A stretch of 64,000 nucleotides of DNA. Origin: Gemmatales bacterium (GTDB lineage: Bacteria; Planctomycetota; Planctomycetia; Gemmatales; HRBIN36). The notes under the pieces are model-generated. The model searched no databases. It was not told the origin of the DNA and saw only the letters and a list, made by a program, of their open reading frames with translations. The first letter of the stretch is position 1, and each line of letters opens with the position of its first letter. Both the position numbers and the translations under genes were made by a program. This document shows, piece by piece, positions 1-64,000 of the stretch. Location: positions 40,484 through 104,483 of the forward strand of contig JBEPZY010000008.1 of assembly GCA_041640595.1 (NCBI GenBank), in the 5' to 3' direction.

Positions 1-2298
1 GGTCGTACCGTAAAACCACGTCCAGCTGTTCGCCTGCAGTTCGAATGCCTGGAATCCCGCGACCTGCCGGCGACCAATTTCAGTTTGGAGGCCTCGCCCG
101 CCGTGACTAAGTATGAGGACGAACCGATTGATGGCGGCGAAGCTTATGTTCGTGTCGTTTACGACCCGAACCTGGCCGGGAGTCTGACGTTTAGTGTCAG
201 CGACTTGCCACCCGGCATTAGTTACGACCCGACCACCGGTGAGTTTCGTGGTGCCGCTCTCCGCAGTGCTATGCCACGTAACGGTTCACCCGTAACCTAT
301 AATGCGACTATCACGGTCTCCGATGGCACCGAAACTGAGTCGGCCATCGTGCCGTTTATTATTCTCGATAACACCTTTTCGGTGGAGACGCCCGGCACAC
401 AGGTTAGCCATCCCGGCGAGACGGTGTTCTTCGCTCCGCCGCTGAGTTACACGCAGGGCAACTTCTCCGGCCCCTTGATGTTTAGTTATGAAAATCTGCC
501 TTCGGGACTAAGTTTCGACTCCCTCTATGGCACGGTACAGAGGACTATAGACGCGGACTTAGTCACTCCTGAATCACACATTCGCGACTATACGGTGGTT
601 CTCACAGTTACTGACCCGGTAAGCGGCGACTGGGAGGAGATTAGTTTCCAGTGGCGGGTGGAGACGGATCCCTATCCCGCCTATGTTGCGCGTGTCGAGC
701 AAGCGAACGCTATCTATATTTCCGCCGTCGAGCAAGCTCTAAGCGAACGCGACTCCGCCTGGCAAACCGCAGTTGCCACGGTGCAGAATCTAGCGGACGA
801 AGCTTATGCGCAATATCTGCAGGCAGCCGACCAAGCAGCGCAGGAATACAGCACTGCGATAGAGGAAGCGGACGCGGCTTATACGGCAGCGGTGGCGCAA
901 GCAGATGCTGCCTATCAGGAGGCCGAGTCGCAGGCGAGTGCTCAGTTGCATGCTACTTTAGACCAGATTTGGGCCGATTATCTGCAGCGTGTGGAGGCAG
1001 ATTATCAGGCAGACTTAGCGGCCGCGGATGCGGCTTACAGCGAATATGTAGCTCCCTATCAATTGGCACGCGACTTAGCTTATGAGTACTGGCAAGAGCA
1101 CCCCGATGATGCGGATGCTTATGCGGCGTATCAGCAAACTCAGCAAGACTTAGACAATGCTATTGCGTATGCCACTGCCATGCGCGACCAGGCCTATGTG
1201 GCAGCGGCAGCCAGGCGGGATGCGCGATTGGCAGACCCATATCAAGACGAACAATACGCTAATCAAGAGGCGGAGGGTTACGCCGCTTACTATGGTGCGT
1301 TAGATCAGGCGGGGGCGGCGTGGGCAGCGGCAGAGCAGGCGGCGTATGATGAATGGCAGGCAGCGATGAATGCGGCGGAGTCCACCTATACGCAGACGGA
1401 ATCGCAGGCCTGGGGCAGATATATCGAATGTTTAGACGAACTCAATTCGCAACTGGAGCACACATATCTAACTCTCGAAGGGGCATTCCAGACGGCGTGG
1501 AACAACGCCGTGCGTGACTGGACGGAGATGGAATCCGCCGCCTGGGACGCTTATCAGCGTGCCCGCTCCCAAATGGTGCAACAACCGTCGGAAGACCCAA
1601 GACTACTTGAGGTACCGGCAGTGAATATTACCAGCTTGGTCGCCCAAGTAGCAAACGCCGACTTAAGGAAAAGCAATATTACATGGGAGCTGAGGCTGGA
1701 CCTTAAACTCAAACAGGCAGTATTAGCTAATTGGTCTGTCTGGGCATGGGACCATTTCTTTCCAAACCCGGGTCAACAGTTGTCAGAGTTAATTCAATCG
1801 CTCCGCAGAGCGCAAAGCATGCAGGATGTACTAACTATCGCGCGAAACGGCTTTATCAGGGCGGTTGGAATACCTTTTGAACAACTCAGTTCCGCGGTTC
1901 TGGGTTTGTTCCTTGACTTACTCTGCCATTATCCTATCGGAGCGCGTCTGGTCGTATATTGTGGGCGAAAGGATGGCATGCCCTATTTACGAAGCGCTGA
2001 GCTAGAGAGGCTGGGTAAATGGAGGAATGTTATAGACTTGACAGGCATACGGATCGCCGGCATAGACATCGGAAGAGTTGGATTTGAATTGAAGGCGGAA
2101 ATCTCTCACTCGGGCCTACTGGATCTGTTTCAGCGCGGCAGTGAACCGTTGGTCGTGGAAGGAAGTGTTCGCTATGAATTGAATATCACCGTCTTAGGAA
2201 TGCAAATTACAACTCATTGCAGTCAGCGTTGGCGGATTTTTGTGAACCCAGACTTCTCTCTGGACTTCATGCGGTCTCCCGCGAGAGATTTTCAGTGA
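1..2298 (+). CDS. Large secreted protein, 5' truncated by the window edge: planctomycete export motif, two Ig-like (He_PIG-type) domains, Ala/Gln/Tyr-rich helical stalk and a divergent C-terminal domain; polymorphic toxin/adhesin-like
   Basis: Frame +1 is open from base 1 (GRTVKPRPAVRLQFECLESRDLPA), matching the planctomycete RLxxExLExRxLxA motif upstream of the listed ORF start at 85. 'LPPGISYDPTTGEFRG' and 'LPSGLSFDSLYGTV' are He_PIG-like signatures. DNA becomes AT-richer after about 1600. Confidence 0.75.
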   Translation, partial: GRTVKPRPAVRLQFECLESRDLPATNFSLEASPAVTKYEDEPIDGGEAYVRVVYDPNLAGSLTFSVSDLPPGISYDPTTGEFRGAALRSAMPRNGSPVTYNATITVSDGTETESAIVPFIILDNTFSVETPGTQVSHPGETVFFAPPLSYTQGNFSGPLMFSYENLPSGLSFDSLYGTVQRTIDADLVTPESHIRDYTVVLTVTDPVSGDWEEISFQWRVETDPYPAYVARVEQANAIYISAVEQALSERDSAWQTAVATVQNLADEAYAQYLQAADQAAQEYSTAIEEADAAYTAAVAQADAAYQEAESQASAQLHATLDQIWADYLQRVEADYQADLAAADAAYSEYVAPYQLARDLAYEYWQEHPDDADAYAAYQQTQQDLDNAIAYATAMRDQAYVAAAARRDARLADPYQDEQYANQEAEGYAAYYGALDQAGAAWAAAEQAAYDEWQAAMNAAESTYTQTESQAWGRYIECLDELNSQLEHTYLTLEGAFQTAWNNAVRDWTEMESAAWDAYQRARSQMVQQPSEDPRLLEVPAVNITSLVAQVANADLRKSNITWELRLDLKLKQAVLANWSVWAWDHFFPNPGQQLSELIQSLRRAQSMQDVLTIARNGFIRAVGIPFEQLSSAVLGLFLDLLCHYPIGARLVVYCGRKDGMPYLRSAELERLGKWRNVIDLTGIRIAGIDIGRVGFELKAEISHSGLLDLFQRGSEPLVVEGSVRYELNITVLGMQITTHCSQRWRIFVNPDFSLDFMRSPARDFQ

Positions 2299-2350
2299 CC
2301 GCGCGATCGCTTTCGTTTCAAGAACTTTCAGGGAAGGAGGAGGATTTGAG

Positions 2351-3031
2351 ATGGCATGGTGCAGCTTGAGTGAACTCAGAACTGGCTTCATAGCCGCAGC
2401 GTTTCTCGTACTATCGCAAGCTTCAGCTGATGCACCTGAGCAATGGAAGGCTACAGGTGAACGTAGCGACCAGATGTGTGTTGGCTATGTTACCATAAGA
2501 GTCTCTGATTTTATTTACCACTATATCGCAAAGGAAATCATGGCAGTTGTCTTTGGAGAAGACTCACCTATAGCAGAAGGCTCGTGTGGCTTATTCCGCA
2601 ACGCTGCTATCGCGGCGCCCACCTTGTCAATACTAATGCGCTGCTGGTTGCAAGCACTGGACGATGAAATCCAACTAGTACTTGTGGTGCAGAAAACGCA
2701 AGCTGGAAATTGGCGCGTCGTAGTACCGTGCCGTGTTCCCGACAGAAGTAAGCTAATCTTCGTCAAGGAGATTACCGTGCCTAAAACGCTCAGTAGCGAA
2801 CCGGTTATCTTATCAGTCCAAATCAATCACGAAGGTGAAATGACAGAGTTTACCAAGAAACCCTCATATTTATATCACCTTGAGACCTCGATAAAGTCAG
2901 AAACAGGTACATATTACCTTGGCTACCAGACCTGGTTTGTAGTATATGCCAATGAGGTCGGTAAACCTCGCGTAGGTTTGCTAGGTTGGCGAAACACCCG
3001 ATACACTCCTCGGGTAATAACTTCTCAATGA
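2351..3031 (+). CDS. Secreted hypothetical protein, candidate immunity/partner protein
   Basis: 226-aa ORF with strong RBS (aggagg) and signal-peptide-like N-terminus (FIAAAFLVLSQASA|DA). AT-rich like the upstream C-terminal domain. Confidence 0.7.
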   Translation: MAWCSLSELRTGFIAAAFLVLSQASADAPEQWKATGERSDQMCVGYVTIRVSDFIYHYIAKEIMAVVFGEDSPIAEGSCGLFRNAAIAAPTLSILMRCWLQALDDEIQLVLVVQKTQAGNWRVVVPCRVPDRSKLIFVKEITVPKTLSSEPVILSVQINHEGEMTEFTKKPSYLYHLETSIKSETGTYYLGYQTWFVVYANEVGKPRVGLLGWRNTRYTPRVITSQ

Positions 3032-3046
3032 CGCGGGTGTTCCGAC

Positions 3047-3556
3047 GGCGTGGGCAGCTGCAGAGCAGGCGGCGATGAATGCGGCGGGGTCCACCTATAC
3101 ACAGACGGAGTCGGACGCCTGGGGCAGATATATCGAATGTCTAGACGAACTCAATTCGCAACTGGAGCACACACGTCTAACTCTCGAAGGGGCATTCCAG
3201 ACGGCGTGGAACAACGCCGTGCGTGACTGGACGGAGATGGAAACCGCCGCGTGGGACGCCTACCAGCGTGCCCGCGCGCGGATGCTGCAACCACCGCCGG
3301 AAGGCGAGCGCCAAGTCGGGCCACCACCGGAAGGCGAGCGACAGCCTGCTGTTGGGCTGCCCCCTCAGCGGGCTCTGCGAGCCGCAAGCCGGTGCACTGT
3401 CGGAAGGGCGAGCGACACGTCGGGCTACCGCAGACGAATGTCCAGCGGGTCCTTTTACAAGGTACTGTCGCAGCTTCCAGCTTAGCGCAGGTGATACCTC
3501 CGGGTGGAGTAAGCACGCGTCGGATTAGTGAAGCGATGCAGGTAAGCAATTCCTAA
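3047..3556 (+). pseudogene. Orphan duplicated module of the 1-2298 gene with a different, frameshifted C-terminal remnant
   Basis: 3047-~3303 is a near-identical copy of ~1317-1593 (WGRYIECLDELNSQLEHT...WDAYQRAR) with a 21-nt deletion. It is followed by PPPEGERQ repeats and a frame change. Confidence 0.75.
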
Positions 3557-4000
3557 ACTGTAACCGTTTGTGTAGGACCCGTATCGGGACCCAGCATATC
3601 CTGAAAGGATGCAGGCAAGGAATTCCTCAACCTGGAAATGCTCACCAGTCAACGGCAGCTCCGGCCCAACAGTCACCGGCAGCGATGGAAGCAAGCGACT
3701 CGTCAAGCTGGAAATGCTTACCCAGCTAATCACCGCCGGCTAATTGTTGGCACCGAGATGTAAGCGGTGCACTTTGTATGCAAGTGTTTTGGTACGGGCC
3801 GGGGGGGTATTGTCGTAACTGCTCAGCTCGGGCGGGAAGCATTCGGCAGGCCTTGTGGCGACGTCTGGCAGAGTAATTTGGCGCGGCCGTAACCAGTCAG
3901 CCTATCCGGGAAGCATTTGGCAGGATGCCCCGATTCGTCCGAGAATATCCTAATCTTCGTCCGTAACCGGTTAGCCCATCGGGGAAGCATTCGGCAGGGC
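3535..4000. repeat. Degenerate tandem array with ~74-bp period
   Basis: GATGcAgGcAAG-like motif at 3535, 3608, 3684 and 3757. A 37-bp unit CGTAAC...GGGAAGCATT(C/T)GGCAGG lies at 3814, 3888 and 3962 (exact 74-bp spacing). Confidence 0.75.
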
Positions 4001-4527
4001 CGTCCCCGAACGGTTCCGCAGTGAAGCTGTTTGCTTCGTTATCGCTGTAAAAGCTCTCGCAGGGCTGTCCCATAACCGTTCGGTAGTGAAGAAAGGAGCT
4101 GCTGGCGTGAGTTCTGTGACCGGGATGCTTGTTGCGGTTTTTGTTTTTGGGAGCAGAGTCTCCTGTCTCCGGGGGCTGCAGGAGGTACGCCTATAGCGAC
4201 ATAACTCCTCCGAGAAGCCCAGCAGCTACCGCCAGGGCTGCCGGGAGCCGGCAGGAGGTAAGCCTATCGAGACGGATGCTCGTTGTGGTTTTGGCAGCGG
4301 AATCCACTGGGGAGTCGGCTGACAAAGGGCAACCGGCATCCGGTGGGGAAGAGAATTTGTCACGTTTTCGCGCGGTGTTGCGTTAATGGGTGTGAGGCTT
4401 TGAAGGGTGCAGCAAAGTCAGGCGCGAAAGCAGCAGTGCGTCGGGCTGTACGTAAGCAGTCCGTAGTAAATGGTTCGCGCGGGGCTAAGCCCCGCAGCGG
4501 CCAAGCACAATGACAGGAGTCCAAGCT

Positions 4528-5973
4528 ATGGCACGTCGCAACCGAGCTGAGGTCTTTGTGGATCGTGCGAGCGGTTTACGAGGCTGGAAGGTGCGGTTAC
4601 CAGCTGGGCGACCACTGGCTACGCCAGCGATCGCTGATGGGCGTTTATTTCTGGGCGGCGGTTTCGGTACTTATGACTTCTACGCCCTCGACGCTTTAGA
4701 GGGACAACTCCTGTGGCGACATCGCACCAGCGATGACGGGCCGACCGCTGCCGTAGTGGAAGACGGTCTGGTTGCCTACAACACGGAAAGTTGCACTCTG
4801 GAAATCCTGACGACCGAGGGAAAATCGGTCTGGCGGCTATGGCTGGGTGATCCGCTGTTGAGCATGCCGGCCATCTGTGCAGGCCGCGTTTACATGGCTT
4901 ATCCGGACAGTCGCGGTGATCACCGGCATTACCTGGCCTGTTTTGACTTGCGGAGCGGCGAACTAATATGGCGGCATCCCATTATCTGCGACGTGATCAC
5001 AGCGCCGGTAGTGCAGGATGGCCTGGTGTACGCCAGTTGTATGGACGGAACGGTTTTCTGCCTGTCCAGTGAGGATGGTCAATGCGTCTGGCAACGAGCG
5101 ATGCGTGCCACCAGTGCACCGACGGTGGTAGCGGGGGAAGTTTTCGTCAGTCAGCGACATGACGATCCCCAGTATGGCGTGCGGGAACGCTGGATTCGGC
5201 AGCGCCATGAGCGAGCGGCACGTGCAAGAGAGACACGCGAAGCAAGCATGGCCCGGGGAAAGACCGGTCGGGCTACTGCATCGGTAGCGGAGACCGGCCT
5301 GGAAGTGAGTGAACCGCATAGCGAAGTGCTTTTTGAGTGTCAGGAATTCTGCGCACACCTCGACCTGGAAGCCAAGCGGCGAACCGAGGAATATCGTTCC
5401 TACATGCACATGGATGCATCGGTGGGTTTTGCAGCGGCTCCTGCAGCGGCTAAGTTTCACTATGCGGCAATGCATCTGGGCGTTGATCGCGTGAGTGCGG
5501 CCTGGGGATTTCAAGGTTCACGACCGTGCGTGTATCGGGGAAGGCTTTACGCTGCCTCGGGACGCTGGCTGCGCTGTTTGCGGTTGCAGAATGACTTTGG
5601 GAAACCGCAGGACCAGCTTGTGTGGGAATTCGACGTTTATGGTGCGGCCCAACTGGCGGAAGCGGCGTTTGTGCCTACGGTAACTCCGCCGATAGTGCTG
5701 AATGATAGGGTCATTGTCGGTTCTACGGCGGGCGACTTGTTCTGCCTGGACGCAGAACACGGGGAAGTGCTCTGGCGTGTGCATCTCGGTGAACCGATCA
5801 GTTACCAGCCCGCGGTGGCTTACGGTCGTGTGTATGTCCCAACGGCCACCGGCACACTGTATGCCATTGAGACCGGCAGCGATACCGATGACGGCTGGTA
5901 CATGTGGGGAGCCAACGCTGCTCACACCAATTCGGTCAGCCCGGAATGCGAATTAGTCCACGCCGTCGAGTAA
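4528..5973 (+). CDS. PQQ-like/BamB-type beta-propeller repeat protein
   Basis: Repeated 'xxALDAxxGxxLWR' and 'TPAIADGRLF' blades. RBS aggag at 4515 precedes ATG 4528. Confidence 0.8.
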   Translation: MARRNRAEVFVDRASGLRGWKVRLPAGRPLATPAIADGRLFLGGGFGTYDFYALDALEGQLLWRHRTSDDGPTAAVVEDGLVAYNTESCTLEILTTEGKSVWRLWLGDPLLSMPAICAGRVYMAYPDSRGDHRHYLACFDLRSGELIWRHPIICDVITAPVVQDGLVYASCMDGTVFCLSSEDGQCVWQRAMRATSAPTVVAGEVFVSQRHDDPQYGVRERWIRQRHERAARARETREASMARGKTGRATASVAETGLEVSEPHSEVLFECQEFCAHLDLEAKRRTEEYRSYMHMDASVGFAAAPAAAKFHYAAMHLGVDRVSAAWGFQGSRPCVYRGRLYAASGRWLRCLRLQNDFGKPQDQLVWEFDVYGAAQLAEAAFVPTVTPPIVLNDRVIVGSTAGDLFCLDAEHGEVLWRVHLGEPISYQPAVAYGRVYVPTATGTLYAIETGSDTDDGWYMWGANAAHTNSVSPECELVHAVE

Positions 5974-6165
5974 ACTGAGCCAGCCGTCGCCAGTCGGCTT
6001 ATTCGCCTGCTGCCCGGTGCGGTCAGCCCGGAATTCGAATCCGTCCACGTCAACGAGTTAACTAAGCCGCCCACTGATTTCCGGCTAAACGGGACATAAA
6101 AAGGCTCATTCTCGCAGGCCCGGTGTCTGGCCGCTCCCGAAACTACCGATCAGGGCATGAAGGAT

Positions 6166-7332
6166 TTATGACGAAAGTGGCGGAGCGACAGTTGAGCCGG
6201 GCAAAAAACGGTGGGGGCAAACGTGGTGCTCTGGAGCCCGCTGCGACGATGACGGAGAGCCAGGGGACTGCTGAATGCCCGCCGTACAGCTGCCTTGGTG
6301 CCGCAGCAAGATTTCTACGGCGAGGCGTCCCATGGTTTGCCAGTCAGCCTGATGACAGGTGAGTCCGGTTACACTTTCGCCGCCGCCACCAACGATGCTG
6401 AAGTCTTCGGGAACGCGATATTGGCGTGCCTGCAGTTCTTCGCAGACATATCGGGCCAGGGTGTTATTGAAACAGTAGAGTGCGGTGGGCCGCGGTCGTA
6501 AAGCCAGGAGTTGTTCAACAGCCTGGCGGGCACCGGAACGGTTGAGGGGTACGCCGATCTCCCAAGCTCGACGGTGTGGCAAACCTGCCTCCCGCAACCC
6601 GTCTCGATAACCGCGCAAGCGCCAGGGATTTAAGTCCTCGCGTCGCCAGTTTACGAAAGCGATCCGCCGATGTCCAAGTTGAACCAGGTGGGCTACGACA
6701 TCTTTGGCTGCCTGGTACGAATCATCGCGTACAGAATGAACCTGAACGCTGGGTAAATCGTGGTCCAGCAACACAATGGGCACGCCCAGTCCCAGCGCGG
6801 CTCGCACCACCTTTTCCTCGCCGAAAGAGGCGAAAATCAAACCGGCTGCTGGCATGGTCTGCAGCAGCTCCGATAACACCCGCTGAACTTGATGAATGGC
6901 CACCTGCCGGACCAGAAGTCCTATATTCTGTTCGCAGCAAGCCTGAAGTGCGCCCTGAAGCATAAGGCCACTAATAGTTTCGACGACACCTGTCTCAGAC
7001 AAAGGCGAGGCCGCGTAATCCGCTTGCAAATAAAAGAGCACCCGTGCCTTTTTCGCTGTCAGTCGTCTGAGCAAGCAAACCGGTTCGAGGAAAGTGCCGC
7101 GTCGCCGTATTTTTCGGATCAGACCTTCCTGCTGCAGACGGGCGCAAGCCAGGCGTACCGTTTCACGGCTAACGCCGAGTTGCTCGGCCAGCTCCGCCAG
7201 AGGGGGCAAACGTCCGCTGGCAAAATAACCATCAGCAATGGCTTGCCGTAACAAATGCTCTACCTGTGTCAGTAAACCTGGCGGGTGTTCGAGTCTTGGT
7301 AATTCTTGTGTGGGCCGTCTGGGTCTTGCCAT
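6166..7332 (-). CDS. GntR-HTH / LacI-type effector-binding transcriptional regulator (AraR-like architecture)
   Basis: N-terminal GntR wHTH (LPPLAELAEQLGVSRETVRLA...RRRGTF) plus a LacI sugar-binding domain (LGHRRIAF, RLRGY, VPEDFSIVG). Confidence 0.88.
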   Translation of the reverse strand: MARPRRPTQELPRLEHPPGLLTQVEHLLRQAIADGYFASGRLPPLAELAEQLGVSRETVRLACARLQQEGLIRKIRRRGTFLEPVCLLRRLTAKKARVLFYLQADYAASPLSETGVVETISGLMLQGALQACCEQNIGLLVRQVAIHQVQRVLSELLQTMPAAGLIFASFGEEKVVRAALGLGVPIVLLDHDLPSVQVHSVRDDSYQAAKDVVAHLVQLGHRRIAFVNWRREDLNPWRLRGYRDGLREAGLPHRRAWEIGVPLNRSGARQAVEQLLALRPRPTALYCFNNTLARYVCEELQARQYRVPEDFSIVGGGGESVTGLTCHQADWQTMGRLAVEILLRHQGSCTAGIQQSPGSPSSSQRAPEHHVCPHRFLPGSTVAPPLSS

Positions 7333-7485
7333 CGGTTGGTGTCTCCTATCGCGGTCGGCAATGACAATTTTACAAATGTTTTGCCTAATGATCCTGAATC
7401 AGTCTTATCGGCGTCTAAATGGAGTACAATCAGGGCAGCGATGAAGAAATTTTCGGGCCCACTCCGGGCCGAAAGGAGTAAGTCC

Positions 7486-8640
7486 ATGCTGCGAATCTGC
7501 GTCGCCTTAGGGTTAGCATTGTTATTGCTGGGCGTGACGGAATATGTCCCGCCGAGAAGGAAGGCACTTGCAGCGGACCCGCTGAAGCCAAAACGCTTCG
7601 ATAAGCCGGTGTGGCATCCGGATGCTCGCTGGCAACTCGATCCGCAACCGTACGCATTTGATACGAACATTCGTGCGCATTTAGACGGCCCCAGACACGA
7701 AGCTTTTGCCGTACACGCGATATTTCCCGATTTGCATGCCGGCTTCACTGGCGGTGGGCGCTATGCTTTCCTGATGTATGACAGTACGCTTGACCGTTTT
7801 CATGCCGCCACGAGCGGAGCCACTGGATACTTAGATGGTCCGTTTTCTCGAGCCAGGTTCTACATAGATGATTACCACACCTGTCGGCACGAACGGGCCA
7901 GTTCGCCGGATAAACGCTTCTATTACCTGCTGGCGGATTTTTACAGACAGCGAATCCGCGTGCTGGATTTTCAGCGGCAATGGGTACACACTCTCCCTGT
8001 TTCAGGCGTTGCGTTCGCGTGCGGAGAAAGCGGCAAAGTGTACGTGGTGCATCGCTCGGACAAAGACGGGGGCCGAGCCGACACCATCACCATTCTCAGT
8101 CCCGGCCCCGAGTGGAAAACGCTCCGCACTGTTCGGTTGCACCCGAGCGAACAAGAGGTGCAGGTTTCTGGTCTGGGCACATCAGTAGCCGTGGATGAAA
8201 AGAACGAACGCCTTTACGCCACCACCTATCGGGCCTGGCCCTGGTATGTCTGGTACTGGGATCTCAAAGACGGTTCGCTACACGGTGTCCTGCCGAACTG
8301 TTCCAAGAAACCCACCGCGAGACGATCAGGGGAGGCGGGGCCTTTTGAAGGCACCGTCTTGTACAACCATGGTGAGATTAGCTGGGGGCCCGATGATCCC
8401 GATAAACGATTCCTCTACCTGACGCGGGTGGATGACAACAATTTTTACCGCCTCGACCTGCAACGGCAGATCATCGCAGTCTTTAGCGTCAAACAAGGGC
8501 GTTTCGTGGAACAAGGGCAGGGGGATGGCAGTCCACTGTATATGTACCCTCCCGCCTGGTTGCCGGACGGTAGCTTTGTGGGTTATGTGCCCTGGTACAA
8601 TCCCGCTCCCCATTACAAACTCTTTCGCCGCATCCAGTGA
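7486..8640 (+). CDS. Secreted NHL-like beta-propeller protein
   Basis: RBS aaggag before ATG 7486; hydrophobic signal region; 'GYLDGPFSRARF' NHL-like motif shared with 15092-16531. Confidence 0.7.
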   Translation: MLRICVALGLALLLLGVTEYVPPRRKALAADPLKPKRFDKPVWHPDARWQLDPQPYAFDTNIRAHLDGPRHEAFAVHAIFPDLHAGFTGGGRYAFLMYDSTLDRFHAATSGATGYLDGPFSRARFYIDDYHTCRHERASSPDKRFYYLLADFYRQRIRVLDFQRQWVHTLPVSGVAFACGESGKVYVVHRSDKDGGRADTITILSPGPEWKTLRTVRLHPSEQEVQVSGLGTSVAVDEKNERLYATTYRAWPWYVWYWDLKDGSLHGVLPNCSKKPTARRSGEAGPFEGTVLYNHGEISWGPDDPDKRFLYLTRVDDNNFYRLDLQRQIIAVFSVKQGRFVEQGQGDGSPLYMYPPAWLPDGSFVGYVPWYNPAPHYKLFRRIQ

Positions 8641-8661
8641 GTCAAGTAAGGAGAACCGGCG

Positions 8662-9957
8662 ATGATCCTGACACTGAACTTGGCGCTTTGCTGCACGTTG
8701 TCCTGTACGCTGGCAGCGAGTGAAGCGGATATCTTTCTGCCGGTGCATGAGGGACGGGATGCATACGAACCAGCCATAGCGTACGGCGATGGAGTTTATC
8801 TCGTGGTATGGAAGTCGGGACATCTGGCGCCAGGGGATCTGCGCGATGGCGTGAAATACCAGGGCGATATTGTGGGCTGCCGTCTGGATAGCTCGGGACG
8901 ATTGCTCGATAAGCAACCGGTTGTGATATGCGCGGCAAAAGATTTGCAGGAACGGCCGCGTGTTGCCTTCGGCGGTGGAGTGTTTTTAGTGGTCTGGCAA
9001 GACCTGCGCAATGGCAAGGACTGGGACGTGTACGCTGCCCGCATTACTCCCCAGGGCCGCGTACTGGACGCGGACGGGTTTGTGGTGAGCAACGCCCGGC
9101 ACAGCCAAGCATTGCCCGATGTTAGCTGGGATGGCCAGAACTTTCAAGTTGTCTGGCAGGATTTTCGTTCGGGAAAAAATTATGCCATCTACGGTGCGCG
9201 AGTTTCTCCCGATGGGAAAGTGTTAGAGGAAAATGGCCGATTGCTCACTAACGTACCGGAACCGTACAGCCGTTATGCCCCCGTGGCAGCAAGCATTCCT
9301 CAACAAGGAACACTGGTGTTCTGGTTAGCTGGTGGACGAGTCGGGGCGAAAAGCGGCAGTCCTGCTGGAGTGGTAGCAGGGGCGCACCTGCTTCGTGAGG
9401 GAGTCCCTGGCGATCAAGCTGTGTACGAAAACAGCTCCCATCAATCCGGGCCCGGCGGACCGACGGGACATCCAACCTTCCCACTGGGGATTGCAGCCGG
9501 ACCGCAACGATATCTGGTAGCGTGGACAACCCAATTGCCGTATGGCCGAGGAAATGCTCCAAACGATTCCCAGGCAGCGTTGTTCGATAGCCAGGGGAAA
9601 CTGCGGAAGATGTTTCTGCTGACGCAAGACCCGTCGGTACGGATCAGCCACCCGCGAGCGGTCTGGGCTGGCCAAATGTTTTGGGTGGTCTGGCATCAAA
9701 TTATGCCCGAACGAAACCAGGGCAATCTTTATCCCTTTGAAGCGATTTTTGCAGCACAGGTAACTGAGGATGGCGAAGTAAGGAACCGTCAACGGCTGGC
9801 TGGAACTGAATCAGCGCCGGCTCAAAAAGCCGCTATCGCCAGTGACGGTCGAGGCCAGGTTGTTATCGTTTACGAGCAGCATCCTGATAAGCCGGAGGTT
9901 CCCATTCGTGTCGGAGTGCGCATTCTTCATGCGGGTAACGGAGGCGAACCTCAGTGA
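8662..9957 (+). CDS. Secreted beta-rich repeat protein (paralog 1 of 3)
   Basis: Signal peptide; repeats of 'PxVAxxGxxFLVVWQDxRxGKxWDVYAARI'. Confidence 0.75.
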   Translation: MILTLNLALCCTLSCTLAASEADIFLPVHEGRDAYEPAIAYGDGVYLVVWKSGHLAPGDLRDGVKYQGDIVGCRLDSSGRLLDKQPVVICAAKDLQERPRVAFGGGVFLVVWQDLRNGKDWDVYAARITPQGRVLDADGFVVSNARHSQALPDVSWDGQNFQVVWQDFRSGKNYAIYGARVSPDGKVLEENGRLLTNVPEPYSRYAPVAASIPQQGTLVFWLAGGRVGAKSGSPAGVVAGAHLLREGVPGDQAVYENSSHQSGPGGPTGHPTFPLGIAAGPQRYLVAWTTQLPYGRGNAPNDSQAALFDSQGKLRKMFLLTQDPSVRISHPRAVWAGQMFWVVWHQIMPERNQGNLYPFEAIFAAQVTEDGEVRNRQRLAGTESAPAQKAAIASDGRGQVVIVYEQHPDKPEVPIRVGVRILHAGNGGEPQ

Positions 9958-10112
9958 AGGAAAATTGCCCGATATTCTCCAGGCTTCAAACTGCTGGAGG
10001 ATGAACGCCATCTAGCCAAAAAGGAAGTCACACAACTGGTGCGGCAAAGACAGGGCGAAGGTAAGCGGAACCTCGCCCTTGATAGTAACCCCCCGATAGA
10101 AGGAGGTGTCAC

Positions 10113-11399
10113 ATGCGTAGCCGCTTGCTAACTCGGATGGGATGGATGGCCGTATGGGCCGGTACCTGCCTGGTCGCCACAGCAGCAGAGCCGATTGCTC
10201 CGGACCAATTCGACCAACTGCGGCAGAAGATCAAACCGCAGGCGGGTGAATCGCGGTTCTGGGAAATCCCCTGGCTGCTGAGCCTGGACGAGGCATTGGT
10301 CAAGGCAGCCCAGGAGGGCAAGCCGATATTCGTTTGGTCTGGAGCAGGCGGACCGCCGCACACCGTGTGCTGAGCTGCGGGTTCTGGCGGCCGTGAGCCG
10401 TGCCTGTGGACCGAGGAAATCGTCAACCTGCTCAAGGAAAAGTTTGTGTGCGTCTCTGTAGATGCCCGCCGCGAATGGGCTCGCAAAGATGCCATCGGGG
10501 AAATGGTCCGCAAAACCCAGTGTGTGACCATCACCGCTAACGGGAAAACCAGCGTCATTACCGCCGATGGCAAAAAACTGGGCGACGTTATGTGGATCAA
10601 CGAAAGGCTGCGCATGAACAGTTTGAAGAAAATCCTGGCCGCCTGGGAAGCCCTGCCGGAAGAGGAACGCAAACCTGGCCGGAAAGTGGATTATGGCCCG
10701 CCTGATCCCAACCGTCCGCTGGTTCGGCCACCGGAAGGCACCCTCATACTTGCAGGGCAATTCCGCCGGTTCATGCGGAATCCGGACGGAACGCTGCGTT
10801 ATACCGAACAAGCAGACTACAACCCCGGCGAAGGCCAGAACGGCTGGCAGCGCTTGCGCGAACCCGCCCAGGATATGATGTGGATTCCTGAGAAAGAATG
10901 GCGTGCCTTGATCCCCGAATCGCCTCAAACAGGGCAGAGTATGCCGGCACCGCCCTCGTTTGTGGCTCGCCTGGCTCGTTACCAGCTCGATCCGGAACGG
11001 GGTCTTGGCGAAAGCGTCAAATTCTTGAATGTGCAACCCAGGCTTGCTGAGCTCACCATCACCGTAGATGAGGTCAGCGAGAAAGAACTACGCCTTCGAC
11101 TAACCGGTCAGTTCGACCTGGCCGTCCGCGAGGCAAACAAGGAAATCGCCTACGCCCCAGCCATTCTGGGTTACGTCACCTACGACCGGCAGGCCCGGCG
11201 GATTACACGCTTCGACCTGCTGGCCTTCGGGGAAGCGAATAACTCGCCCCGCGGTCTGATCACTGGCAAATACTGGTTGGGGATTGTCTATGAGCTGGTA
11301 GAGAAGCCAACGGAAGCCCAGCTTGTCTGGCCTCGCGGTGCGCGGGACGGACTGGCCCAGTATCTCGATCCCAGGCCCCTTGTGAAGGCATCCAAATGA
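10113..11399 (+). CDS. Candidate selenoprotein: secreted thioredoxin-fold protein with Cys-Sec (CU) motif, SelN-like; in-frame TGA at 10371-10373
   Basis: ORFs 10113-10373 and 10446-11399 are in the same frame with no other stop between them. The read-through product (428 aa) is colinear with the intact paralog 11396-12784. RBS aggagg; a hairpin follows the TGA. Confidence 0.7.
10380..10412 (+). promoter_or_regulatory. Putative bacterial SECIS hairpin
   Basis: GGTTC(10380-84) pairs with GGACC(10408-12). GCGGC(10387-91) pairs with GCCGT(10397-401) around the loop CGTGA, which starts 19 nt after the TGA. Confidence 0.5.
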
Positions 11400-12784
11400 A
11401 GCTCGTGAACCGTCAGTCTCCCGACAACGTGCCCAGCCGCCTCTATCATCAGGCGTCTGCTGCACGTCTCTTGCACCTGAAAACAGGTCAGGCGGGTCGC
11501 TCTTTTACAACGACCCGCCTGATCCCTGCACTTGCCTTATGCACGTTGACGGTATGGGTGATCACCGGTACACATGGCATCTGCGAGGACAAGCGTGTTT
11601 CTCCTGCGGAGCTTTCGTGGCAAACTTTTGACCAGCTGCACCGCTTCATCAAACCTCAACCTGGTGAATGCCGATTCTGGGAAGTGGAGTGGGAACTCGA
11701 TGTTGCTGCGGCCAGGGCACGGGCTGCCAAGGAAGCAAAGCCCCTGCTGGTACTTTCTGGCCATCGGGGTTCGCCTTTGGGCAACTGTCGCTGGTCGGTG
11801 GCTGCCGCACGCGACCCCGAAGTCTGGAACGAGACCTTCACTCGTCTGATTCGGGAAAGGTGTGTCGCTGTTACCATTCCCGATGCAGGCACTGCCCGCA
11901 AACGCACCGATTCCACTGGTGCTTTCCTGATCAAGGCGAATGTCGGCCAGACGGCACTGACTTCCAATTTTTGCATGGACGTTGTGACAGCTACCGGAGA
12001 ACATCTGGGAAGAATTCCGTTCAACACTCCCGGGGTCGCTTTGAAGTCTCTGCAAAACGCTCTCGATAAGTTTGCCGCACTCCCGGAAGACCGCAGACGA
12101 GGCAATGTACCAGAAGAGCAATCCGCTATTCCCGGCCCACCACCGGGTACCCTGATACTCCGAATCTATCTTCGCCAGTTAGGACGCAACCCGGATGGCA
12201 CGTTGCGATACACCGAACCAGGGGACTATACCGACAAAACCCCGATGCGAAATCGCGCCTTGTGTCGGCAACCTTTCGATGACTACATGTGGGTTACAGA
12301 AAAAGAGTGGAAAGCTCTGATCCCGGCCGAACCGGCGCCCGGTATGAAAGTTGTCATCCCTGAGTCGTTGCAGTTGCGCCTGTTGCGCTATCACCTGAAC
12401 CCGCGAGTAGGATTCACCGAAGGGCCATGCTTTGCCAGGGCTACGCTGAAAGACGGCAGCCTTCACGCCAAAGTGGAACAAGTGACCAACGAAGAGCTCC
12501 ATCTTCGGATAGAAGGTTCGGCCAAGTTGCATTTGGGAGATGACTTGAGTTTTACACCCACCATTCTGGGAAAGTTGGTGTTTGACCGAGCCCGCAAGCA
12601 GTTCAGGCAGTTTGACCTGGTTGCATTGGGGGATGTAACGGGCCATATCCAGCATGGTGGCGGTGGCTTTCGACCAGGCGCTCAGCCATTGGGCATAGCT
12701 TTCGAACTGATAACCAAGCCCAGACCAACAGACTTCCTGCCACCCGGTGGCCCTGGCGACCCCGGTTATCTCGACCCGAAATGA
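11396..12784 (+). CDS. Secreted thioredoxin-fold protein, uninterrupted paralog of 10113-11399
   Basis: Shared blocks KPQxGExRFWEVxW, PPxGTLIL, RNPDGTLRYTE, MWxxEKEWxALIP, RYxLxPxxGxxE, FDLxAxG, LGIxxEL. It has Cys-Arg where the upstream gene has Cys-TGA. Confidence 0.8.
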   Translation: MKLVNRQSPDNVPSRLYHQASAARLLHLKTGQAGRSFTTTRLIPALALCTLTVWVITGTHGICEDKRVSPAELSWQTFDQLHRFIKPQPGECRFWEVEWELDVAAARARAAKEAKPLLVLSGHRGSPLGNCRWSVAAARDPEVWNETFTRLIRERCVAVTIPDAGTARKRTDSTGAFLIKANVGQTALTSNFCMDVVTATGEHLGRIPFNTPGVALKSLQNALDKFAALPEDRRRGNVPEEQSAIPGPPPGTLILRIYLRQLGRNPDGTLRYTEPGDYTDKTPMRNRALCRQPFDDYMWVTEKEWKALIPAEPAPGMKVVIPESLQLRLLRYHLNPRVGFTEGPCFARATLKDGSLHAKVEQVTNEELHLRIEGSAKLHLGDDLSFTPTILGKLVFDRARKQFRQFDLVALGDVTGHIQHGGGGFRPGAQPLGIAFELITKPRPTDFLPPGGPGDPGYLDPK

Positions 12785-12855
12785 AGCCATCATCGCCAGC
12801 CCGCCCATCGTACTACCACGCCACGACATCCTGCCAGCAAGAAGGAGAATTGAGA

Positions 12856-13604
12856 ATGACGCAGCAGGGACCGACCATCAAGAGTTGGCAGTTCCGGAAG
12901 CTGAGGGGGCTACTGTTAGTGGCATTGTTTGCATTGGCGTCTGCGCTTGCGGGCGCCGCATTGGCCGCCGAGCCGACACAAAAGCGTTTTGTGATTGAGC
13001 ACTACGCATTAGCCGGTGCCGCGCTGTATGGTGCCATATTCTGGATGCTGCAGTCTGGGCCTTGGAGCTGGACAAAGCCCCCGCAATCACCGTGACATCG
13101 GAAGGTCCGCCGATCCACCCGGAGAGCACCCCCGCCTGGGCGATAGTCCGGTACACGTTCCCACCCCGCGAAAAACTTCCCGCGGTGACCGTTGTCTGGT
13201 ACCACGGCGGCAAGTTACCCCCGAAAGAGCTGGTTGGGGATTTCAAGTTGCCCAGTAACGGGTCGCTTTTCGTCGGCGAGAAAGGCAAACTGCTGGTTCC
13301 ACACGGTGGCTCATTACAGGTGTTCCCCCAGGAGCTTGGCGAAGAAGTGCAAAAGCTCCAATCCACCATTCCCGCACCTACCGCTGGTCATCATGGCGAA
13401 TGGCTGCAAGCCTGCAAAACCGGACAGGCGACAGGAAGCAATTTTGCCTACGCCGCCAGGTTGACTGAAATAGTCCAGTTGGGCAATGTTGCCTATCGTG
13501 TTGGAAAGGCCGTTGAGTGGGAAGTAGCTGCCATGAAAGCCAAAAATTGCCCCGAAGCCGAAGCTTTCGTTCGCCGTGACTATCGCAGGGGATGGACGCT
13601 TTGA
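12856..13604 (+). pseudogene. Chimeric remnant: 5' end of a secreted protein fused out of frame to the C-terminal part of a Gfo/Idh/MocA oxidoreductase
   Basis: RBS plus ATG 12856 encode a signal peptide (LLLVALFALASALAGAALA|AEP). From 13032 another frame reads CHILDAAVWALEL...WYHGG...GSLFVGEKG...HHGEWLQACK...YRRGWTL, typical of Gfo/Idh/MocA C-termini, with no NAD-binding domain. Confidence 0.7.
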
Positions 13605-13660
13605 TCGGTCAGCAACACCGCAGGCACTCGCGACAAAGAGGACCAAGGAGGTAACTAAGC

Positions 13661-14977
13661 GTGAAGTACAGTCGTGTGGGGCTGGTGGCTGCATGTGGTT
13701 TGTGCTTGCCGTTTCTTCTGGCAATGACGGCTCTGGCAAATGGCCAGCCGCAGGTCGAGCGAGTCATCGAAGTGGCGCCGCGATGCCCAGGCACACGGTC
13801 GCAAACCTGGGCGAGCCTTGCCTGGTCGCCTCAATCTCAGTGCTGGCTGGTGGCTTGGCGCGAGGGCTACTTGAACGAGGAAGTTTCCGACATCTGGTGT
13901 GCCCGCATCAGTGCCGACGGAAAAGCGCTCGACCCCGCTGGCATCCGCATCACCAGCGGGCCAGGCCTGAAAGACAAGCCACAGGTTGCTTCCGACGGTA
14001 CTGACTTTTTGGTGGTTTGGGAGGATTTGCGCAACGGCCGAGATTGGGACGTGTACGCTGCTCGAATTACCGCCCAGGGAAAGGTGCTCGACGCCAATGG
14101 ATTTGTCGTAGCCGGTGGACAACACAACCAGTGCCGTCCCGATGTCGGCTTTGCCGCCGACTTTTATTTGGTCGTTTGGCAAGAGTTTGTCGGTGATGGT
14201 ACTCCCAACACGCCGGGCAACGCTTATGTAGTTCGGGGCAAACGCGTCAGCAGCAACGGTAAACCAGCGGACGACCAGCCCATCGAAATTGCCAGAATAG
14301 AAAAGGAATCCCACGCTCTCAATCCGGTACTCGCCTGTCAAGAGTCCACTGCCCTGGTCGGTTTCACGGTGCGTGCATTCGCATCGGGCAACGATTATTT
14401 CGCGCGTCGGCCGATTGATGTCGCTAGCGGACGTGTTCTCGGCCCAACTCCAGAACCATCCCGAAACTCAGCCAAGCCCCCTATCCATCTGCCCGCTTCG
14501 GAGGGGGAAGCGCCGCGTCGTGGTGTTCTGGCCATCAACAAAGCCGGTGCGGTTACCGTGCTGCACGACAAGGTACACGGGGCCCAAGTTTGGAAGATGG
14601 CTGCGGATGGAAAAGACCCCCAATTAGTGGCTCGCCTTGCTGCTCCGAACAAGCAGTCCCGCACCGACACAAGTTACCCTGTCTGTCGAGCACTCGCCAG
14701 CGATGGCAACACATTTTTGCTGCTAGCAGAATGGCCTCAATTGCGGCAGGATGGTCGGGTGCGCATGCAAGTGCGTGGCTGGCGACTGGGGCCTGATGCC
14801 AAACCGCAGGATGATGCCGATACGGGATTTATCCTGGCTGCTGATGAACGGCGCGACCAACTCTCGCCAGCCGTGGCTGCCGGGCCGCAAGGTATCTTTC
14901 TGGCAGTCTGGTCAGAACGCCGGGGTCCTGACGACATCAAAGTGGTAGCCCGGCGGGTTTTGCTCGACGCCAAATGA
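13661..14977 (+). CDS. Secreted beta-rich repeat protein (paralog 2 of 3)
   Basis: RBS aaggagg plus GTG; signal peptide; 'FLVVWEDLRNGRDWDVYAARI' repeat. Confidence 0.78.
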   Translation: MKYSRVGLVAACGLCLPFLLAMTALANGQPQVERVIEVAPRCPGTRSQTWASLAWSPQSQCWLVAWREGYLNEEVSDIWCARISADGKALDPAGIRITSGPGLKDKPQVASDGTDFLVVWEDLRNGRDWDVYAARITAQGKVLDANGFVVAGGQHNQCRPDVGFAADFYLVVWQEFVGDGTPNTPGNAYVVRGKRVSSNGKPADDQPIEIARIEKESHALNPVLACQESTALVGFTVRAFASGNDYFARRPIDVASGRVLGPTPEPSRNSAKPPIHLPASEGEAPRRGVLAINKAGAVTVLHDKVHGAQVWKMAADGKDPQLVARLAAPNKQSRTDTSYPVCRALASDGNTFLLLAEWPQLRQDGRVRMQVRGWRLGPDAKPQDDADTGFILAADERRDQLSPAVAAGPQGIFLAVWSERRGPDDIKVVARRVLLDAK

Positions 14978-15091
14978 TCGCCACTCGAACGGCAAGGCGT
15001 GCTGAGCAAAACGACTCGAATCCACCCTTTCTCGGGATTTCGTCGCGGTCAGGAGATTGGCCGCGATTGGGTAAAGTACAGGAGCGCAGAG

Positions 15092-16531
15092 ATGAGCGAA
15101 TCTCTAAGGGCATCTGACAAAACCGGTCTGGATTTCGATTCTCGCCCCTGCGCATCAGGATGTTCACCGAGGTCAAGTGGGGCGTTGTCTGCCGGTCTGG
15201 TGGGCATGGTGCTGGGCGGTTTCCTGAACCTATGCGGCCCGGGCGAGCTGGTCACTTATGCGGAAACCGCCGAGCCGAAGGTACAAGCTCGGCAGAATAC
15301 TCCACCGGCCTATGAGCATTTTGCCTTCTGTTGCGTGGAGGGCTACCTCGACGGACCGAGTAAGCAGGCGATGTCCTCGGTGACCAAAGCTGCCAGCGTG
15401 GACGATGAGGGAAACCTGTTCTTCGTCCCGGTACACGGCGATGGTGGCTTGCGTGTAGCGCGAATGGACGGCAAAGTGCAAACCATTGCCGGTGCCGATT
15501 ACTGGCAAGGATCACTCAGCGCGACCGAAGGGCCGGCTTCGTCCATTCCGCATCTGCAACGCGAGGGCGGCATTGGTACGCCCACTTCGACCTGCGTAGC
15601 GGTGGGCTCGCCTTTGAAGGATGACCCCGATGGTCAGCCTGCCGGTTACTTGCTCACCCGAGCCGGACACGGGACAGGTCTGGATAACGTCATTTACAAA
15701 GTCTGGCGTAATCCGACCCAGGGTGGCCGCTGGTGGTTCAAAGTCATCACCGGCACCGGTACCACTTATCCGCCGACACAAGTGGGACAATCCATCGAAG
15801 CCGCGAAGGCTCGTTTTCGGGTTCTACCATTCATCGCCAAACGCCGGCTTGCCCAGGGGAAAACCGAGGTGGTGTTCTACAGCGAAGGCAATGTCTGGGT
15901 TTACGATGACCAGCGTGGGACTCTAACCTGCATCCTCAGCGCTGCCCAGTACATGGGAGCAGAAATCTGGAAGCGTATTCATCCGCAAGGCAAACCAGTC
16001 ACACAGCCGCCCCGGAGAATGGCATTTCTGCCCGATGGCAGCTTTATCCTGAACACGTATCAGGAAACTTATCCGATTGGTTGCGTTCTGAAAGTTTCTG
16101 CCGACGGAAAAGAGGTGACCCTTTTGTGTACGAATGCGAAAGGGAGCGTGGACAAAGCTTTTGATGGCGATGCCTTGAAAGATGTGGCGTTTTTCGGCGG
16201 ACCGTTACTTGCTGGTGGTGTTTTTCCGCCCGATGTGATTGGTCTGGGTGCCGTAGATGATGCGCTACTTCGTCGGCTCTATCAGGGCCGGGTTGCCACG
16301 TTGTGCAAAGACGGGGAGTGGCGGGAGTTTCCGACCAAGCATGCAGCTGGCGGCGGTGAATTGACCTGGCGCCAGTGCCCACCGGATAAGGCACCAGCCT
16401 GGGGGCGCGGATGGATCATGGCTCCGGGAGGCTACTTCTACCAGCTGTATTGCATGGGAGGCGGGGACGCCTGGGTCTGGCGTGTCGGTCCGGTGGACTG
16501 GACTAAACCATCTATCCAGAAACTGCCGTGA
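15092..16531 (+). CDS. Secreted/membrane-anchored NHL-like beta-propeller protein
   Basis: RBS aggag before ATG 15092 (start uncertain); 'EGYLDGP' and 'DGKVQTIAG' NHL-like motifs. Confidence 0.65.
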   Translation: MSESLRASDKTGLDFDSRPCASGCSPRSSGALSAGLVGMVLGGFLNLCGPGELVTYAETAEPKVQARQNTPPAYEHFAFCCVEGYLDGPSKQAMSSVTKAASVDDEGNLFFVPVHGDGGLRVARMDGKVQTIAGADYWQGSLSATEGPASSIPHLQREGGIGTPTSTCVAVGSPLKDDPDGQPAGYLLTRAGHGTGLDNVIYKVWRNPTQGGRWWFKVITGTGTTYPPTQVGQSIEAAKARFRVLPFIAKRRLAQGKTEVVFYSEGNVWVYDDQRGTLTCILSAAQYMGAEIWKRIHPQGKPVTQPPRRMAFLPDGSFILNTYQETYPIGCVLKVSADGKEVTLLCTNAKGSVDKAFDGDALKDVAFFGGPLLAGGVFPPDVIGLGAVDDALLRRLYQGRVATLCKDGEWREFPTKHAAGGGELTWRQCPPDKAPAWGRGWIMAPGGYFYQLYCMGGGDAWVWRVGPVDWTKPSIQKLP

Positions 16532-16556
16532 GGCCTAAAGCGAAGGAGTGGCATCC

Positions 16557-17897
16557 ATGCGCACGAAAAGGCTTTACCTGGCTCTTTACCCGATCGTCCT
16601 TGCGGCTCTCGGAGTCGCTCTCTATTGGATTTGTGGCGGTGAAGCGAAGCCTGCGGATACTTCGCAGCCTTCAGTAACGGTGGGTCGCCCAGTGGATGTG
16701 GCCCCGAAAGTGCCGGGCAGTCGAGCCCAGACCTGGGCTTCCCTGGCCTGGTCCGCTGGTGCCAATGCCTGGCTGGTGGCCTGGCGGGAAGGATGCCTCA
16801 ACGAATCGGCCACAGAAATCTGGTGCGCTCGTGTGGATGCGAATGGGCGGTCGCTGGACCCGGCCGGTATTCGAATCGCAGCGGGAAATGGTCTGCGCAG
16901 CCACGTGAAAGTAGCCTCGGATGGAAACGACTGGTTAGTCGTATGGGCCGACCTGGGAAATGGAAACGACTGGGACATCTATGGCTGCCTGGTGAGTGCC
17001 AACGGTCAGCCCTGCGACAAACCGTTCCTTATCGCCGGCGGGCAGGACAATCAATGTCAGCCTGCCGTGGCTTACGCCGGCGATTCCTATTACGTAGTCT
17101 GGGCCGGCTTTAGCGGTTCCGGACTGCCAAACACGCCGGGCAACGGTTACGGCCTTTATAAATGCCGCGTTTCCAAACAAGGCCGGGTGCTGGATTCGCC
17201 CGTCGAGTTGGTAAGCAACAAATCGTACCAGGCGAGCCATCCAATGATAGCCGCGGGCAAGGACAAGCTCGCAGTCGTCTTCATGGAAACTACACACATC
17301 AAGTGGGGCAAGAATGTCCTGAACTATGTGATTCTCGACGCCCAAACAGGCAAAATAGTGGCCGGGCCTCTCCCTCCTAGCACCGGCAACAATGACCGCC
17401 TGCTGGGAAACAAGGTTACCGCTCGCTGGGTACCGGTAGCCGCCATCGGGGATATGTTCCTGACCCTGGTAAGAGATGTGGAGTCCTTCGGTGGACGAAA
17501 TCCTTACGCGCCAACCTTCTGGACGCTAACATCCTCAGGAACCCTCAAGAAAACCGGGCTCAGCGTGGATGCTCTTATGGCGTCGAGAGTCTATTACGCG
17601 CCAGGTCATGTTGCACTAGCCTCCGACGGCCAGCGCTTCCTGTATGTTTCCGAAAGCCCCAAGAGCCGCAAGGACGCTAACCAGATGCAGATGGGCATTG
17701 TCGGTTGGGTGATCAATCGCGAGGGCAATCAACTTCTAGCCGGTGCGAGTAAAGGGGGTTTCCCAATTGCCGATGAGCCAGGCAAGGAACACATTTTACC
17801 GGCCGTTTGTTCCGGCCCGCAGAACACCTTCCTGGTAGTCAATAGCGAATTACGCGGCATAGACGATCTGAAACTGGTCGCCCGCATCGTCAAATAA
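16557..17897 (+). CDS. Secreted beta-rich repeat protein (paralog 3 of 3)
   Basis: N-terminal hydrophobic anchor; highly similar to 13661-14977 (QTWASLAWS, WLVAWREGxLNE, LDPAGIRI, PNTPGN). Confidence 0.78.
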   Translation: MRTKRLYLALYPIVLAALGVALYWICGGEAKPADTSQPSVTVGRPVDVAPKVPGSRAQTWASLAWSAGANAWLVAWREGCLNESATEIWCARVDANGRSLDPAGIRIAAGNGLRSHVKVASDGNDWLVVWADLGNGNDWDIYGCLVSANGQPCDKPFLIAGGQDNQCQPAVAYAGDSYYVVWAGFSGSGLPNTPGNGYGLYKCRVSKQGRVLDSPVELVSNKSYQASHPMIAAGKDKLAVVFMETTHIKWGKNVLNYVILDAQTGKIVAGPLPPSTGNNDRLLGNKVTARWVPVAAIGDMFLTLVRDVESFGGRNPYAPTFWTLTSSGTLKKTGLSVDALMASRVYYAPGHVALASDGQRFLYVSESPKSRKDANQMQMGIVGWVINREGNQLLAGASKGGFPIADEPGKEHILPAVCSGPQNTFLVVNSELRGIDDLKLVARIVK

Positions 17898-18009
17898 ATC
17901 CCCTGCCGCAGCTTAGCACGTAAAGCGAGTCTGCATCTGTGCGGCTGTGGTAGCACCTGTGGGATTTCTGACCACGAGCCAACACAGTTATGCGGGCCGT
18001 GTAATCCGA

Positions 18010-19287
18010 TCACGGGCCGAGGCGGTCTTTGCCGAGCCAGGGGCGTAAGGCTTCCGGCACGACTACGGAACCGTCCTGCTGCTGGTAGTTCTCCAGAATA
18101 GCGACGATGGCCCGGCTGACAGCAATGGCGGTGCCGTTGAGCGTGTGCACGAAGCGGGTGCCCTTCTGACCCGTCGGACGGTAGCGAATGTTAAGCCGGC
18201 GAGCCTGGTAATCGGTGCAGTTGGAAGTGCTGGTGACCTCCGCATACTCGCCGTGTTCGCCACGACCGGGCATCCACGCTTCCAGGTCGAATTTGCGGTA
18301 AGCCGGGCCGCCCAGTTCACCGGCACAGGTGTCCACTACCCGATAAGGAATGCCCAGTCCCTGAAACAGTTTCTCTTCGATGCGTAGAAGTTCCTGATGC
18401 CAGTGCTCGCTCTGTTCCGGTGTGCAGAAGACAAACATTTCCACTTTCGTGAACTGGTGCACGCGGAACAGTCCCCGGGTTTCCCGTCCTGGTGCGCCGG
18501 CTTCGGTACGGAAACAGTGCGACAGACCCACATAGCGAAGCGGCAGGCGTTTTTCTTCGAGAATCTGATCGCGGTGCATGCCGCCCAGTGTGATTTCCGC
18601 CGTGGCGATCAGGCACAAATCGGAGTTGGCAATACTGTATATCTGCGTCTCCGGGCCGCGGGGGATAAAACCGATTCCCTCGACAACTTCCGCTTTGGCC
18701 AGATCGGGAGTGATGATCGGCGTGAATCCTTCCGCCAGCAGCACGGAAAATGCGTACTGCACCAGAGCCAGTTCCAGCAAGGCACCCTCGTTTTTCAGGA
18801 AATAGAACTTCGGGCCGGTCACCGAGGACCCGGCTTCAAAATCTACCAGGTCGAGTTTTTCCGCGAGGGCCACGTGATCTTTGGGTCGGAAGGAAAAGCG
18901 GGGTGGTTCGCCCCAGGTGCGTATCACGCGGTTGTCTTCGGGGCGAGAGCCGGGCGGTGCATCGGGATGCGTCAGATTGGGAATGGTGTACAACACCGCT
19001 CGTAGGTCGGCTTCCACTTGCCGCAACTGTGCCTCCAACTCGCTGACTTTGGCGCGCAATTCTCGCCCTTCGTCAATGAGCTTTTGCCGACGCTGCGGGT
19101 CTTTTTCCGCACCGGTTTGTTTTTGCAATTCGTTCTGCCGCTGATGCAGTAACTGCACTTCGCGGGTCAGTTGCTTCCGCTGCTGATACAAAGCCACGGC
19201 TCGGTCAACGTCAGCGTGGACGTTGCGTCGGCGGCAATTTTCTTTCACCAGGTCGGCGTTTTCCGCGACAAATTGCGGATCGAGCAT
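18010..19287 (-). CDS. serS: Serine--tRNA ligase
   Basis: MLDPQFV start; TAE, FRTEAG, GLFRVHQFTKVE, STSNCTDYQARRL and HTLNGT motifs. Confidence 0.98.
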   Translation of the reverse strand: MLDPQFVAENADLVKENCRRRNVHADVDRAVALYQQRKQLTREVQLLHQRQNELQKQTGAEKDPQRRQKLIDEGRELRAKVSELEAQLRQVEADLRAVLYTIPNLTHPDAPPGSRPEDNRVIRTWGEPPRFSFRPKDHVALAEKLDLVDFEAGSSVTGPKFYFLKNEGALLELALVQYAFSVLLAEGFTPIITPDLAKAEVVEGIGFIPRGPETQIYSIANSDLCLIATAEITLGGMHRDQILEEKRLPLRYVGLSHCFRTEAGAPGRETRGLFRVHQFTKVEMFVFCTPEQSEHWHQELLRIEEKLFQGLGIPYRVVDTCAGELGGPAYRKFDLEAWMPGRGEHGEYAEVTSTSNCTDYQARRLNIRYRPTGQKGTRFVHTLNGTAIAVSRAIVAILENYQQQDGSVVVPEALRPWLGKDRLGP

Positions 19288-19646
19288 GCTGAGCTCCTGC
19301 TTCAGTTGGCCAGTCGAGCAAAAATAAAACCAGTCGGCGTGCGGCAGCAAGTCTCCATGGGACGTATGCACCGGCTGTATGGTATGGACGCTGTCAAACA
19401 AGTATTAGCTCGATCGCAGCAACCCGGCCAGTCAAGGTGGCGGCGAAAAACAAACCTGCTGCATGTGCCGGGCCTGTGCAAAGCTATTTTCCACCGAGGA
19501 GAGTTTCCCCTGGTTACCGGTTTTCGGTGGATGAAGATTCGCCGGATTGGTCTGGAACGGCAAGGGCAACGCATATATACTTAAATGTGCCGGCAAGCCC
19601 GGTGGTAAGGCTTGCGAATTTCGATTAGCCAGGCTTGTCCGGTTGG

Positions 19647-19722
19647 CGGGGCGTAGCTCAGCTTGGATTAGAGCGCCAGAATGGGGTTCTGGAGGTCGCA
19701 GGTTCAAATCCTGTCGCCCCGA
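19647..19722 (+). tRNA. tRNA-Pro(GGG); CCA not encoded
   Basis: Acceptor stem CGGGGCG/CGCCCCG; D-arm TAGCTCAG..GG..AGAGC; anticodon stem CCAGA/TCTGG with loop ATGGGGT; T-loop GGTTCAAATCC. Confidence 0.96.
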
Positions 19723-19729
19723 CTTTGCG

Positions 19730-19764
19730 AAATGGCCGTCCTGGTGCGACGGCCATTTTGATTT
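19730..19764 (+). terminator. Intrinsic terminator after the tRNA
   Basis: Perfect 11-bp inverted repeat AAATGGCCGTC/GACGGCCATTT followed by a T-rich tail. Confidence 0.7.
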
Positions 19765-19851
19765 GCTGCCTACCGTCGCGGAGATGGAAAGCCTGACCGG
19801 ATGAGCCAGTGACCAAAGTCCCGGCCCGAACCTGCCAGGGATGAGCAAAAG

Positions 19852-21072
19852 GTGGAATCGGGCGTGCACATCTTTATAAGTGCGGGCGAGCCAAGCGGCG
19901 ATTTGCACGGAAGCAATCTGGCCCGGGCGTTGCGATCCCTTCGGCCTGATGTTTCCCTGAGCGGTCTGGGCGGCCGACGCATGCACGAAAGCGGCTGCCA
20001 TTTGCTCTATCCCCTGGCCGAGGAACCAGTAATTGGATTATGGCCGGCGGTGCAACGTTTACCTTTCTTTGTTCGTTTGCTGCAACAGGTGGAGCAATGG
20101 TTCGCGCGCTCCCGACCCGACCTGGTGGTGCTGGTGGACAATCCCGGTTTCAACTGGTGGGTGGCGCGTCGCGCTCGGCAATACGGCATTCCCGTCTGGT
20201 ACTTTGTCCCGCCGCAGTTGTGGGCCTGGGGAGGCTGGCGGATACGCAAAATGCGCCGGCTGGTGGAACGGGTACTTTGTGGATTGCCGTTCGAAGCGGC
20301 ATGGTTCCGTCGTCGCGGCGTGCGAGCGGAATATATCGGTCATCCTTACTGCGATGCTCTGCACCAACAACGGTATGACGAAACTTTTCTCCAACAACAA
20401 CGGGAGCGTGGCGGCACTATCGTAGGCTTGCTACCCGGTTCCCGACGCCGCGAAGTAGAACACAACTTCCCCTCGCTGTATCGTACCGCACAACTTCTCA
20501 GCCTGGATCGGCCCGAACTTCGTTTCCTGGTGGCGTGTTATCGGCAGGAGCACGCGGATTGGATCCGGCGATACCTGCAACAACACGAGCACAACGCCGC
20601 AGTAGCAGTTTCGTCCCATGGACAAACTCGCGGGCACGCTCCGACATTGTGCGAACGGCTGGAAGTGCACGTGGGACGAACCGCGGAGATCATCCAGTTG
20701 TCGCGGGTTTGTGCCGCGGTGTCCGGATCGGTAACGCTGGAACTGCTCTATCACGCTCGCCCGGCGTGTGTCCTTTACCGCATACCGGCCTGGACGAAGT
20801 GCCTCGCTCCGATACTCCTTCGCTGTCGGTACGTCACGCTGGTCAATCTCCTGGCCGAGCGAGAATTATTTCCGGAATTCGTTCGTGTGCGTTGTCCTGC
20901 CGGGGCTATGGCTCAAACCCTGAGAAACTGGCTCGAAAACGCCGAGCGCTGGCAGGAATGTCACCAGGCACTTCTGGAATTGCGGCAACGTTTCTTTCAA
21001 CCGGGCGCCTGTCAGCGTGCTGCAAGTTTGATGCTGCAACGCTTGCAGGCCGGATATGCCGCAGCGGCGTGA
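19852..21072 (+). CDS. lpxB: Lipid-A-disaccharide synthase
   Basis: IFISAGEPSGDLHG, VDNPGFN, YFVPPQLWAWG, LPFE, IGHP, LLPGSR and SGSVTLE motifs. Confidence 0.95.
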   Translation: MESGVHIFISAGEPSGDLHGSNLARALRSLRPDVSLSGLGGRRMHESGCHLLYPLAEEPVIGLWPAVQRLPFFVRLLQQVEQWFARSRPDLVVLVDNPGFNWWVARRARQYGIPVWYFVPPQLWAWGGWRIRKMRRLVERVLCGLPFEAAWFRRRGVRAEYIGHPYCDALHQQRYDETFLQQQRERGGTIVGLLPGSRRREVEHNFPSLYRTAQLLSLDRPELRFLVACYRQEHADWIRRYLQQHEHNAAVAVSSHGQTRGHAPTLCERLEVHVGRTAEIIQLSRVCAAVSGSVTLELLYHARPACVLYRIPAWTKCLAPILLRCRYVTLVNLLAERELFPEFVRVRCPAGAMAQTLRNWLENAERWQECHQALLELRQRFFQPGACQRAASLMLQRLQAGYAAAA

Positions 21073-21191
21073 CAGACGGGTTTCGTCTGCATGTGCATAG
21101 AACCGTGTTTCATCGGCTGACGCGAAGACACCATTTGCGTGCGTAGTTTGTTCTCCAGCGTAAGGGGCTGTGCCTCTGCGATACAATTGCG

Positions 21192-24100
21192 TCAGGCGGA
21201 GCGGGCCAGTGTAACGCTGCCCGGATGCAACCGTTCCCGCAGGAACACCAGGAGATGTTCCCAGGCCGCCAGACCATCCTGACTGTGTTCGGCCAGCAAC
21301 TGCTCCAGGTCAGCCAGCAAATCCGCAATTTTGCTATAGGGCGGTTCTGCCCGACCCAGTAAACGTTCACAAATGGAACGGTACGGATTATCGGTTTCGC
21401 GTTTCCATTGCGGGCCGGCCTTGAGCCAGCTCATGGCGATGCGTCCCAGTGCCCGGAGATCGGCCAGCCGCAAATCTTCCGGCTCTTCGGTGGAATGTTC
21501 CGGGAAAAGCCAGAGCGGTTCGCCCAGTCCGCAGACTTTGAGTTCGCCGTTTTCGGTGAGCAGAAGCCGACCGGCGTGTAAATGGCCATGAGCCAGGCCC
21601 GCTTCGTGGGCTGCGTTCAGACCAGCAGCGGCCTGATGCACTAACCGCAACCAGACAGCAGGAACCGCTGCGAATTCCTGCCATTCCGGCCCGGGCACGC
21701 CGTCAATCCATTCCACCAGCACTGCCGGGCTGCCTTGCCAGTCAAACACTTCTCGGGTGCGGGCCAGATTCGGATGCTGTAACGGAACGGCACGCTGAAA
21801 TGACTCCCGATATTCTTGTCGTCTCGGTTCCTCGACCGCTGCGGAAAGATGTCGCAATAACCCTTCGCTGCCACTTTCCGGGTCGAAAACGCGATAAATG
21901 GTTTCCAGCGGCGTCAGGCGCAACCGATCCAGGATACGCAACCTGCCCGCCAGTAAGGCGTCCAGGCGGTTGGCCTCGATCATTTCCAGCTGGAAAGCGG
22001 ATAGATATTCGCCTTCCAGGAGCAGGTCACGCAGGGAACATTCACGCCGGCGAGCATCGGCAAGCAAGGCGGCTAATGTCGGGCGGTCAATTACCTCGGC
22101 GGTGAGCAGTTGTTCGGCCAGTTGCAGGTCGGCGGGCGAGGCGGTGGACAGGGAAGGCGTTTCCGAGTCCTCGGCGATGGTCAATAACTTTTTGCCGGCC
22201 AGTTCCCGCAGTTTTCGCCGATACCACGATTGCAAATCCAGCAGTTGCCGTTCCAGTTCCGACTGTTGTGCGGAGACGATGCGGCGGGCTTCGGCAAGAT
22301 GTTCGGCTTCCTGGGCGAGTCGGGAGCTGGCTTGCTGCAACTGAACCGCCTGGTGTTCCAGCTCGGCCTGTTTCTGGGCCAGTTGTGATTCATTCCGGGC
22401 CAGAGCCGACTTCCATTCCTGCACCTGGGCACGCCATTCACTAAGCTGCTGGCGAAACGCAGCAAGAGCGTGGCGATGTTCGGTCTGTGCCAACGCCAGC
22501 GCCTGTTCCTGCTGGCGTAATCGCTGGGCATACTCCTGCAATTCCTGCCAGGCACGCTCCCGAGCTGTTCGAACCTCTTTGGCATAGGCGTGCAACTCGT
22601 CCAGCTGTTCACGCAGGACATTGCGAGCTTGCGAGATTTTCTGCAACAGTTCACGTGCCTGGCCTGCCAGGATGGGTAATTGTTGTTGCCACTGGCGAAC
22701 GGCCTGCTCCCACTGGTCACGTTGCTGCTGCAATTGAGCTTGCTCGGCCTGAAGCTGTTGCTGCTGGCGGGTGAGCTCGTCGCGCTGCTGGCGTAATTCG
22801 CGGTGCTGGCGTAGCAGGTCCTCGAGCTGCTGAGCCAGAGCCTGTTCGCGCTGTTCCAGGGTGCGTTGTCGCTCGGCCAGCTCGGCCTGGGTTGCTTGCT
22901 GATGTTGTTGCCAGTTTCGCTGCTGCTCCAGCCAGGTTTGCTTCTCCTGATCGAGGCGCTGACGCTCGTCGGCCAGCTGTTGTTGCTGAGCTTGCAGCTG
23001 GCGGGTTTGCTCGGCCAGGAGTTGCTGCTGGTGCTGCCAATGCTGTTGCCGCTCAGCCAGGTCCTGTTCGCGCTGGATGAGCGTGGCATGGCGTCGGGCC
23101 AGTTGCCGCAACTGGTGTTTCAAGCGTCGCCGTTTCCAGGCATACTGGCGTGCAAGCATCCGCAGCACAATGGCGGTCTGCGTCTGGGCGACGGTATGTT
23201 CCTCGAGTTCCCATTCGGCCCGCTCCAGTCGGTTCTGCTGGTTCTGGAGTTCCTGCTGGTGTTGCCGCAGCTGCTGCTGGGCTTGTTCGAGTTCGCGGCT
23301 GCGGGTTTCGATAGCTTCCAGACGCGATTGCCAGACCGCCTGTTCCTGTTGCCAGGCCAGCTTCTCCTGTAGCAGCCGCCTGGAGGCACTGGCCAGGTTC
23401 TGCTCCTGTTCATCGAGACGCTCACGCAGAGCGAGCAATTCCTGCTCACGTTCCAGCAACTGGGCACGCAGTCGTTCGAGTCGAGTGCGGGCAGCTACGA
23501 ACAACGCCTGATGTTGTTCGAGGTGGCACTGGCGCTCATGCAACGCCTGCTCGCGTTCGTGAAGTTGTTGCTGACGCTCTTCCAGTTGCCGGCTGAGATT
23601 GTCCAGTTCGGTCTGACGCTGGGCGAGGGCATTTTCCTGTGCCCGACAAGCCTGTTCCCGTGCCGACAATTGCTGGCCCAATTCCTGAAGCTGGCGAGAG
23701 CGCTCATGGAGCTGTTGTTGCTGGTTCAGTAAATCGCTGCGCAAACGTTCGAGCTGAAGGGCGTCTTCGTGCAACCTGGCCACATCAGCGGCGAGTTGTT
23801 GTTGTTTTTCCGCCAGTTCCCGTTGCAGGGAGTCGAGCTGCTGCTGCCGGGTCTGGAGTTCCTGTTCGAGTTCGGCCTGCCATTCGGCGACCAGTCGGCG
23901 TTCCTCGTCGAGTCGTTGCTGTTGCTGGCGAAGCTGTTCGACAGCCGCCTCGTATTCCCGGTATTGCTGGGCAAAACTCTGCTGTTGCTGGCGGAACGAT
24001 TCGAGTTCGGAAGCAAGTTGCCGTTTTTCCCGCTGCACCTTGGCAGCAGCCCGGCGGACAGACTCTCGCAATGCCCGCAGATGATCACGGCGGTGCTGGT

Positions 24101-24899
24101 AAAGTGCGTCCAGTCGCTTTCGTTGCCGAAGCAATTCCTGTTCCTGCTGCTGCAAGCGTAATTGCTCGTGCTGGAGCTGTTCTTGTTGCTGGAGCAAAGT
24201 TTGCCGGTCGGCTTCCAAAGCAGCAAGGGCCTGTTGCAATCTGTCCCGGGCCTGGGTTAAATCCTGTTGCTGACGCTGCAGCTCCTCAGCTCTGCGATTC
24301 AGCTGGGCAAGCTCCTGCTCGGCTTCGTGACGCCATTGCTGCCGTTCCTGCTCGAATTGCCGCTGCTGCTCCTGCAACCATTGCACCGCTTCCAAAACGG
24401 AACGAGGCCAGACCGTCGGCACCGCCGGCAACATCTGTACAGCCTGGCCGGAAGTTTCGCCGGATGGCGTGTGCGAAACGGAAGAATCGGGTCGAACCCA
24501 TTCCGCCTCGATCATCAATGGGCCAATGCTCACCTGACAGGGCGGAACTGCGAAGAGTTGCCTGCCGTCTGGGTGATCGCCTTCGACCAGGCTGTTGGGA
24601 ACCGAATCCGTCGCGCAGTGGGGCGACCAGTCGGGGTGGAGTCGGCGTATGAGCAGCCCGGCAGATTCGGCGAGCATAACTGCGGCCAGCGCGGGAGAAC
24701 CGGACAGACGAATATCGCATTCGGCGGCGCTACCAATCAGCAAACCGCCGGGCAGGGACAATTCCAGCGTGCCGGAGTGCTGGTCGGCATAGCGCCAGCG
24801 GAGGCGCAGACGCCAGCCGAGGCTCTGCCCCGAAGGCTTGTTGCTCACTCCTGGCGAATGGATGACGCCGGCCTTCTCCGGAGCCGGCCGGTCGGCCAT
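21192..24899 (-). CDS. Degenerate FHA-like domain + very long Gln/Glu-rich coiled coil + C-terminal pseudokinase domain
   Basis: RBS aaggag before MADRP; 'LLIGSAAECDIRL'; heptad-rich central region; kinase-fold remnants LQHPNL, VLVEWIDG, GLAHGHLHAGRLLL, KVCGLG, ADLRALG. Confidence 0.8.
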   Translation of the reverse strand: MADRPAPEKAGVIHSPGVSNKPSGQSLGWRLRLRWRYADQHSGTLELSLPGGLLIGSAAECDIRLSGSPALAAVMLAESAGLLIRRLHPDWSPHCATDSVPNSLVEGDHPDGRQLFAVPPCQVSIGPLMIEAEWVRPDSSVSHTPSGETSGQAVQMLPAVPTVWPRSVLEAVQWLQEQQRQFEQERQQWRHEAEQELAQLNRRAEELQRQQQDLTQARDRLQQALAALEADRQTLLQQQEQLQHEQLRLQQQEQELLRQRKRLDALYQHRRDHLRALRESVRRAAAKVQREKRQLASELESFRQQQQSFAQQYREYEAAVEQLRQQQQRLDEERRLVAEWQAELEQELQTRQQQLDSLQRELAEKQQQLAADVARLHEDALQLERLRSDLLNQQQQLHERSRQLQELGQQLSAREQACRAQENALAQRQTELDNLSRQLEERQQQLHEREQALHERQCHLEQHQALFVAARTRLERLRAQLLEREQELLALRERLDEQEQNLASASRRLLQEKLAWQQEQAVWQSRLEAIETRSRELEQAQQQLRQHQQELQNQQNRLERAEWELEEHTVAQTQTAIVLRMLARQYAWKRRRLKHQLRQLARRHATLIQREQDLAERQQHWQHQQQLLAEQTRQLQAQQQQLADERQRLDQEKQTWLEQQRNWQQHQQATQAELAERQRTLEQREQALAQQLEDLLRQHRELRQQRDELTRQQQQLQAEQAQLQQQRDQWEQAVRQWQQQLPILAGQARELLQKISQARNVLREQLDELHAYAKEVRTARERAWQELQEYAQRLRQQEQALALAQTEHRHALAAFRQQLSEWRAQVQEWKSALARNESQLAQKQAELEHQAVQLQQASSRLAQEAEHLAEARRIVSAQQSELERQLLDLQSWYRRKLRELAGKKLLTIAEDSETPSLSTASPADLQLAEQLLTAEVIDRPTLAALLADARRRECSLRDLLLEGEYLSAFQLEMIEANRLDALLAGRLRILDRLRLTPLETIYRVFDPESGSEGLLRHLSAAVEEPRRQEYRESFQRAVPLQHPNLARTREVFDWQGSPAVLVEWIDGVPGPEWQEFAAVPAVWLRLVHQAAAGLNAAHEAGLAHGHLHAGRLLLTENGELKVCGLGEPLWLFPEHSTEEPEDLRLADLRALGRIAMSWLKAGPQWKRETDNPYRSICERLLGRAEPPYSKIADLLADLEQLLAEHSQDGLAAWEHLLVFLRERLHPGSVTLARSA

Positions 24900-25109
24900 T
24901 ACCCACTCCTTGACCGCGCGGTTAAGTTCCTGGCGAGCCAAAACGGCTTCGCCGCCGGCGGTTATAACTTCGTTTCGGAAATGCGGCAAGGCGGCTTTTG
25001 GCGAGTGTCGCCAGCCATGAACAGCGCAACGACTACCACCCAATCAGCACCGGCCAGCCGCGTATGCCGAAAACTCACCAGCGGCCGGCCGGCGATTGGG
25101 GAAGGCGTC

Positions 25110-26663
25110 TTACAAATGGTTCAGGAACACCAGCAGATCCGCCAGTTCCTGCCGGGAAAGTTCATGGGCCCGACCGTGGCGCCGCTGGAGATTATGTTTC
25201 GTGAAAACTTCTTCGAGCGTAGCCGCCCGACCATCATGAAGATACGGTGCAGTGAGACGCAAACCCCGTAGCGATGGGGTGTCGAATCGGCTTTCATAAA
25301 CGTCGCCGGTACCCACATCATGCGTCAAACCGTCCTGGTAGGTGTCGGGGCGATGGCAGCGAGCGCAGTCCGCTTTGCCGAAAAACAATGCTCGACCCCG
25401 CTGGTAGGCAGCCTGTTTTTCCGCAGGCACAGTTGCCGGCGGCGGTGGAGGCAACGAAGCGACATACGCAACAAGTGCGGAAAGTTCTTCGGCAGTCGGC
25501 TCATAACGGTGTGTAGTGCGGAGTGTGCCGGCAATACGGTCAGCCAGTGTCGGCGAACTGCCCAGCCAGCCATAGGGGGCAGTATCGCGGCAACCCCATA
25601 GCGCACGGGTATTCTTGGGATTACCGACGCCGTCACGGGGCAGATCCCAGTTGAGGCTATCCGCTCCCCCACCGGGATGGCAACTGGCGCAACTGAACTG
25701 TCCGTGCTGCGTCAGCCGCGCGGAGTGAAACAGGATTTCACCTCGTCGAATCACGTCGGGTTTCGGACCACCCAGAGCAATATGTCTCACCAGGCGCATT
25801 CCCGCCGTATCCATCACGGTCAGGGAATCGCTTAGAAAATTGCTGGCGACCAACGTTCGTCCATCTGGCGAAAGGGCCAGGCGTCGGGGATTGCTCTCGG
25901 TTGGAATGCGGGCCAGCACCAGCCAGCGAGAGGACGTAAGATCATCGCGGCGCAAGTAGGGATTCAGTCGGCTGTCAGCGGGTTCTGCGACGACACGCGA
26001 AGCCACTCGGGGGAATTGCCGCAGATCAATCACCGCTACGCAATCGCTGCCCGCCGACGCAATGTACGCTCTCTGCCCGTCGTCTGACACCACGATGTCG
26101 CTGGGATCAGCGAATCCGTGTTCCGGTTCGTCGAGCGCAGCCGTTTCCCACATGTAACCCACCTGCCCTGTCCAGCGCGTCAACCCGCTGGTGAAAACCC
26201 AGCCCTGATTGAGTTGCGTAGCCGGCAGAGAAAACCTCGGCCAGGTGTGTACCATCCAGCCGGATTCGGGCCGACCCCAGAGAGCCCGAATCGGTCCGGC
26301 TCGCGGTGGCTGCAACTGCGATACCAGCCCTCGCAATTCCTGCTGATGAACGACCGGCTCATTCGGGCGGGACTCTTCCCGGTCTGGAGGCCATTTCTCC
26401 CTGGCCAGTATCCGACCCGCCACCAGGTCCACAGTGACCGTTTCCCGCGTACCGGTCAATTCGACCTGTACCTGCGTGGCGCCCACAAACCGCACCGTCA
26501 GGGGATTCAAGTAGGCCGGTCTGCTGGAGTGAGCGGGATCGCTTGCCGCAGGCCCGGCCCCGCCGGTTGCTGCATACAGGCACACCATCCCGACGGCCAG
26601 CCAAACCGCCTTTCTGGCCACCGATCGCACAGTGCTCCGAATCAGGCATTCGCGCCGCCTCAT
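25110..26663 (-). CDS. Exported YncE-like beta-propeller fused to a di-heme cytochrome c (peroxidase-like) domain
   Basis: Two CxxCH motifs (CASCH, CARCH); FDTPSLRG and APYLHDG; beta-propeller 'LALSPDGRTLVASN'. Confidence 0.85.
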   Translation of the reverse strand: MRRRECLIRSTVRSVARKAVWLAVGMVCLYAATGGAGPAASDPAHSSRPAYLNPLTVRFVGATQVQVELTGTRETVTVDLVAGRILAREKWPPDREESRPNEPVVHQQELRGLVSQLQPPRAGPIRALWGRPESGWMVHTWPRFSLPATQLNQGWVFTSGLTRWTGQVGYMWETAALDEPEHGFADPSDIVVSDDGQRAYIASAGSDCVAVIDLRQFPRVASRVVAEPADSRLNPYLRRDDLTSSRWLVLARIPTESNPRRLALSPDGRTLVASNFLSDSLTVMDTAGMRLVRHIALGGPKPDVIRRGEILFHSARLTQHGQFSCASCHPGGGADSLNWDLPRDGVGNPKNTRALWGCRDTAPYGWLGSSPTLADRIAGTLRTTHRYEPTAEELSALVAYVASLPPPPPATVPAEKQAAYQRGRALFFGKADCARCHRPDTYQDGLTHDVGTGDVYESRFDTPSLRGLRLTAPYLHDGRAATLEEVFTKHNLQRRHGRAHELSRQELADLLVFLNHL

Positions 26664-26719
26664 GTCTGACTCTCCAACATCCGGCCGCGATGGTGCCATT
26701 GTATGGGTTGCCGATGCGT

Positions 26720-27967
26720 TTATCGAGTCGCGTCTTCGCCCCGGTATAGAGAATCGCCGACGACCGTGTAACGAACACGCAAACGGTCAGTCGCCACGTC
26801 GAAGAGGACGAAATTGGCCGGCTGCCCGACCACAAATCCCGGTACCGGCATACCGAACAGAACGCGGGGTTGTGTCACGGCCAGGGAAATGGCTTCGCTC
26901 AAGGCGATCTCACCATCCTGCCAAGCACGGAAAATACACGTATCCAGAAACGAGCACGCTCCGGCCAGCAGATTTCCTCCGCGTTCATCCACGACGACAG
27001 CGCGACCACTGGGCGTAACCTCAATCGTAGTGTTCCAGAGCTGATAGCGACCAGCAGGCAGACCGGCCAGCGGACTGGCGTCGCTGACCAGCAAACAACG
27101 TTGCGGCGTTTTGCAACGCAGGATGCATTTAATGACCGCCGCGGGCAGATGGTGACCATCGGCGATCAAACTGGCCCACAACGGATCGGCGGCCAGCTGA
27201 TCCCACAGATAGTTCGGATGTCGCGGCAAGAGTAAATCGCAGCCGTTGCCCAGGTGAGTGCATAAACGCGCCCCGGCACGAATGGCGTCGCAGATCTGCT
27301 CAGCGCTGGCCTGATGGTGTCCTAAGGCCACGATGATCCCCTGTTCGACCAGCCAGGAGATGAAATCGCATACACCAGGCCAGTGAGGAGACAACGTAAC
27401 CATGCGGATTCGACCTTCGGCTGCCTCCTGGAGACGGCGAAACTCGTCCTGGTTCGGTGGGCGAATGTGTTCGGCTGGGTGCGCGCCTCGCGGCCCCGGT
27501 GCCGGGCAAATGTAAGGCCCTTCGAGATGAAAGCCGATAACGGCCTGGCGGATTGTCTCATCCTGCTGTGCCGCCAGTGCCAGGGTTCGCAGGGCTGCGG
27601 TTAGCGTTACTTCATCGCTGGTGATGACGGTTGGGCACAGCATAGTCGTGCCGTGTTGGTGACATAGCTCTGTCACCGCCCGCACCTGCTCGATCGTCAA
27701 GTGTCGCGACGTAAAGTTGTGGCCGAGGGCACCGTTGATCTGAACGTCGCAAAAACCGGGAGCGATGTATTCCGCTTCCAGCACTGTCCCAGCGCTTTCC
27801 GCCGGCGAGGCACTGTCGGCCAGGCGAGATGCTTGCGGGAATGCGTTTTCAGCGCCCGGAGCAAGCTCGGGAAAACGTGGCCGCAACTGTGCAACTTTTC
27901 CGTCGCGCACAACGATTTCGACCGGCTGACCAGTGTCATAGCGCTTGCCGCGCAGCCTCACGCTCAT
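26720..27967 (-). CDS. nagA: N-acetylglucosamine-6-phosphate deacetylase
   Basis: PGFCDVQING, PTVIT, GFHLEGPY, GAH, THLGN, IADGHH and LVSD motifs. Confidence 0.88.
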   Translation of the reverse strand: MSVRLRGKRYDTGQPVEIVVRDGKVAQLRPRFPELAPGAENAFPQASRLADSASPAESAGTVLEAEYIAPGFCDVQINGALGHNFTSRHLTIEQVRAVTELCHQHGTTMLCPTVITSDEVTLTAALRTLALAAQQDETIRQAVIGFHLEGPYICPAPGPRGAHPAEHIRPPNQDEFRRLQEAAEGRIRMVTLSPHWPGVCDFISWLVEQGIIVALGHHQASAEQICDAIRAGARLCTHLGNGCDLLLPRHPNYLWDQLAADPLWASLIADGHHLPAAVIKCILRCKTPQRCLLVSDASPLAGLPAGRYQLWNTTIEVTPSGRAVVVDERGGNLLAGACSFLDTCIFRAWQDGEIALSEAISLAVTQPRVLFGMPVPGFVVGQPANFVLFDVATDRLRVRYTVVGDSLYRGEDATR

Positions 27968-28091
27968 AGCCCATTCCTGACAGCAGTCTTCGCCTGGTGC
28001 GAGCCAGCGCCCGTTCACGGTGACCGGCAAGTTGTCACCAGCAAACCGCCGGCATAATTACGGTTACTGGCCCGGTCGCCAGCCGATGTTC

Positions 28092-29642
28092 CTACTCCCA
28101 TTCAATAGTGGCCGGGGGCTTGCTGCTGATGTCATAGACAACGCGATTGACGCCCCTGACTTCGTTGATAATTCGGGTGGCCACGTGGGCGAGAAAATCA
28201 TGCGGCAATCGAGCCCAGTCGGCGGTCATGAAATCTTCAGTGGTCACGGCTCGCAAAGCCACGACGTTTTCGTAGGTGCGATAATCGCCCATGACGCCGA
28301 CCGATTGCACTGGTAACAACACGGCAAAAGCCTGGGCCACCTGGCGGTATAATCCGGTTTTTTTGAGTTCCTCCAGGAAAATGCTGTCCGCCTCGCGGAG
28401 AATAGCGAGCCGCTCTGCGGTCACTTCGCCCAGGCATCGCACCGCCAATCCTGGTCCGGGAAATGGGTGCCGCCAGACCAGCCGTTCTGGTAGGCCGAGT
28501 TCGATGCCCAGTTGTCGAACTTCGTCCTTGAAGAGGTCGCGCAAAGGTTCGAGAAGTTCGAAACCCAGTTCGGCAGGGAGTCCGCCGACATTGTGGTGAG
28601 TCTTAATCGTCGAAGCCGGGCTGTTCGCGTTTCCCCCGCTTTCGATCACGTCGGGGTAGATCGTGCCCTGGGCCAGGAATTTCGCCCCGGGAATGCGGCG
28701 GGCTTCTTCCTTGAAAACTTCGATGAAGACGTGGCCAATAATGCGGCGTTTTTCCTGCGGATCGGTCACACCCCGTAATGCGCCAAGGAACCGTTCCTGG
28801 GCGTTGACGATGTGCAGGTCAGCATGAAACGATTGGCCGAAAGTTTGCCGCACTGCTTCGACTTCGCCTTTGCGTAAGAGGCCGTTGTCCACGAAAATGC
28901 AGGCCACCTGGGGACCAACAGCCTTCAGCAACAAAGCCGCGGTTACCGAGGAATCCACGCCGCCGGACAACCCGCAAATAACCCGGTGAGGGCCAACGCG
29001 CTGACGCAACTGCTGCACTGTCGCTTCAATGAACGATGCCATCTGCCACAGACCCTGGCAACCGCAAATCGAATAGAGGAAATTGCGAAGAATCTGGCGA
29101 CCGTGTTCGGTATGGGCAACTTCGGGGTGAAACTGCAGGCCGTAAATCGGACGCTGACGATGGCGAACCGCAGCAATGGGACATTGCGGTGTGCTCGCCA
29201 GTGAGACGAAATCTTCGCTGACGCGCACCACTTGATCGCCGTGGCTCATCCAGACAACACTCTGTGAAGGCAGGCCCTCCAGCAACGGGTCGCTGGTTAG
29301 AAACCGACAGGGAGTTCGCCCAAACTCGCGGGTGGGTACGGGTTCGACCACGCCTCCCAGGGCCTGACACAGCAATTGCATACCGTAACAAATCCCCAGA
29401 ATCGGGATGTTCAATTGCCACAACGCCGGATCGCAACGGGGAGCATTCGGCTCGTAAACACTGGCCGGGCCACCGGAAAGAATGATGCCTTTCGGAGCCA
29501 GAGCGGCGATTTCAGCGGCAGGGGTGTCGTAGCGGACGATTTGCGAGTAAACGTGCTGCTCGCGCACACGTCGGGCGATCAGTTGTACATACTGCGAACC
29601 GAAGTCCAAAATGACCACACGTTCCCGAATCGGCTCCATCAT
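28092..29642 (-). CDS. guaA: GMP synthase (glutamine-hydrolysing)
   Basis: [43 protein letters not shown] and KPPATIEWE motifs. Confidence 0.99.
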
Positions 29643-29904
29643 ACCGGCATTTTACGCATGGGTATGGACCAGTGCGGCAAGCTTGCAACCGCTCCCGGCC
29701 GGCTTGTGTCGTAGCCAATATACATGCGGAAAGCCAGGAACAGATGCGATTATCGCCGTTCGAGCCGGCTTGCGTCGTAGCCAGCAAGCCCGGGCGTGGT
29801 TTCCAGGGTTGCACAAGCTCGCTCCGTTTACTATGATGGTACGGACACATGGAAGTTAGGAACCTGCCACGGTCGGGCACAGATTCGTGAGGGAGGTCCC
29901 GTCC

Positions 29905-30342
29905 ATGACGGCTGCATGCTCGCTGCCTGCGGAATGTGCCAGCGTCCTGGAAGAAGGGCGCAAGGAAGCGCTGCGGTACAAGTGGATCAAGAGCGAAAAA
30001 GCTGGCCGCGATCTCGGCCAGGCCGCTATTGACGAATGGTCGCGGCTGCACTGGTGGCCTCACCTGCGCCATTGCTGGTTCCTGCATCTGCAGGGGATTC
30101 GTTATTACCAGGAGTTTGACGAGCGGGATTTCGGTTTGTTGCATCGGGAGTTTACCGACCCGCAAGACCGCGAATTGTTGCGGCAAATTGTCGAACGCAT
30201 TTACTATCACGGTGCGGAGAACCTCGACATTATCCTGTGGGCGCAGGAGAACCGGGTGGATATGGAACGTGTGCATCTGATTCTGGAGCGTCTGGACATC
30301 AATACTCGCCGGCTCCGTTGCAAGTTTCCCCTGGAAGGGTGA
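29905..30342 (+). CDS. Conserved hypothetical protein (DUF4032-like 'KWIxSEKAGRDLG' motif)
   Basis: RBS ggagg before ATG 29905; motif EALRYKWIKSEKAGRDLG..AIDEW. Confidence 0.7.
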   Translation: MTAACSLPAECASVLEEGRKEALRYKWIKSEKAGRDLGQAAIDEWSRLHWWPHLRHCWFLHLQGIRYYQEFDERDFGLLHREFTDPQDRELLRQIVERIYYHGAENLDIILWAQENRVDMERVHLILERLDINTRRLRCKFPLEG

Positions 30343-30378
30343 ACTCGTCCTGGCTTCGGGCAACACACGCCAACACCC

Positions 30379-30798
30379 ATGACGTTTGAATATCAGCGCC
30401 GTGTCGAATTCGCTGACACCGACCTGGCAGGAGTAGTGCACTTCACCAAGTTTTTCCAGTACATGGAAGAGGCGGAACATGCGTTTCTGCGTTCGCGTGG
30501 ACTTTCGGTAGTGATGCGCTATGATGGCGAACAACTGGGCTGGCCACGTGTGGCAGCGGCATGTGAGTATTTCCGCCCGGCCTATTTTGAGGACGTGCTC
30601 ACCATTCGCCTGCAGCTGACCCGCATCGGCAGCAAAGCGCTGAGTTACACGGCGGAGTTTTATCGGGGTGAGGAACTGCTTGCCCGCGGTCAGGTGACGA
30701 CCTGTTGCTGCCGCATGGAAGCCAATGGTCGGATGACTGCCATCGAGCTCCCGGCCGAAATCCGTGCGAAGTTGTCCGCAAACGAATCGGCTGGTTAA
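30379..30798 (+). CDS. Acyl-CoA thioesterase (4HBT/YbgC hot-dog family)
   Basis: RVEFADTDLAGVVHF motif. Confidence 0.9.
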   Translation: MTFEYQRRVEFADTDLAGVVHFTKFFQYMEEAEHAFLRSRGLSVVMRYDGEQLGWPRVAAACEYFRPAYFEDVLTIRLQLTRIGSKALSYTAEFYRGEELLARGQVTTCCCRMEANGRMTAIELPAEIRAKLSANESAG

Positions 30799-32015
30799 AT
30801 CCTGACCGCGCCGCCGTTGATGCGAATGACCTGACCGGTGATAAACCCCGCCTCCGAAGAAACCAGCCAGCAGGCCACCGCTGCGACATCTTCGGGAGTC
30901 CCCCAGCGACGTAACGGCGTTTCACCAACCGCCCGCTGCTGCCAGTACTCCGACGCCTGTTCTGCCCAAGCGGTGCGAATCCAACCGGGAGCCAGACAGT
31001 TGACGCGCACCTGCGGCGCCAGGCTCAGGGCCAGGCTGCGGGTGTAGGCCATCACTGCTCCCTTGACCAGGGCAAACAACTCACCACTGTCGCCTGCCAT
31101 GCCGGTTTCCGCCTGATCCCAGCCCATGTTGAGAATTACCCCCCAACCGCGAGCCTGCATGCGTGGCCCGACCTCGCGGCAGAGTCGCACCGTGCCCAGC
31201 ACGTCGGTTCGCCAGAGCAATTCGAGTTTGGCTTCGTAGGGCAATCGTCGCGTCTCGCCGGTGAGGATGTCGGCACCGGCATTGTTGATCCAGAAATCCA
31301 CGGGGCCCACGTGCGACCAGACCTCCGCAACGAATCGTCGGCAGGCATCCGCATCGGTCAGGTCGGCGTAATAACACCACGCCTGCACGCCAGACGCGCG
31401 AGCCTTTTCTGCGACCGTCTCCGCCTGGTTGCGGGAACGGTGAGCGTGAATCACGACGTCGGCACCGCGCTCAGCCAGAGCCAGAGCGATGGCGCGACCG
31501 ATCCCGCTCGAAGCTCCCGTTACCACTCCGCGACGACCGTGTAAATCCTGCCGGGTGAGTGTAGCCAGCAGTTCGACCACCGTGCGGCCCAGAACAGGAT
31601 GCACCAGGGTCGGAGCAATCTCTGCCAGAGGTCCAAGCACAAAACGCCGCTGATGTAAACGGGGATGCGGTACGGTCAGCTCCGCCGTTCGGATCACCTC
31701 GGAGCCGTAGAACAGCAAATCCAGGTCGAGCGTGCGCGGAGCATTGGCCTCGCCCCGTTGCCGACCATGCTCGGCTTCAATTCGCAGCAATTCGCGGTGG
31801 AGCTGCTGCGGCGACAGCTCCGTCTCTACAGCGCAAACAGCATTCAGGTAGCGGGGTTGATCGGGCGGACCACCCGCGGGATCAGTTTCCCAGAATCGCG
31901 ACACCGCCACCAGCTTCACACCGGGCGTCTGCCGTAACCGTTCCAGGGCCGAGTTCAGGTTCGCCTGGCGGTCGCCCAGATTGCTTCCCAATGCGATGTA
32001 CGCTTGCACTGCCAT
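30795..32015 (-). CDS. folK: 2-amino-4-hydroxy-6-hydroxymethyldihydropteridine diphosphokinase fused to an SDR-family oxidoreductase
   Basis: N-terminal YIALGSNLG, YLNAV, PRTLDLDLL and VPHPRL; C-terminal VVTGASSGIG, INNAG, VRVNCLAPG and ITGQVIRINGG. Confidence 0.9.
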   Translation of the reverse strand: MAVQAYIALGSNLGDRQANLNSALERLRQTPGVKLVAVSRFWETDPAGGPPDQPRYLNAVCAVETELSPQQLHRELLRIEAEHGRQRGEANAPRTLDLDLLFYGSEVIRTAELTVPHPRLHQRRFVLGPLAEIAPTLVHPVLGRTVVELLATLTRQDLHGRRGVVTGASSGIGRAIALALAERGADVVIHAHRSRNQAETVAEKARASGVQAWCYYADLTDADACRRFVAEVWSHVGPVDFWINNAGADILTGETRRLPYEAKLELLWRTDVLGTVRLCREVGPRMQARGWGVILNMGWDQAETGMAGDSGELFALVKGAVMAYTRSLALSLAPQVRVNCLAPGWIRTAWAEQASEYWQQRAVGETPLRRWGTPEDVAAVACWLVSSEAGFITGQVIRINGGAVRI

Positions 32016-32338
32016 CCGTTAGCACCCTGGATGTTCGCAGTCTGTGACAAAGGCGGTTGCCTGTTGATGCGGTAAGCTTCTGTCCTGCCGCAAAAATGCT
32101 CCCGCGGACACAGGGATATTTCCGAAAAACGGGCGAATCAGAGCGGCACCAGGGCGCAGGGACCCCGTTGCGTCCGTCGCTGCGTGTGTGGTTGTTCTAT
32201 AAAATATGGCCGCCAGCCTGTGGCGGTTCGATGAACCTGGCAGGCGATGTGCTGGGGACAAATGTGAAAACGGCTGCGGGATCAGGGATGACCGGAGGTC
32301 ACGGCGAAGACACATCTGTTGCTCGATTCGGCAGCACA

Positions 32339-33157
32339 ATGCGGCCCAAGAATTCCGTTCCGCAGGTGCTGATTAGCGTCCGCGATGTTGCGGAAGCAGA
32401 AGAAGCATGGTACGGTGGGGCGCGATGGCTGGATATCAAGGAACCGCAGCGTGGCTCGCTGGGTGCCTCGGATGAGCACGTGCAAGTGGCAATTGCCCGG
32501 AAATTCGCCGGTCGGGCCTGGCTCAGCGTTGCCGCGGGAGAACTTCTGCACCCCGCCCGCGCACCGAGTATTCCCTGCTGGGCAGTGAAAGTCGGCCTGG
32601 CCGGATGTGCCCACGAGCTCAACTGGCCACAACGATTCGAACAGATGGCGGAAAGCCTCAGGCGAAGTACGTCCTTTCGCCCGTCGTTTCACCAGGTAGC
32701 CGATAGCCTGGCGCTGAATGCACGAGCCACCTCGACCGCACCCTGGCTGGTAGCGGTGGCGTATGCGGACGCGGAAAGCGCAGGTGCCCCGGAAGTGGCA
32801 ACGGTGCTGGAGACGGCAATTACTCGCGGCTGGCCTGCGGTCATGATTGATACCTGGAGCAAGAATGGCCAATGCCTTTTCGATTATCTCACTCCGGAGT
32901 TCCTCGCCGAGTGGTCTGGCCGACTGGGCCAGGCAGGGATAGCGTTCGGTCTGGCCGGTTCGCTTCGGTGCGAACATGCGGACCTGCTCCAGGCGATCGC
33001 GCCTTTTATCGTTGCGTTTCGGGGGGCCGTTTGCCGAAATCACCAGCGCGAACAATCCCTTTGTCGCGATCGGGTGCGCCAGTTGCTCTGTCGTTTCCAC
33101 GGCGGCGAAACTCCGGGTCGGCGTGAGCAGGTGCTCGATACCACCTGCCGGCAATGA
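32339..33157 (+). CDS. mfnB: (5-formylfuran-3-yl)methyl phosphate synthase (DUF556 family)
   Basis: LISVRDVAEA, DIKEPQRGSLG, VKVGLAG, LVAVAYAD, MIDTWSK, LAGSL and FRGAVC motifs; start uncertain (32288 or 32339). Confidence 0.88.
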   Translation: MRPKNSVPQVLISVRDVAEAEEAWYGGARWLDIKEPQRGSLGASDEHVQVAIARKFAGRAWLSVAAGELLHPARAPSIPCWAVKVGLAGCAHELNWPQRFEQMAESLRRSTSFRPSFHQVADSLALNARATSTAPWLVAVAYADAESAGAPEVATVLETAITRGWPAVMIDTWSKNGQCLFDYLTPEFLAEWSGRLGQAGIAFGLAGSLRCEHADLLQAIAPFIVAFRGAVCRNHQREQSLCRDRVRQLLCRFHGGETPGRREQVLDTTCRQ

Positions 33158-33193
33158 GCATCGGGCCTTCCGAAGCAAGGGCCGGAAGAGTGC

Positions 33194-34177
33194 ATGAAAA
33201 CAGTGCAGCACAGTCGTACGGACTCCGGTGTTCTACGCATCGCTGCGCCGGCAAAAGTGAATCTTTTCCTGGAAGTGCTCGGTCGGCGCGACGACGGTTT
33301 CCATGAGATTGAAACGTTGATGGTGCAGGTCGGGCTGTGCGATACTCTGAGCGTCGAGGAAACAGCCCCGGCACAGGTGCATCTGGAGGTGATCAAGGGC
33401 GGTGATTGTGAGGAGTTCGGTGTTCAGCTGCCTGACTCTGGGCGGGACAATCTGGTCTGGCGGGCCGCCGAATCTTTGCGCCAGCATACGCAATGCCCAC
33501 GCGGTGCCCGTATCGTTTTAGAAAAGCGCATCCCCATCGGTGCCGGGCTGGGAGGAGGTTCGAGCGATGCGGCTGCGACTTTGCGCTTGCTTGATTTACT
33601 CTGGCAGCTTGCCTTGCCCACCGAGGAACTGATGTCGCTGGCGGCCAGTCTGGGCAGTGACGTACCGTTCTTTCTCAACGGGCCGGTCGCCTGGTGTCGC
33701 GGTCGTGGTGAACGGGTCGAACCTTTCTCCGGTATGTTTCCGTGCTGGTTCCTGTTACTGTCGCCGGCGATGCTGGTGAGCACGGCTCGCGTGTACCAGC
33801 ATGTGCGGATTCCCGAGCAACCGCGGTCCGGTTCTGAGTTGGTCGTTCGTTTGCGGGAGAAAAACGTCGAGGCCTTGCGCTCCGCGCTCTTCAATCGCCT
33901 GGAAGAAGCGGCTCTGGAAGCCTATCCGCAATTGCGAGCAATACGGGAAACACTTGATGTCTGCGGATTAACGCACGCTCAGTTGAGCGGCAGCGGTGGC
34001 ACTTTTTTCGCAGTGTTTGCAGTTGCCGAAGAGGCACACCAGGCCGCCGAAGATTTCCAACGCCATTACGCGAGTCGCGGTGGTGTGCCGGTGCGCACAA
34101 TAGTCGTACCTTCGTTCCTCAACGCACCTACGCCGGAAGGCGAACCGCCAGAATCGGCCCAAAACGATCCGCGATAG
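33194..34177 (+). CDS. ispE: 4-(cytidine 5'-diphospho)-2-C-methyl-D-erythritol kinase
   Basis: APAKVNLFLEV, KRIPIGAGLGGGSSDAA, LGSDVPFF and LSGSG motifs. Confidence 0.97.
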   Translation: MKTVQHSRTDSGVLRIAAPAKVNLFLEVLGRRDDGFHEIETLMVQVGLCDTLSVEETAPAQVHLEVIKGGDCEEFGVQLPDSGRDNLVWRAAESLRQHTQCPRGARIVLEKRIPIGAGLGGGSSDAAATLRLLDLLWQLALPTEELMSLAASLGSDVPFFLNGPVAWCRGRGERVEPFSGMFPCWFLLLSPAMLVSTARVYQHVRIPEQPRSGSELVVRLREKNVEALRSALFNRLEEAALEAYPQLRAIRETLDVCGLTHAQLSGSGGTFFAVFAVAEEAHQAAEDFQRHYASRGGVPVRTIVVPSFLNAPTPEGEPPESAQNDPR

Positions 34178-34369
34178 ATGCATCAACTCGTCCTGATACA
34201 TCGTTTGCAGCGGCAGCCAGCGAAGTTGTACGTAAGCGCGTCGGCAACGCCACCAGCCATGGCGACTGACGACCGGCGACCAGCAGCGAAGTTGCACGTT
34301 AGTGCGTGAGCAGCCGACAACGTGGGCAACGTGGCGTTCATCCAGATGCGTCCCTGCACACAAATGGAA

Positions 34370-34912
34370 TTACACCGCGGGCGGCAAGCTGCCACTGGTT
34401 ACCAGCGCATTCCAGCGGCGATAGGCCAAATAATCCCCTTCCGGAATAGGAATGGCGTTGTCGAGCGGGCGGTTGTACACGTACATCCAGCACGGCATGG
34501 TCTGGTTGTCCGTCAGGCGAACAACGACAGGTACCCTGCGAAACAGGCTCCGCTCCGGATAACGGGCATCGTATCCTTCGTAAGCATCGAGCGAAACAAT
34601 CACGGCCGGATCAGGGGGAAGCAGATAAACATCTCCCACAATGTCGCCATCGGCCTGGGGATCGAGGATGGCGGCAGGATAAGGCCCCAGGTCGTACAAC
34701 CGACCACGAACCCGAGCAGTACCCGCATAGCGCAACCGCTCAAACACCGCGCGCAGCAGCTCGGGAAACTGCTCCTCATTCCAGATCGGATTTACCAACG
34801 ACTGTTCTGGCGGTGGCATTACGTCGCGGGCCAGGCCTGGCCGATATGCCGGCGGTAGCAGGGCCCAGCGTAAAGTCCCGTAAGCGAAAAGGTGACGGTT
34901 GGCGGTTCTCAT
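34370..34912 (-). CDS. Gamma-glutamylcyclotransferase (AIG2-like) family protein
   Basis: LFAYGTLR, GRLYDLGPYPA, LDAYEG and WMYVYN motifs. Confidence 0.88.
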   Translation of the reverse strand: MRTANRHLFAYGTLRWALLPPAYRPGLARDVMPPPEQSLVNPIWNEEQFPELLRAVFERLRYAGTARVRGRLYDLGPYPAAILDPQADGDIVGDVYLLPPDPAVIVSLDAYEGYDARYPERSLFRRVPVVVRLTDNQTMPCWMYVYNRPLDNAIPIPEGDYLAYRRWNALVTSGSLPPAV

Positions 34913-36042
34913 AGTTCGGCAGCATCCAGCTGATCGAGCAAGCGATCGAGATCGTCTTTGGGAGCCTGGGGCTGTTGAGCACGGCGTTTGGGAATGCCGA
35001 CGGTCATCCCGACTGCCTGACGACCTGCGGCCAGCAATTCCCGATCCCGTTCGGCTGCGGCAATCTGTAAGGCGTCCGCTCCGCCGAACAGTCGCGAGAG
35101 GTCTATTTTCAACCCGTCAATTTCTCCCCCTAAAGCACCGGCGATAGCAGGGGACTTGTACTCCGGGAAAATAATGGCGTGTTCCGGACAGACACGGCTA
35201 CAGGCGGGGCAGCCTTTGCGGCATTCGTCCTGATGCTGCACGTAAATCAGCCCATCCTCGGTTGTCCCGTACACGCCGAACAAACAGAAATTCAGGCATT
35301 CCAGACAATTGGTACAGCGGGAATAATCAATCACCGGATACCAGCGGCGTGCCGGTGGTCGGAGCAATTCGTCGGTACCGTTGCTGACGGTCTGGTGAGT
35401 GCCAGTCGCGGTATCGCTCGCCGTGCTTGCTTTCGTCTCCGCCTCGGTGCGGTTCGGAGCCGCAACCGTGCGTATTCCCAGTTGCAGCAATGGCGAAGCC
35501 TGGGAACGGCGAGATTCGGCGCGGCTTGCACACTCTTCGTAAATGCGATGAATTTCGGTCAAAAACGGCTCGGCCTGTTCGCTGTCGCGCAAATCCAGGC
35601 AGTAAATGTAGCGGTCCGGTGGAGGTGGACGGAGTCGGTCGGCCCGAGTGACTGCCTGACCGTTTGCGGTCGGCTCCTCAGCCGCGTTCGCGGTGTCGGA
35701 TGGGACAGCGGATTGGGTCGAATCCGACGCTGCTTCCGACTCTGCGTCGTTCGGCTGGCGTAATTGCGTTTCGCCCCAGTGCCCCCGTACACCGTCGCGA
35801 TCGAGCACCCAGAAAGTCGCCCGGGGATATAACCACGCCAGCACCACCAGATCGCCCCGCACTCGCTCCAGAAATAAGCGTGCCGGATGCTCAGCGTCGA
35901 GATCGTACAGATGCGGGATCACGACCACTTCAAACCGTGGGTCGCCAAACAACGCGGTTACGATGGCCTCTTCCAGGGCACGCTTGGCAGGATGTTTTCC
36001 CTGGGCTTGCGAGACGACCACCGTCAGGACGTAGCGACTCAT
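34909..36042 (-). CDS. 4Fe-4S dicluster ferredoxin-domain protein
   Basis: CTNCLECLNFCLFG and CRKGCPACSRVCP cluster motifs. Confidence 0.85.
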   Translation of the reverse strand: MSRYVLTVVVSQAQGKHPAKRALEEAIVTALFGDPRFEVVVIPHLYDLDAEHPARLFLERVRGDLVVLAWLYPRATFWVLDRDGVRGHWGETQLRQPNDAESEAASDSTQSAVPSDTANAAEEPTANGQAVTRADRLRPPPPDRYIYCLDLRDSEQAEPFLTEIHRIYEECASRAESRRSQASPLLQLGIRTVAAPNRTEAETKASTASDTATGTHQTVSNGTDELLRPPARRWYPVIDYSRCTNCLECLNFCLFGVYGTTEDGLIYVQHQDECRKGCPACSRVCPEHAIIFPEYKSPAIAGALGGEIDGLKIDLSRLFGGADALQIAAAERDRELLAAGRQAVGMTVGIPKRRAQQPQAPKDDLDRLLDQLDAAEL

Positions 36043-36155
36043 GAGGTAGAGCCCGTACAGTTCGGCGGATGTTATGCCGCCAGGTTGCCTGAATCAGGAA
36101 GTCGAAGCGGCTACCGGTTGTATTCGCCAGGCGGATAGTTTCGGCGAATTATTTT

Positions 36156-36446
36156 TCAGGCATCGCGGCGGACGTAAATCTTCCACAAATCGGAGTGCTC
36201 ATCTTCCAGTATGGCCAAGATGGTAAAGCCGGGTCGCAGAATTGCCGCCGGCACTTCAAATTTCGACTCGAGCCAGTCGCCGACGATTTCCAGCACTTGT
36301 CCCGGTCGGAGCGCTGCGGTGGCTTTCAAGCTCTCCAGAGCCGGGGCGGGACAAATCAGACCGCGGACGTCTAAATGCGCATCAATGCGATGCACCCGTC
36401 CTTCTTCGTCGCAAATAGTTTCCTGCGGCTCGGCAGATAGCGGCAT
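36156..36446 (-). CDS. TusA/SirA-family sulfur carrier
   Basis: LDVRGLICPAP motif and LRPGQVLEIVGD. Confidence 0.82.
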   Translation of the reverse strand: MPLSAEPQETICDEEGRVHRIDAHLDVRGLICPAPALESLKATAALRPGQVLEIVGDWLESKFEVPAAILRPGFTILAILEDEHSDLWKIYVRRDA

Positions 36447-37034
36447 AGCGGAATCACCAGGACTGTTGAGGCGGGAGGACGGTCAGAATCACGCTTGCCA
36501 TGAATCTCCGCGCAACCAGTTTCCCAGGCGCGGCTGGCTTGCGATATGGATAGAAAGCCGCACGCCAAACAGCAAGGCAGCACCCCTTGCGGTGACGGAT
36601 CCTGCCTTTTTCCACGCACGGTTCCGCCTTGCTCCGTCAACGCATCCACTTCCGCCCAAAATTGCAGTGCCCGATGGGTCGGTTGTGACGAATGGCGGGG
36701 ATAACTTTTGCTCGCAGGAGCCACCTGGGTTAACTTGCAGTGCCCGATTGGTTGCTTTTGACGAATGGCGCTTACGGCGAGTTGGTTGTTTTGTATCGGC
36801 GATAGCGGTATTGCCATTCCGTCGAGGACGCAGGCGTCCAGGACTATTTCTCGGAAATCGTTTCACCAAACCGCACAGAGGGCAGCAGGCGACAAGCGCA
36901 CGACAGCGTTGCCCAGGATGTTGCCGCAAGTCGTTTCTTGAAAGCGGACGCACACGCCGCTACGAGTTCTGCGCGATAAAATAAACGAGGAGCAGATAAC
37001 GCTACCGGGGCCGCGAACAATAGAGACCCTGACT

Positions 37035-37214
37035 ATGGAGAAATGGCTGACGCTCGGCTCGCTGATTATTTGCTGCGTGCTCCTGGCCGTCTTTGCCGTG
37101 GATATCGCTATCGGCTTTCCGTTTGGCCGAAGCATCTTCCTGGACATCTGCGCTATGCTGGCGGCCGGGATTGTGGCGTACCTCTCCTGGGACGTTTACC
37201 GCGAGATCACGTGA
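37035..37214 (+). CDS. Small two-helix membrane protein (59 aa; absent from the ORF track)
   Basis: Manual translation MEKWLTLGSLIICCVLLAVFAVDIAIGFPFGRSIFLDICAMLAAGIVAYLSWDVYREIT*; fills the gap next to cobA. Confidence 0.75.
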   Translation: MEKWLTLGSLIICCVLLAVFAVDIAIGFPFGRSIFLDICAMLAAGIVAYLSWDVYREIT

Positions 37215-37225
37215 TAGCGGGATTT

Positions 37226-38776
37226 TTAGGGTGGCGGTAACTGCGACGAACCGGAACGGGATTGTGCCAGGCGTAGGAGCGTCTGCACCAGGCCCGGCAT
37301 AGTGTACTCGCTGGCCTCGGCATTTACCGGCAAACCGAGTTCGCGTAACGTTGCCCCGGTAACCGGACTCAGGGCCACCAGTTGTGTTTTTGTGCCCAGG
37401 TGAGCACGCATGGGAGCATCGAGTAGTCTCGCCAGTGCCCGTGCCAGATTGCTGCTGGTCAACGGTATGAAATCATATTCTCCCTGCCTCAGCCGCTCGG
37501 CAATTATCGGGGGCAGGTCGGTGATTTCCCGCTGGGAATAGACGGCCACCTGTTCCACTTCAGCGCTGGCGGACAATTGCTGGGGCAAAACGTCCCGTCC
37601 GCGATCGGCTCGTAATAACAACACGCGGCATCCACGCACCAGCGGCAAAAGACTCTCGGCCAGGTTTTCCGAGCGGTATTCTTCGGGGACAACGTCGGCA
37701 CGCAGGTGAAATTCCGCCAGGGCCTGCGCGGTGCCGGGACCGATTGCGGCCAGCCGAACGCTGCCGAAGATACGCAGGTCGGCCCCCACTTCTCCCAGGG
37801 CGTGCATGGTGGACTGCACACCGTTTCGACTGGTGAAAACCACCCACTGAAACGCTCCCTGACCCAGCTGGGTCAGGGCCTGGCGAACCTTATCCGGTTG
37901 TGGCGGCGGGCCGATTTCCAGCAGCGGACAGACATCCACTACCGCGCCGAGCAGTTCCAGATGGCGAGCCAGAGTTTGCGCCTGGGTGCGGGGCCGAATC
38001 AGTAAGATGCGTCGGCCCAGGAGCGGTCGCTGTTCCCACCACGAGAGGGTTTTTCGCAATCCCACAACCGAGCCAATCAAAGTAATTGCCGGGGCAGCCA
38101 AGCCCGCTTGCCGCACCGCTTCTGCCAGCTGGCCCAGTGGCGCGGCCGCACTGCGTTGCTTGCCTGTGGTGGCCCATTGCACAGTGATCGCCGGTGTATC
38201 GGCCGGCAACCCGTGCCGGATCAGTTGCTCCGCGATGTACCCCAGGCGTTCAAATCCCATGTAAATGGCCAGCGTCCCCGGAAAGCGAGCTAAACTGGCC
38301 CAGTCGAGTTCGGGGCTATCTTCGGCCTGATGCCCGGTGATGAAAGCGACGGCACTGCTCAGACTGCGATGGGTCAGCGGTATGCCCGTGTAGGCCGCAG
38401 CTCCTTGTGCCGCACTGATACCGGGCACGATCTCGAACGGGATGCCAGCTTCTGCCAGGGCCAGGAATTCTTCCCCTCCGCGGCCGAAAATCAGAGGATC
38501 TCCTCCTTTCAGTCGCACTACGGTTTTTCCCCGACGGGCATAGTCCACCAGCATGGCACTGACTCTGGGCGCGCGCTGCTCGTGAGTTTCGCCCCATTCC
38601 CGCACGCAATGCTTTTCCGCCTGCGGTGCCCAATCGAGCAGACGTTCGCTGACCAGCTGATCGTAGATCACCACGTCGGCTTCCTGCAAACATTCCACCG
38701 CGCGCAGCGTCAACAAACCCGGATCACCGGGCCCAGCGCCGACAAGATAGACTTTTCCGATCTGCGGCGTTGCCAT
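37226..38776 (-). CDS. cobA: Uroporphyrinogen-III C-methyltransferase / uroporphyrinogen-III synthase fusion (CobA-HemD)
   Basis: VYLVGAGPGDPGLLT, RLKGGDPLIFGRGGEE and GIPLTHR; HemD part WVVFTSRNGV, AAIGPGTA, LTSS. Confidence 0.95.
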   Translation of the reverse strand: MATPQIGKVYLVGAGPGDPGLLTLRAVECLQEADVVIYDQLVSERLLDWAPQAEKHCVREWGETHEQRAPRVSAMLVDYARRGKTVVRLKGGDPLIFGRGGEEFLALAEAGIPFEIVPGISAAQGAAAYTGIPLTHRSLSSAVAFITGHQAEDSPELDWASLARFPGTLAIYMGFERLGYIAEQLIRHGLPADTPAITVQWATTGKQRSAAAPLGQLAEAVRQAGLAAPAITLIGSVVGLRKTLSWWEQRPLLGRRILLIRPRTQAQTLARHLELLGAVVDVCPLLEIGPPPQPDKVRQALTQLGQGAFQWVVFTSRNGVQSTMHALGEVGADLRIFGSVRLAAIGPGTAQALAEFHLRADVVPEEYRSENLAESLLPLVRGCRVLLLRADRGRDVLPQQLSASAEVEQVAVYSQREITDLPPIIAERLRQGEYDFIPLTSSNLARALARLLDAPMRAHLGTKTQLVALSPVTGATLRELGLPVNAEASEYTMPGLVQTLLRLAQSRSGSSQLPPP

Positions 38777-39193
38777 CGTCAAGCCTGGCCCCGTTACCGA
38801 CCGACAAAGAAATAGGCTTTCCCCGGCAGTCGTGCAGCGCTGTGCCTTGCTACGTGCCATTTTACCGTCTGGTATGAAAACTCGCCCAGCTAACGCAGCC
38901 GCGTGCTTATTCGCTTCGCGGAACGGCTGCCGACAGACCAACCTGCTTCCACCTTGCACTGGCATTCCTGCCATTTCTCGTAAGCGGGTGCTGAACGAGC
39001 GTCACTACGCCGACCAGGCTGGAACTGGGCCTTTGCTTGGACAGCTCAGCACGAAACTATCATCTTCGCCTTGCTGTCATTGTGCCGGACGCGTAGTATA
39101 CCTTTGATAGTACCCGCCTGATGTGCTGACCTTTCCGGTCTATCCCGCCAACGGGCAGATGCCCGTCATCCTGCCAGAAGAAGGGGGGCGAAG

Positions 39194-40618
39194 ATGTCCT
39201 GCCGCAGCGTAGTTTCACCTGGCTGCCCGGAGTACGGTGTTCTGGATTCCTGGAGCCGCCGGGAATTTCTTCGCGTCGGTGCCTTGAGTGCCTTTGGGCT
39301 TTCCCTGCCTCAGCTTTTCCGTGCTGAGGCGCAGGCTTCGGCATACGGCGAGACGGTGCGGCCCCGGGCGAAGGCGTGTATCCTGGTCTTTTTGTCCGGC
39401 GGGCCGAGTCATTACGAAACCTTCGACCCGAAACCGGAAGCGCCAACGGAGTACCGCACGATTTTCGGCGTGGCGCAAACACCGATTCCGGGCGTTTATT
39501 TGTGTGAACATCTGTCGCGGTTGGCACGGTTGGCCAATCGCTTTGCCCTGGTGCGGAGCATGTCGCACAAATTCACAGGACACTTCGGCGGCCATCGTTA
39601 CGTGCTGACGGGGCATTTCGCTCCCGGTAACCCCGACCAGCCGGCTCGTCCCGATGACAAACCGGGACTGGCTTCGTTGGCGGCCAGGTTCCTGGCGCGG
39701 CGCAATGTCGCCATGCCCCCCACGTTCATGCTGCCGTGGGTCGCCACCGATCAGGGAAGCGGAGCCAGTGGCGGGATGCTGGCTGGTACGCTCGGCAAAC
39801 AATACGATCCGGTGGTCATCGAAGCCGACATGAACTCGCTGAAAAATCCCAACCAGCCACCGGTATTCCGTGTGCCGGAATTCGCCTTGCAGCCGGATGT
39901 TACCCCGCAACGACTCACCGAGCGCCGGAGTTTACTGCAAATCGTGGATCAGGCCCGGCAGGAACTCGCTCAGCAAGCTGCGCTGGCCGATATGGATACC
40001 TTTTACCGCAAGGCGTTTGAACTGCTCACCTCCAACCAGATTCGTGAAGCCTTCGATCTGGACAAAGAACCGGCTAAGCTGCGCGAAGAATACGGCCTGA
40101 ATGCGTTTGGACAGTCGTGTCTGCTGGCCCGCCGGCTCATCGAAAGGCAGGCTCGGTTCGTGCAGATCAATTTCTCCCGCAACGTGACCCAGGATCGCTA
40201 TGGCTGGGATACGCACAACAAAGGCCGCGAGACCCTCAAAGACCATCTCCTGCCCAAACTCGATGCCGGACTCAGCACTTTGCTGACCGATCTGGAATCG
40301 CGCGGGCTGTTGCAGGAGACCCTGGTGGTGGCGATGGGCGAGTTTGGCCGCACACCTCGCGTCAAGCCGGACGGTGGTCGCGATCACTGGCCGCAATGCT
40401 ACTCCATTTTGCTCGCCGGCGGCGGTATCCACGGCGGGCTGGTCTATGGCAGTTCCGACAAGCATGGTGCCTACCCGGCCAGCGATCCCGTCGAACCACG
40501 ACAAATCATCCTGACGGTGCTGACGCTCCTGGGCATTCCCACGGCGATGCCCGATCCGCAGGGCCGCGTGGTGCCGCTCTTCGATGGCTATCACCCGGTG
40601 GAACGGCTTTATTCGTGA
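39194..40618 (+). CDS. DUF1501 domain protein (Tat-exported)
   Basis: SRREFL Tat motif; GGPSHYETFDPKP, FGQSCLLARRL, WDTH, GEFGRTP and GRDHWP motifs. Confidence 0.93.
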   Translation: MSCRSVVSPGCPEYGVLDSWSRREFLRVGALSAFGLSLPQLFRAEAQASAYGETVRPRAKACILVFLSGGPSHYETFDPKPEAPTEYRTIFGVAQTPIPGVYLCEHLSRLARLANRFALVRSMSHKFTGHFGGHRYVLTGHFAPGNPDQPARPDDKPGLASLAARFLARRNVAMPPTFMLPWVATDQGSGASGGMLAGTLGKQYDPVVIEADMNSLKNPNQPPVFRVPEFALQPDVTPQRLTERRSLLQIVDQARQELAQQAALADMDTFYRKAFELLTSNQIREAFDLDKEPAKLREEYGLNAFGQSCLLARRLIERQARFVQINFSRNVTQDRYGWDTHNKGRETLKDHLLPKLDAGLSTLLTDLESRGLLQETLVVAMGEFGRTPRVKPDGGRDHWPQCYSILLAGGGIHGGLVYGSSDKHGAYPASDPVEPRQIILTVLTLLGIPTAMPDPQGRVVPLFDGYHPVERLYS

Positions 40619-40710
40619 GGGCTGGCCTGGAACCGAACGGCACGTCGAGTCTGGACAACACGCATCGCTAATTGGAATTTGAACAAGACGCATCGCCATG
40701 CGGAGCACAA

Positions 40711-41755
40711 GAGCGGCGGGCGTCAGCCCGCCGTGGTTCGGGAAACGCACTTGCTGGACGATCCGATTTGCGTTCGGCGAACAACCGCACTAGGAGCGGC
40801 GGGCGTCAGCCCGCCGTGGTACCGAAAAACGCACCTGCAACGGGGAGCGATTTTCGGGCACTGATTGCATTAGCCACGCACGACGGGCCAGTGTACCACG
40901 GGGGGCTTACGCCCCCCGCTCTTGGTTGTGCGTGCGGTAGAGCCATGACGAGAGCGGCTTACGTTACCGGGACGCTTCGCCGCACAGCCACGGCTGGCTT
41001 ACCCCAGCCGCTCCTGGTGCACGGTGTCGGTCGCGCGAAAAAATAACGACATTCGCGGTGCACAAACGCACATTCTACAGGAGCGGCGGGCGTCAGCCCG
41101 CCGTGGGTTGGCAAACGCGCTTGCAGGACGATTCGATTTGTGTTCGGCGAATAACCGCACCAAGAGCGGCGGGCGTCAGCCCGCCGTGGTACCGAAAAAC
41201 GCACCTGCAACGGGGAGCGATTTCCGGGAACTGATTACATTCGCCACGCACCACGGGCCAGTGTACCACGGGGGGCTTACGCCCCCCGCTCTTGGTTGCG
41301 CGTACGGTAGAGCCGTGACAAGAGCGGCTTATGTTACCGGGACGCTTCGCCGCACAGCCACGGCTGGCTTACGCCAGCCGCTCCTGGTGCACGGTGTCGG
41401 TCGCGCGAAAAAATAACGACATTCGCGGTGCACAAACGCACATTCTACAGGAGCGGCGGGCGTCAGCCCGCCGTGGTTCGGGAAAGGCACTTGCAGGACG
41501 GTTCGATTTGCGTTCGGCGAATAACCGCACGAGGAGCGGCGGGGGTCAGCCCGCCGTGGTACCGAACAGCGCACCTGCAACGGGGAGCGATTTCCGGGAA
41601 CTGATTACATTCGCCACGCACGACGGGCCAGTGTACCACGGGGGGCTTACGCCCCCCGCTCCTGTGTTGCGGTGCGAATGTCTGCCGGCAAAAAAGCGAT
41701 TTTTGCGATGGACGAACGCATGTTCACAAGAGCGGCGGGGGTCAGCCCGCCGTGG
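40711..41755. repeat. Array of 12 REP-like palindromes within ~2.6 tandem copies of a 370-bp unit
   Basis: GAGCGGCGGG(C/G)GTCAGCCCGCCGTGG at 40711, 40794, 41081, 41164, 41451, 41534 and 41730. Reverse-orientation variants CCACGG(G/C)(G/T)GGCTTAC(G/C)CC(C/A)(C/G)CCGCTC at 40896, 40988, 41266, 41358 and 41636. Confidence 0.92.
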
Positions 41756-42142
41756 GTGACAACGTGACAGCAACGGCGATACGGCACACATTCGGACACG
41801 GTCATCACACCCGACCAGGAGCGATGGTCGCCAGTTCTCCGTGTGCTGCGAAACACCGTAACCATGATTCCGCACTTACCGGCAGTTCGATGCCGCAGGG
41901 GCAAGGTGAGCCACCACGCTGAGGTTGGGCCTGGCGTTGTCCGGACGGTCCGGAGGGAAAATTTTTGGCAAACTGGGCTTGACATAATGACATGCAGTTG
42001 ATTTTCTTTACAGCTGCAAAGCAGTTCGTCGCCCGGAACCGAACGGAGACGGAGATGCGAATGCGGAAGATCGCTGTCGGTGTGTGACCGACAGTCGTTG
42101 GTCAGAAGGGATTCGTCTCCACAAAAGGAAAGGAGGACACCT

Positions 42143-42742
42143 GTGGAGATCACCGAAATTCGCATCAAGCTCATGGACGAGAAGAAGGGTGGTAACGAAC
42201 GCTTGCAGGCGTTCTGTTCCATCACCTTCGACAACATGTTCGTGGTGCGTGACCTCAAGATTATTGAGGGAGCAAAAGGCCAGTTTGTGGCTATGCCGAG
42301 TCGCAAATTGGCCGACCGTTGCCCGACGTGTCGGTGCAAAAATCACCTGCAGGCCCGCTTCTGCAACAATTGTGGCCGGCGGTTGGATGAAAATCGCGCA
42401 CCACGCGATGCCAGCGGTCGAGTTCGGCTCCACGCTGACGTAGCCCATCCCATCAACGCTGCCTCCCGCGAGTACATCGAAAAGGCCATCCTCAAGGCCT
42501 ACTACGAGGAACTCGAGCGGGCCAAGCAGCCGGGCTACGTTTGCCGCTACGACGATTACGAAACTGAGGATGATTACGTCAGCTACGAGCCGATGACCGA
42601 AACCTGCACCGGTGGCGAAAAAATCCGTCGTGATGCCGGGCACGCCGCAGTTGCACCGCCGACGGCCACTACGAACGAATCCTGCTCGCGCAGCGAACCG
42701 CCTCGACCCTTCGGAGCGGGCGTGGAATCTGCGGCTAGCTGA
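42143..42742 (+). CDS. spoVG: SpoVG-family nucleic-acid-binding protein with zinc-ribbon insertion
   Basis: RBS aggagg plus GTG; EITEIRIKL, SITFDNMFVVRDLKIIEG, FVAMPSRK and DVAHPIN; CPTC..CNNC insert. Confidence 0.92.
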   Translation: MEITEIRIKLMDEKKGGNERLQAFCSITFDNMFVVRDLKIIEGAKGQFVAMPSRKLADRCPTCRCKNHLQARFCNNCGRRLDENRAPRDASGRVRLHADVAHPINAASREYIEKAILKAYYEELERAKQPGYVCRYDDYETEDDYVSYEPMTETCTGGEKIRRDAGHAAVAPPTATTNESCSRSEPPRPFGAGVESAAS

Positions 42743-43655
42743 ACGCTTCGAGCTTGGGCAGAGCGCACTCTTGCCCGGCCTGGATCAGGGCACGAAGATG
42801 CGCCCGGAGCCAGGCCCAATCGGTGCTGGTGTCCACATCATACCACGGCGGCAACAACGCCCAGCGTAACCGCGTGGTTTCCAGGCGCTGCACTGTCTGC
42901 TCGAACACCTGCGCACTGTCCCATGCTATGTCCGTAAAAATAGGCAGGCGTTGCTCTCCCAATAGCGCTGGCAACCGCTGTCGCATGTCCGGTTCCAAGG
43001 TCCGGTTCTCCGGCAGATGCGGTTGCACTGAGGGAAACAGTGTTAGCAGCCAGCGCAGCGACCATCGGCAACCGAGCAGATAGTATCCGCCATCCCAGGC
43101 CGGGCCGAGCACTACTTCCACTTGCCGCAGCCACTCTATAGCCGTTCCAATGTAGCCCAGTGGCAACGTAGGACTGTCTGTGCCGAGAAAAATTACCGCG
43201 TCCTGTCCAGCCGCCCATTCGCTCAAGAGCAGCGTCTGCAAACGTTCACCGAGGTCGCCCTTACTTTGGGGAAGCAGAACAAAATCCTGCCCCGCCAGTT
43301 CGGCAAACTGTGTAGCTGCCTGTTGCGGTGCATAGGCGAGCACTCGCCGCAACCGGACTGACTCCCGGCCACACCAGCTGAAACTGGCTGCTGGCAATTC
43401 CTGCAAGTCCCCCAGCCGCAAAGGCTGGCCAGAATCGCCTGGCGGTGCGAATCCCTGGCCTTTCGGTTGAGGCGGACCTGTGCAAAGTCCAAATGCCGCC
43501 GGGTTGGCCTTGCCCAGACGGAAAACCGTATCGGCAAGCATCGCCTGAGCGATCGCCAGTGCCTGTGTTTCACCAAGTTCCTGGGCAAGACGGGTTTTGC
43601 TCTGGCCAGCTTCGGGCCATTTCGCCATCACCACGAGGCTGATTCGCAGATTCAT
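42735..43655 (-). CDS. DUF2064 / TIGR04282-type glycosyltransferase-like protein
   Basis: MAKWPEAGQSKTRL, QSKGDLGERL, GTDSPTL, VLGPAWDGGYYLLG and WYDVDT motifs. Confidence 0.85.
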   Translation of the reverse strand: MNLRISLVVMAKWPEAGQSKTRLAQELGETQALAIAQAMLADTVFRLGKANPAAFGLCTGPPQPKGQGFAPPGDSGQPLRLGDLQELPAASFSWCGRESVRLRRVLAYAPQQAATQFAELAGQDFVLLPQSKGDLGERLQTLLLSEWAAGQDAVIFLGTDSPTLPLGYIGTAIEWLRQVEVVLGPAWDGGYYLLGCRWSLRWLLTLFPSVQPHLPENRTLEPDMRQRLPALLGEQRLPIFTDIAWDSAQVFEQTVQRLETTRLRWALLPPWYDVDTSTDWAWLRAHLRALIQAGQECALPKLEAFS

Positions 43656-43734
43656 GGTTACCGCAAACCGATGGGGGGTTGCAAATGGTATCCGTGGCTC
43701 GAATCGGTCTGGCGAGCCGCACCGCACGGGCATT

Positions 43735-44373
43735 TCACGAAGGCTTGATTTGAATGGTATGCACAATCGCCGGGGGCAGGTTGCACCATACCAGTTGCCG
43801 CGTCTCCTGATGGCGCTGGAAAAATTTTTCGGTCCACCTGCCGATGCAATACAGTCGGCGTTTCTCGCGTTTGCCGACAAACGGCATCTTCAACTGGCGA
43901 ATCCACAGGTACTCGAAATAAACCAGCCAGCCCCCTGGCCGTAGCAATCGCTCCATGTGGTCGAGAATCTCCCGGACTGTGGCTGCCGAGAAGTTGTTTA
44001 GAGGCAAACCGGAAATGATGCAATCGGCAGGCTGTTCCGGTTGAAACTCCTGAATGGGAACGGGATGCAGATAAACCTGCTCCAGGTACTGGCGAAAGAG
44101 CGATTCACGGGCAAACCGCACCTGCAGGAATTCCACGAAACGGGGATTGATTTCCACGAGGTCGAGGCGATCGCCGGCTTGCAGCGCGGGAAGTATCCAG
44201 GCGGTGATCGCTCCCGTTCCCGGTCCCACCTCCACGATTCGCCAGGGAGGCCGGGGCTGGCGCAATATCGCCGTCATCGCCCGAGCCAGGAATCGGCTGC
44301 TCGGTGCGATGGCTCCAGTATGCTGAAAATCCCGCCACCATTCAGCCCAAAAGTGTATCCAGCTCCGCCACAT
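43735..44373 (-). CDS. Phospholipid/ornithine-lipid N-methyltransferase family protein (PmtA-like)
   Basis: TGAIAPSSRFLA, VEVGPGTGAIT, VEIN, IISGLP and NLPPA motifs. Confidence 0.85.
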   Translation of the reverse strand: MWRSWIHFWAEWWRDFQHTGAIAPSSRFLARAMTAILRQPRPPWRIVEVGPGTGAITAWILPALQAGDRLDLVEINPRFVEFLQVRFARESLFRQYLEQVYLHPVPIQEFQPEQPADCIISGLPLNNFSAATVREILDHMERLLRPGGWLVYFEYLWIRQLKMPFVGKREKRRLYCIGRWTEKFFQRHQETRQLVWCNLPPAIVHTIQIKPS

Positions 44374-44712
44374 GATCCGCTTGCCGTCTCGTCTCCGTCG
44401 CCAGCTGAGCCGTGGGTTCGCCGATAGCGTTCGGCTGATTCGGCCGGGCATCGTCCGGTTCACGTCGTCCTATGTTGCGGCGCTCTCCGACACCTGCCGG
44501 GCGCTCAGCCCCTGTCCACAAATTAGCGAATACTTCTGCACACGGCGCTGGGGGACCGGTACTTTCCCGATACGCTCGCGATTCGTTGCATGAGCGGTTC
44601 GACAAACTAACCCCAGGGACGAAAAGGAGCAAGCAGGCACTGCCGCTAGCCAACGGCAAGTTTTTCCGTTTCAGGAGCCGGTGCCGTTGTCGCCTGTGGA
44701 CAATTCTCGTGA

Positions 44713-44751
44713 TTTAGGTAAAACTAAACACAATGATTAGACTAAACTAAT
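44713..44751. promoter_or_regulatory. Two tandem DtxR/MntR/TroR-type operator palindromes
   Basis: TTTAG-GTAAAA-CTAAA (44713-28) and ATTAG-ACTAAA-CTAAT (44736-51) in an AT-rich patch upstream of the metal ABC transporter. Confidence 0.72.
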
Positions 44752-44929
44752 CTACGGAGCTTCCACGACGGAATGTGAAATTGCGGCGGATGGGCTTGCC
44801 CTGGCGGCAATTGTGGCGAATCAACTTCCCGCCACACGCCCAAGCGAAGCCAGGATTGGCTCTGCAACGCTTTTTGCGGTGGATACAAATAGCGGCCAGC
44901 GCTTGCCTACGCCCTGACGGAAACGCCAC

Positions 44930-46021
44930 ATGCCAACGCATGGCCATAACGACACGCCAGCAGATGCTTGCACTGAGCGCATTGAAGATGAAAAATCACC
45001 AGCCGGAGTCTCGGTGAGGCTGAGCAGACTGAAGGTCACCTGGGTTTGGCTCATCCTGGGGTTGCTGCTGAGTGTGGCCGTCAGCGGTTGCGGGTCGGGT
45101 TCTGAAGCTCCAGCTTCCATGCCGCTGGTGGAAGACGGCCAGGTGCGCGTTCCCTGGACGTTTCGCGGCAGTTATCCGATTCGTGTGGTGTGCACGACGG
45201 GAATGGTGGGGGACCTGGTTCGCCACACCGGCGGGGAATGGGTGCAGGTGCACGTGTTGATGGGGCCGGGCGTGGACCCGCACCTGTACAAAGCCCGTCC
45301 CAATGACGTGGCACTTCTTCAGCGGGCCGATCTTGTCTTTTATTCCGGTCTGCATTTGGAAGGGAAAATGGCGGAGGTTCTGGAAAATTTGCCGAAGCAA
45401 GGGCGCCTGGCGTTTGCGGTGACCGCAGCCCTGTCGCATCACGATTTGCTTGCCGAAGGCGAGCAATTCGATCCGCACGTATGGTTTGATGTACGATTGT
45501 GGCACAAATGTTTGCTTTTGGTGCGCGATGTGTTTATGCAATATGATCCTCAGCATGCCGAAGATTATCGCCGCAATGCTGAGGCTTACGGCAAGCGGTT
45601 GCTGGATTTAGACCAGTGGGCCCGGGAACAGATCCAGCAAATTCCGCCGAAACAACGCCTGTTAGTGACTGCCCACGATGCCTTTCGCTATTTTGGCCGG
45701 GCTTATGGCATTGAGGTACACGGGATTCAGGGGATCAGTACCGAAAGCGAAGCCAGCACCGTAGAAATAGATGCCCTGGTGGAGCTGCTGGTAACCCGCA
45801 ACGTCAAAGCGATTTTTGTCGAAAGCAGTGTCAATCCGCGAAACGTCCAGGCCGTGGTGGAAGGTTGCCGACGCCGCGGACATAAGCTTCGCATTGGCGG
45901 CGAATTATATTCCGATGCGATGGGCGAATACCGGCCTGGCGTCACTGATGAAGACAACCCGGGCACCTATCTGGGCATGATGCGCCACAATGTCCGCACG
46001 ATTGTCGAGGCGTTACGGTGA
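44930..46021 (+). CDS. troA: Mn/Zn/Fe ABC transporter substrate-binding lipoprotein (TroA-like)
   Basis: Lipobox-like [32 protein letters not shown] and LYSDAMG motifs; start uncertain. Confidence 0.9.
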
Positions 46022-46088
46022 TCCGGCCCGTTGGCAGCGCGGGACCACGCCAGCCGCCAGGAACGAGGTACTAATCGGAGCCGCTGTC

Positions 46089-46868
46089 ATGCAAGCAAAA
46101 GCGAATGGCGAAACCGTGCTGGATGTCCATGACGTTACCGTGGCATACGATCGCCAGCCGGTGCTCTGGGATGTGGACTGGACTTTACGGGAACCGGCAC
46201 TGGTAGCGATTGTCGGGCCGAACGGGGCTGGCAAGAGCACCTTGCTCAAGGCCATCCTCGGACTGGTGCCGCTACTGAGCGGCGAGGTGCGGCTGTTCGG
46301 CCAACCTGTGTCCCGGGTGCGACCCCGTGTCGCTTACGTTCCGCAACGTGAAAGCCTGGATTGGGACTACCCGGCTACTGTGTTCGACGTCGTGTTGATG
46401 GGAACATACGGGCGGCTCGGCTGGTTTCGCCGACCTGGTAAAGCTGAGCGCGACCTGGCGCGGCGCTGTCTGGAACAACTTGGGCTGAGTGGCCTGGAAA
46501 ATCGCCAGATCGGAGAACTTTCCGGCGGACAGCAACAACGCTTGTTCCTGGCTCGGGCACTGGCTCAGCAAGCGGAGATCTACCTGATGGACGAACCGCT
46601 GGCCGGCGTGGATGCGGCGACGGAGCGGGTCTTCTGGACGTTGCTGCAGGAACTTCGCCAGCAGAACCGCACCGTTATTGTCGTCCATCATGACCTGCGC
46701 AGCGTTCCCGAACGTTTCGAGCAGGTGGTGCTCCTGAACACGCGAATCATTGCCAGTGGCCCGACGCAGGAAGTCTTTACGCCCGAAAACCTGCAACGTA
46801 CTTATGGCGGTCGGCTGATGATTCTGGAGGAAGCCGGCCAACTTCTGCCCAGGACACGCCGACCATGA
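46089..46868 (+). CDS. troB: Metal ABC transporter ATP-binding protein (TroB-like)
   Basis: [22 protein letters not shown] and VHHDL motifs. Confidence 0.92.
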
Positions 46869-47698
46869 GCCACACCCTGCTGGTCATTTTGGGAACTGCT
46901 CTGCTGGGTCTGGCTGCCGGCATTGTTGGTGTTCTGGCCATGCTTCGCCGACAGGCTTTGCTTGGCGACGTGCTTGCCCATGCCACATTGCCCGGACTGG
47001 CCCTGGCTTTTCTGGTAGTTGCGAGCAAGCAAATCGAGGCTCTGCTGCTGGGTGCTATCGTGTCCTGTGTAGCTGCCGCGCTGACCGTCTGGATACTCGA
47101 CCGCTGGACGCGACTTAAAGCCGATGCCCGGCTCGGACTCGTACTGGGGGTATTTTTCGGAACGGGCATGGCTGTTTTGGGAAGTGTGCAGGACGTACCG
47201 GGTGGCGGGCAGGCTGGCCTGGAGGCCTACCTTTTCGGCAAACCTGCCGGAATGCTCCAGCGCGATCTCGTTTGGCTGAGCGTGCTGGCCAGCGTTTGTC
47301 TGATGCTTGTCGTTCTGTGTTACAAGGAGTTCCAGCTACTGACTTTCGACGCCGCTTTTGCCCGTGCCCAGGGCTGGCCAGTGCAATTCCTGGATGTGTT
47401 GCTGCTGGGCTTAGTCGTGCTCGTCGTCGTCATCGGACTGCCCGTAGTCGGAGTGGTCATGGTCTCGGCCATGCTGATCCTGCCGGCAGCCACGGCGCGA
47501 TTCTGGACGAATCGTTTGCATGTGCTCTTACTGCTGGCGGGAACGCTGGGTGCCAGCATGGGTGTTGTCGGCACGCTGATTAGCACCCACATTCCGGAAT
47601 TACCGGCCGGCCCGACCATCATTCTGAGCGGCACGGTCTTTTTTGCACTATCGCTGCTGTTTGGAGCCAAACGTGGTCTTTTGATTCGCCGACGGTGA
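46865..47698 (+). CDS. troC: Metal ABC transporter permease (TroC-like)
   Basis: [17 protein letters not shown] and [10 protein letters not shown] motifs; multiple transmembrane helices. Confidence 0.9.
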
Positions 47699-48015
47699 AC
47701 GCTCCATCACTGCCGGCTTCCGTTGACAAACGGCCCAATCTGGCAAGACATGGAACGGATAACAGGAAACTTTTTTGGGATGAGCTGGCACTCGTAGGTC
47801 GCCCAATCCGTGCCGGGTTACCGAATCTATGGCCGCTGAACCATCTGGTAATGCCGCGTTTACTAAAAGATGCCCAGCGCGGCGGGTTACCGATGCGTAG
47901 CGGCTGGACGCTGGCTGTGTTCCGTTTGCCCCAGGCCATTCGTCAGCGGGTCAACGGTATTTTCCGCAACCCCAACATGCCCCGTAGGACCGTCGTGATC
48001 TGCCACCTTCATCCG

Positions 48016-48546
48016 TCAACGGGGCAAAGGCACCTCCCGCAACTCCATTGGGCCGCCGCAACATTCGCATACGCCTTTTTCGGGATAGTCCCGGCGAATG
48101 GCACAGGTTTCGCACCAGTAGTACACTTCGTGAGGTACGCCGTTTTTCAGAGTGTAAAAGCGGTCAATCACCAGGACACTGCCTCCGCCCGTCAGTCGTC
48201 CCCGTACCTGCAACGGTCGGTTGAGTAAGCGTCCATCCTGAAACAACGCACGACTCCCCAGCGTCTTGACGATCGGTAGCAGCTTGCCGTCCTGAGTGCG
48301 TAACGCCAGAACGAAAGGCACCGCATCGGCGTCCACCTGCACATCGTCGGCTTTCAAAAGCTCGGCCAGCTTCACGACCTGACCTTCCAGAGTCAATGTC
48401 GCAGTGCTCGGTTTCGCATCTGACCAAACCGCAACTTCCAGGCCCAATATCGCCGCCAACAGCAAAGGCAGCACGAACCACGGGGCGCGGCTGGAGGTGC
48501 TGGCAGGCTGGTTCCGACTATTTGCATGGCTGAGCGCGAACCCCAT
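48016..48546 (-). CDS. Exported hypothetical protein with C-terminal CxxC...CxCC motif
   Basis: N-terminal hydrophobic segment; YYWCETCAI...GVCECCGGPME. Confidence 0.75.
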   Translation of the reverse strand: MGFALSHANSRNQPASTSSRAPWFVLPLLLAAILGLEVAVWSDAKPSTATLTLEGQVVKLAELLKADDVQVDADAVPFVLALRTQDGKLLPIVKTLGSRALFQDGRLLNRPLQVRGRLTGGGSVLVIDRFYTLKNGVPHEVYYWCETCAIRRDYPEKGVCECCGGPMELREVPLPR

Positions 48547-48598
48547 GCTATCCCCCTTTCGATGTCGCTTGCTGCTGGCGCAAGAGCGTAGCTTTCGC

Positions 48599-50023
48599 TT
48601 ACACATCTCGCCAGATGTCGGCCGAGCTTTCTTCTTCGTCGGCGTGTTTACGCTGGTCCGCCTGGACTGCGACGGAAGTTTCGGCTGGCGGTTCGCTGGC
48701 TTTGCGCTTGCGCTGATCCTCCTTATCGCGGAGAATCAGGCGGATCGGCACTTCTTTATACGGCAATTGCTCACGGAACACTTTGAGTAAGTAGCGCAGG
48801 TAGGGCGGATCGAATAGCTCCACGCCGTTGGTCATGAGCACAATGGTGGGAGGGTGAACGGCTACCTGGGTGCCGTAATAAATGCGCGGTGTGCGATTCT
48901 GGCGAACAGGTGGCGATTGTCTATGGACAGCCCATTGCAGGACCCGATTGAGTTCGCTGGTGGGCACACGCTGACCCGCCTGCTGGTGCAGCAGTTCGGC
49001 AAGTTCCAGGAGCCCTGCCACATTTTTGCCGGTCCTGGCGCTGATGAAGGCAATGGGCACATAATCGAGGGCGGGAAAAGTGGCCTGCAGATATTCCGCC
49101 CACCGATCGGTCGGGATGCGCTGCTGAGCCAGGTCCCACTTGTTGACGACGAAGATGGTCGGCTTTTCATGCTCGACGATCAGGTGAGCCAGCTGCTTGT
49201 CCACGCGACTCACCGTCTGGGTGGCGTCGAACAGGTGCAAAACCACATCGGCACGCTTGATAGCACGTTCGGCACGCTTCAGGCTGTAAAACTCGATACT
49301 GTTCTGAATGCTGCGGCGCTTTCGCAAGCCGGCTGTGTCAATGGCCAGGAAGACTTTTCCATCGAGCTCGAAACGCACATCCACACTGTCGCGGGTGGTA
49401 CCGGCGAGTTCACTGACGATGACCCGCTCCTGCTGGGCCAGCCGATTGATGAGGGTGCTTTTGCCCACATTGCGGCGACCGACAATGGCCAGTTTGAGTC
49501 CTACCTCCGGCGGTGCTTCTGCGCTGGCTGGTAAGTGGGCCAGCAGGGATTGCAACAATTTCTCGCCGCCACGCTTCTGGTGGGCACTGACGCACAACGG
49601 TTCGCCAAAACCTAACCGGCAAAATTCGCCCGCCTGGTATTCGAGAGCCCTGGTATCGCACTTGTTGGCCACCAGCACGACAGGTTTGCCAAGTTGCCGC
49701 AACCGTTCGGCGACGTGCTGATCCAGCGGTACCAGGCCATCACGCACGTCCACGACAAATAGAATCAGGTCGGCTTCCCGCAGGGCATATTCGATCTGCC
49801 GCTCAATGTGCTCGCGAAGCTGCTCCCGTTCGTCCAGGCCCAATCCTGCGGTGTCGCAAATCTCGAAATGCCGACCATCCACTTCTACGGTGGCGGTGAG
49901 CCGATCGCGCGTAGTTCCCGCGGTGGGGTCCACGATGGCAATTTGCCGACCCGCCAGCCAGTTGAATAACGAAGATTTGCCGACGTTTGGTCGGCCGACG
50001 ATGGCTACTTTTGGTAACGGCAT
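48599..50023 (-). CDS. der: Ribosome biogenesis GTPase Der (EngA)
   Basis: Two tandem G domains (GRPNVGKS, GRRNVGKS, DTAG, NKxD). Confidence 0.97.
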   Translation of the reverse strand: MPLPKVAIVGRPNVGKSSLFNWLAGRQIAIVDPTAGTTRDRLTATVEVDGRHFEICDTAGLGLDEREQLREHIERQIEYALREADLILFVVDVRDGLVPLDQHVAERLRQLGKPVVLVANKCDTRALEYQAGEFCRLGFGEPLCVSAHQKRGGEKLLQSLLAHLPASAEAPPEVGLKLAIVGRRNVGKSTLINRLAQQERVIVSELAGTTRDSVDVRFELDGKVFLAIDTAGLRKRRSIQNSIEFYSLKRAERAIKRADVVLHLFDATQTVSRVDKQLAHLIVEHEKPTIFVVNKWDLAQQRIPTDRWAEYLQATFPALDYVPIAFISARTGKNVAGLLELAELLHQQAGQRVPTSELNRVLQWAVHRQSPPVRQNRTPRIYYGTQVAVHPPTIVLMTNGVELFDPPYLRYLLKVFREQLPYKEVPIRLILRDKEDQRKRKASEPPAETSVAVQADQRKHADEEESSADIWRDV

Positions 50024-50235
50024 GGATGGTTCTCGCTTGATGGTTTCGGAAGGTTTGGTCGCAAGCCCGGCATCGTGCGGGCCTGGATATTTTGTTTAGC
50101 CAGGCTCAGGGCTGTCGGTTCTTTTTATGCACAGCTTACCGCTCACCGGTTGCCAACGCCGGGAAAAGCTGTCATCTGGCCTGGCAGCGTGACCGGCCGT
50201 GATCGCTGAAAAACACCGAGGCCCGACCATGCCGG

Positions 50236-50736
50236 CTAAATCAGGTCAAGCCGGCGCTTGTTACTGCGGGAACGCACACAATCTGCACACAGGCCACGCA
50301 CGACCAGATTGTGCCGGCTGGGCTGAAACCCGTGTTGTCGGCAGACCGACTCATAGACCGATTCCAGCTGGGGCGCTTCGAATTCTATCACCTTGCCGCA
50401 GTCGTCGCAAACCAGGTGCTCATGCTGCGGATATCCGTAGTCATGCTCATAAGCCACGCGATTGCCCAGCTGCACGCGCCGCAACAAGCCCGCGTTGACC
50501 AGCTTATTGAGCGTGCGATAAACAGTGGCCCGGCTAATATCGAGGTTAGCCCGATCCAGTTCCGAGCAAAGCTGCTCGGCGTCAAAGTGATTGTGCCGCG
50601 AAAAAATAAAGAGGATCATCTGTCGCTGCGCTTCGGTGAAACGAAGCGGTTTCGGTCGGCTCGCCAGATATTCCCGGAACCGAGCCACCGCGCTTTCCGG
50701 TGTTTGTAAAGGACGTTGCAACAGAGCTTCGGTCAT
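50236..50736 (-). CDS. fur: Fur-family transcriptional regulator
   Basis: ISRATVYRTL, HEHLVCDDCG and GLCADC motifs. Confidence 0.9.
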   Translation of the reverse strand: MTEALLQRPLQTPESAVARFREYLASRPKPLRFTEAQRQMILFIFSRHNHFDAEQLCSELDRANLDISRATVYRTLNKLVNAGLLRRVQLGNRVAYEHDYGYPQHEHLVCDDCGKVIEFEAPQLESVYESVCRQHGFQPSRHNLVVRGLCADCVRSRSNKRRLDLI

Positions 50737-50813
50737 GGTTTCACCCGCGCCAGGTGTAGCAGCCAATCGGCCAGCGTAAGTGCGTTCGAACCATTATACG
50801 GTGCGCCCGCGGT

Positions 50814-51497
50814 TCAGAGAGACAGGGAACCGCCCACGGGCAATACCGTAGCTTCCACACCGGTTTCTTTGCGGACTCGCTCAGCCCAGGCGTGGGCGTC
50901 CTGGCGAATGATGTCCCAGGTGTTGTAGTGAATGGGCACTACCCGCCGCGGACGTAACAATTTCACCGCTCGAATCGCATCTTCCGGGCCCATAGTGAAA
51001 TTGTCGCCGATGGGCAAAAGCGCCAGGTCAATTCCCTCCTCGCCGATCAGAGCCAGGTCGCCAAACAATCCGGTATCTCCCGCATGATAGACCTTGCCCG
51101 CTTCCAGATAAAGCAGAAGCCCGGCTGGATTGCCCCCATAGCTGCCGTCCGGAAGACCCGAACCGTGAAAAGCTGGTGTCAGCTTCAGTCGGCCGAAGGG
51201 GAACGCACGACTTCCGCCGATGTGCATCGGGTGAACCTGGTTCCATCCCTGGTTTTGCAGCCAGGTGATAATTTCGTAATTGCTGATGACGGTAGCACCG
51301 GTCCGTCGGGCAATGCTCAGCGTATCGCCAACATGGTCGGCGTGCCCGTGGGTCAGGAGGATAAAATCGGCAGCCACTGCGTCAGGGGATACCGGCGGAT
51401 GTGGTTGTCCCGACAGGAACGGGTCAATGAGAATGCTGTGCCGATCTGTGCGAATTTGTACGCAGGCATGTCCCAGCCAGGTGACCTGTGTGGCCAT
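50814..51497 (-). CDS. Metallo-beta-lactamase-fold hydrolase (UPF0173)
   Basis: WLGHA, THGHADH, YHAGDT, LPIGDNFTMG and PIHYNT motifs. Confidence 0.92.
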   Translation of the reverse strand: MATQVTWLGHACVQIRTDRHSILIDPFLSGQPHPPVSPDAVAADFILLTHGHADHVGDTLSIARRTGATVISNYEIITWLQNQGWNQVHPMHIGGSRAFPFGRLKLTPAFHGSGLPDGSYGGNPAGLLLYLEAGKVYHAGDTGLFGDLALIGEEGIDLALLPIGDNFTMGPEDAIRAVKLLRPRRVVPIHYNTWDIIRQDAHAWAERVRKETGVEATVLPVGGSLSL

Positions 51498-51953
51498 GGT
51501 TTTCCTCCCGTTGTTGGCTCAGTGGTAAAAGAGCAGCGTGGTCAGCTTTCACGATCGCGGTCGGTTCGGGACCAGGGTTCCGCGTTCCCAGATAGTTTAG
51601 CGATTGCGTCCAGGCAAACCGGCTATGTCTCCGTGTTCGGATGGCGGCAGTGCTCCGGGGAGGGAAAAATTTGCCCTGACTTGGCCCGGAAAAACTCGCC
51701 GCGAGCTTTGCAGGTGCGGAATGCGGCAGGAATCCGTAAAAAGGTCAAAGGTCTCGTAAACACCCTCGCTGCCGGTCCGGGCAATGGAAAAATCAAGGGC
51801 CGCGGGGAACGTGAAATCCACTTGGCGCGGAAGCGTTAGCCGTTTATGCGGGCGGTCGGGCCAGGAATGGACCTGGCGGGCAGGCGAGTAGGTCTCCGCA
51901 AGCATGGCGGCGTATCTGGCAAGCGACAACCGGAACAATGCAAAGGGAACACT

Positions 51954-52664
51954 ATGGTCGAATGGCTGAACGAATTTTTGCGGCTGTTCACTGACCTGGA
52001 AGGGACCCTCCGGGAGTGGATTGCCGCCTACGGAGTGTGGATTTACGCGATTGTGTTCGCCATAGTTTTTGTGGAAACCGGACTGGTTGTCATGCCGTTT
52101 TTGCCTGGGGACAGCCTGCTGTTTCTGTGCGGGGTGCTGGCATCGCTGGGGGAGATGAACATTGTGGCGGTAATAGCGGTGCTGATCGCAGCCGCGGTGC
52201 TGGGAGACGCCACCAATTACGCGATTGGTTACCGCCTCGGTCCGAAAGTGTTTTGCAGCGATACTTCCTGGCTGTTTCACAAAAAGCACCTGCTGCTGAC
52301 GCAACGCTTTTACGAACGGCACGGGGGCAAAACTATCTTTCTAGCGCGGTTTATTCCCATCGTGCGAACGTTTGCTCCGTTTGTCGCCGGGATCGGCCGG
52401 ATGTCGTATCCGCGTTTTGCCCTCTACAATGTCCTTGGTGCCATCGCCTGGGTGATAACTTTTGTGTTGCCCGGCTACTGGTTAGCAGAGCAGCCGTTCG
52501 TGCGTGAAAATCTTTACCTGGTGCTGGCGGTGATCGTGGTGCTCTCCGTGATGCCGCTTTTGATCGAAGGCTGGCAAGCGCGTCGTGGCAACGCTCAGGT
52601 GAAACACGAAACTCCGAAATGGTGCAACTCGGACAATTCCGCATCGCCAGCAGGCACAAACTGA
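51954..52664 (+). CDS. dedA: DedA family membrane protein
   Basis: FVETGLVVMPFLPGDSLLF and ARFIPIVRTFAPFVAG motifs. Confidence 0.93.
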   Translation: MVEWLNEFLRLFTDLEGTLREWIAAYGVWIYAIVFAIVFVETGLVVMPFLPGDSLLFLCGVLASLGEMNIVAVIAVLIAAAVLGDATNYAIGYRLGPKVFCSDTSWLFHKKHLLLTQRFYERHGGKTIFLARFIPIVRTFAPFVAGIGRMSYPRFALYNVLGAIAWVITFVLPGYWLAEQPFVRENLYLVLAVIVVLSVMPLLIEGWQARRGNAQVKHETPKWCNSDNSASPAGTN

Positions 52665-52910
52665 TCTTTTCACGCTGAAGGAAGTCGCGTATTATCAGCG
52701 GCGGTGGAACGGAGACCGGAACCTTCGCTCCACCAGGCCACGGAGGGCCGGGCAGAGAAGAGGCACACCTCTCGAGCCGACTCACCCCCTTTGATTCCCA
52801 TCCGCACCACGGCTTTGTTGACCGCCTGTGCCTGGCTCGCCGAATCCTGAGAACCAGCGCTGGATGCTTGGGCAAGCCCAGCGCCTTGTCAACGGAACGG
52901 CAGGAGAGGC

Positions 52911-53981
52911 ATGAGCCGAGAAGCTGTCGTGTTGCGCGTGGATGCTGGCTATAGCTTTGGCTGGGATGCCTGGAATCGCTGTCAGGTTCTGGCCTACGGC
53001 TTGCAGAGGCGTCGCAGGCCCTGCTATTTCCTGTCGCATCTCGAACCGAATGGATTGGCTCTGAGCTTGAAGCGCAGCGGCCATGATTGGCTTGCTGCCG
53101 AACATCCGGCCGGTTCGCCCGGCGATCTCGAGCAATTGCTGCGCGAGCTGCGACGGCTGCAAGCGGTAGCGGTGATCGTGGATGCAGCGGCCATCGGGCC
53201 CGATTATCTTGCAGAATTGGCTGCGGCAGGGATTCTGGTGGTCAGTGTAGATACCCGCGCGGGTTTTCGTTCTCCCGCCCATCTGGTGCTCAACCCGACG
53301 CTCAATCGTTCCGGTCAGGAGTATGAAGTGTGTGGCGACGGACAGGTGCTATGCGGACCGCGGTATGTTTTAGTCCGGCCGGAAATCAAACGAGTGCGAC
53401 CCCAGCGCTCTCTCGAACCCCCAGAACCCACGCGAGTGGTCGTGGCCCTGGGCGATGACCAGGCGAAACTGAGCCAGGCTGTGGTCAAAACCCTGCTGGG
53501 CATGAAAACCATCGCTCGCATCGAAGTGCTCACCTGGGCCCACCACCCATGCGTAACTGCTTTGCAAAGCTGCCTCGAAAAGGAGCCAGAGCGAATCACC
53601 CTGGCCACGGAACCGTCGAGCTGGGGGCTGGCCATGATGCGCAGCCATCTCGCCATTGCTGCCAGCGGGCCATGGGCTTTGGAACTCGCCTACGTCGGTG
53701 TACCGACCATCCTCATCAGCGATCATCCCGAGCAGGAACGCACAGCGGAAACCTTGCAGGAAGAGGGAATCGCCCGCTATCTCGGACACGCCGAAGATTT
53801 CTCCCCAAGCGCCCTGCGTGCTGCCATAGAGGACCTTTTGAGCGATGCCCAGGAGCGGCACACGATGTCGCGGCTTGGTCGTGCCTACCTGGACGGTCGT
53901 GGGATTGACCGTTTCGTTCAGGCCATCGAAATTCTCCTGCACGCTCCGGCTCGGCGTCAGAGTATCAGTCAGGCGGCGTAA
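52911..53981 (+). CDS. PseG/SpsG-like GT-B fold protein
   Basis: LRVDAG..G...RCQVLA, GPRYVLVRPE, ELAYVGVP and DGRG motifs; the usual GxGH His appears replaced. Confidence 0.75.
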   Translation: MSREAVVLRVDAGYSFGWDAWNRCQVLAYGLQRRRRPCYFLSHLEPNGLALSLKRSGHDWLAAEHPAGSPGDLEQLLRELRRLQAVAVIVDAAAIGPDYLAELAAAGILVVSVDTRAGFRSPAHLVLNPTLNRSGQEYEVCGDGQVLCGPRYVLVRPEIKRVRPQRSLEPPEPTRVVVALGDDQAKLSQAVVKTLLGMKTIARIEVLTWAHHPCVTALQSCLEKEPERITLATEPSSWGLAMMRSHLAIAASGPWALELAYVGVPTILISDHPEQERTAETLQEEGIARYLGHAEDFSPSALRAAIEDLLSDAQERHTMSRLGRAYLDGRGIDRFVQAIEILLHAPARRQSISQAA

Positions 53982-54038
53982 AACAGGACTCGGAGCTTTT
54001 GCGGTTAGCAAAAACGTGCCCGCTTCGGAGGGCCCACA

Positions 54039-55250
54039 ATGAGCACAGAAAGCCAGGAAAAATCGGCCTGCTGGCGGCTCCTCGGTGAACGCACTCGCCG
54101 ACAACTGGAAGAACTCGATGCCTTGCTGGAACGGATGCTGGCCTTGCCACCCTTCGACCTGCCAGAAGAACAATCTTCAGACCCACCCTCGTCCAGCATT
54201 CCAGGTTCGTCGCAGAAATTGACCGCAACAGGAACGCCAGGCAACTCGGGGAGCTCGACGAGCAACTCAGGTTCGGCGCAAAACCATCCGCAGACCCCAA
54301 CATCTACCGTCTCACCAGAAAAACCATCTGCGGCATCCGTCTCAGCAGCCCCGCACGCAGGCTCTGCCAACAACACAAAAATTGCCGCTGCCGAACCAGC
54401 GGAAACCAGCAGCATCGCCCGAAGCAAGCCACCTGCGGAGGCGTTAGCACAAAGCGTCGCCATTTCCGCTGCCGCATCGGCAGGGGGAACCACTCCTGCT
54501 TCAGAACCGCCAGCGGTTTCAGAATCGGCATTGGCGGAGGCAAAGCCTGCTCCGTCCGCAGATGCCGGGATGAAGCCTAGGAACGAAACGACCAATTCGG
54601 CTGAGCAGGCCCCTGCTGTTACAATCAGTGCATCCGCAAAACGGATCGCCAGCCGACCTGTTTCGGACGGGGAATCGGTCGAGCGCGTTGCCGAACCGGA
54701 GTCGGTCGTTTCCAGAACCGCCACGCCGCGTGAAACCAGAACAGCATCGGCAACGCATTCCTCCGCCAGTGGCACTCGTCCTGTCAACAATCCAACCCTG
54801 GCAGGCCCAAAGCTCCCGGAGTCTTCGACTATTACGCCCGTCGAAAGACACGATTCAGCTGCCCCAGCGATTCGTTCTGCCGCGGATGATTCCGAATCCA
54901 AGGCCAGTGCATCCGTTCACACCGAACCGCCTTTGCAGGCTTCCAGCGAACCCCCGAAAGGTCCCGCCTGGTTACTGCGAGAGGACACAGGTCCGGGCGA
55001 TGCCGATGCTGACCGGTCGGTCGCTGACACCAGCAAAGACGCTTCCGGAAGCAACAACGGAGCAAACTCGCTTGACCAGTCACAGTCAGGCTTTCGCTGG
55101 ATCAGGCCGATTGCTGAAAATCTCGCTCAGCCTTTACGCTGGTTGTTCCTGACACCTACCGGCTCGAACGTGCTCGGTTGGATTGGCATTCTGCTATTGC
55201 TCGGTTCGGCGGCATTCTGGCTCGGAGCCTGGCTGGGCTGGCACTGGTGA
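54039..55250 (+). CDS. Hypothetical protein: short helical N-terminus, long Ser/Ala/Pro/Thr low-complexity linker, C-terminal membrane anchor
   Basis: RTRRQLEELDALLERMLALP N-terminus; transmembrane segment VLGWIGILLLLGSAAFWLG. Confidence 0.75.
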   Translation: MSTESQEKSACWRLLGERTRRQLEELDALLERMLALPPFDLPEEQSSDPPSSSIPGSSQKLTATGTPGNSGSSTSNSGSAQNHPQTPTSTVSPEKPSAASVSAAPHAGSANNTKIAAAEPAETSSIARSKPPAEALAQSVAISAAASAGGTTPASEPPAVSESALAEAKPAPSADAGMKPRNETTNSAEQAPAVTISASAKRIASRPVSDGESVERVAEPESVVSRTATPRETRTASATHSSASGTRPVNNPTLAGPKLPESSTITPVERHDSAAPAIRSAADDSESKASASVHTEPPLQASSEPPKGPAWLLREDTGPGDADADRSVADTSKDASGSNNGANSLDQSQSGFRWIRPIAENLAQPLRWLFLTPTGSNVLGWIGILLLLGSAAFWLGAWLGWHW

Positions 55251-55305
55251 TACCCTGACGCTTGCCAGTCAGGCATAGGCATTTGTGAACCGCCAGTTGC
55301 TACCG

Positions 55306-55552
55306 GTGCACTACCGTTTCGCTAACGGTAATGCAGCATGGTGCGAGACCTGCAAGTCGAGCTGGGGCGAAAGTCAGCGTGTATTACCGTTTTGCTAACA
55401 GGCAAGCCGCATAACGTCGTGGTAACGGATTACGACACGTTGTACCCTCAATTTGCACTACCGTTTTGCTAACAGTATGAAGCCAGTATCAAGGCCAGAG
55501 GCACAGTCTAACCTCAATGTGCACTACCGTTTTGCCAACAGGCAAGCCGCAT
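55306..55552. repeat. Four ~34-bp direct repeats separated by largely unique spacers (CRISPR-like layout, no cas)
   Basis: GTGCACTACCGTTTTGCTAACAGGCAAGCCGCAT-like units at 55306, 55379, 55453 and 55519. Confidence 0.8.
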
Positions 55553-56194
55553 GGGCTATCCGGTGCCATTTTTCAGGGTTTTCCCGTACTACGGTGCAGT
55601 GCGGCTCCGCAAACCGGCAGGGAATATAGTTTCCGCTTCCGGGCTTAGGGTACGTTACCGCAAGCCAGCCAAACCAGCAGACGGCACGGCTGTGTTATGC
55701 TGTCCAGTGAACGATGCTGGCAGCGCAAGTTGGCCAAGCCGGGTCGTTTACTGGGTAACGCTTGGTGCTCGGATGCAAAACCATACTGGCCAGGCGGGCC
55801 GGAATACTCCCTGGGAAGCGTCGGACGGGATGTGCTTCTCTCAGGGATGGCCCTGCACGGGCCCGCAGGAGTAGCAGCCCTGGTCGGAATGGTGGTGAAG
55901 CGGGCCATCATTAACGCATTATCCCGACTGGACTAACGGCATTTTGCGGACTATAACGATTGCAATGGATGTGGGGAGATTGTGTGTCGGGTTGAGGATG
56001 GAAGGGACAGCGGGGGATAAGAATTTTCCCCCTCACACCGCTGGTTGTAACTTAGACTACAAAAGCGGGAATAACACCTGCCGGAACCGCTGGCCAGAAA
56101 AGCGACACTAATTTAAGGCAGCCATTCCCGCAAATAGACGGGCGGAGCATATCTGGCCAAACAACCTCCGAAGTTGCTGGAAAAGGAGAGGAGC

Positions 56195-59100
56195 ATGCTG
56201 CGACGGCGAGAAGTCCAACGGGGTGCGGCCCTTGCGGCGACGCTGGTCTTCTGGAGCGTGTTGCACGGCGACCCGGTCAATGTGCGAAAAGATGAACGCC
56301 CAAGTTCACCGCAGCCGACGGACCTGGGCCAGTTTTCTCAGGAAAAGTTGCGCCAAGAGGGGCTGTTGACCTATGAAACGCAGGATAAGGAAATCCTCTT
56401 TGCGCTGAAATTGCGCGTTCGTCTGAACCACACAGTTAACCAGCCGCGAGATTTCGTTGTTTTGTTCGACACCACAGCCAGTCAGGCAGGTGAAAGCTGG
56501 TTGGTGCAGCTGGCCCTGCTCAAGGAGCTTTGCCGGCAAATCAGCGACCAGGATCGCATCCGCGTGATCACTGTCAACACTCAGCCCGGCGAATTGACGG
56601 CGGGTTTCGTTCGCAAGGGCGATCCTGCACTGGAAAAGGCTCTCCAGCAGCTCTCCGACATCACGCCGATGGGTGCCGCCGATCTGAAAGCCGCTCTCGA
56701 CAAGGCCATCGAGAGCCTGGACATTCAGCCTGGCCGTCAGCCGGTGGTGGTGTACATCGGGGACGGCATGAGCAGTTTGCGGCCCATCGGCGGGCAAGAA
56801 CGCCTTCGTTATGCTGAAACTTTCAACCGCCTGCGGGTCCCCTTCTATGCCATCCCGATCGGGTTCCGCCTCGACCCTGAATTTTTGCACGGCATGACCG
56901 GAAGCACCGGCGGGGCCGTATGGCGGGTTGACATCCGTTACAGTGTGCCGGAACTGTGGAAACAATTTTTGCCGCAGCTGGAAGTGCCCGTGCTGTATCC
57001 GATCGAATATCAGTTGCCAGCGGAAGTCGCCGAAGCCTACCCGACGAAATTACCGCCTTTGCGTGCGGACACGTCAACCTTGATCGTTGGCCGCCTGCGC
57101 CAACTTCCGCAAAAATTCGCCTGGCAAGTCAAGGGTACGGTGCAGGAGCAACCGGTGCAGGTGAGCGGCGAGGAAAAAGTAGTTCCGCCGGATGTCAGTA
57201 TGTTCTTCCTCAAGGCGTTGGTAGAACAAGGCCGCAAAGATCGCGAAGCACCCGCGTTGTTACCTGCGGATCGCATGCTGGTGATGGCCCACAATCAGGT
57301 GCGAATGGTACGCGAAGAACTGCTGGCTCAAGGACGTTTGGCCATCCGCATGGATCGGCTTGACCTGGCCCGGCAACTGTTCGAGCAAGCGCAGCAGCTG
57401 GTGCCTCACGACCCGGAAGCCCGAGCCGCCGTCCGTTTGGTCGAACGGTTGCAGCAAGCTCCCGATGCAGCCCAGCGGCGTGAGCTTCTCGAACGGGGCT
57501 TAGCGCAAGCCGGACCAGCAGGCGGCGGTGGAGCCGCAGCCGCACAGCCCAACGCCAAGCCCGACCCGCAAGCCGAGGATTTACTGCGCCGTCAGGAGCA
57601 GATCATTCGCATCCTCGAGCAGCAACTCAAAAACGACATTGACGAAGCGTTACGGCAGCTGGATCGGCCATTGACAGCGGCAGAAGCTAACGAGTGGCTG
57701 GCGCGGCTGAAACTTTTGACCGAAACCGTCCAGCGCGAAACGCAGATCGGCCCGCAGGTCAGAGAACAATTATTGCAGCGCCTGGCTGCAGCGATGCGTC
57801 AACTTGAGCGCCGATTAGACGAACAACGTCGTCGCGAAGCCGAAGCTCAGGCGCGAGAAATGCAGGCTCAGGAACTGGCTCGCCGTCAGGAACAGGTACT
57901 GGATGAACAGGCCCGCGTGCGGCAACTGATGCAGCAGTTCCATGCCCTGGTGCAGGCGAATCGGCTCATGGAAGCGTATCGCAAGGGCTTACAGATCGCG
58001 CAAGCGACCCCGGGTGAGTCGATCGGTGTGGCGACGTCGAGTCAGGCCTTAGCTTCGCGGTATCTAGGTGAATCCCAACGTCTGGTTCAGGAACGGCAGG
58101 CAAAGTACCTGGCCGCCATGCTGGAAATCGAACGCTCGCATGTGCCCTTCCCGGACGAGCCGCCTATCACGTTTGCTCCTGCCAGCTTTTACGAAACCAA
58201 GATTTTCCGCAACTGGAACGAATTATCACGACACCGTATCAAGCGGTGGCTGGTCAGCTATCTGGGCGAAGCACCATCGGAACGTGCTCAGGAAATCGAA
58301 CGGATGCTGTCGCAACCAAGTCCGCTTCTGGATCGCGACTTCCCCGCTGACACTCCGCTAAACCTGGTTCTGGAAACCATCGAGAAGAAGCTCAACCTTC
58401 CGATCCGCATAGACTTTGAGGCTTTCGGTGAAGAAGCGGCGAAATTTGATCCGCAGCAGATGACGCTCAAAAAGGCTGTGCGGGTCAGAAATATGTCGCT
58501 GGGGATGATCTTGCACGATGCGCTGGCCAGTGTCGAACCCCAGGCCACTTATATCATCCGGCGGGATACCATCGAAATTACCAGTCCGCAAAAGGCCATC
58601 GCTGAAAAGGTTCTTCGCGTGTATCCCGTGCCGGAACTGGTTTTGCCACCGCTATTCGGAGGCAACCCGTTCCAGCTCAACACCATGATTTTCGGCTTTG
58701 GTTTCCAGATGGGCGTGCCCATGATGATGTGGGGGATGATGATGGGTATGCCTGGCATGATGATGGGCATGCCCGGCATGATGATGGGTATGCCTGGCAT
58801 GATGATGGGTATGCCCGGCATGATGATGGGAATGCCCGGCATGATGATGGGCATGCCTGGCATGATGATGGGGTTCCCCGGCATGATGATGATGGGCGGT
58901 ATGATGATGGGTATGATGATGGGCATGCCCGGCATGATGATGGGAATGCCCGGAATGATGATGGGGTTCCCCGGCATGATGATGATGGGTGGCATGATGA
59001 TGGGCATGATGATGGGTATGCCCGGCATGATGATGATGGGCGGTATGATGATGGGCGGCATGATGATGGGTGGCATGATGATGGGTGGTTTGATGGCCAT

Positions 59101-60856
59101 GGGCGGACCTAACCTGTTTGCAACCAATAGCGCGCCCATGCTCATCGAGCTTATCAAGCAAGTCGTTGGCGGGCCGGGCGACTGGTATATTGACCCGATG
59201 AACATGATGATGCTGACCATGATGGGCCAGCAGCCGCCACAAGACTACAACCCTCTTCTGGCCAATTACATCGGTTACTATGACCCGGCGTTTGCACTGG
59301 TGGTAAGGGCGACAGCGCGCCTGCATGAGCGCGAAACCCGCACGTTGACTTTGCCGGCAGCCGCAGGGGGCGGCGGTGCTGCTGGGGGTATGGGGCAAGC
59401 GGGTCATGGGGAACGCCATTTCGCCCACGCCGATATTGTCCGCGACGTCGAGGGAGTCATTGGCGGATTGGTGGGTGCACAGGCTTTGCGAGGCCGTGGG
59501 AAGGTAGTCGCTGCTCAGCTGGATGCAAAGAAGGCCTGGCAGGAGGCTCTGGCACGCAGCGATAAACCGGTGGATGCGGATGTGCTCTTTGCTGGGGCTG
59601 CTGCGCTGGCCGCCAGTGGGCACTGGAATCACGCGGCTGAGTTACTCAAAGCCGGTTTGCGTCAGGGTGGCGTAGCCCGCGACTGGATGTTCGAAGCAAT
59701 CGCCCTGGCTATTCGCATTCAGCACGGCGACCCGGAGGAAGAAGTTCGGTGCCTGCTCTCCGCAGCGGATTTGCGGCCCAGCGATGCTTTCGGTTTGCTC
59801 CAGGGCGCTGAAGTGCTGGCACGGCATGGCAAATACGCCCCGGCTATCTCGCTGACTCGATTGGCTGCTGAGCAAAACCCTGAATTGCCGCATCCGTACC
59901 TGTTCGCCCTGCAACTGGCGAGCAAAGCGAAGGACGTGCCCACGGTACGCTGGGCGGCGATGGAATTGCTCCGCCGCGATTGGCCCATCCAGTGTGCTGA
60001 ACTTCACGCTACCGCTCAACGCACGCTCGAAGACCTGGCGGAAGCATTGCGGAAAGAAGGTCGCGCTCCGGATGCCGAAGCGCTTGCCCTGCCCGCAGCA
60101 CAAATCCAGCGCCGCGATCTCGTGATTCGGCTGTTGTGGACTGGAAACGCCGATCTCGATCTGGAAATTTCCGAACCCTCCGGAAGCACCTGTTCCCTCA
60201 CCCAGCGAGTAACTGCCAACGGTGGCAGTTTGCAAGCTGATTTTGATGCGGAACATCAGACCGAAATCTACAGCGTCGCAGAAGGTTACTCCGGCGAATA
60301 TCGCGTGACCGTCAAACCGCGCTGGGGTAAGCCGGTGGCCGGCAAAGCGGTCGTCGAAATCATCACGCATCAGGGCACGCCCAACGAGCAGATTCGCCGC
60401 GAGATGATCACCGTGGCCAGGGAGCCGGTAACCCTGACCGTGCAGCTGCGCGACGGCCGACGCCAGCAACCTGCACCGGTAGCGCCGCTGGAAGCTTATC
60501 GCCTGGGCATTGACCCATTCTATCGGCCGACCTGGCCGGTCCCCGGTGCTGAGATGCTGCGGCAGTTAGCGGTTCCTATCACCACGGGTATTGAAATACG
60601 TCGCTCGCCGTTCGGCCCGACCAGTATGGCCGATCCTTTGCCGCGACCAGGCGATGACGATAACTCCGGCCCGCAACTTGGGCCCGGTGGTGCGCCAGGC
60701 GTAGTGGTCATACCCGCCGGTGCCCTGGTCAATACGCAAGCTCTGGTCCATAGCGACCGTCGCTACGTTCGCCTTTCCGCAAACGTGACCTTCAGTGGCA
60801 TTACAGGTTTTGTGCCTGTGCCGTTGGCCAGCCTCAGCCCTGGCATACGGCCGTAA
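56195..60856 (+). CDS. Giant exported protein: VWA domain, TPRs, coiled coil, secretin-N/STN-like segment, Met/Gly-rich tract, TPRs, YfaP-like domain
   Basis: VVLFDTTASQ (MIDAS-like) and YIGDG; 'PLNLVLETIEKKLNLPIRID...RVYPVPELV'; (GMPGMMM)n; 'LLWTGNADLDLEISEPSG'; 'VHSDRRYVRLS'. Confidence 0.82.
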   Translation: MLRRREVQRGAALAATLVFWSVLHGDPVNVRKDERPSSPQPTDLGQFSQEKLRQEGLLTYETQDKEILFALKLRVRLNHTVNQPRDFVVLFDTTASQAGESWLVQLALLKELCRQISDQDRIRVITVNTQPGELTAGFVRKGDPALEKALQQLSDITPMGAADLKAALDKAIESLDIQPGRQPVVVYIGDGMSSLRPIGGQERLRYAETFNRLRVPFYAIPIGFRLDPEFLHGMTGSTGGAVWRVDIRYSVPELWKQFLPQLEVPVLYPIEYQLPAEVAEAYPTKLPPLRADTSTLIVGRLRQLPQKFAWQVKGTVQEQPVQVSGEEKVVPPDVSMFFLKALVEQGRKDREAPALLPADRMLVMAHNQVRMVREELLAQGRLAIRMDRLDLARQLFEQAQQLVPHDPEARAAVRLVERLQQAPDAAQRRELLERGLAQAGPAGGGGAAAAQPNAKPDPQAEDLLRRQEQIIRILEQQLKNDIDEALRQLDRPLTAAEANEWLARLKLLTETVQRETQIGPQVREQLLQRLAAAMRQLERRLDEQRRREAEAQAREMQAQELARRQEQVLDEQARVRQLMQQFHALVQANRLMEAYRKGLQIAQATPGESIGVATSSQALASRYLGESQRLVQERQAKYLAAMLEIERSHVPFPDEPPITFAPASFYETKIFRNWNELSRHRIKRWLVSYLGEAPSERAQEIERMLSQPSPLLDRDFPADTPLNLVLETIEKKLNLPIRIDFEAFGEEAAKFDPQQMTLKKAVRVRNMSLGMILHDALASVEPQATYIIRRDTIEITSPQKAIAEKVLRVYPVPELVLPPLFGGNPFQLNTMIFGFGFQMGVPMMMWGMMMGMPGMMMGMPGMMMGMPGMMMGMPGMMMGMPGMMMGMPGMMMGFPGMMMMGGMMMGMMMGMPGMMMGMPGMMMGFPGMMMMGGMMMGMMMGMPGMMMMGGMMMGGMMMGGMMMGGLMAMGGPNLFATNSAPMLIELIKQVVGGPGDWYIDPMNMMMLTMMGQQPPQDYNPLLANYIGYYDPAFALVVRATARLHERETRTLTLPAAAGGGGAAGGMGQAGHGERHFAHADIVRDVEGVIGGLVGAQALRGRGKVVAAQLDAKKAWQEALARSDKPVDADVLFAGAAALAASGHWNHAAELLKAGLRQGGVARDWMFEAIALAIRIQHGDPEEEVRCLLSAADLRPSDAFGLLQGAEVLARHGKYAPAISLTRLAAEQNPELPHPYLFALQLASKAKDVPTVRWAAMELLRRDWPIQCAELHATAQRTLEDLAEALRKEGRAPDAEALALPAAQIQRRDLVIRLLWTGNADLDLEISEPSGSTCSLTQRVTANGGSLQADFDAEHQTEIYSVAEGYSGEYRVTVKPRWGKPVAGKAVVEIITHQGTPNEQIRREMITVAREPVTLTVQLRDGRRQQPAPVAPLEAYRLGIDPFYRPTWPVPGAEMLRQLAVPITTGIEIRRSPFGPTSMADPLPRPGDDDNSGPQLGPGGAPGVVVIPAGALVNTQALVHSDRRYVRLSANVTFSGITGFVPVPLASLSPGIRP
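58709..59103 (+). repeat. Coding tandem repeat (21-nt unit, GMPGMMM)
   Basis: Six consecutive GGNATGCCYGGCATGATGATG units at 58745-58870, then variants. Confidence 0.95.
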
Positions 60857-61048
60857 TGCCTTCCGAGTCATTCTGGCTAGCCCTACCATCTGGACGCTAG
60901 CCCCGGCCGGACGCCAACGGACAACTCGTCGCTCAGATAACCAACCGCCTCATGCGTGGAATCGGTCGCCAAGGAAGCGGCAAAGCAACAGGAAGATCAC
61001 AGAATCGCACTGGCATAGTCGGCCGTTTCTGCCCCAATTGTCGCCGCG

Positions 61049-61636
61049 TTAAGGAGTCGGTTTGCTCGGCGCGGTTACGTTGTCACTCGTACCAGCGGGG
61101 ATGGACGAGCTGGCAGCACGGCTGCGAGCATCCAGATCGGCTTTGGTGTACAAGACCAGTCCTGCTCCGACAGCTGCCAGAATGATGCCAACATAAAACA
61201 GCGGGCCGGGACGCAGTCCCGCCGCAGGCGGATGCCAGGCCAGGCTGACCAGCGTATTGACGATTGGGGCACCCGCGAAAACCAGCGGAGCGATAAACAG
61301 AGGACTGCCACCGTTTTTGATGGAAAGGATAATGCACAAGGCTCCCGCGGCGCCGGCAGCACCGGCCAGGGTCGCAAAACTAATGCCTCGCCAGTTGATC
61401 TGACCCTGACGCCAGAATTGCAACCGTTCGCCGCCAGCCAGGTCGAAGTGAAGCAACAGCAACGGCACCACCACCGCCGTCACAAAATACGCCAGGCCCA
61501 CACACAAAAACGCGCGCACCGCACCGGCCGGTGGTCGGCCTTCACCCAGTTCCTTCTGGCCCTCGTGCAAAGTCGGAACATATACTCCCCACGATAAAAT
61601 CGCCCCCAGCACAAAAGCCAGCCATAGCATCTTCAT
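61049..61636 (-). CDS. Membrane protein (EamA/DMT-like)
   Basis: RBS gagg before MKMLW; five hydrophobic helices; SWGVY and PLVFAGAPIVNT motifs. Confidence 0.8.
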   Translation of the reverse strand: MKMLWLAFVLGAILSWGVYVPTLHEGQKELGEGRPPAGAVRAFLCVGLAYFVTAVVVPLLLLHFDLAGGERLQFWRQGQINWRGISFATLAGAAGAAGALCIILSIKNGGSPLFIAPLVFAGAPIVNTLVSLAWHPPAAGLRPGPLFYVGIILAAVGAGLVLYTKADLDARSRAASSSIPAGTSDNVTAPSKPTP

Positions 61637-62734
61637 GGCTCTCCTCAAAAGTCCTGACGGCCAGTTATCGCCTCGTTTCGATCGTAAATGGGCTACGGAC
61701 GATGGCTGCTGAAAAGTCGCACCACAATTGCCCGAAAATTCGCTACCACGCCGGACACACGATTCGGCAGCTATTGCTGACAAGGAATGCCCGTTTGATC
61801 CCGGCGAGTTGCTGCGGATTGTATTCGGACAAAAACTCGCTAACAAGATGCCTGCCATGGACGCGCCCTAACTTGAACGCACATTCGTATCGCCTGAGAC
61901 GAATTGCAAACGCCGCGATTTCCAACCCTGCAAAACGCCTTTGCACGTTCAGCTTCATCGCATCATGGGTGCGTAACAAGCAAAGGCCGCGATGCCGGCA
62001 CAGGTCGAACGCTCGCCAGCCAACCGATGCGATCCCGACGACCGGCCCCCGCTCGGTAACCTTTCCTGGCGGAAAACTGGATCAGCACATACCCAGGACA
62101 TTTCGCTAGCGATTGGCTCTCAAAAAAGCATTCCTTGCTGGAAGAGCAGGCAGTCGCACTGCGTCCTGTGCTCTGGTTTCCGCCAGCCGACAGCATGCTT
62201 GCCTTGCAGAAAATGGCATTCCCTCGCGGCGCAACGGATGTGGGATTGGCTCAGCTTGTCGAAACGACGTGGCGTTTCACGGCCAGTGATCGTGTTTTCG
62301 CAACTACGCTGCCCGAACGCACGGGAAAACCGGTCACAACACGGCTGTGCTCGCGTCCCACCGCACCTCATTCTCCATAGCGTTGTTGCCGGCTTGTCCG
62401 CAGGGAGAAAGTTCGCAACAACGGCTAAGGCAGGCGGATATGCGCAACGAAGCCGCCTTCTGTGCCAATTGGGCTAACCAGGAGCGCTAAACTCCCGGAT
62501 ACGAGCCCGGAATACGACGAAGCACCGTGCTTCTGAGTCCCATCGGGGAGCCTGCACCGCAAAACTGGCCAGCGAACGTGCGCATGGGCGGTGATGTTTT
62601 TCGGGAGCATCGCCAGACGGTGCGCTATTTTCCCACCCCGGACGGTGAGCGATTGTGTCTGGCGCAACGCTTTCGGAAGCGGCTGGCTACACCATCGCGC
62701 ATCCGGCAAACGACGCAGTTGCGGCGGTTCTTGG

Positions 62735-62875
62735 TCAGGCGGCTTTTTCTTTCGTTACCTTGGACAGGTGGTTCTGCAATCGGTCGAGTATTTTTTTCAG
62801 ATGGGCAATCTTGCGGTCCACCCGCTGGAGACGCCGCAGCAATACTTGCCGTTTCTTTTCCTGCATGCTGGCCAT
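62735..62875 (-). CDS. Small basic coiled-coil protein (46 aa; absent from the ORF track)
   Basis: AGGAGG 8 nt before the ATG; MASMQEKKRQVLLRRLQRVDRKIAHLKKILDRLQNHLSKVTKEKAA*. Confidence 0.65.
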   Translation of the reverse strand: MASMQEKKRQVLLRRLQRVDRKIAHLKKILDRLQNHLSKVTKEKAA

Positions 62876-62947
62876 GCTCGTTTCCTCCTGCCTTGTGGCG
62901 AATAGATTTGGCTTGTCCGCAAACCGAAAGCGGCATTAACTGCATCG

Positions 62948-63108
62948 GCAATACCTTCGGTAACGATTAAGCAAAACGTTGCCAAGCATACCGCTGCCCC
63001 ATTCGCCACCACGCAATACCTTCGGTAACGGTTGAGCAAAAGGTTACCAAACATACCGCTACCCCATCCGCCACCACGCAATATCTTCGGTAACAATTAA
63101 GCAAAAGG
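62948..63108. repeat. 65-bp tandem repeat, ~2.5 copies
   Basis: GCAATA(C/T)CTTCGGTAAxxxTTxAGCAAAA at 62948, 63013 and 63078. Confidence 0.88.
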
Positions 63109-63281
63109 CCCCGATGATCCCGCCGGCATGCCGCCCACTCGCCCAGCCAGAATCCCCGCAACCTCCAGGCCAACAGAATCCGCTTGGGCTGGCCGGAAGG
63201 CGAAGTTTTTCGCTGGTTCGGATCGCGAGTATCCGTTTCAGAGTATCAGCGTTCGGAGTGTCAGTCAGGGCCCGTCGCCGG

Positions 63282-63667
63282 GCGGGCTTGCCGCTACGTT
63301 GATGCAAGTGGACGTGGGCCCTGACAGGTCCGCATGGGCGATCTCTGCCTTGACAGGTGGGTTTGCGGCTATGCTGATGCAGGTGATGGCTGCCGGTGTT
63401 ATCGTCAGGGTACCAGCGACCATTGGCAGCGAGGTTCCCTGCCACGTTGATGCAAACGGTGGCCGTCAGCGTTACCGTGGGGCGATCGACTGGCGGTTGA
63501 CAGGCGGGTTTGCCGCTACTTTGATGCAGGTGATGGCTGCCGGTGTTATCGTCAGGGTACCAGCGACCATTGGCAGCGAGGTTCCCTGCCACGTTGATGC
63601 AAACGGTGGCCGTCAGCTTTACCGTGAGGCGATCGACTGGCGGTTGCCAGGCGGGTTTGCGGCTACT
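63282..63667. repeat. 147-bp tandem duplication built from ~73/74-bp subunits
   Basis: TGATGCA core at 63300, 63375, 63448, 63522 and 63595; ~63348-63520 is repeated near-identically 147 bp later. Confidence 0.88.
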
Positions 63668-64000
63668 GTTCCGAAGGGAGACAGAGCAACCGCAGCAGGG
63701 CTTCGCAATGAGTTTGCAAGAAGTCGGCCAGATTGGGCAGCGGCGTTTCCTCGGGCAGAGTCTCGGTGAGAGCGGCGAACCAGCGCGGGAAGGCGTACAA
63801 TTGGGCCAGGTCTTCAGCGCCCAGCGGCTCCAATCGCAAACGTTTGCCGCGAGACTGTGCTTCTTCCCACAGGGATTTGCTTTTGCCCGTCAGGTGCACG
63901 TCTTCCGCCGGGCGAAGCAGGACGAGCACATCCATAGCCGGCGGTTCCAAATCTAAAGCGGCGAGTTTGACCTGTAAATCGCGGAGTTTGCCGGGACCTC
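63663..64000 (-). CDS. 3' end of a hypothetical protein running off the window
   Basis: Frame is open from the window edge to the stop at 63663 (...LRDLQVKLAALDLEPP...LLCLPSEQ*). Confidence 0.65.
   Translation of the reverse strand, partial: GPGKLRDLQVKLAALDLEPPAMDVLVLLRPAEDVHLTGKSKSLWEEAQSRGKRLRLEPLGAEDLAQLYAFPRWFAALTETLPEETPLPNLADFLQTHCEALLRLLCLPSEQ

Follow-up and report, generated by a model that had tools for sequence, protein, structure and literature searches.

The question raised by this locus is whether a TGA within an otherwise open frame terminates a gene or is decoded as selenocysteine (Sec). In the window, i.e., the whole analyzed stretch of 64,000 nucleotides from a Gemmatales bacterium, the codons TGC TGA are read at 10368-10373, and the ORF list contains two ORFs of the same frame around them, one of 86 aa starting with ATG (10113-10373) and one of 317 aa starting with GTG (10446-11399). 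An earlier note on this DNA had described both as joined by a single TGA (10371-10373), with a read-through colinear with the neighboring paralog, and had proposed that standard gene callers split the gene. This description holds. Translation of 10113-11399 with TGA as U results in one chain of 428 residues followed by the terminal TGA, with zero other stops, and the residues around Sec87 (...PPHTVCUAAGSGGREPCLWTEEIVNLLKEKFV...) match those given in the earlier note. The alignment to the ORF at 11396-12784 (35% identity over 396 residues, E 7e-70) forms a single block that crosses the TGA without a break (query residues 33-421). A sequence AAGGAGG (10100-10106) is located 7 nt 5′ of the ATG at 10113. 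The TGA is also supported beyond the assembly, as an independent DNA run and three metatranscriptome runs yielded contigs across 10371-10373, with no difference at this position among those listed. As detailed below, 10113-11399 is a real, unannotated selenoprotein gene which gene callers cut in two at the Sec codon (Table 1).

The metatranscriptome contigs cover the gene; contigs from RNA libraries do not prove transcription.

Table 1. Features of the selenoprotein locus and its tandem paralog in window coordinates (A2, full-length alignment, n = 27 sequences).
Feature	Position	Strand	Remarks
Full selenoprotein CDS	10113..11399	+	428 residues, Sec = residue 87, stop TGA 11397-11399
Signal-peptide-like N-terminus MRSRLLTRMGWMAVWAGTCLVATAA	10113..10187	+	Basic start, hydrophobic core, small residues before likely cut site; assigned by eye
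Predicted thioredoxin-fold domain, Thioredoxin_7/DsbH/AGR/UAS type	10245..10667	+	Residues ~45-185
Cys86 codon TGC, vicinal partner of Sec	10368..10370	+	Present in >=90% of A2 rows
UGA read as Sec87	10371..10373	+	Column conservation; Cys at column in distant relatives
SECIS-like stem-loop	10375..10409	+	dG -11.9 kcal/mol; passes the four bSECIS criteria
Predicted C-terminal beta-rich domain	10695..11396	+	Residues 195-428, long antiparallel strands
Tandem paralog without Sec	11396..12784	+	Cys-Arg (TGT CGC at 11786-11791) at the C-U position

Conservation of the TGA column in homologs had been named in the earlier note as a check. Thirty-two gene copies, obtained from 26 of the 32 fetched loci and from the window, could be read at this column; 30 of them carry TGA directly after Cys, down to 30-35% identity, and the other two are Cys-Arg paralogs. 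Since the same TGA follows Cys in 29 homologous copies from 26 other loci, the pattern is far beyond chance. When 401 genomes of the phylum were searched, the family was found in 117; among the 150 matches listed, 116 span profile position 87, of which 112 have an in-frame TGA and four do not. The matches listed show one internal TGA rather than many. In distant relatives, a Cys occupies the Sec column (C-T-C or T-C in nine of 22 long proteins aligned); these Cys-form relatives share only 21-28% identity overall. The closest Sec-free relatives contain Arg, Ser or Asp at this position and no Cys. Judged from the conservation of the TGA and the Cys forms, together with the hairpin and the Sec machinery described below, TGA 10371-10373 is a genuine selenocysteine codon.

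The same comparisons show how the family appears in databases, where entries are either pieces of ~85-140 aa ending at Cys or pieces of ~310-330 aa starting after the TGA, in agreement with the proposed splitting by gene callers. Thirty-five of 37 database homologs cover at most 77% of the query and start 3′ of the TGA. An exhaustive profile search yielded 1023 representatives at E <= 0.001. Within the best 150 of these, 115 have a length below 260 aa, and in 101 of the 115 the sequence stops immediately in front of the Sec column; C is the last residue in 63 fragments and T in 30, with most of the latter having a Cys 1-3 residues before the T.

That gene callers read the locus as two ORFs would also be expected if the UGA simply terminated translation, leaving a secreted peptide of 86 aa and a separate protein of 317 aa starting from the GTG at 10446, or if it were a recent nonsense mutation, and the close paralog indeed encodes Arg (CGC) at this column, with CGA to TGA being a single step. 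Nevertheless, the retention of the TGA down to 30-35% identity and in 112 of the 116 spanning matches among those listed argues against both variants. In addition, the codons that separate the TGA from the annotated GTG are conserved as protein, with R94 and W99 invariant in 27 sequences, and this part is continuous in the Sec-free relatives. Together with a covarying hairpin and the co-occurrence of the family with SelA, both described below, this renders termination very improbable.

The presence of a Sec machinery in the genome was another check named in the earlier note, and SelA, SelB, SelD, and tRNA-Sec (tca) were all found. The genes for SelA and SelB are adjacent, and SelD of this genome is itself a selenoprotein with Sec in the motif GUAGK. 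According to a cross-tabulation of two genome searches, SelA is present in 114 of the 117 genomes containing the family, compared to 290 of 401 overall. These data also bear on the idea that the UGA is read as an ordinary amino acid, be it by a reassigned code or by general read-through. The frame would be open under any such code, which is nothing specific to it. Against this stand the complete Sec machinery, the fact that the same gene stops at a TGA, the occurrence of Cys instead of Trp or Gly at the column in relatives, and the single internal TGA per match instead of many among the matches listed, so that this explanation can practically be dismissed.

Directly 3′ of the UGA, a SECIS-like hairpin was identified. 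The bacterial SECIS (bSECIS) criteria quoted for such elements are an apical loop of 3-9 nt, a stem of >=4 bp, a G in the first two loop positions, a distance of 16-37 nt from the UGA, and dG <= -7.5. The upper stem of the hairpin at 10375-10409 is formed by 10387-10391 and 10397-10401, and the apical loop (CGUGA, 10392-10396) starts 18 nt past the UGA; a lower stem (10375-10382 with 10402-10409) was predicted in the window sequence only. The four bSECIS criteria are passed by 27 of 29 UGAs, compared to 21 of 168 control in-frame positions of the same genes. Folding of the single window sequence (76 nt, 10365-10440) revealed no unusual stability (z 0.81; 154 of 200 shuffles as stable or better), and the case for the hairpin therefore rests on covariation. 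For the covariation count, six rows (L022-L026 and L028) were dropped from the 28 aligned sequences. In the 22 sequences kept, 94.7% of the cells of the upper stem are paired, versus 81.1% after shuffling, with none of 500 shuffles reaching 94.7%, and slid registers show 32-53% pairing. Compensatory changes are found at two upper-stem pairs (CG/UG/GU/AU/GC), and the Cys-Arg paralog does not contain the hairpin. RNAalifold on the mixed alignment of 28 sequences returned only four pairs (-1.05 kcal/mol) because the subgroup L022-L026/L028 pairs one register off.

The encoded protein begins with a signal-peptide-like segment, as had been stated before and is visible by inspection of the sequence, and all homologs have comparable hydrophobic N-termini. 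The AlphaFold model has a pLDDT of 90.9, with values <50 for residues 1-21. In this model, Cys86-Sec87 is located at the N-terminus of the helix 88-93, where thioredoxins hold their CxxC, with ~10 residues between strand 1 (72-77) and the motif, and Cys86 aligns with the first Cys of CHWC in PDB entry 3ira. The model and this alignment thus bear out the claim that Sec directly follows Cys at the redox position of a thioredoxin fold, and in the predicted structure the pair is at the CxxC position of a fold of the Thioredoxin_7/DsbH type. For the Pfam thioredoxin models PF13899 (14.4 bits) and PF03190 (15.3 bits), the protein stayed below the gathering threshold of 27; the fold assignment therefore rests on the predicted model, and the protein is a member of the thioredoxin fold class but not of PF13899 or PF03190 as defined. 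When the PDB was searched by sequence with the single protein, no match was obtained.

The closest fold class are the Thioredoxin_7/Thioredox_DsbH-type folds (DsbD C-terminal-like domains, DsbH, AGR2/AGR3, and UAS domains), from which the window protein differs by a vicinal C-U instead of CxxC, by the ~10 residues separating strand 1 from the motif, and by an additional fused beta domain of ~230 residues. Two sets of known bacterial selenoproteins served as comparison groups, those with a thioredoxin fold (Trx, DsbA-like, DsbG-like, TlpA-like UGC, Trx-like Sec.1/Sec.2) and those with a C-U motif (SaoL, SaoC, HgcA, MbdU, KCU-star, Csac_0668). Shared with them are the bSECIS within the ORF right after the UGA, redox-type motifs, Cys homologs, and database entries truncated at Sec. 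The catalogued thioredoxin-fold families, however, contain UxxC, CxxU, UGC, CxU or UxC motifs, and those with C-U differ in fold; the window protein matched none of the NCBIfam (0 hits at E <= 1) or Pfam models of either set. A further difference to known bacterial selenoproteins is that the Sec form predominates here (112 of the 116 spanning matches among those listed).

Mammalian thioredoxin reductase has a GCUG center, a vicinal Cys-Sec pair able to form a selenenylsulfide. The Cys-Sec chemistry proposed here is borrowed from that enzyme, although its pair is located in the penultimate C-terminal tail of a flavoenzyme, whereas the pair in the window protein is internal, lies in a predicted thioredoxin fold and is not accompanied by a flavin domain. 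In the proposed course of events, SelB with Sec-tRNA(Sec) would dock on the short GC-rich hairpin with its loop 18 nt downstream, the ribosome would decode UGA 10371-10373 as Sec, and translation would carry on to the TGA at 11397. The signal peptide would then direct the protein out of the cytoplasm, where Sec would act as reactive nucleophile and the adjacent Cys would resolve the intermediate by forming a vicinal selenenylsulfide. The protein would thus probably be an extracytoplasmic thiol/selenol oxidoreductase, most likely a reductase, and the C-terminal beta domain would hold a substrate or partner. Taken as a whole, it is highly probable that 10113-11399 encodes a secreted, hairpin-decoded selenoprotein of 428 residues acting as a thioredoxin-fold Cys-Sec oxidoreductase and belonging to a Planctomycetota-centered family.

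Directly downstream, the ATG of the tandem paralog overlaps the stop of the selenoprotein gene (ATGA), and the two genes are thus probably part of one operon. The same tandem of a Sec copy and a Cys-Arg copy is also found at locus L009. The gene neighborhood is not conserved across loci, with flanking unknown genes common only to the closest locus, L006. Across the family the Sec column is constant, and the partner Cys shifts (C-U, C-T-U, C-x-x-U) or is missing. The Sec-free relatives form the extracytoplasmic part of four Ser/Thr kinases, three ECF sigma-70 fusions, and two FecR-type proteins.

Catalysis by the Cys-Sec couple is not assured, since part of the relatives lack a Cys close to Sec and the Sec-free forms resemble sensor domains. 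It is possible, if on balance unlikely, that the Sec module is instead a binding or sensing site, e.g., for a metal, a metalloid or an oxidant, with the standalone Sec proteins acting as periplasmic sensors or carriers. Such a function would be consistent with the Sec-free relatives being outer parts of kinases, ECF sigma-70 fusions, and FecR-type proteins, with a partner Cys that is movable or missing in sister subfamilies, and with the metal-related nature of several known bacterial C-U selenoproteins listed in a published survey (PMC13188914, Table 1). On the other hand, the location of Sec coincides exactly with the redox position of thioredoxins, fragments from the best 150 of 1023 profile matches as a rule have a Cys 1-4 residues away from Sec, and no metal-binding family was matched in Pfam or NCBIfam. 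A redox-active Cys-Sec pair hence remains the preferred interpretation.

The gene belongs to a large, seemingly undescribed family of secreted thioredoxin-fold proteins centered on Planctomycetota. No Pfam model scored above threshold, NCBIfam yielded 0 families at E <= 1, and no entry of a 2026 catalog of 119 prokaryotic selenoprotein families fits. In an Atlas look-up of the paralog's domain, all clusters returned were PVC clusters without a name, and Thioredoxin_7 occurred in some of them (best score 0.87). No relevant description was present among the papers listed in a literature search for Planctomycetes selenoproteins with SECIS or thioredoxin-like features, and the passages on BSepDB cover known families only. 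A 2016 planctomycete genome paper mentions one 'hypothetical' candidate selenoprotein in its S9 table. In the phylum of genome G402 (labeled Akkermansiaceae), the family was found in one of 201 genomes, namely G402 itself, and members from outside Planctomycetota may stem from transfers or from binning errors.

The earlier note had further pointed to a resemblance to eukaryotic selenoprotein N (SELENON). According to published descriptions, SELENON carries its Sec in an SCUG motif, with Arg at U+4 (p.Arg466Gln), and a thioredoxin domain is predicted around this Sec in the ER lumen. The protein is 70 kDa in size, membrane-anchored and equipped with an EF-hand, and its Sec (residue 458/462) is close to the C-terminus; an RNA stem-loop just 3′ of the UGA promotes Sec insertion. 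Judged from these descriptions, the proteins have in common an adjacent Cys-Sec pair within a predicted extracytosolic thioredoxin domain, and both genes have an RNA hairpin directly beside the UGA. In contrast to SELENON, the protein described here has Sec at residue 87 of 428, with the thioredoxin domain first, and SELENON depends on a SECIS in the 3′-UTR. Its S-C-U-G also differs from V-C-U-A in the window and [VAGDST]-C-U-[ATSQN] in the family, with Gly after Sec in 0 of 30 copies (the residue being A, T, S, Q or N), and the invariant Arg is at U+7 instead of U+4. Neither an EF-hand nor a membrane anchor was found in the window protein by Pfam search, and its signal peptide looks cleavable.

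No SelN was seen among the best 150 of 1023 profile matches, among the 33 proteins found by a word-based search with a wider alignment (A7), all of them unnamed or 'hypothetical', or in the Atlas look-up of the paralog's domain, none of which is evidence of absence. No SELENON entry was found in the PDB, and no literature joining selenoprotein N and the UAS domain was found. True evolutionary kinship between the thioredoxin domain and SELENON, which would make this a bacterial SelN-like protein, would add to the main interpretation. Given the different position of Sec and domain order, the missing Gly after Sec, the shifted Arg, the lack of a detected EF-hand or anchor, and searches without SelN among the matches listed, such a kinship appears doubtful. 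The more specific proposal that the SELENON thioredoxin module has its prokaryotic sister or source in this family, with the 'selenocysteine redefinition element' as relic of a bacterial SECIS within the ORF, is quite improbable. If the link were true, a human myopathy protein without solved structure would gain a structural template and a tractable model in bacteria, and the family would provide the first bacterial handle on SELENON chemistry.

For the Planctomycetota, the selenoprotein gene identified here implies a systematic annotation error across an entire family, whose members are entered as two 'hypothetical' fragments each. Once recognized, the family would rank among the larger ones of bacterial selenoproteins, extend the catalog of 119 and correct the selenoproteomes of this phylum. 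With a fixed Sec, a wandering partner Cys and a dominant Sec form (112 of 116 listed), the family provides a natural experiment on which tasks Sec, but not Cys, can perform in an oxidizing extracytoplasmic setting. The Sec-free relatives, as outer domains of Ser/Thr kinases and ECF sigma/anti-sigma proteins, point to an undescribed periplasmic module for redox sensing or redox repair.

Two ORFs that share one frame are joined by a single TGA directly after a Cys codon (TGC TGA, 10368-10373, as read from the sequence). Translated with TGA as U (selenocysteine, Sec), the region forms a single unbroken chain of 428 residues, terminated by a second TGA and preceded by AAGGAGG 7 nt upstream of its ATG. 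Its alignment with the intact neighbouring ORF, whose ATG overlaps the selenoprotein stop, is a single one of 396 residues (35% identity, E 7e-70) that crosses the TGA, and this neighbour carries TGT CGC (Cys-Arg) at the Cys-Sec (C-U) site and is called the Arg paralog here. Since the ORFs, the TGA=U translation and the paralog alignment all agree, the description in the earlier note of two same-frame ORFs interrupted once and colinear with an intact paralog proved exact.

Features of the selenoprotein locus, the SelD gene and Sec-free fusion proteins
Feature	Position or identifier	Strand	Remark
Selenoprotein (read-through)	10113-11399	+	428 residues, Cys86-Sec87
Upstream ORF	10113-10373	+	86 aa, ORF listing
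Downstream ORF	10446-11399	+	317 aa, GTG start, same frame as upstream ORF
Upper stem of SECIS-like hairpin	10387-10391 pairs 10397-10401	+	folding
Apical loop CGUGA	10392-10396	+	starts 18 nt after UGA
Arg paralog	11396-12784	+	Cys-Arg
Secreted paralog 1	8662-9957	+	no Pfam family
Secreted paralog 2	13661-14977	+	no Pfam family
Secreted paralog 3	16548-17897	+	no Pfam family
GntR-HTH + periplasmic-binding-domain (LacI-like) regulator	6166-7332	-	divergent from secreted-protein run
104-aa ORF	12781-13095	+	signal-like start, ORF listing
180-aa ORF	13062-13604	+	other frame, overlaps 104-aa ORF; C-terminal Gfo/Idh/MocA match
Seryl-tRNA synthetase (SerRS)	18010-19401	-
SelD (locus L003)	G000 (window genome) contig C1:725715-726641	-	in-frame TGA, ...CAGUAGKLP...
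Sec-free two-domain fusion proteins	P0041, P0045, P0053, P0056, P0104, P0117, P0121, P0147, P0156

A protein search with the read-through yielded 37 homologs, of which 35 cover at most 77% of the query and start after the TGA column; the two full-length ones carry T-S or C-R at the C-U site. In 32 related loci from public genomes, translated with TGA shown as U, the N-terminal family motif ([VAGDST]-C-U-[ATSQN]-x-G..GR) was matched 33 times in 26 loci plus the window, with copies as low as 30-35% identity to the window protein. Apart from one match cut by a locus end, the aligned column reads Cys-TGA in 30 of 32 matches and Cys-Arg in two, namely the Arg paralog and its counterpart in locus L009. 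The regular-expression motif was not found in six loci (L007, L015, L033, L035-L037), three of them partial matches; the genome holding L015 contains a full-length family match with one TGA. A survey of 401 genomes from the phylum of the window found the family in 117 (E <= 1e-10), and profile position 87 is covered by 116 of the 150 matches listed (47 more exist); an in-frame TGA is present in 112 of these 116 and absent from four. The conservation of the TGA, which the earlier note had left to comparison with homologs, is thus borne out. As for the TGA itself, one independent DNA run and three RNA libraries yielded contigs that span it with no change listed there, the RNA-library contigs being no proof of transcription. 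The window stretch was found in hot-spring metagenomes of many studies.

An exhaustive search with the N-terminal-domain profile gave 1023 cluster representatives with E <= 0.001, of which 274 reach <= 1e-10. Among the best 150 of these 1023, 115 are shorter than 260 aa, and 101 of the 115 stop exactly before the Sec column, ending in ...C (63), in ...T (30, mostly G-C-T, also A-C-H-T and C-A-P-T) or in V, A, I or S (8), which places the partner Cys 1, 2, 3 or 4 residues before the column or shows it to be absent. As these fragments end at one column, the Sec position is fixed across a large superfamily, with a variable partner Cys. Sister subfamilies among the representatives P0070-P0186 end in G-C-T, A-C-H-T, C-A-P-T, or the Cys-less G-M-T and G-R-A before the stop, which implies that this one domain comes in C-x-U, C-x-x-U, C-x-x-x-U and Cys-less Sec variants. 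Of 22 long proteins aligned from the same best 150, nine carry a Cys in the column of the Sec, in the forms G-C-T-C, T-T-C or S-C that parallel the G-C-T-U fragments, and others have lost the pair altogether. The closest Sec-free relatives show Arg, Ser or Asp there.

A GC-rich hairpin is located shortly 3′ of the UGA in every copy. Covariation was counted over 22 sequences in one register, excluding six (L022-L026 and L028) whose hairpin, GGAGGCC-GGGC-GGCCUCC, is shifted by one register, which is why RNAalifold on the full set is nearly blind. In the 22 sequences, 94.7% of the cells are paired; the figure is 81.1% for column shuffles (none of 500 as high as 94.7%) and 32-53% once the 3′ arm is slid. 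Compensated variation is seen at two stem pairs (CG 12, UG 4, GU 3, AU 1, GC 1; and CG 9, GC 4, GU 4, AU 3, UG 1). By the four criteria of the consensus bacterial SECIS (bSECIS) model, as quoted in PMC13188914, 27 of 29 UGAs qualify, as do 21 of 168 in-frame control positions taken from these genes. No hairpin of this kind occurs in the Arg paralog, and the window's own single-sequence fold is no stabler than shuffles (z 0.81).

The Sec machinery, for which the earlier note had suggested looking, is present: in the window genome (95.5% complete), SelA adjoins SelB on contig 2, tRNA-Sec (anticodon tca) lies on contig 1, and the SelD frame contains a TGA within GUAGK. GUAGK fits the UxxK motif that PMC13188914 gives for SelD, and Sec decoding is therefore in use. 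SelD is thus itself a selenoprotein, and gene callers would shorten it also. Of the 401 phylum genomes, 290 have SelA and, by cross-reading two lists of genomes that are related and not independent, so do 114 of the 117 family-positive ones; those lacking it are G148, whose family match is C-terminal only and without TGA, G303 (86% complete) and G336 (67% complete). The SerRS gene lies 6.6 kb downstream of the selenoprotein. SerRS also charges tRNA-Sec; nothing beyond coincidence was seen in this nearness.

The AlphaFold2 model (27-sequence alignment; pLDDT 90.9, pTM 0.88) is disordered only at residues 1-21, the presumed signal peptide, and residues ~45-185 adopt a thioredoxin fold. Foldseek ranked this fold group at a probability of 0.99-1.0, yet with an E of only ~5e-3; Pfam gave only Thioredox_DsbH and Thioredoxin_7, both sub-threshold, and NCBIfam no match. 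A profile search of PDB sequences placed Cys86 on the leading Cys of the CHWC of 3ira (E 0.11), and in the model the C-U pair immediately precedes helix 88-93. This puts the pair at the classical redox position, in support of the earlier note. On the decoding side, the conserved UGA, the covarying, rightly spaced bSECIS-like hairpin and the complete, active Sec system, and on the protein side Cys at the Sec column in relatives and the thioredoxin fold whose active-site position is taken by C-U, make it very likely that Sec is encoded at TGA 10371-10373.

SelB-dependent insertion would place Sec at residue 87, and the signal peptide would carry the protein out of the cytoplasm. In thioredoxin reductase, the chemistry of the vicinal GCUG centre (motif quoted in PMC12839072) is established; by analogy, the Cys86-Sec87 selenenylsulfide/selenol-thiol couple would act as an extracytoplasmic oxidoreductase, with the beta domain as a possible substrate or partner site. 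This specific chemistry is less certain than the encoding of Sec. In Sec-free relatives, Ser/Thr kinase domains (4), ECF sigma-70 regions 2 and 4 (3) or FecR (2) are linked through a transmembrane segment to the two-domain module, which therefore also acts as an extracytoplasmic sensor-type domain. These fusions to kinases and sigma factors, together with a partner Cys that wanders across subfamilies, argue for a serious alternative, namely that the Sec module is a sensing or binding site and not an oxidoreductase.

Papers on selenoprotein N (SELENON) describe an SCUG motif with Sec458/462 and the pathogenic Arg466Gln (PMC12839072), a Sec inside a predicted thioredoxin domain in the ER lumen of a protein of unsolved structure (PMC7474598), and a stem-loop that lies 3′ of the UGA and promotes insertion of Sec (PMC8704476). 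Going by these papers, the family resembles SELENON in outline, with a C-U pair, a thioredoxin domain around Sec and a stem-loop downstream of the UGA, but differs in domain order, anchor, EF-hand and the residue following Sec. That its thioredoxin module belongs to SELENON appears rather unlikely.

The selenoprotein and the Arg paralog are part of a run of same-strand genes for secreted proteins of no recognised family, downstream of a divergent GntR/LacI-type regulator. The three paralogs flanking the pair are ~430-450 aa long, apparently secreted, and share 31-39% mutual identity. Only L006, the locus of the nearest relative, shares the neighbour genes of the window, and the sole context that recurs is the family's own tandem duplication (L009, L026, L027, L031, L034). 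The match of the 180-aa ORF to Gfo/Idh/MocA oxidoreductases is confined to their C-terminal end (E 3.6e-4, below cut-off); with the overlapping 104-aa ORF it looks like an oxidoreductase gene that has been frameshifted or truncated. Family members also turn up in MAGs that bear the labels Terriglobia, Alcaligenaceae and Akkermansiaceae (L008, L012, L017; genome G402); as only one of 201 genomes in the phylum of G402 carries the family, binning errors or rare transfers may account for them.

The 2026 review PMC13188914 catalogues 119 prokaryotic selenoprotein families with domain models. Its thioredoxin-fold entries are UxxC, CxxU, UGC, CxU or UxC, and its C-U entries have other folds (SaoL, SaoC, HgcA, MbdU, KCU-star, a 2Fe-2S protein); none of the NCBIfam models named there matches the window protein, and BSepDB draws on these known families. 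Full-text literature searches did not find this family described; the single 'hypothetical' candidate selenoprotein in the S9 table of a 2016 planctomycete genome paper might be a member. Like known bacterial thioredoxin-fold selenoproteins, the family has an in-ORF SECIS, but it differs from them in its vicinal C-U, new second domain and near-exclusive Sec. The negative results from catalogue, NCBIfam and literature therefore point to a new form of bacterial thioredoxin-fold selenoprotein: missing from the catalogues checked, this is a real and widespread selenoprotein family.
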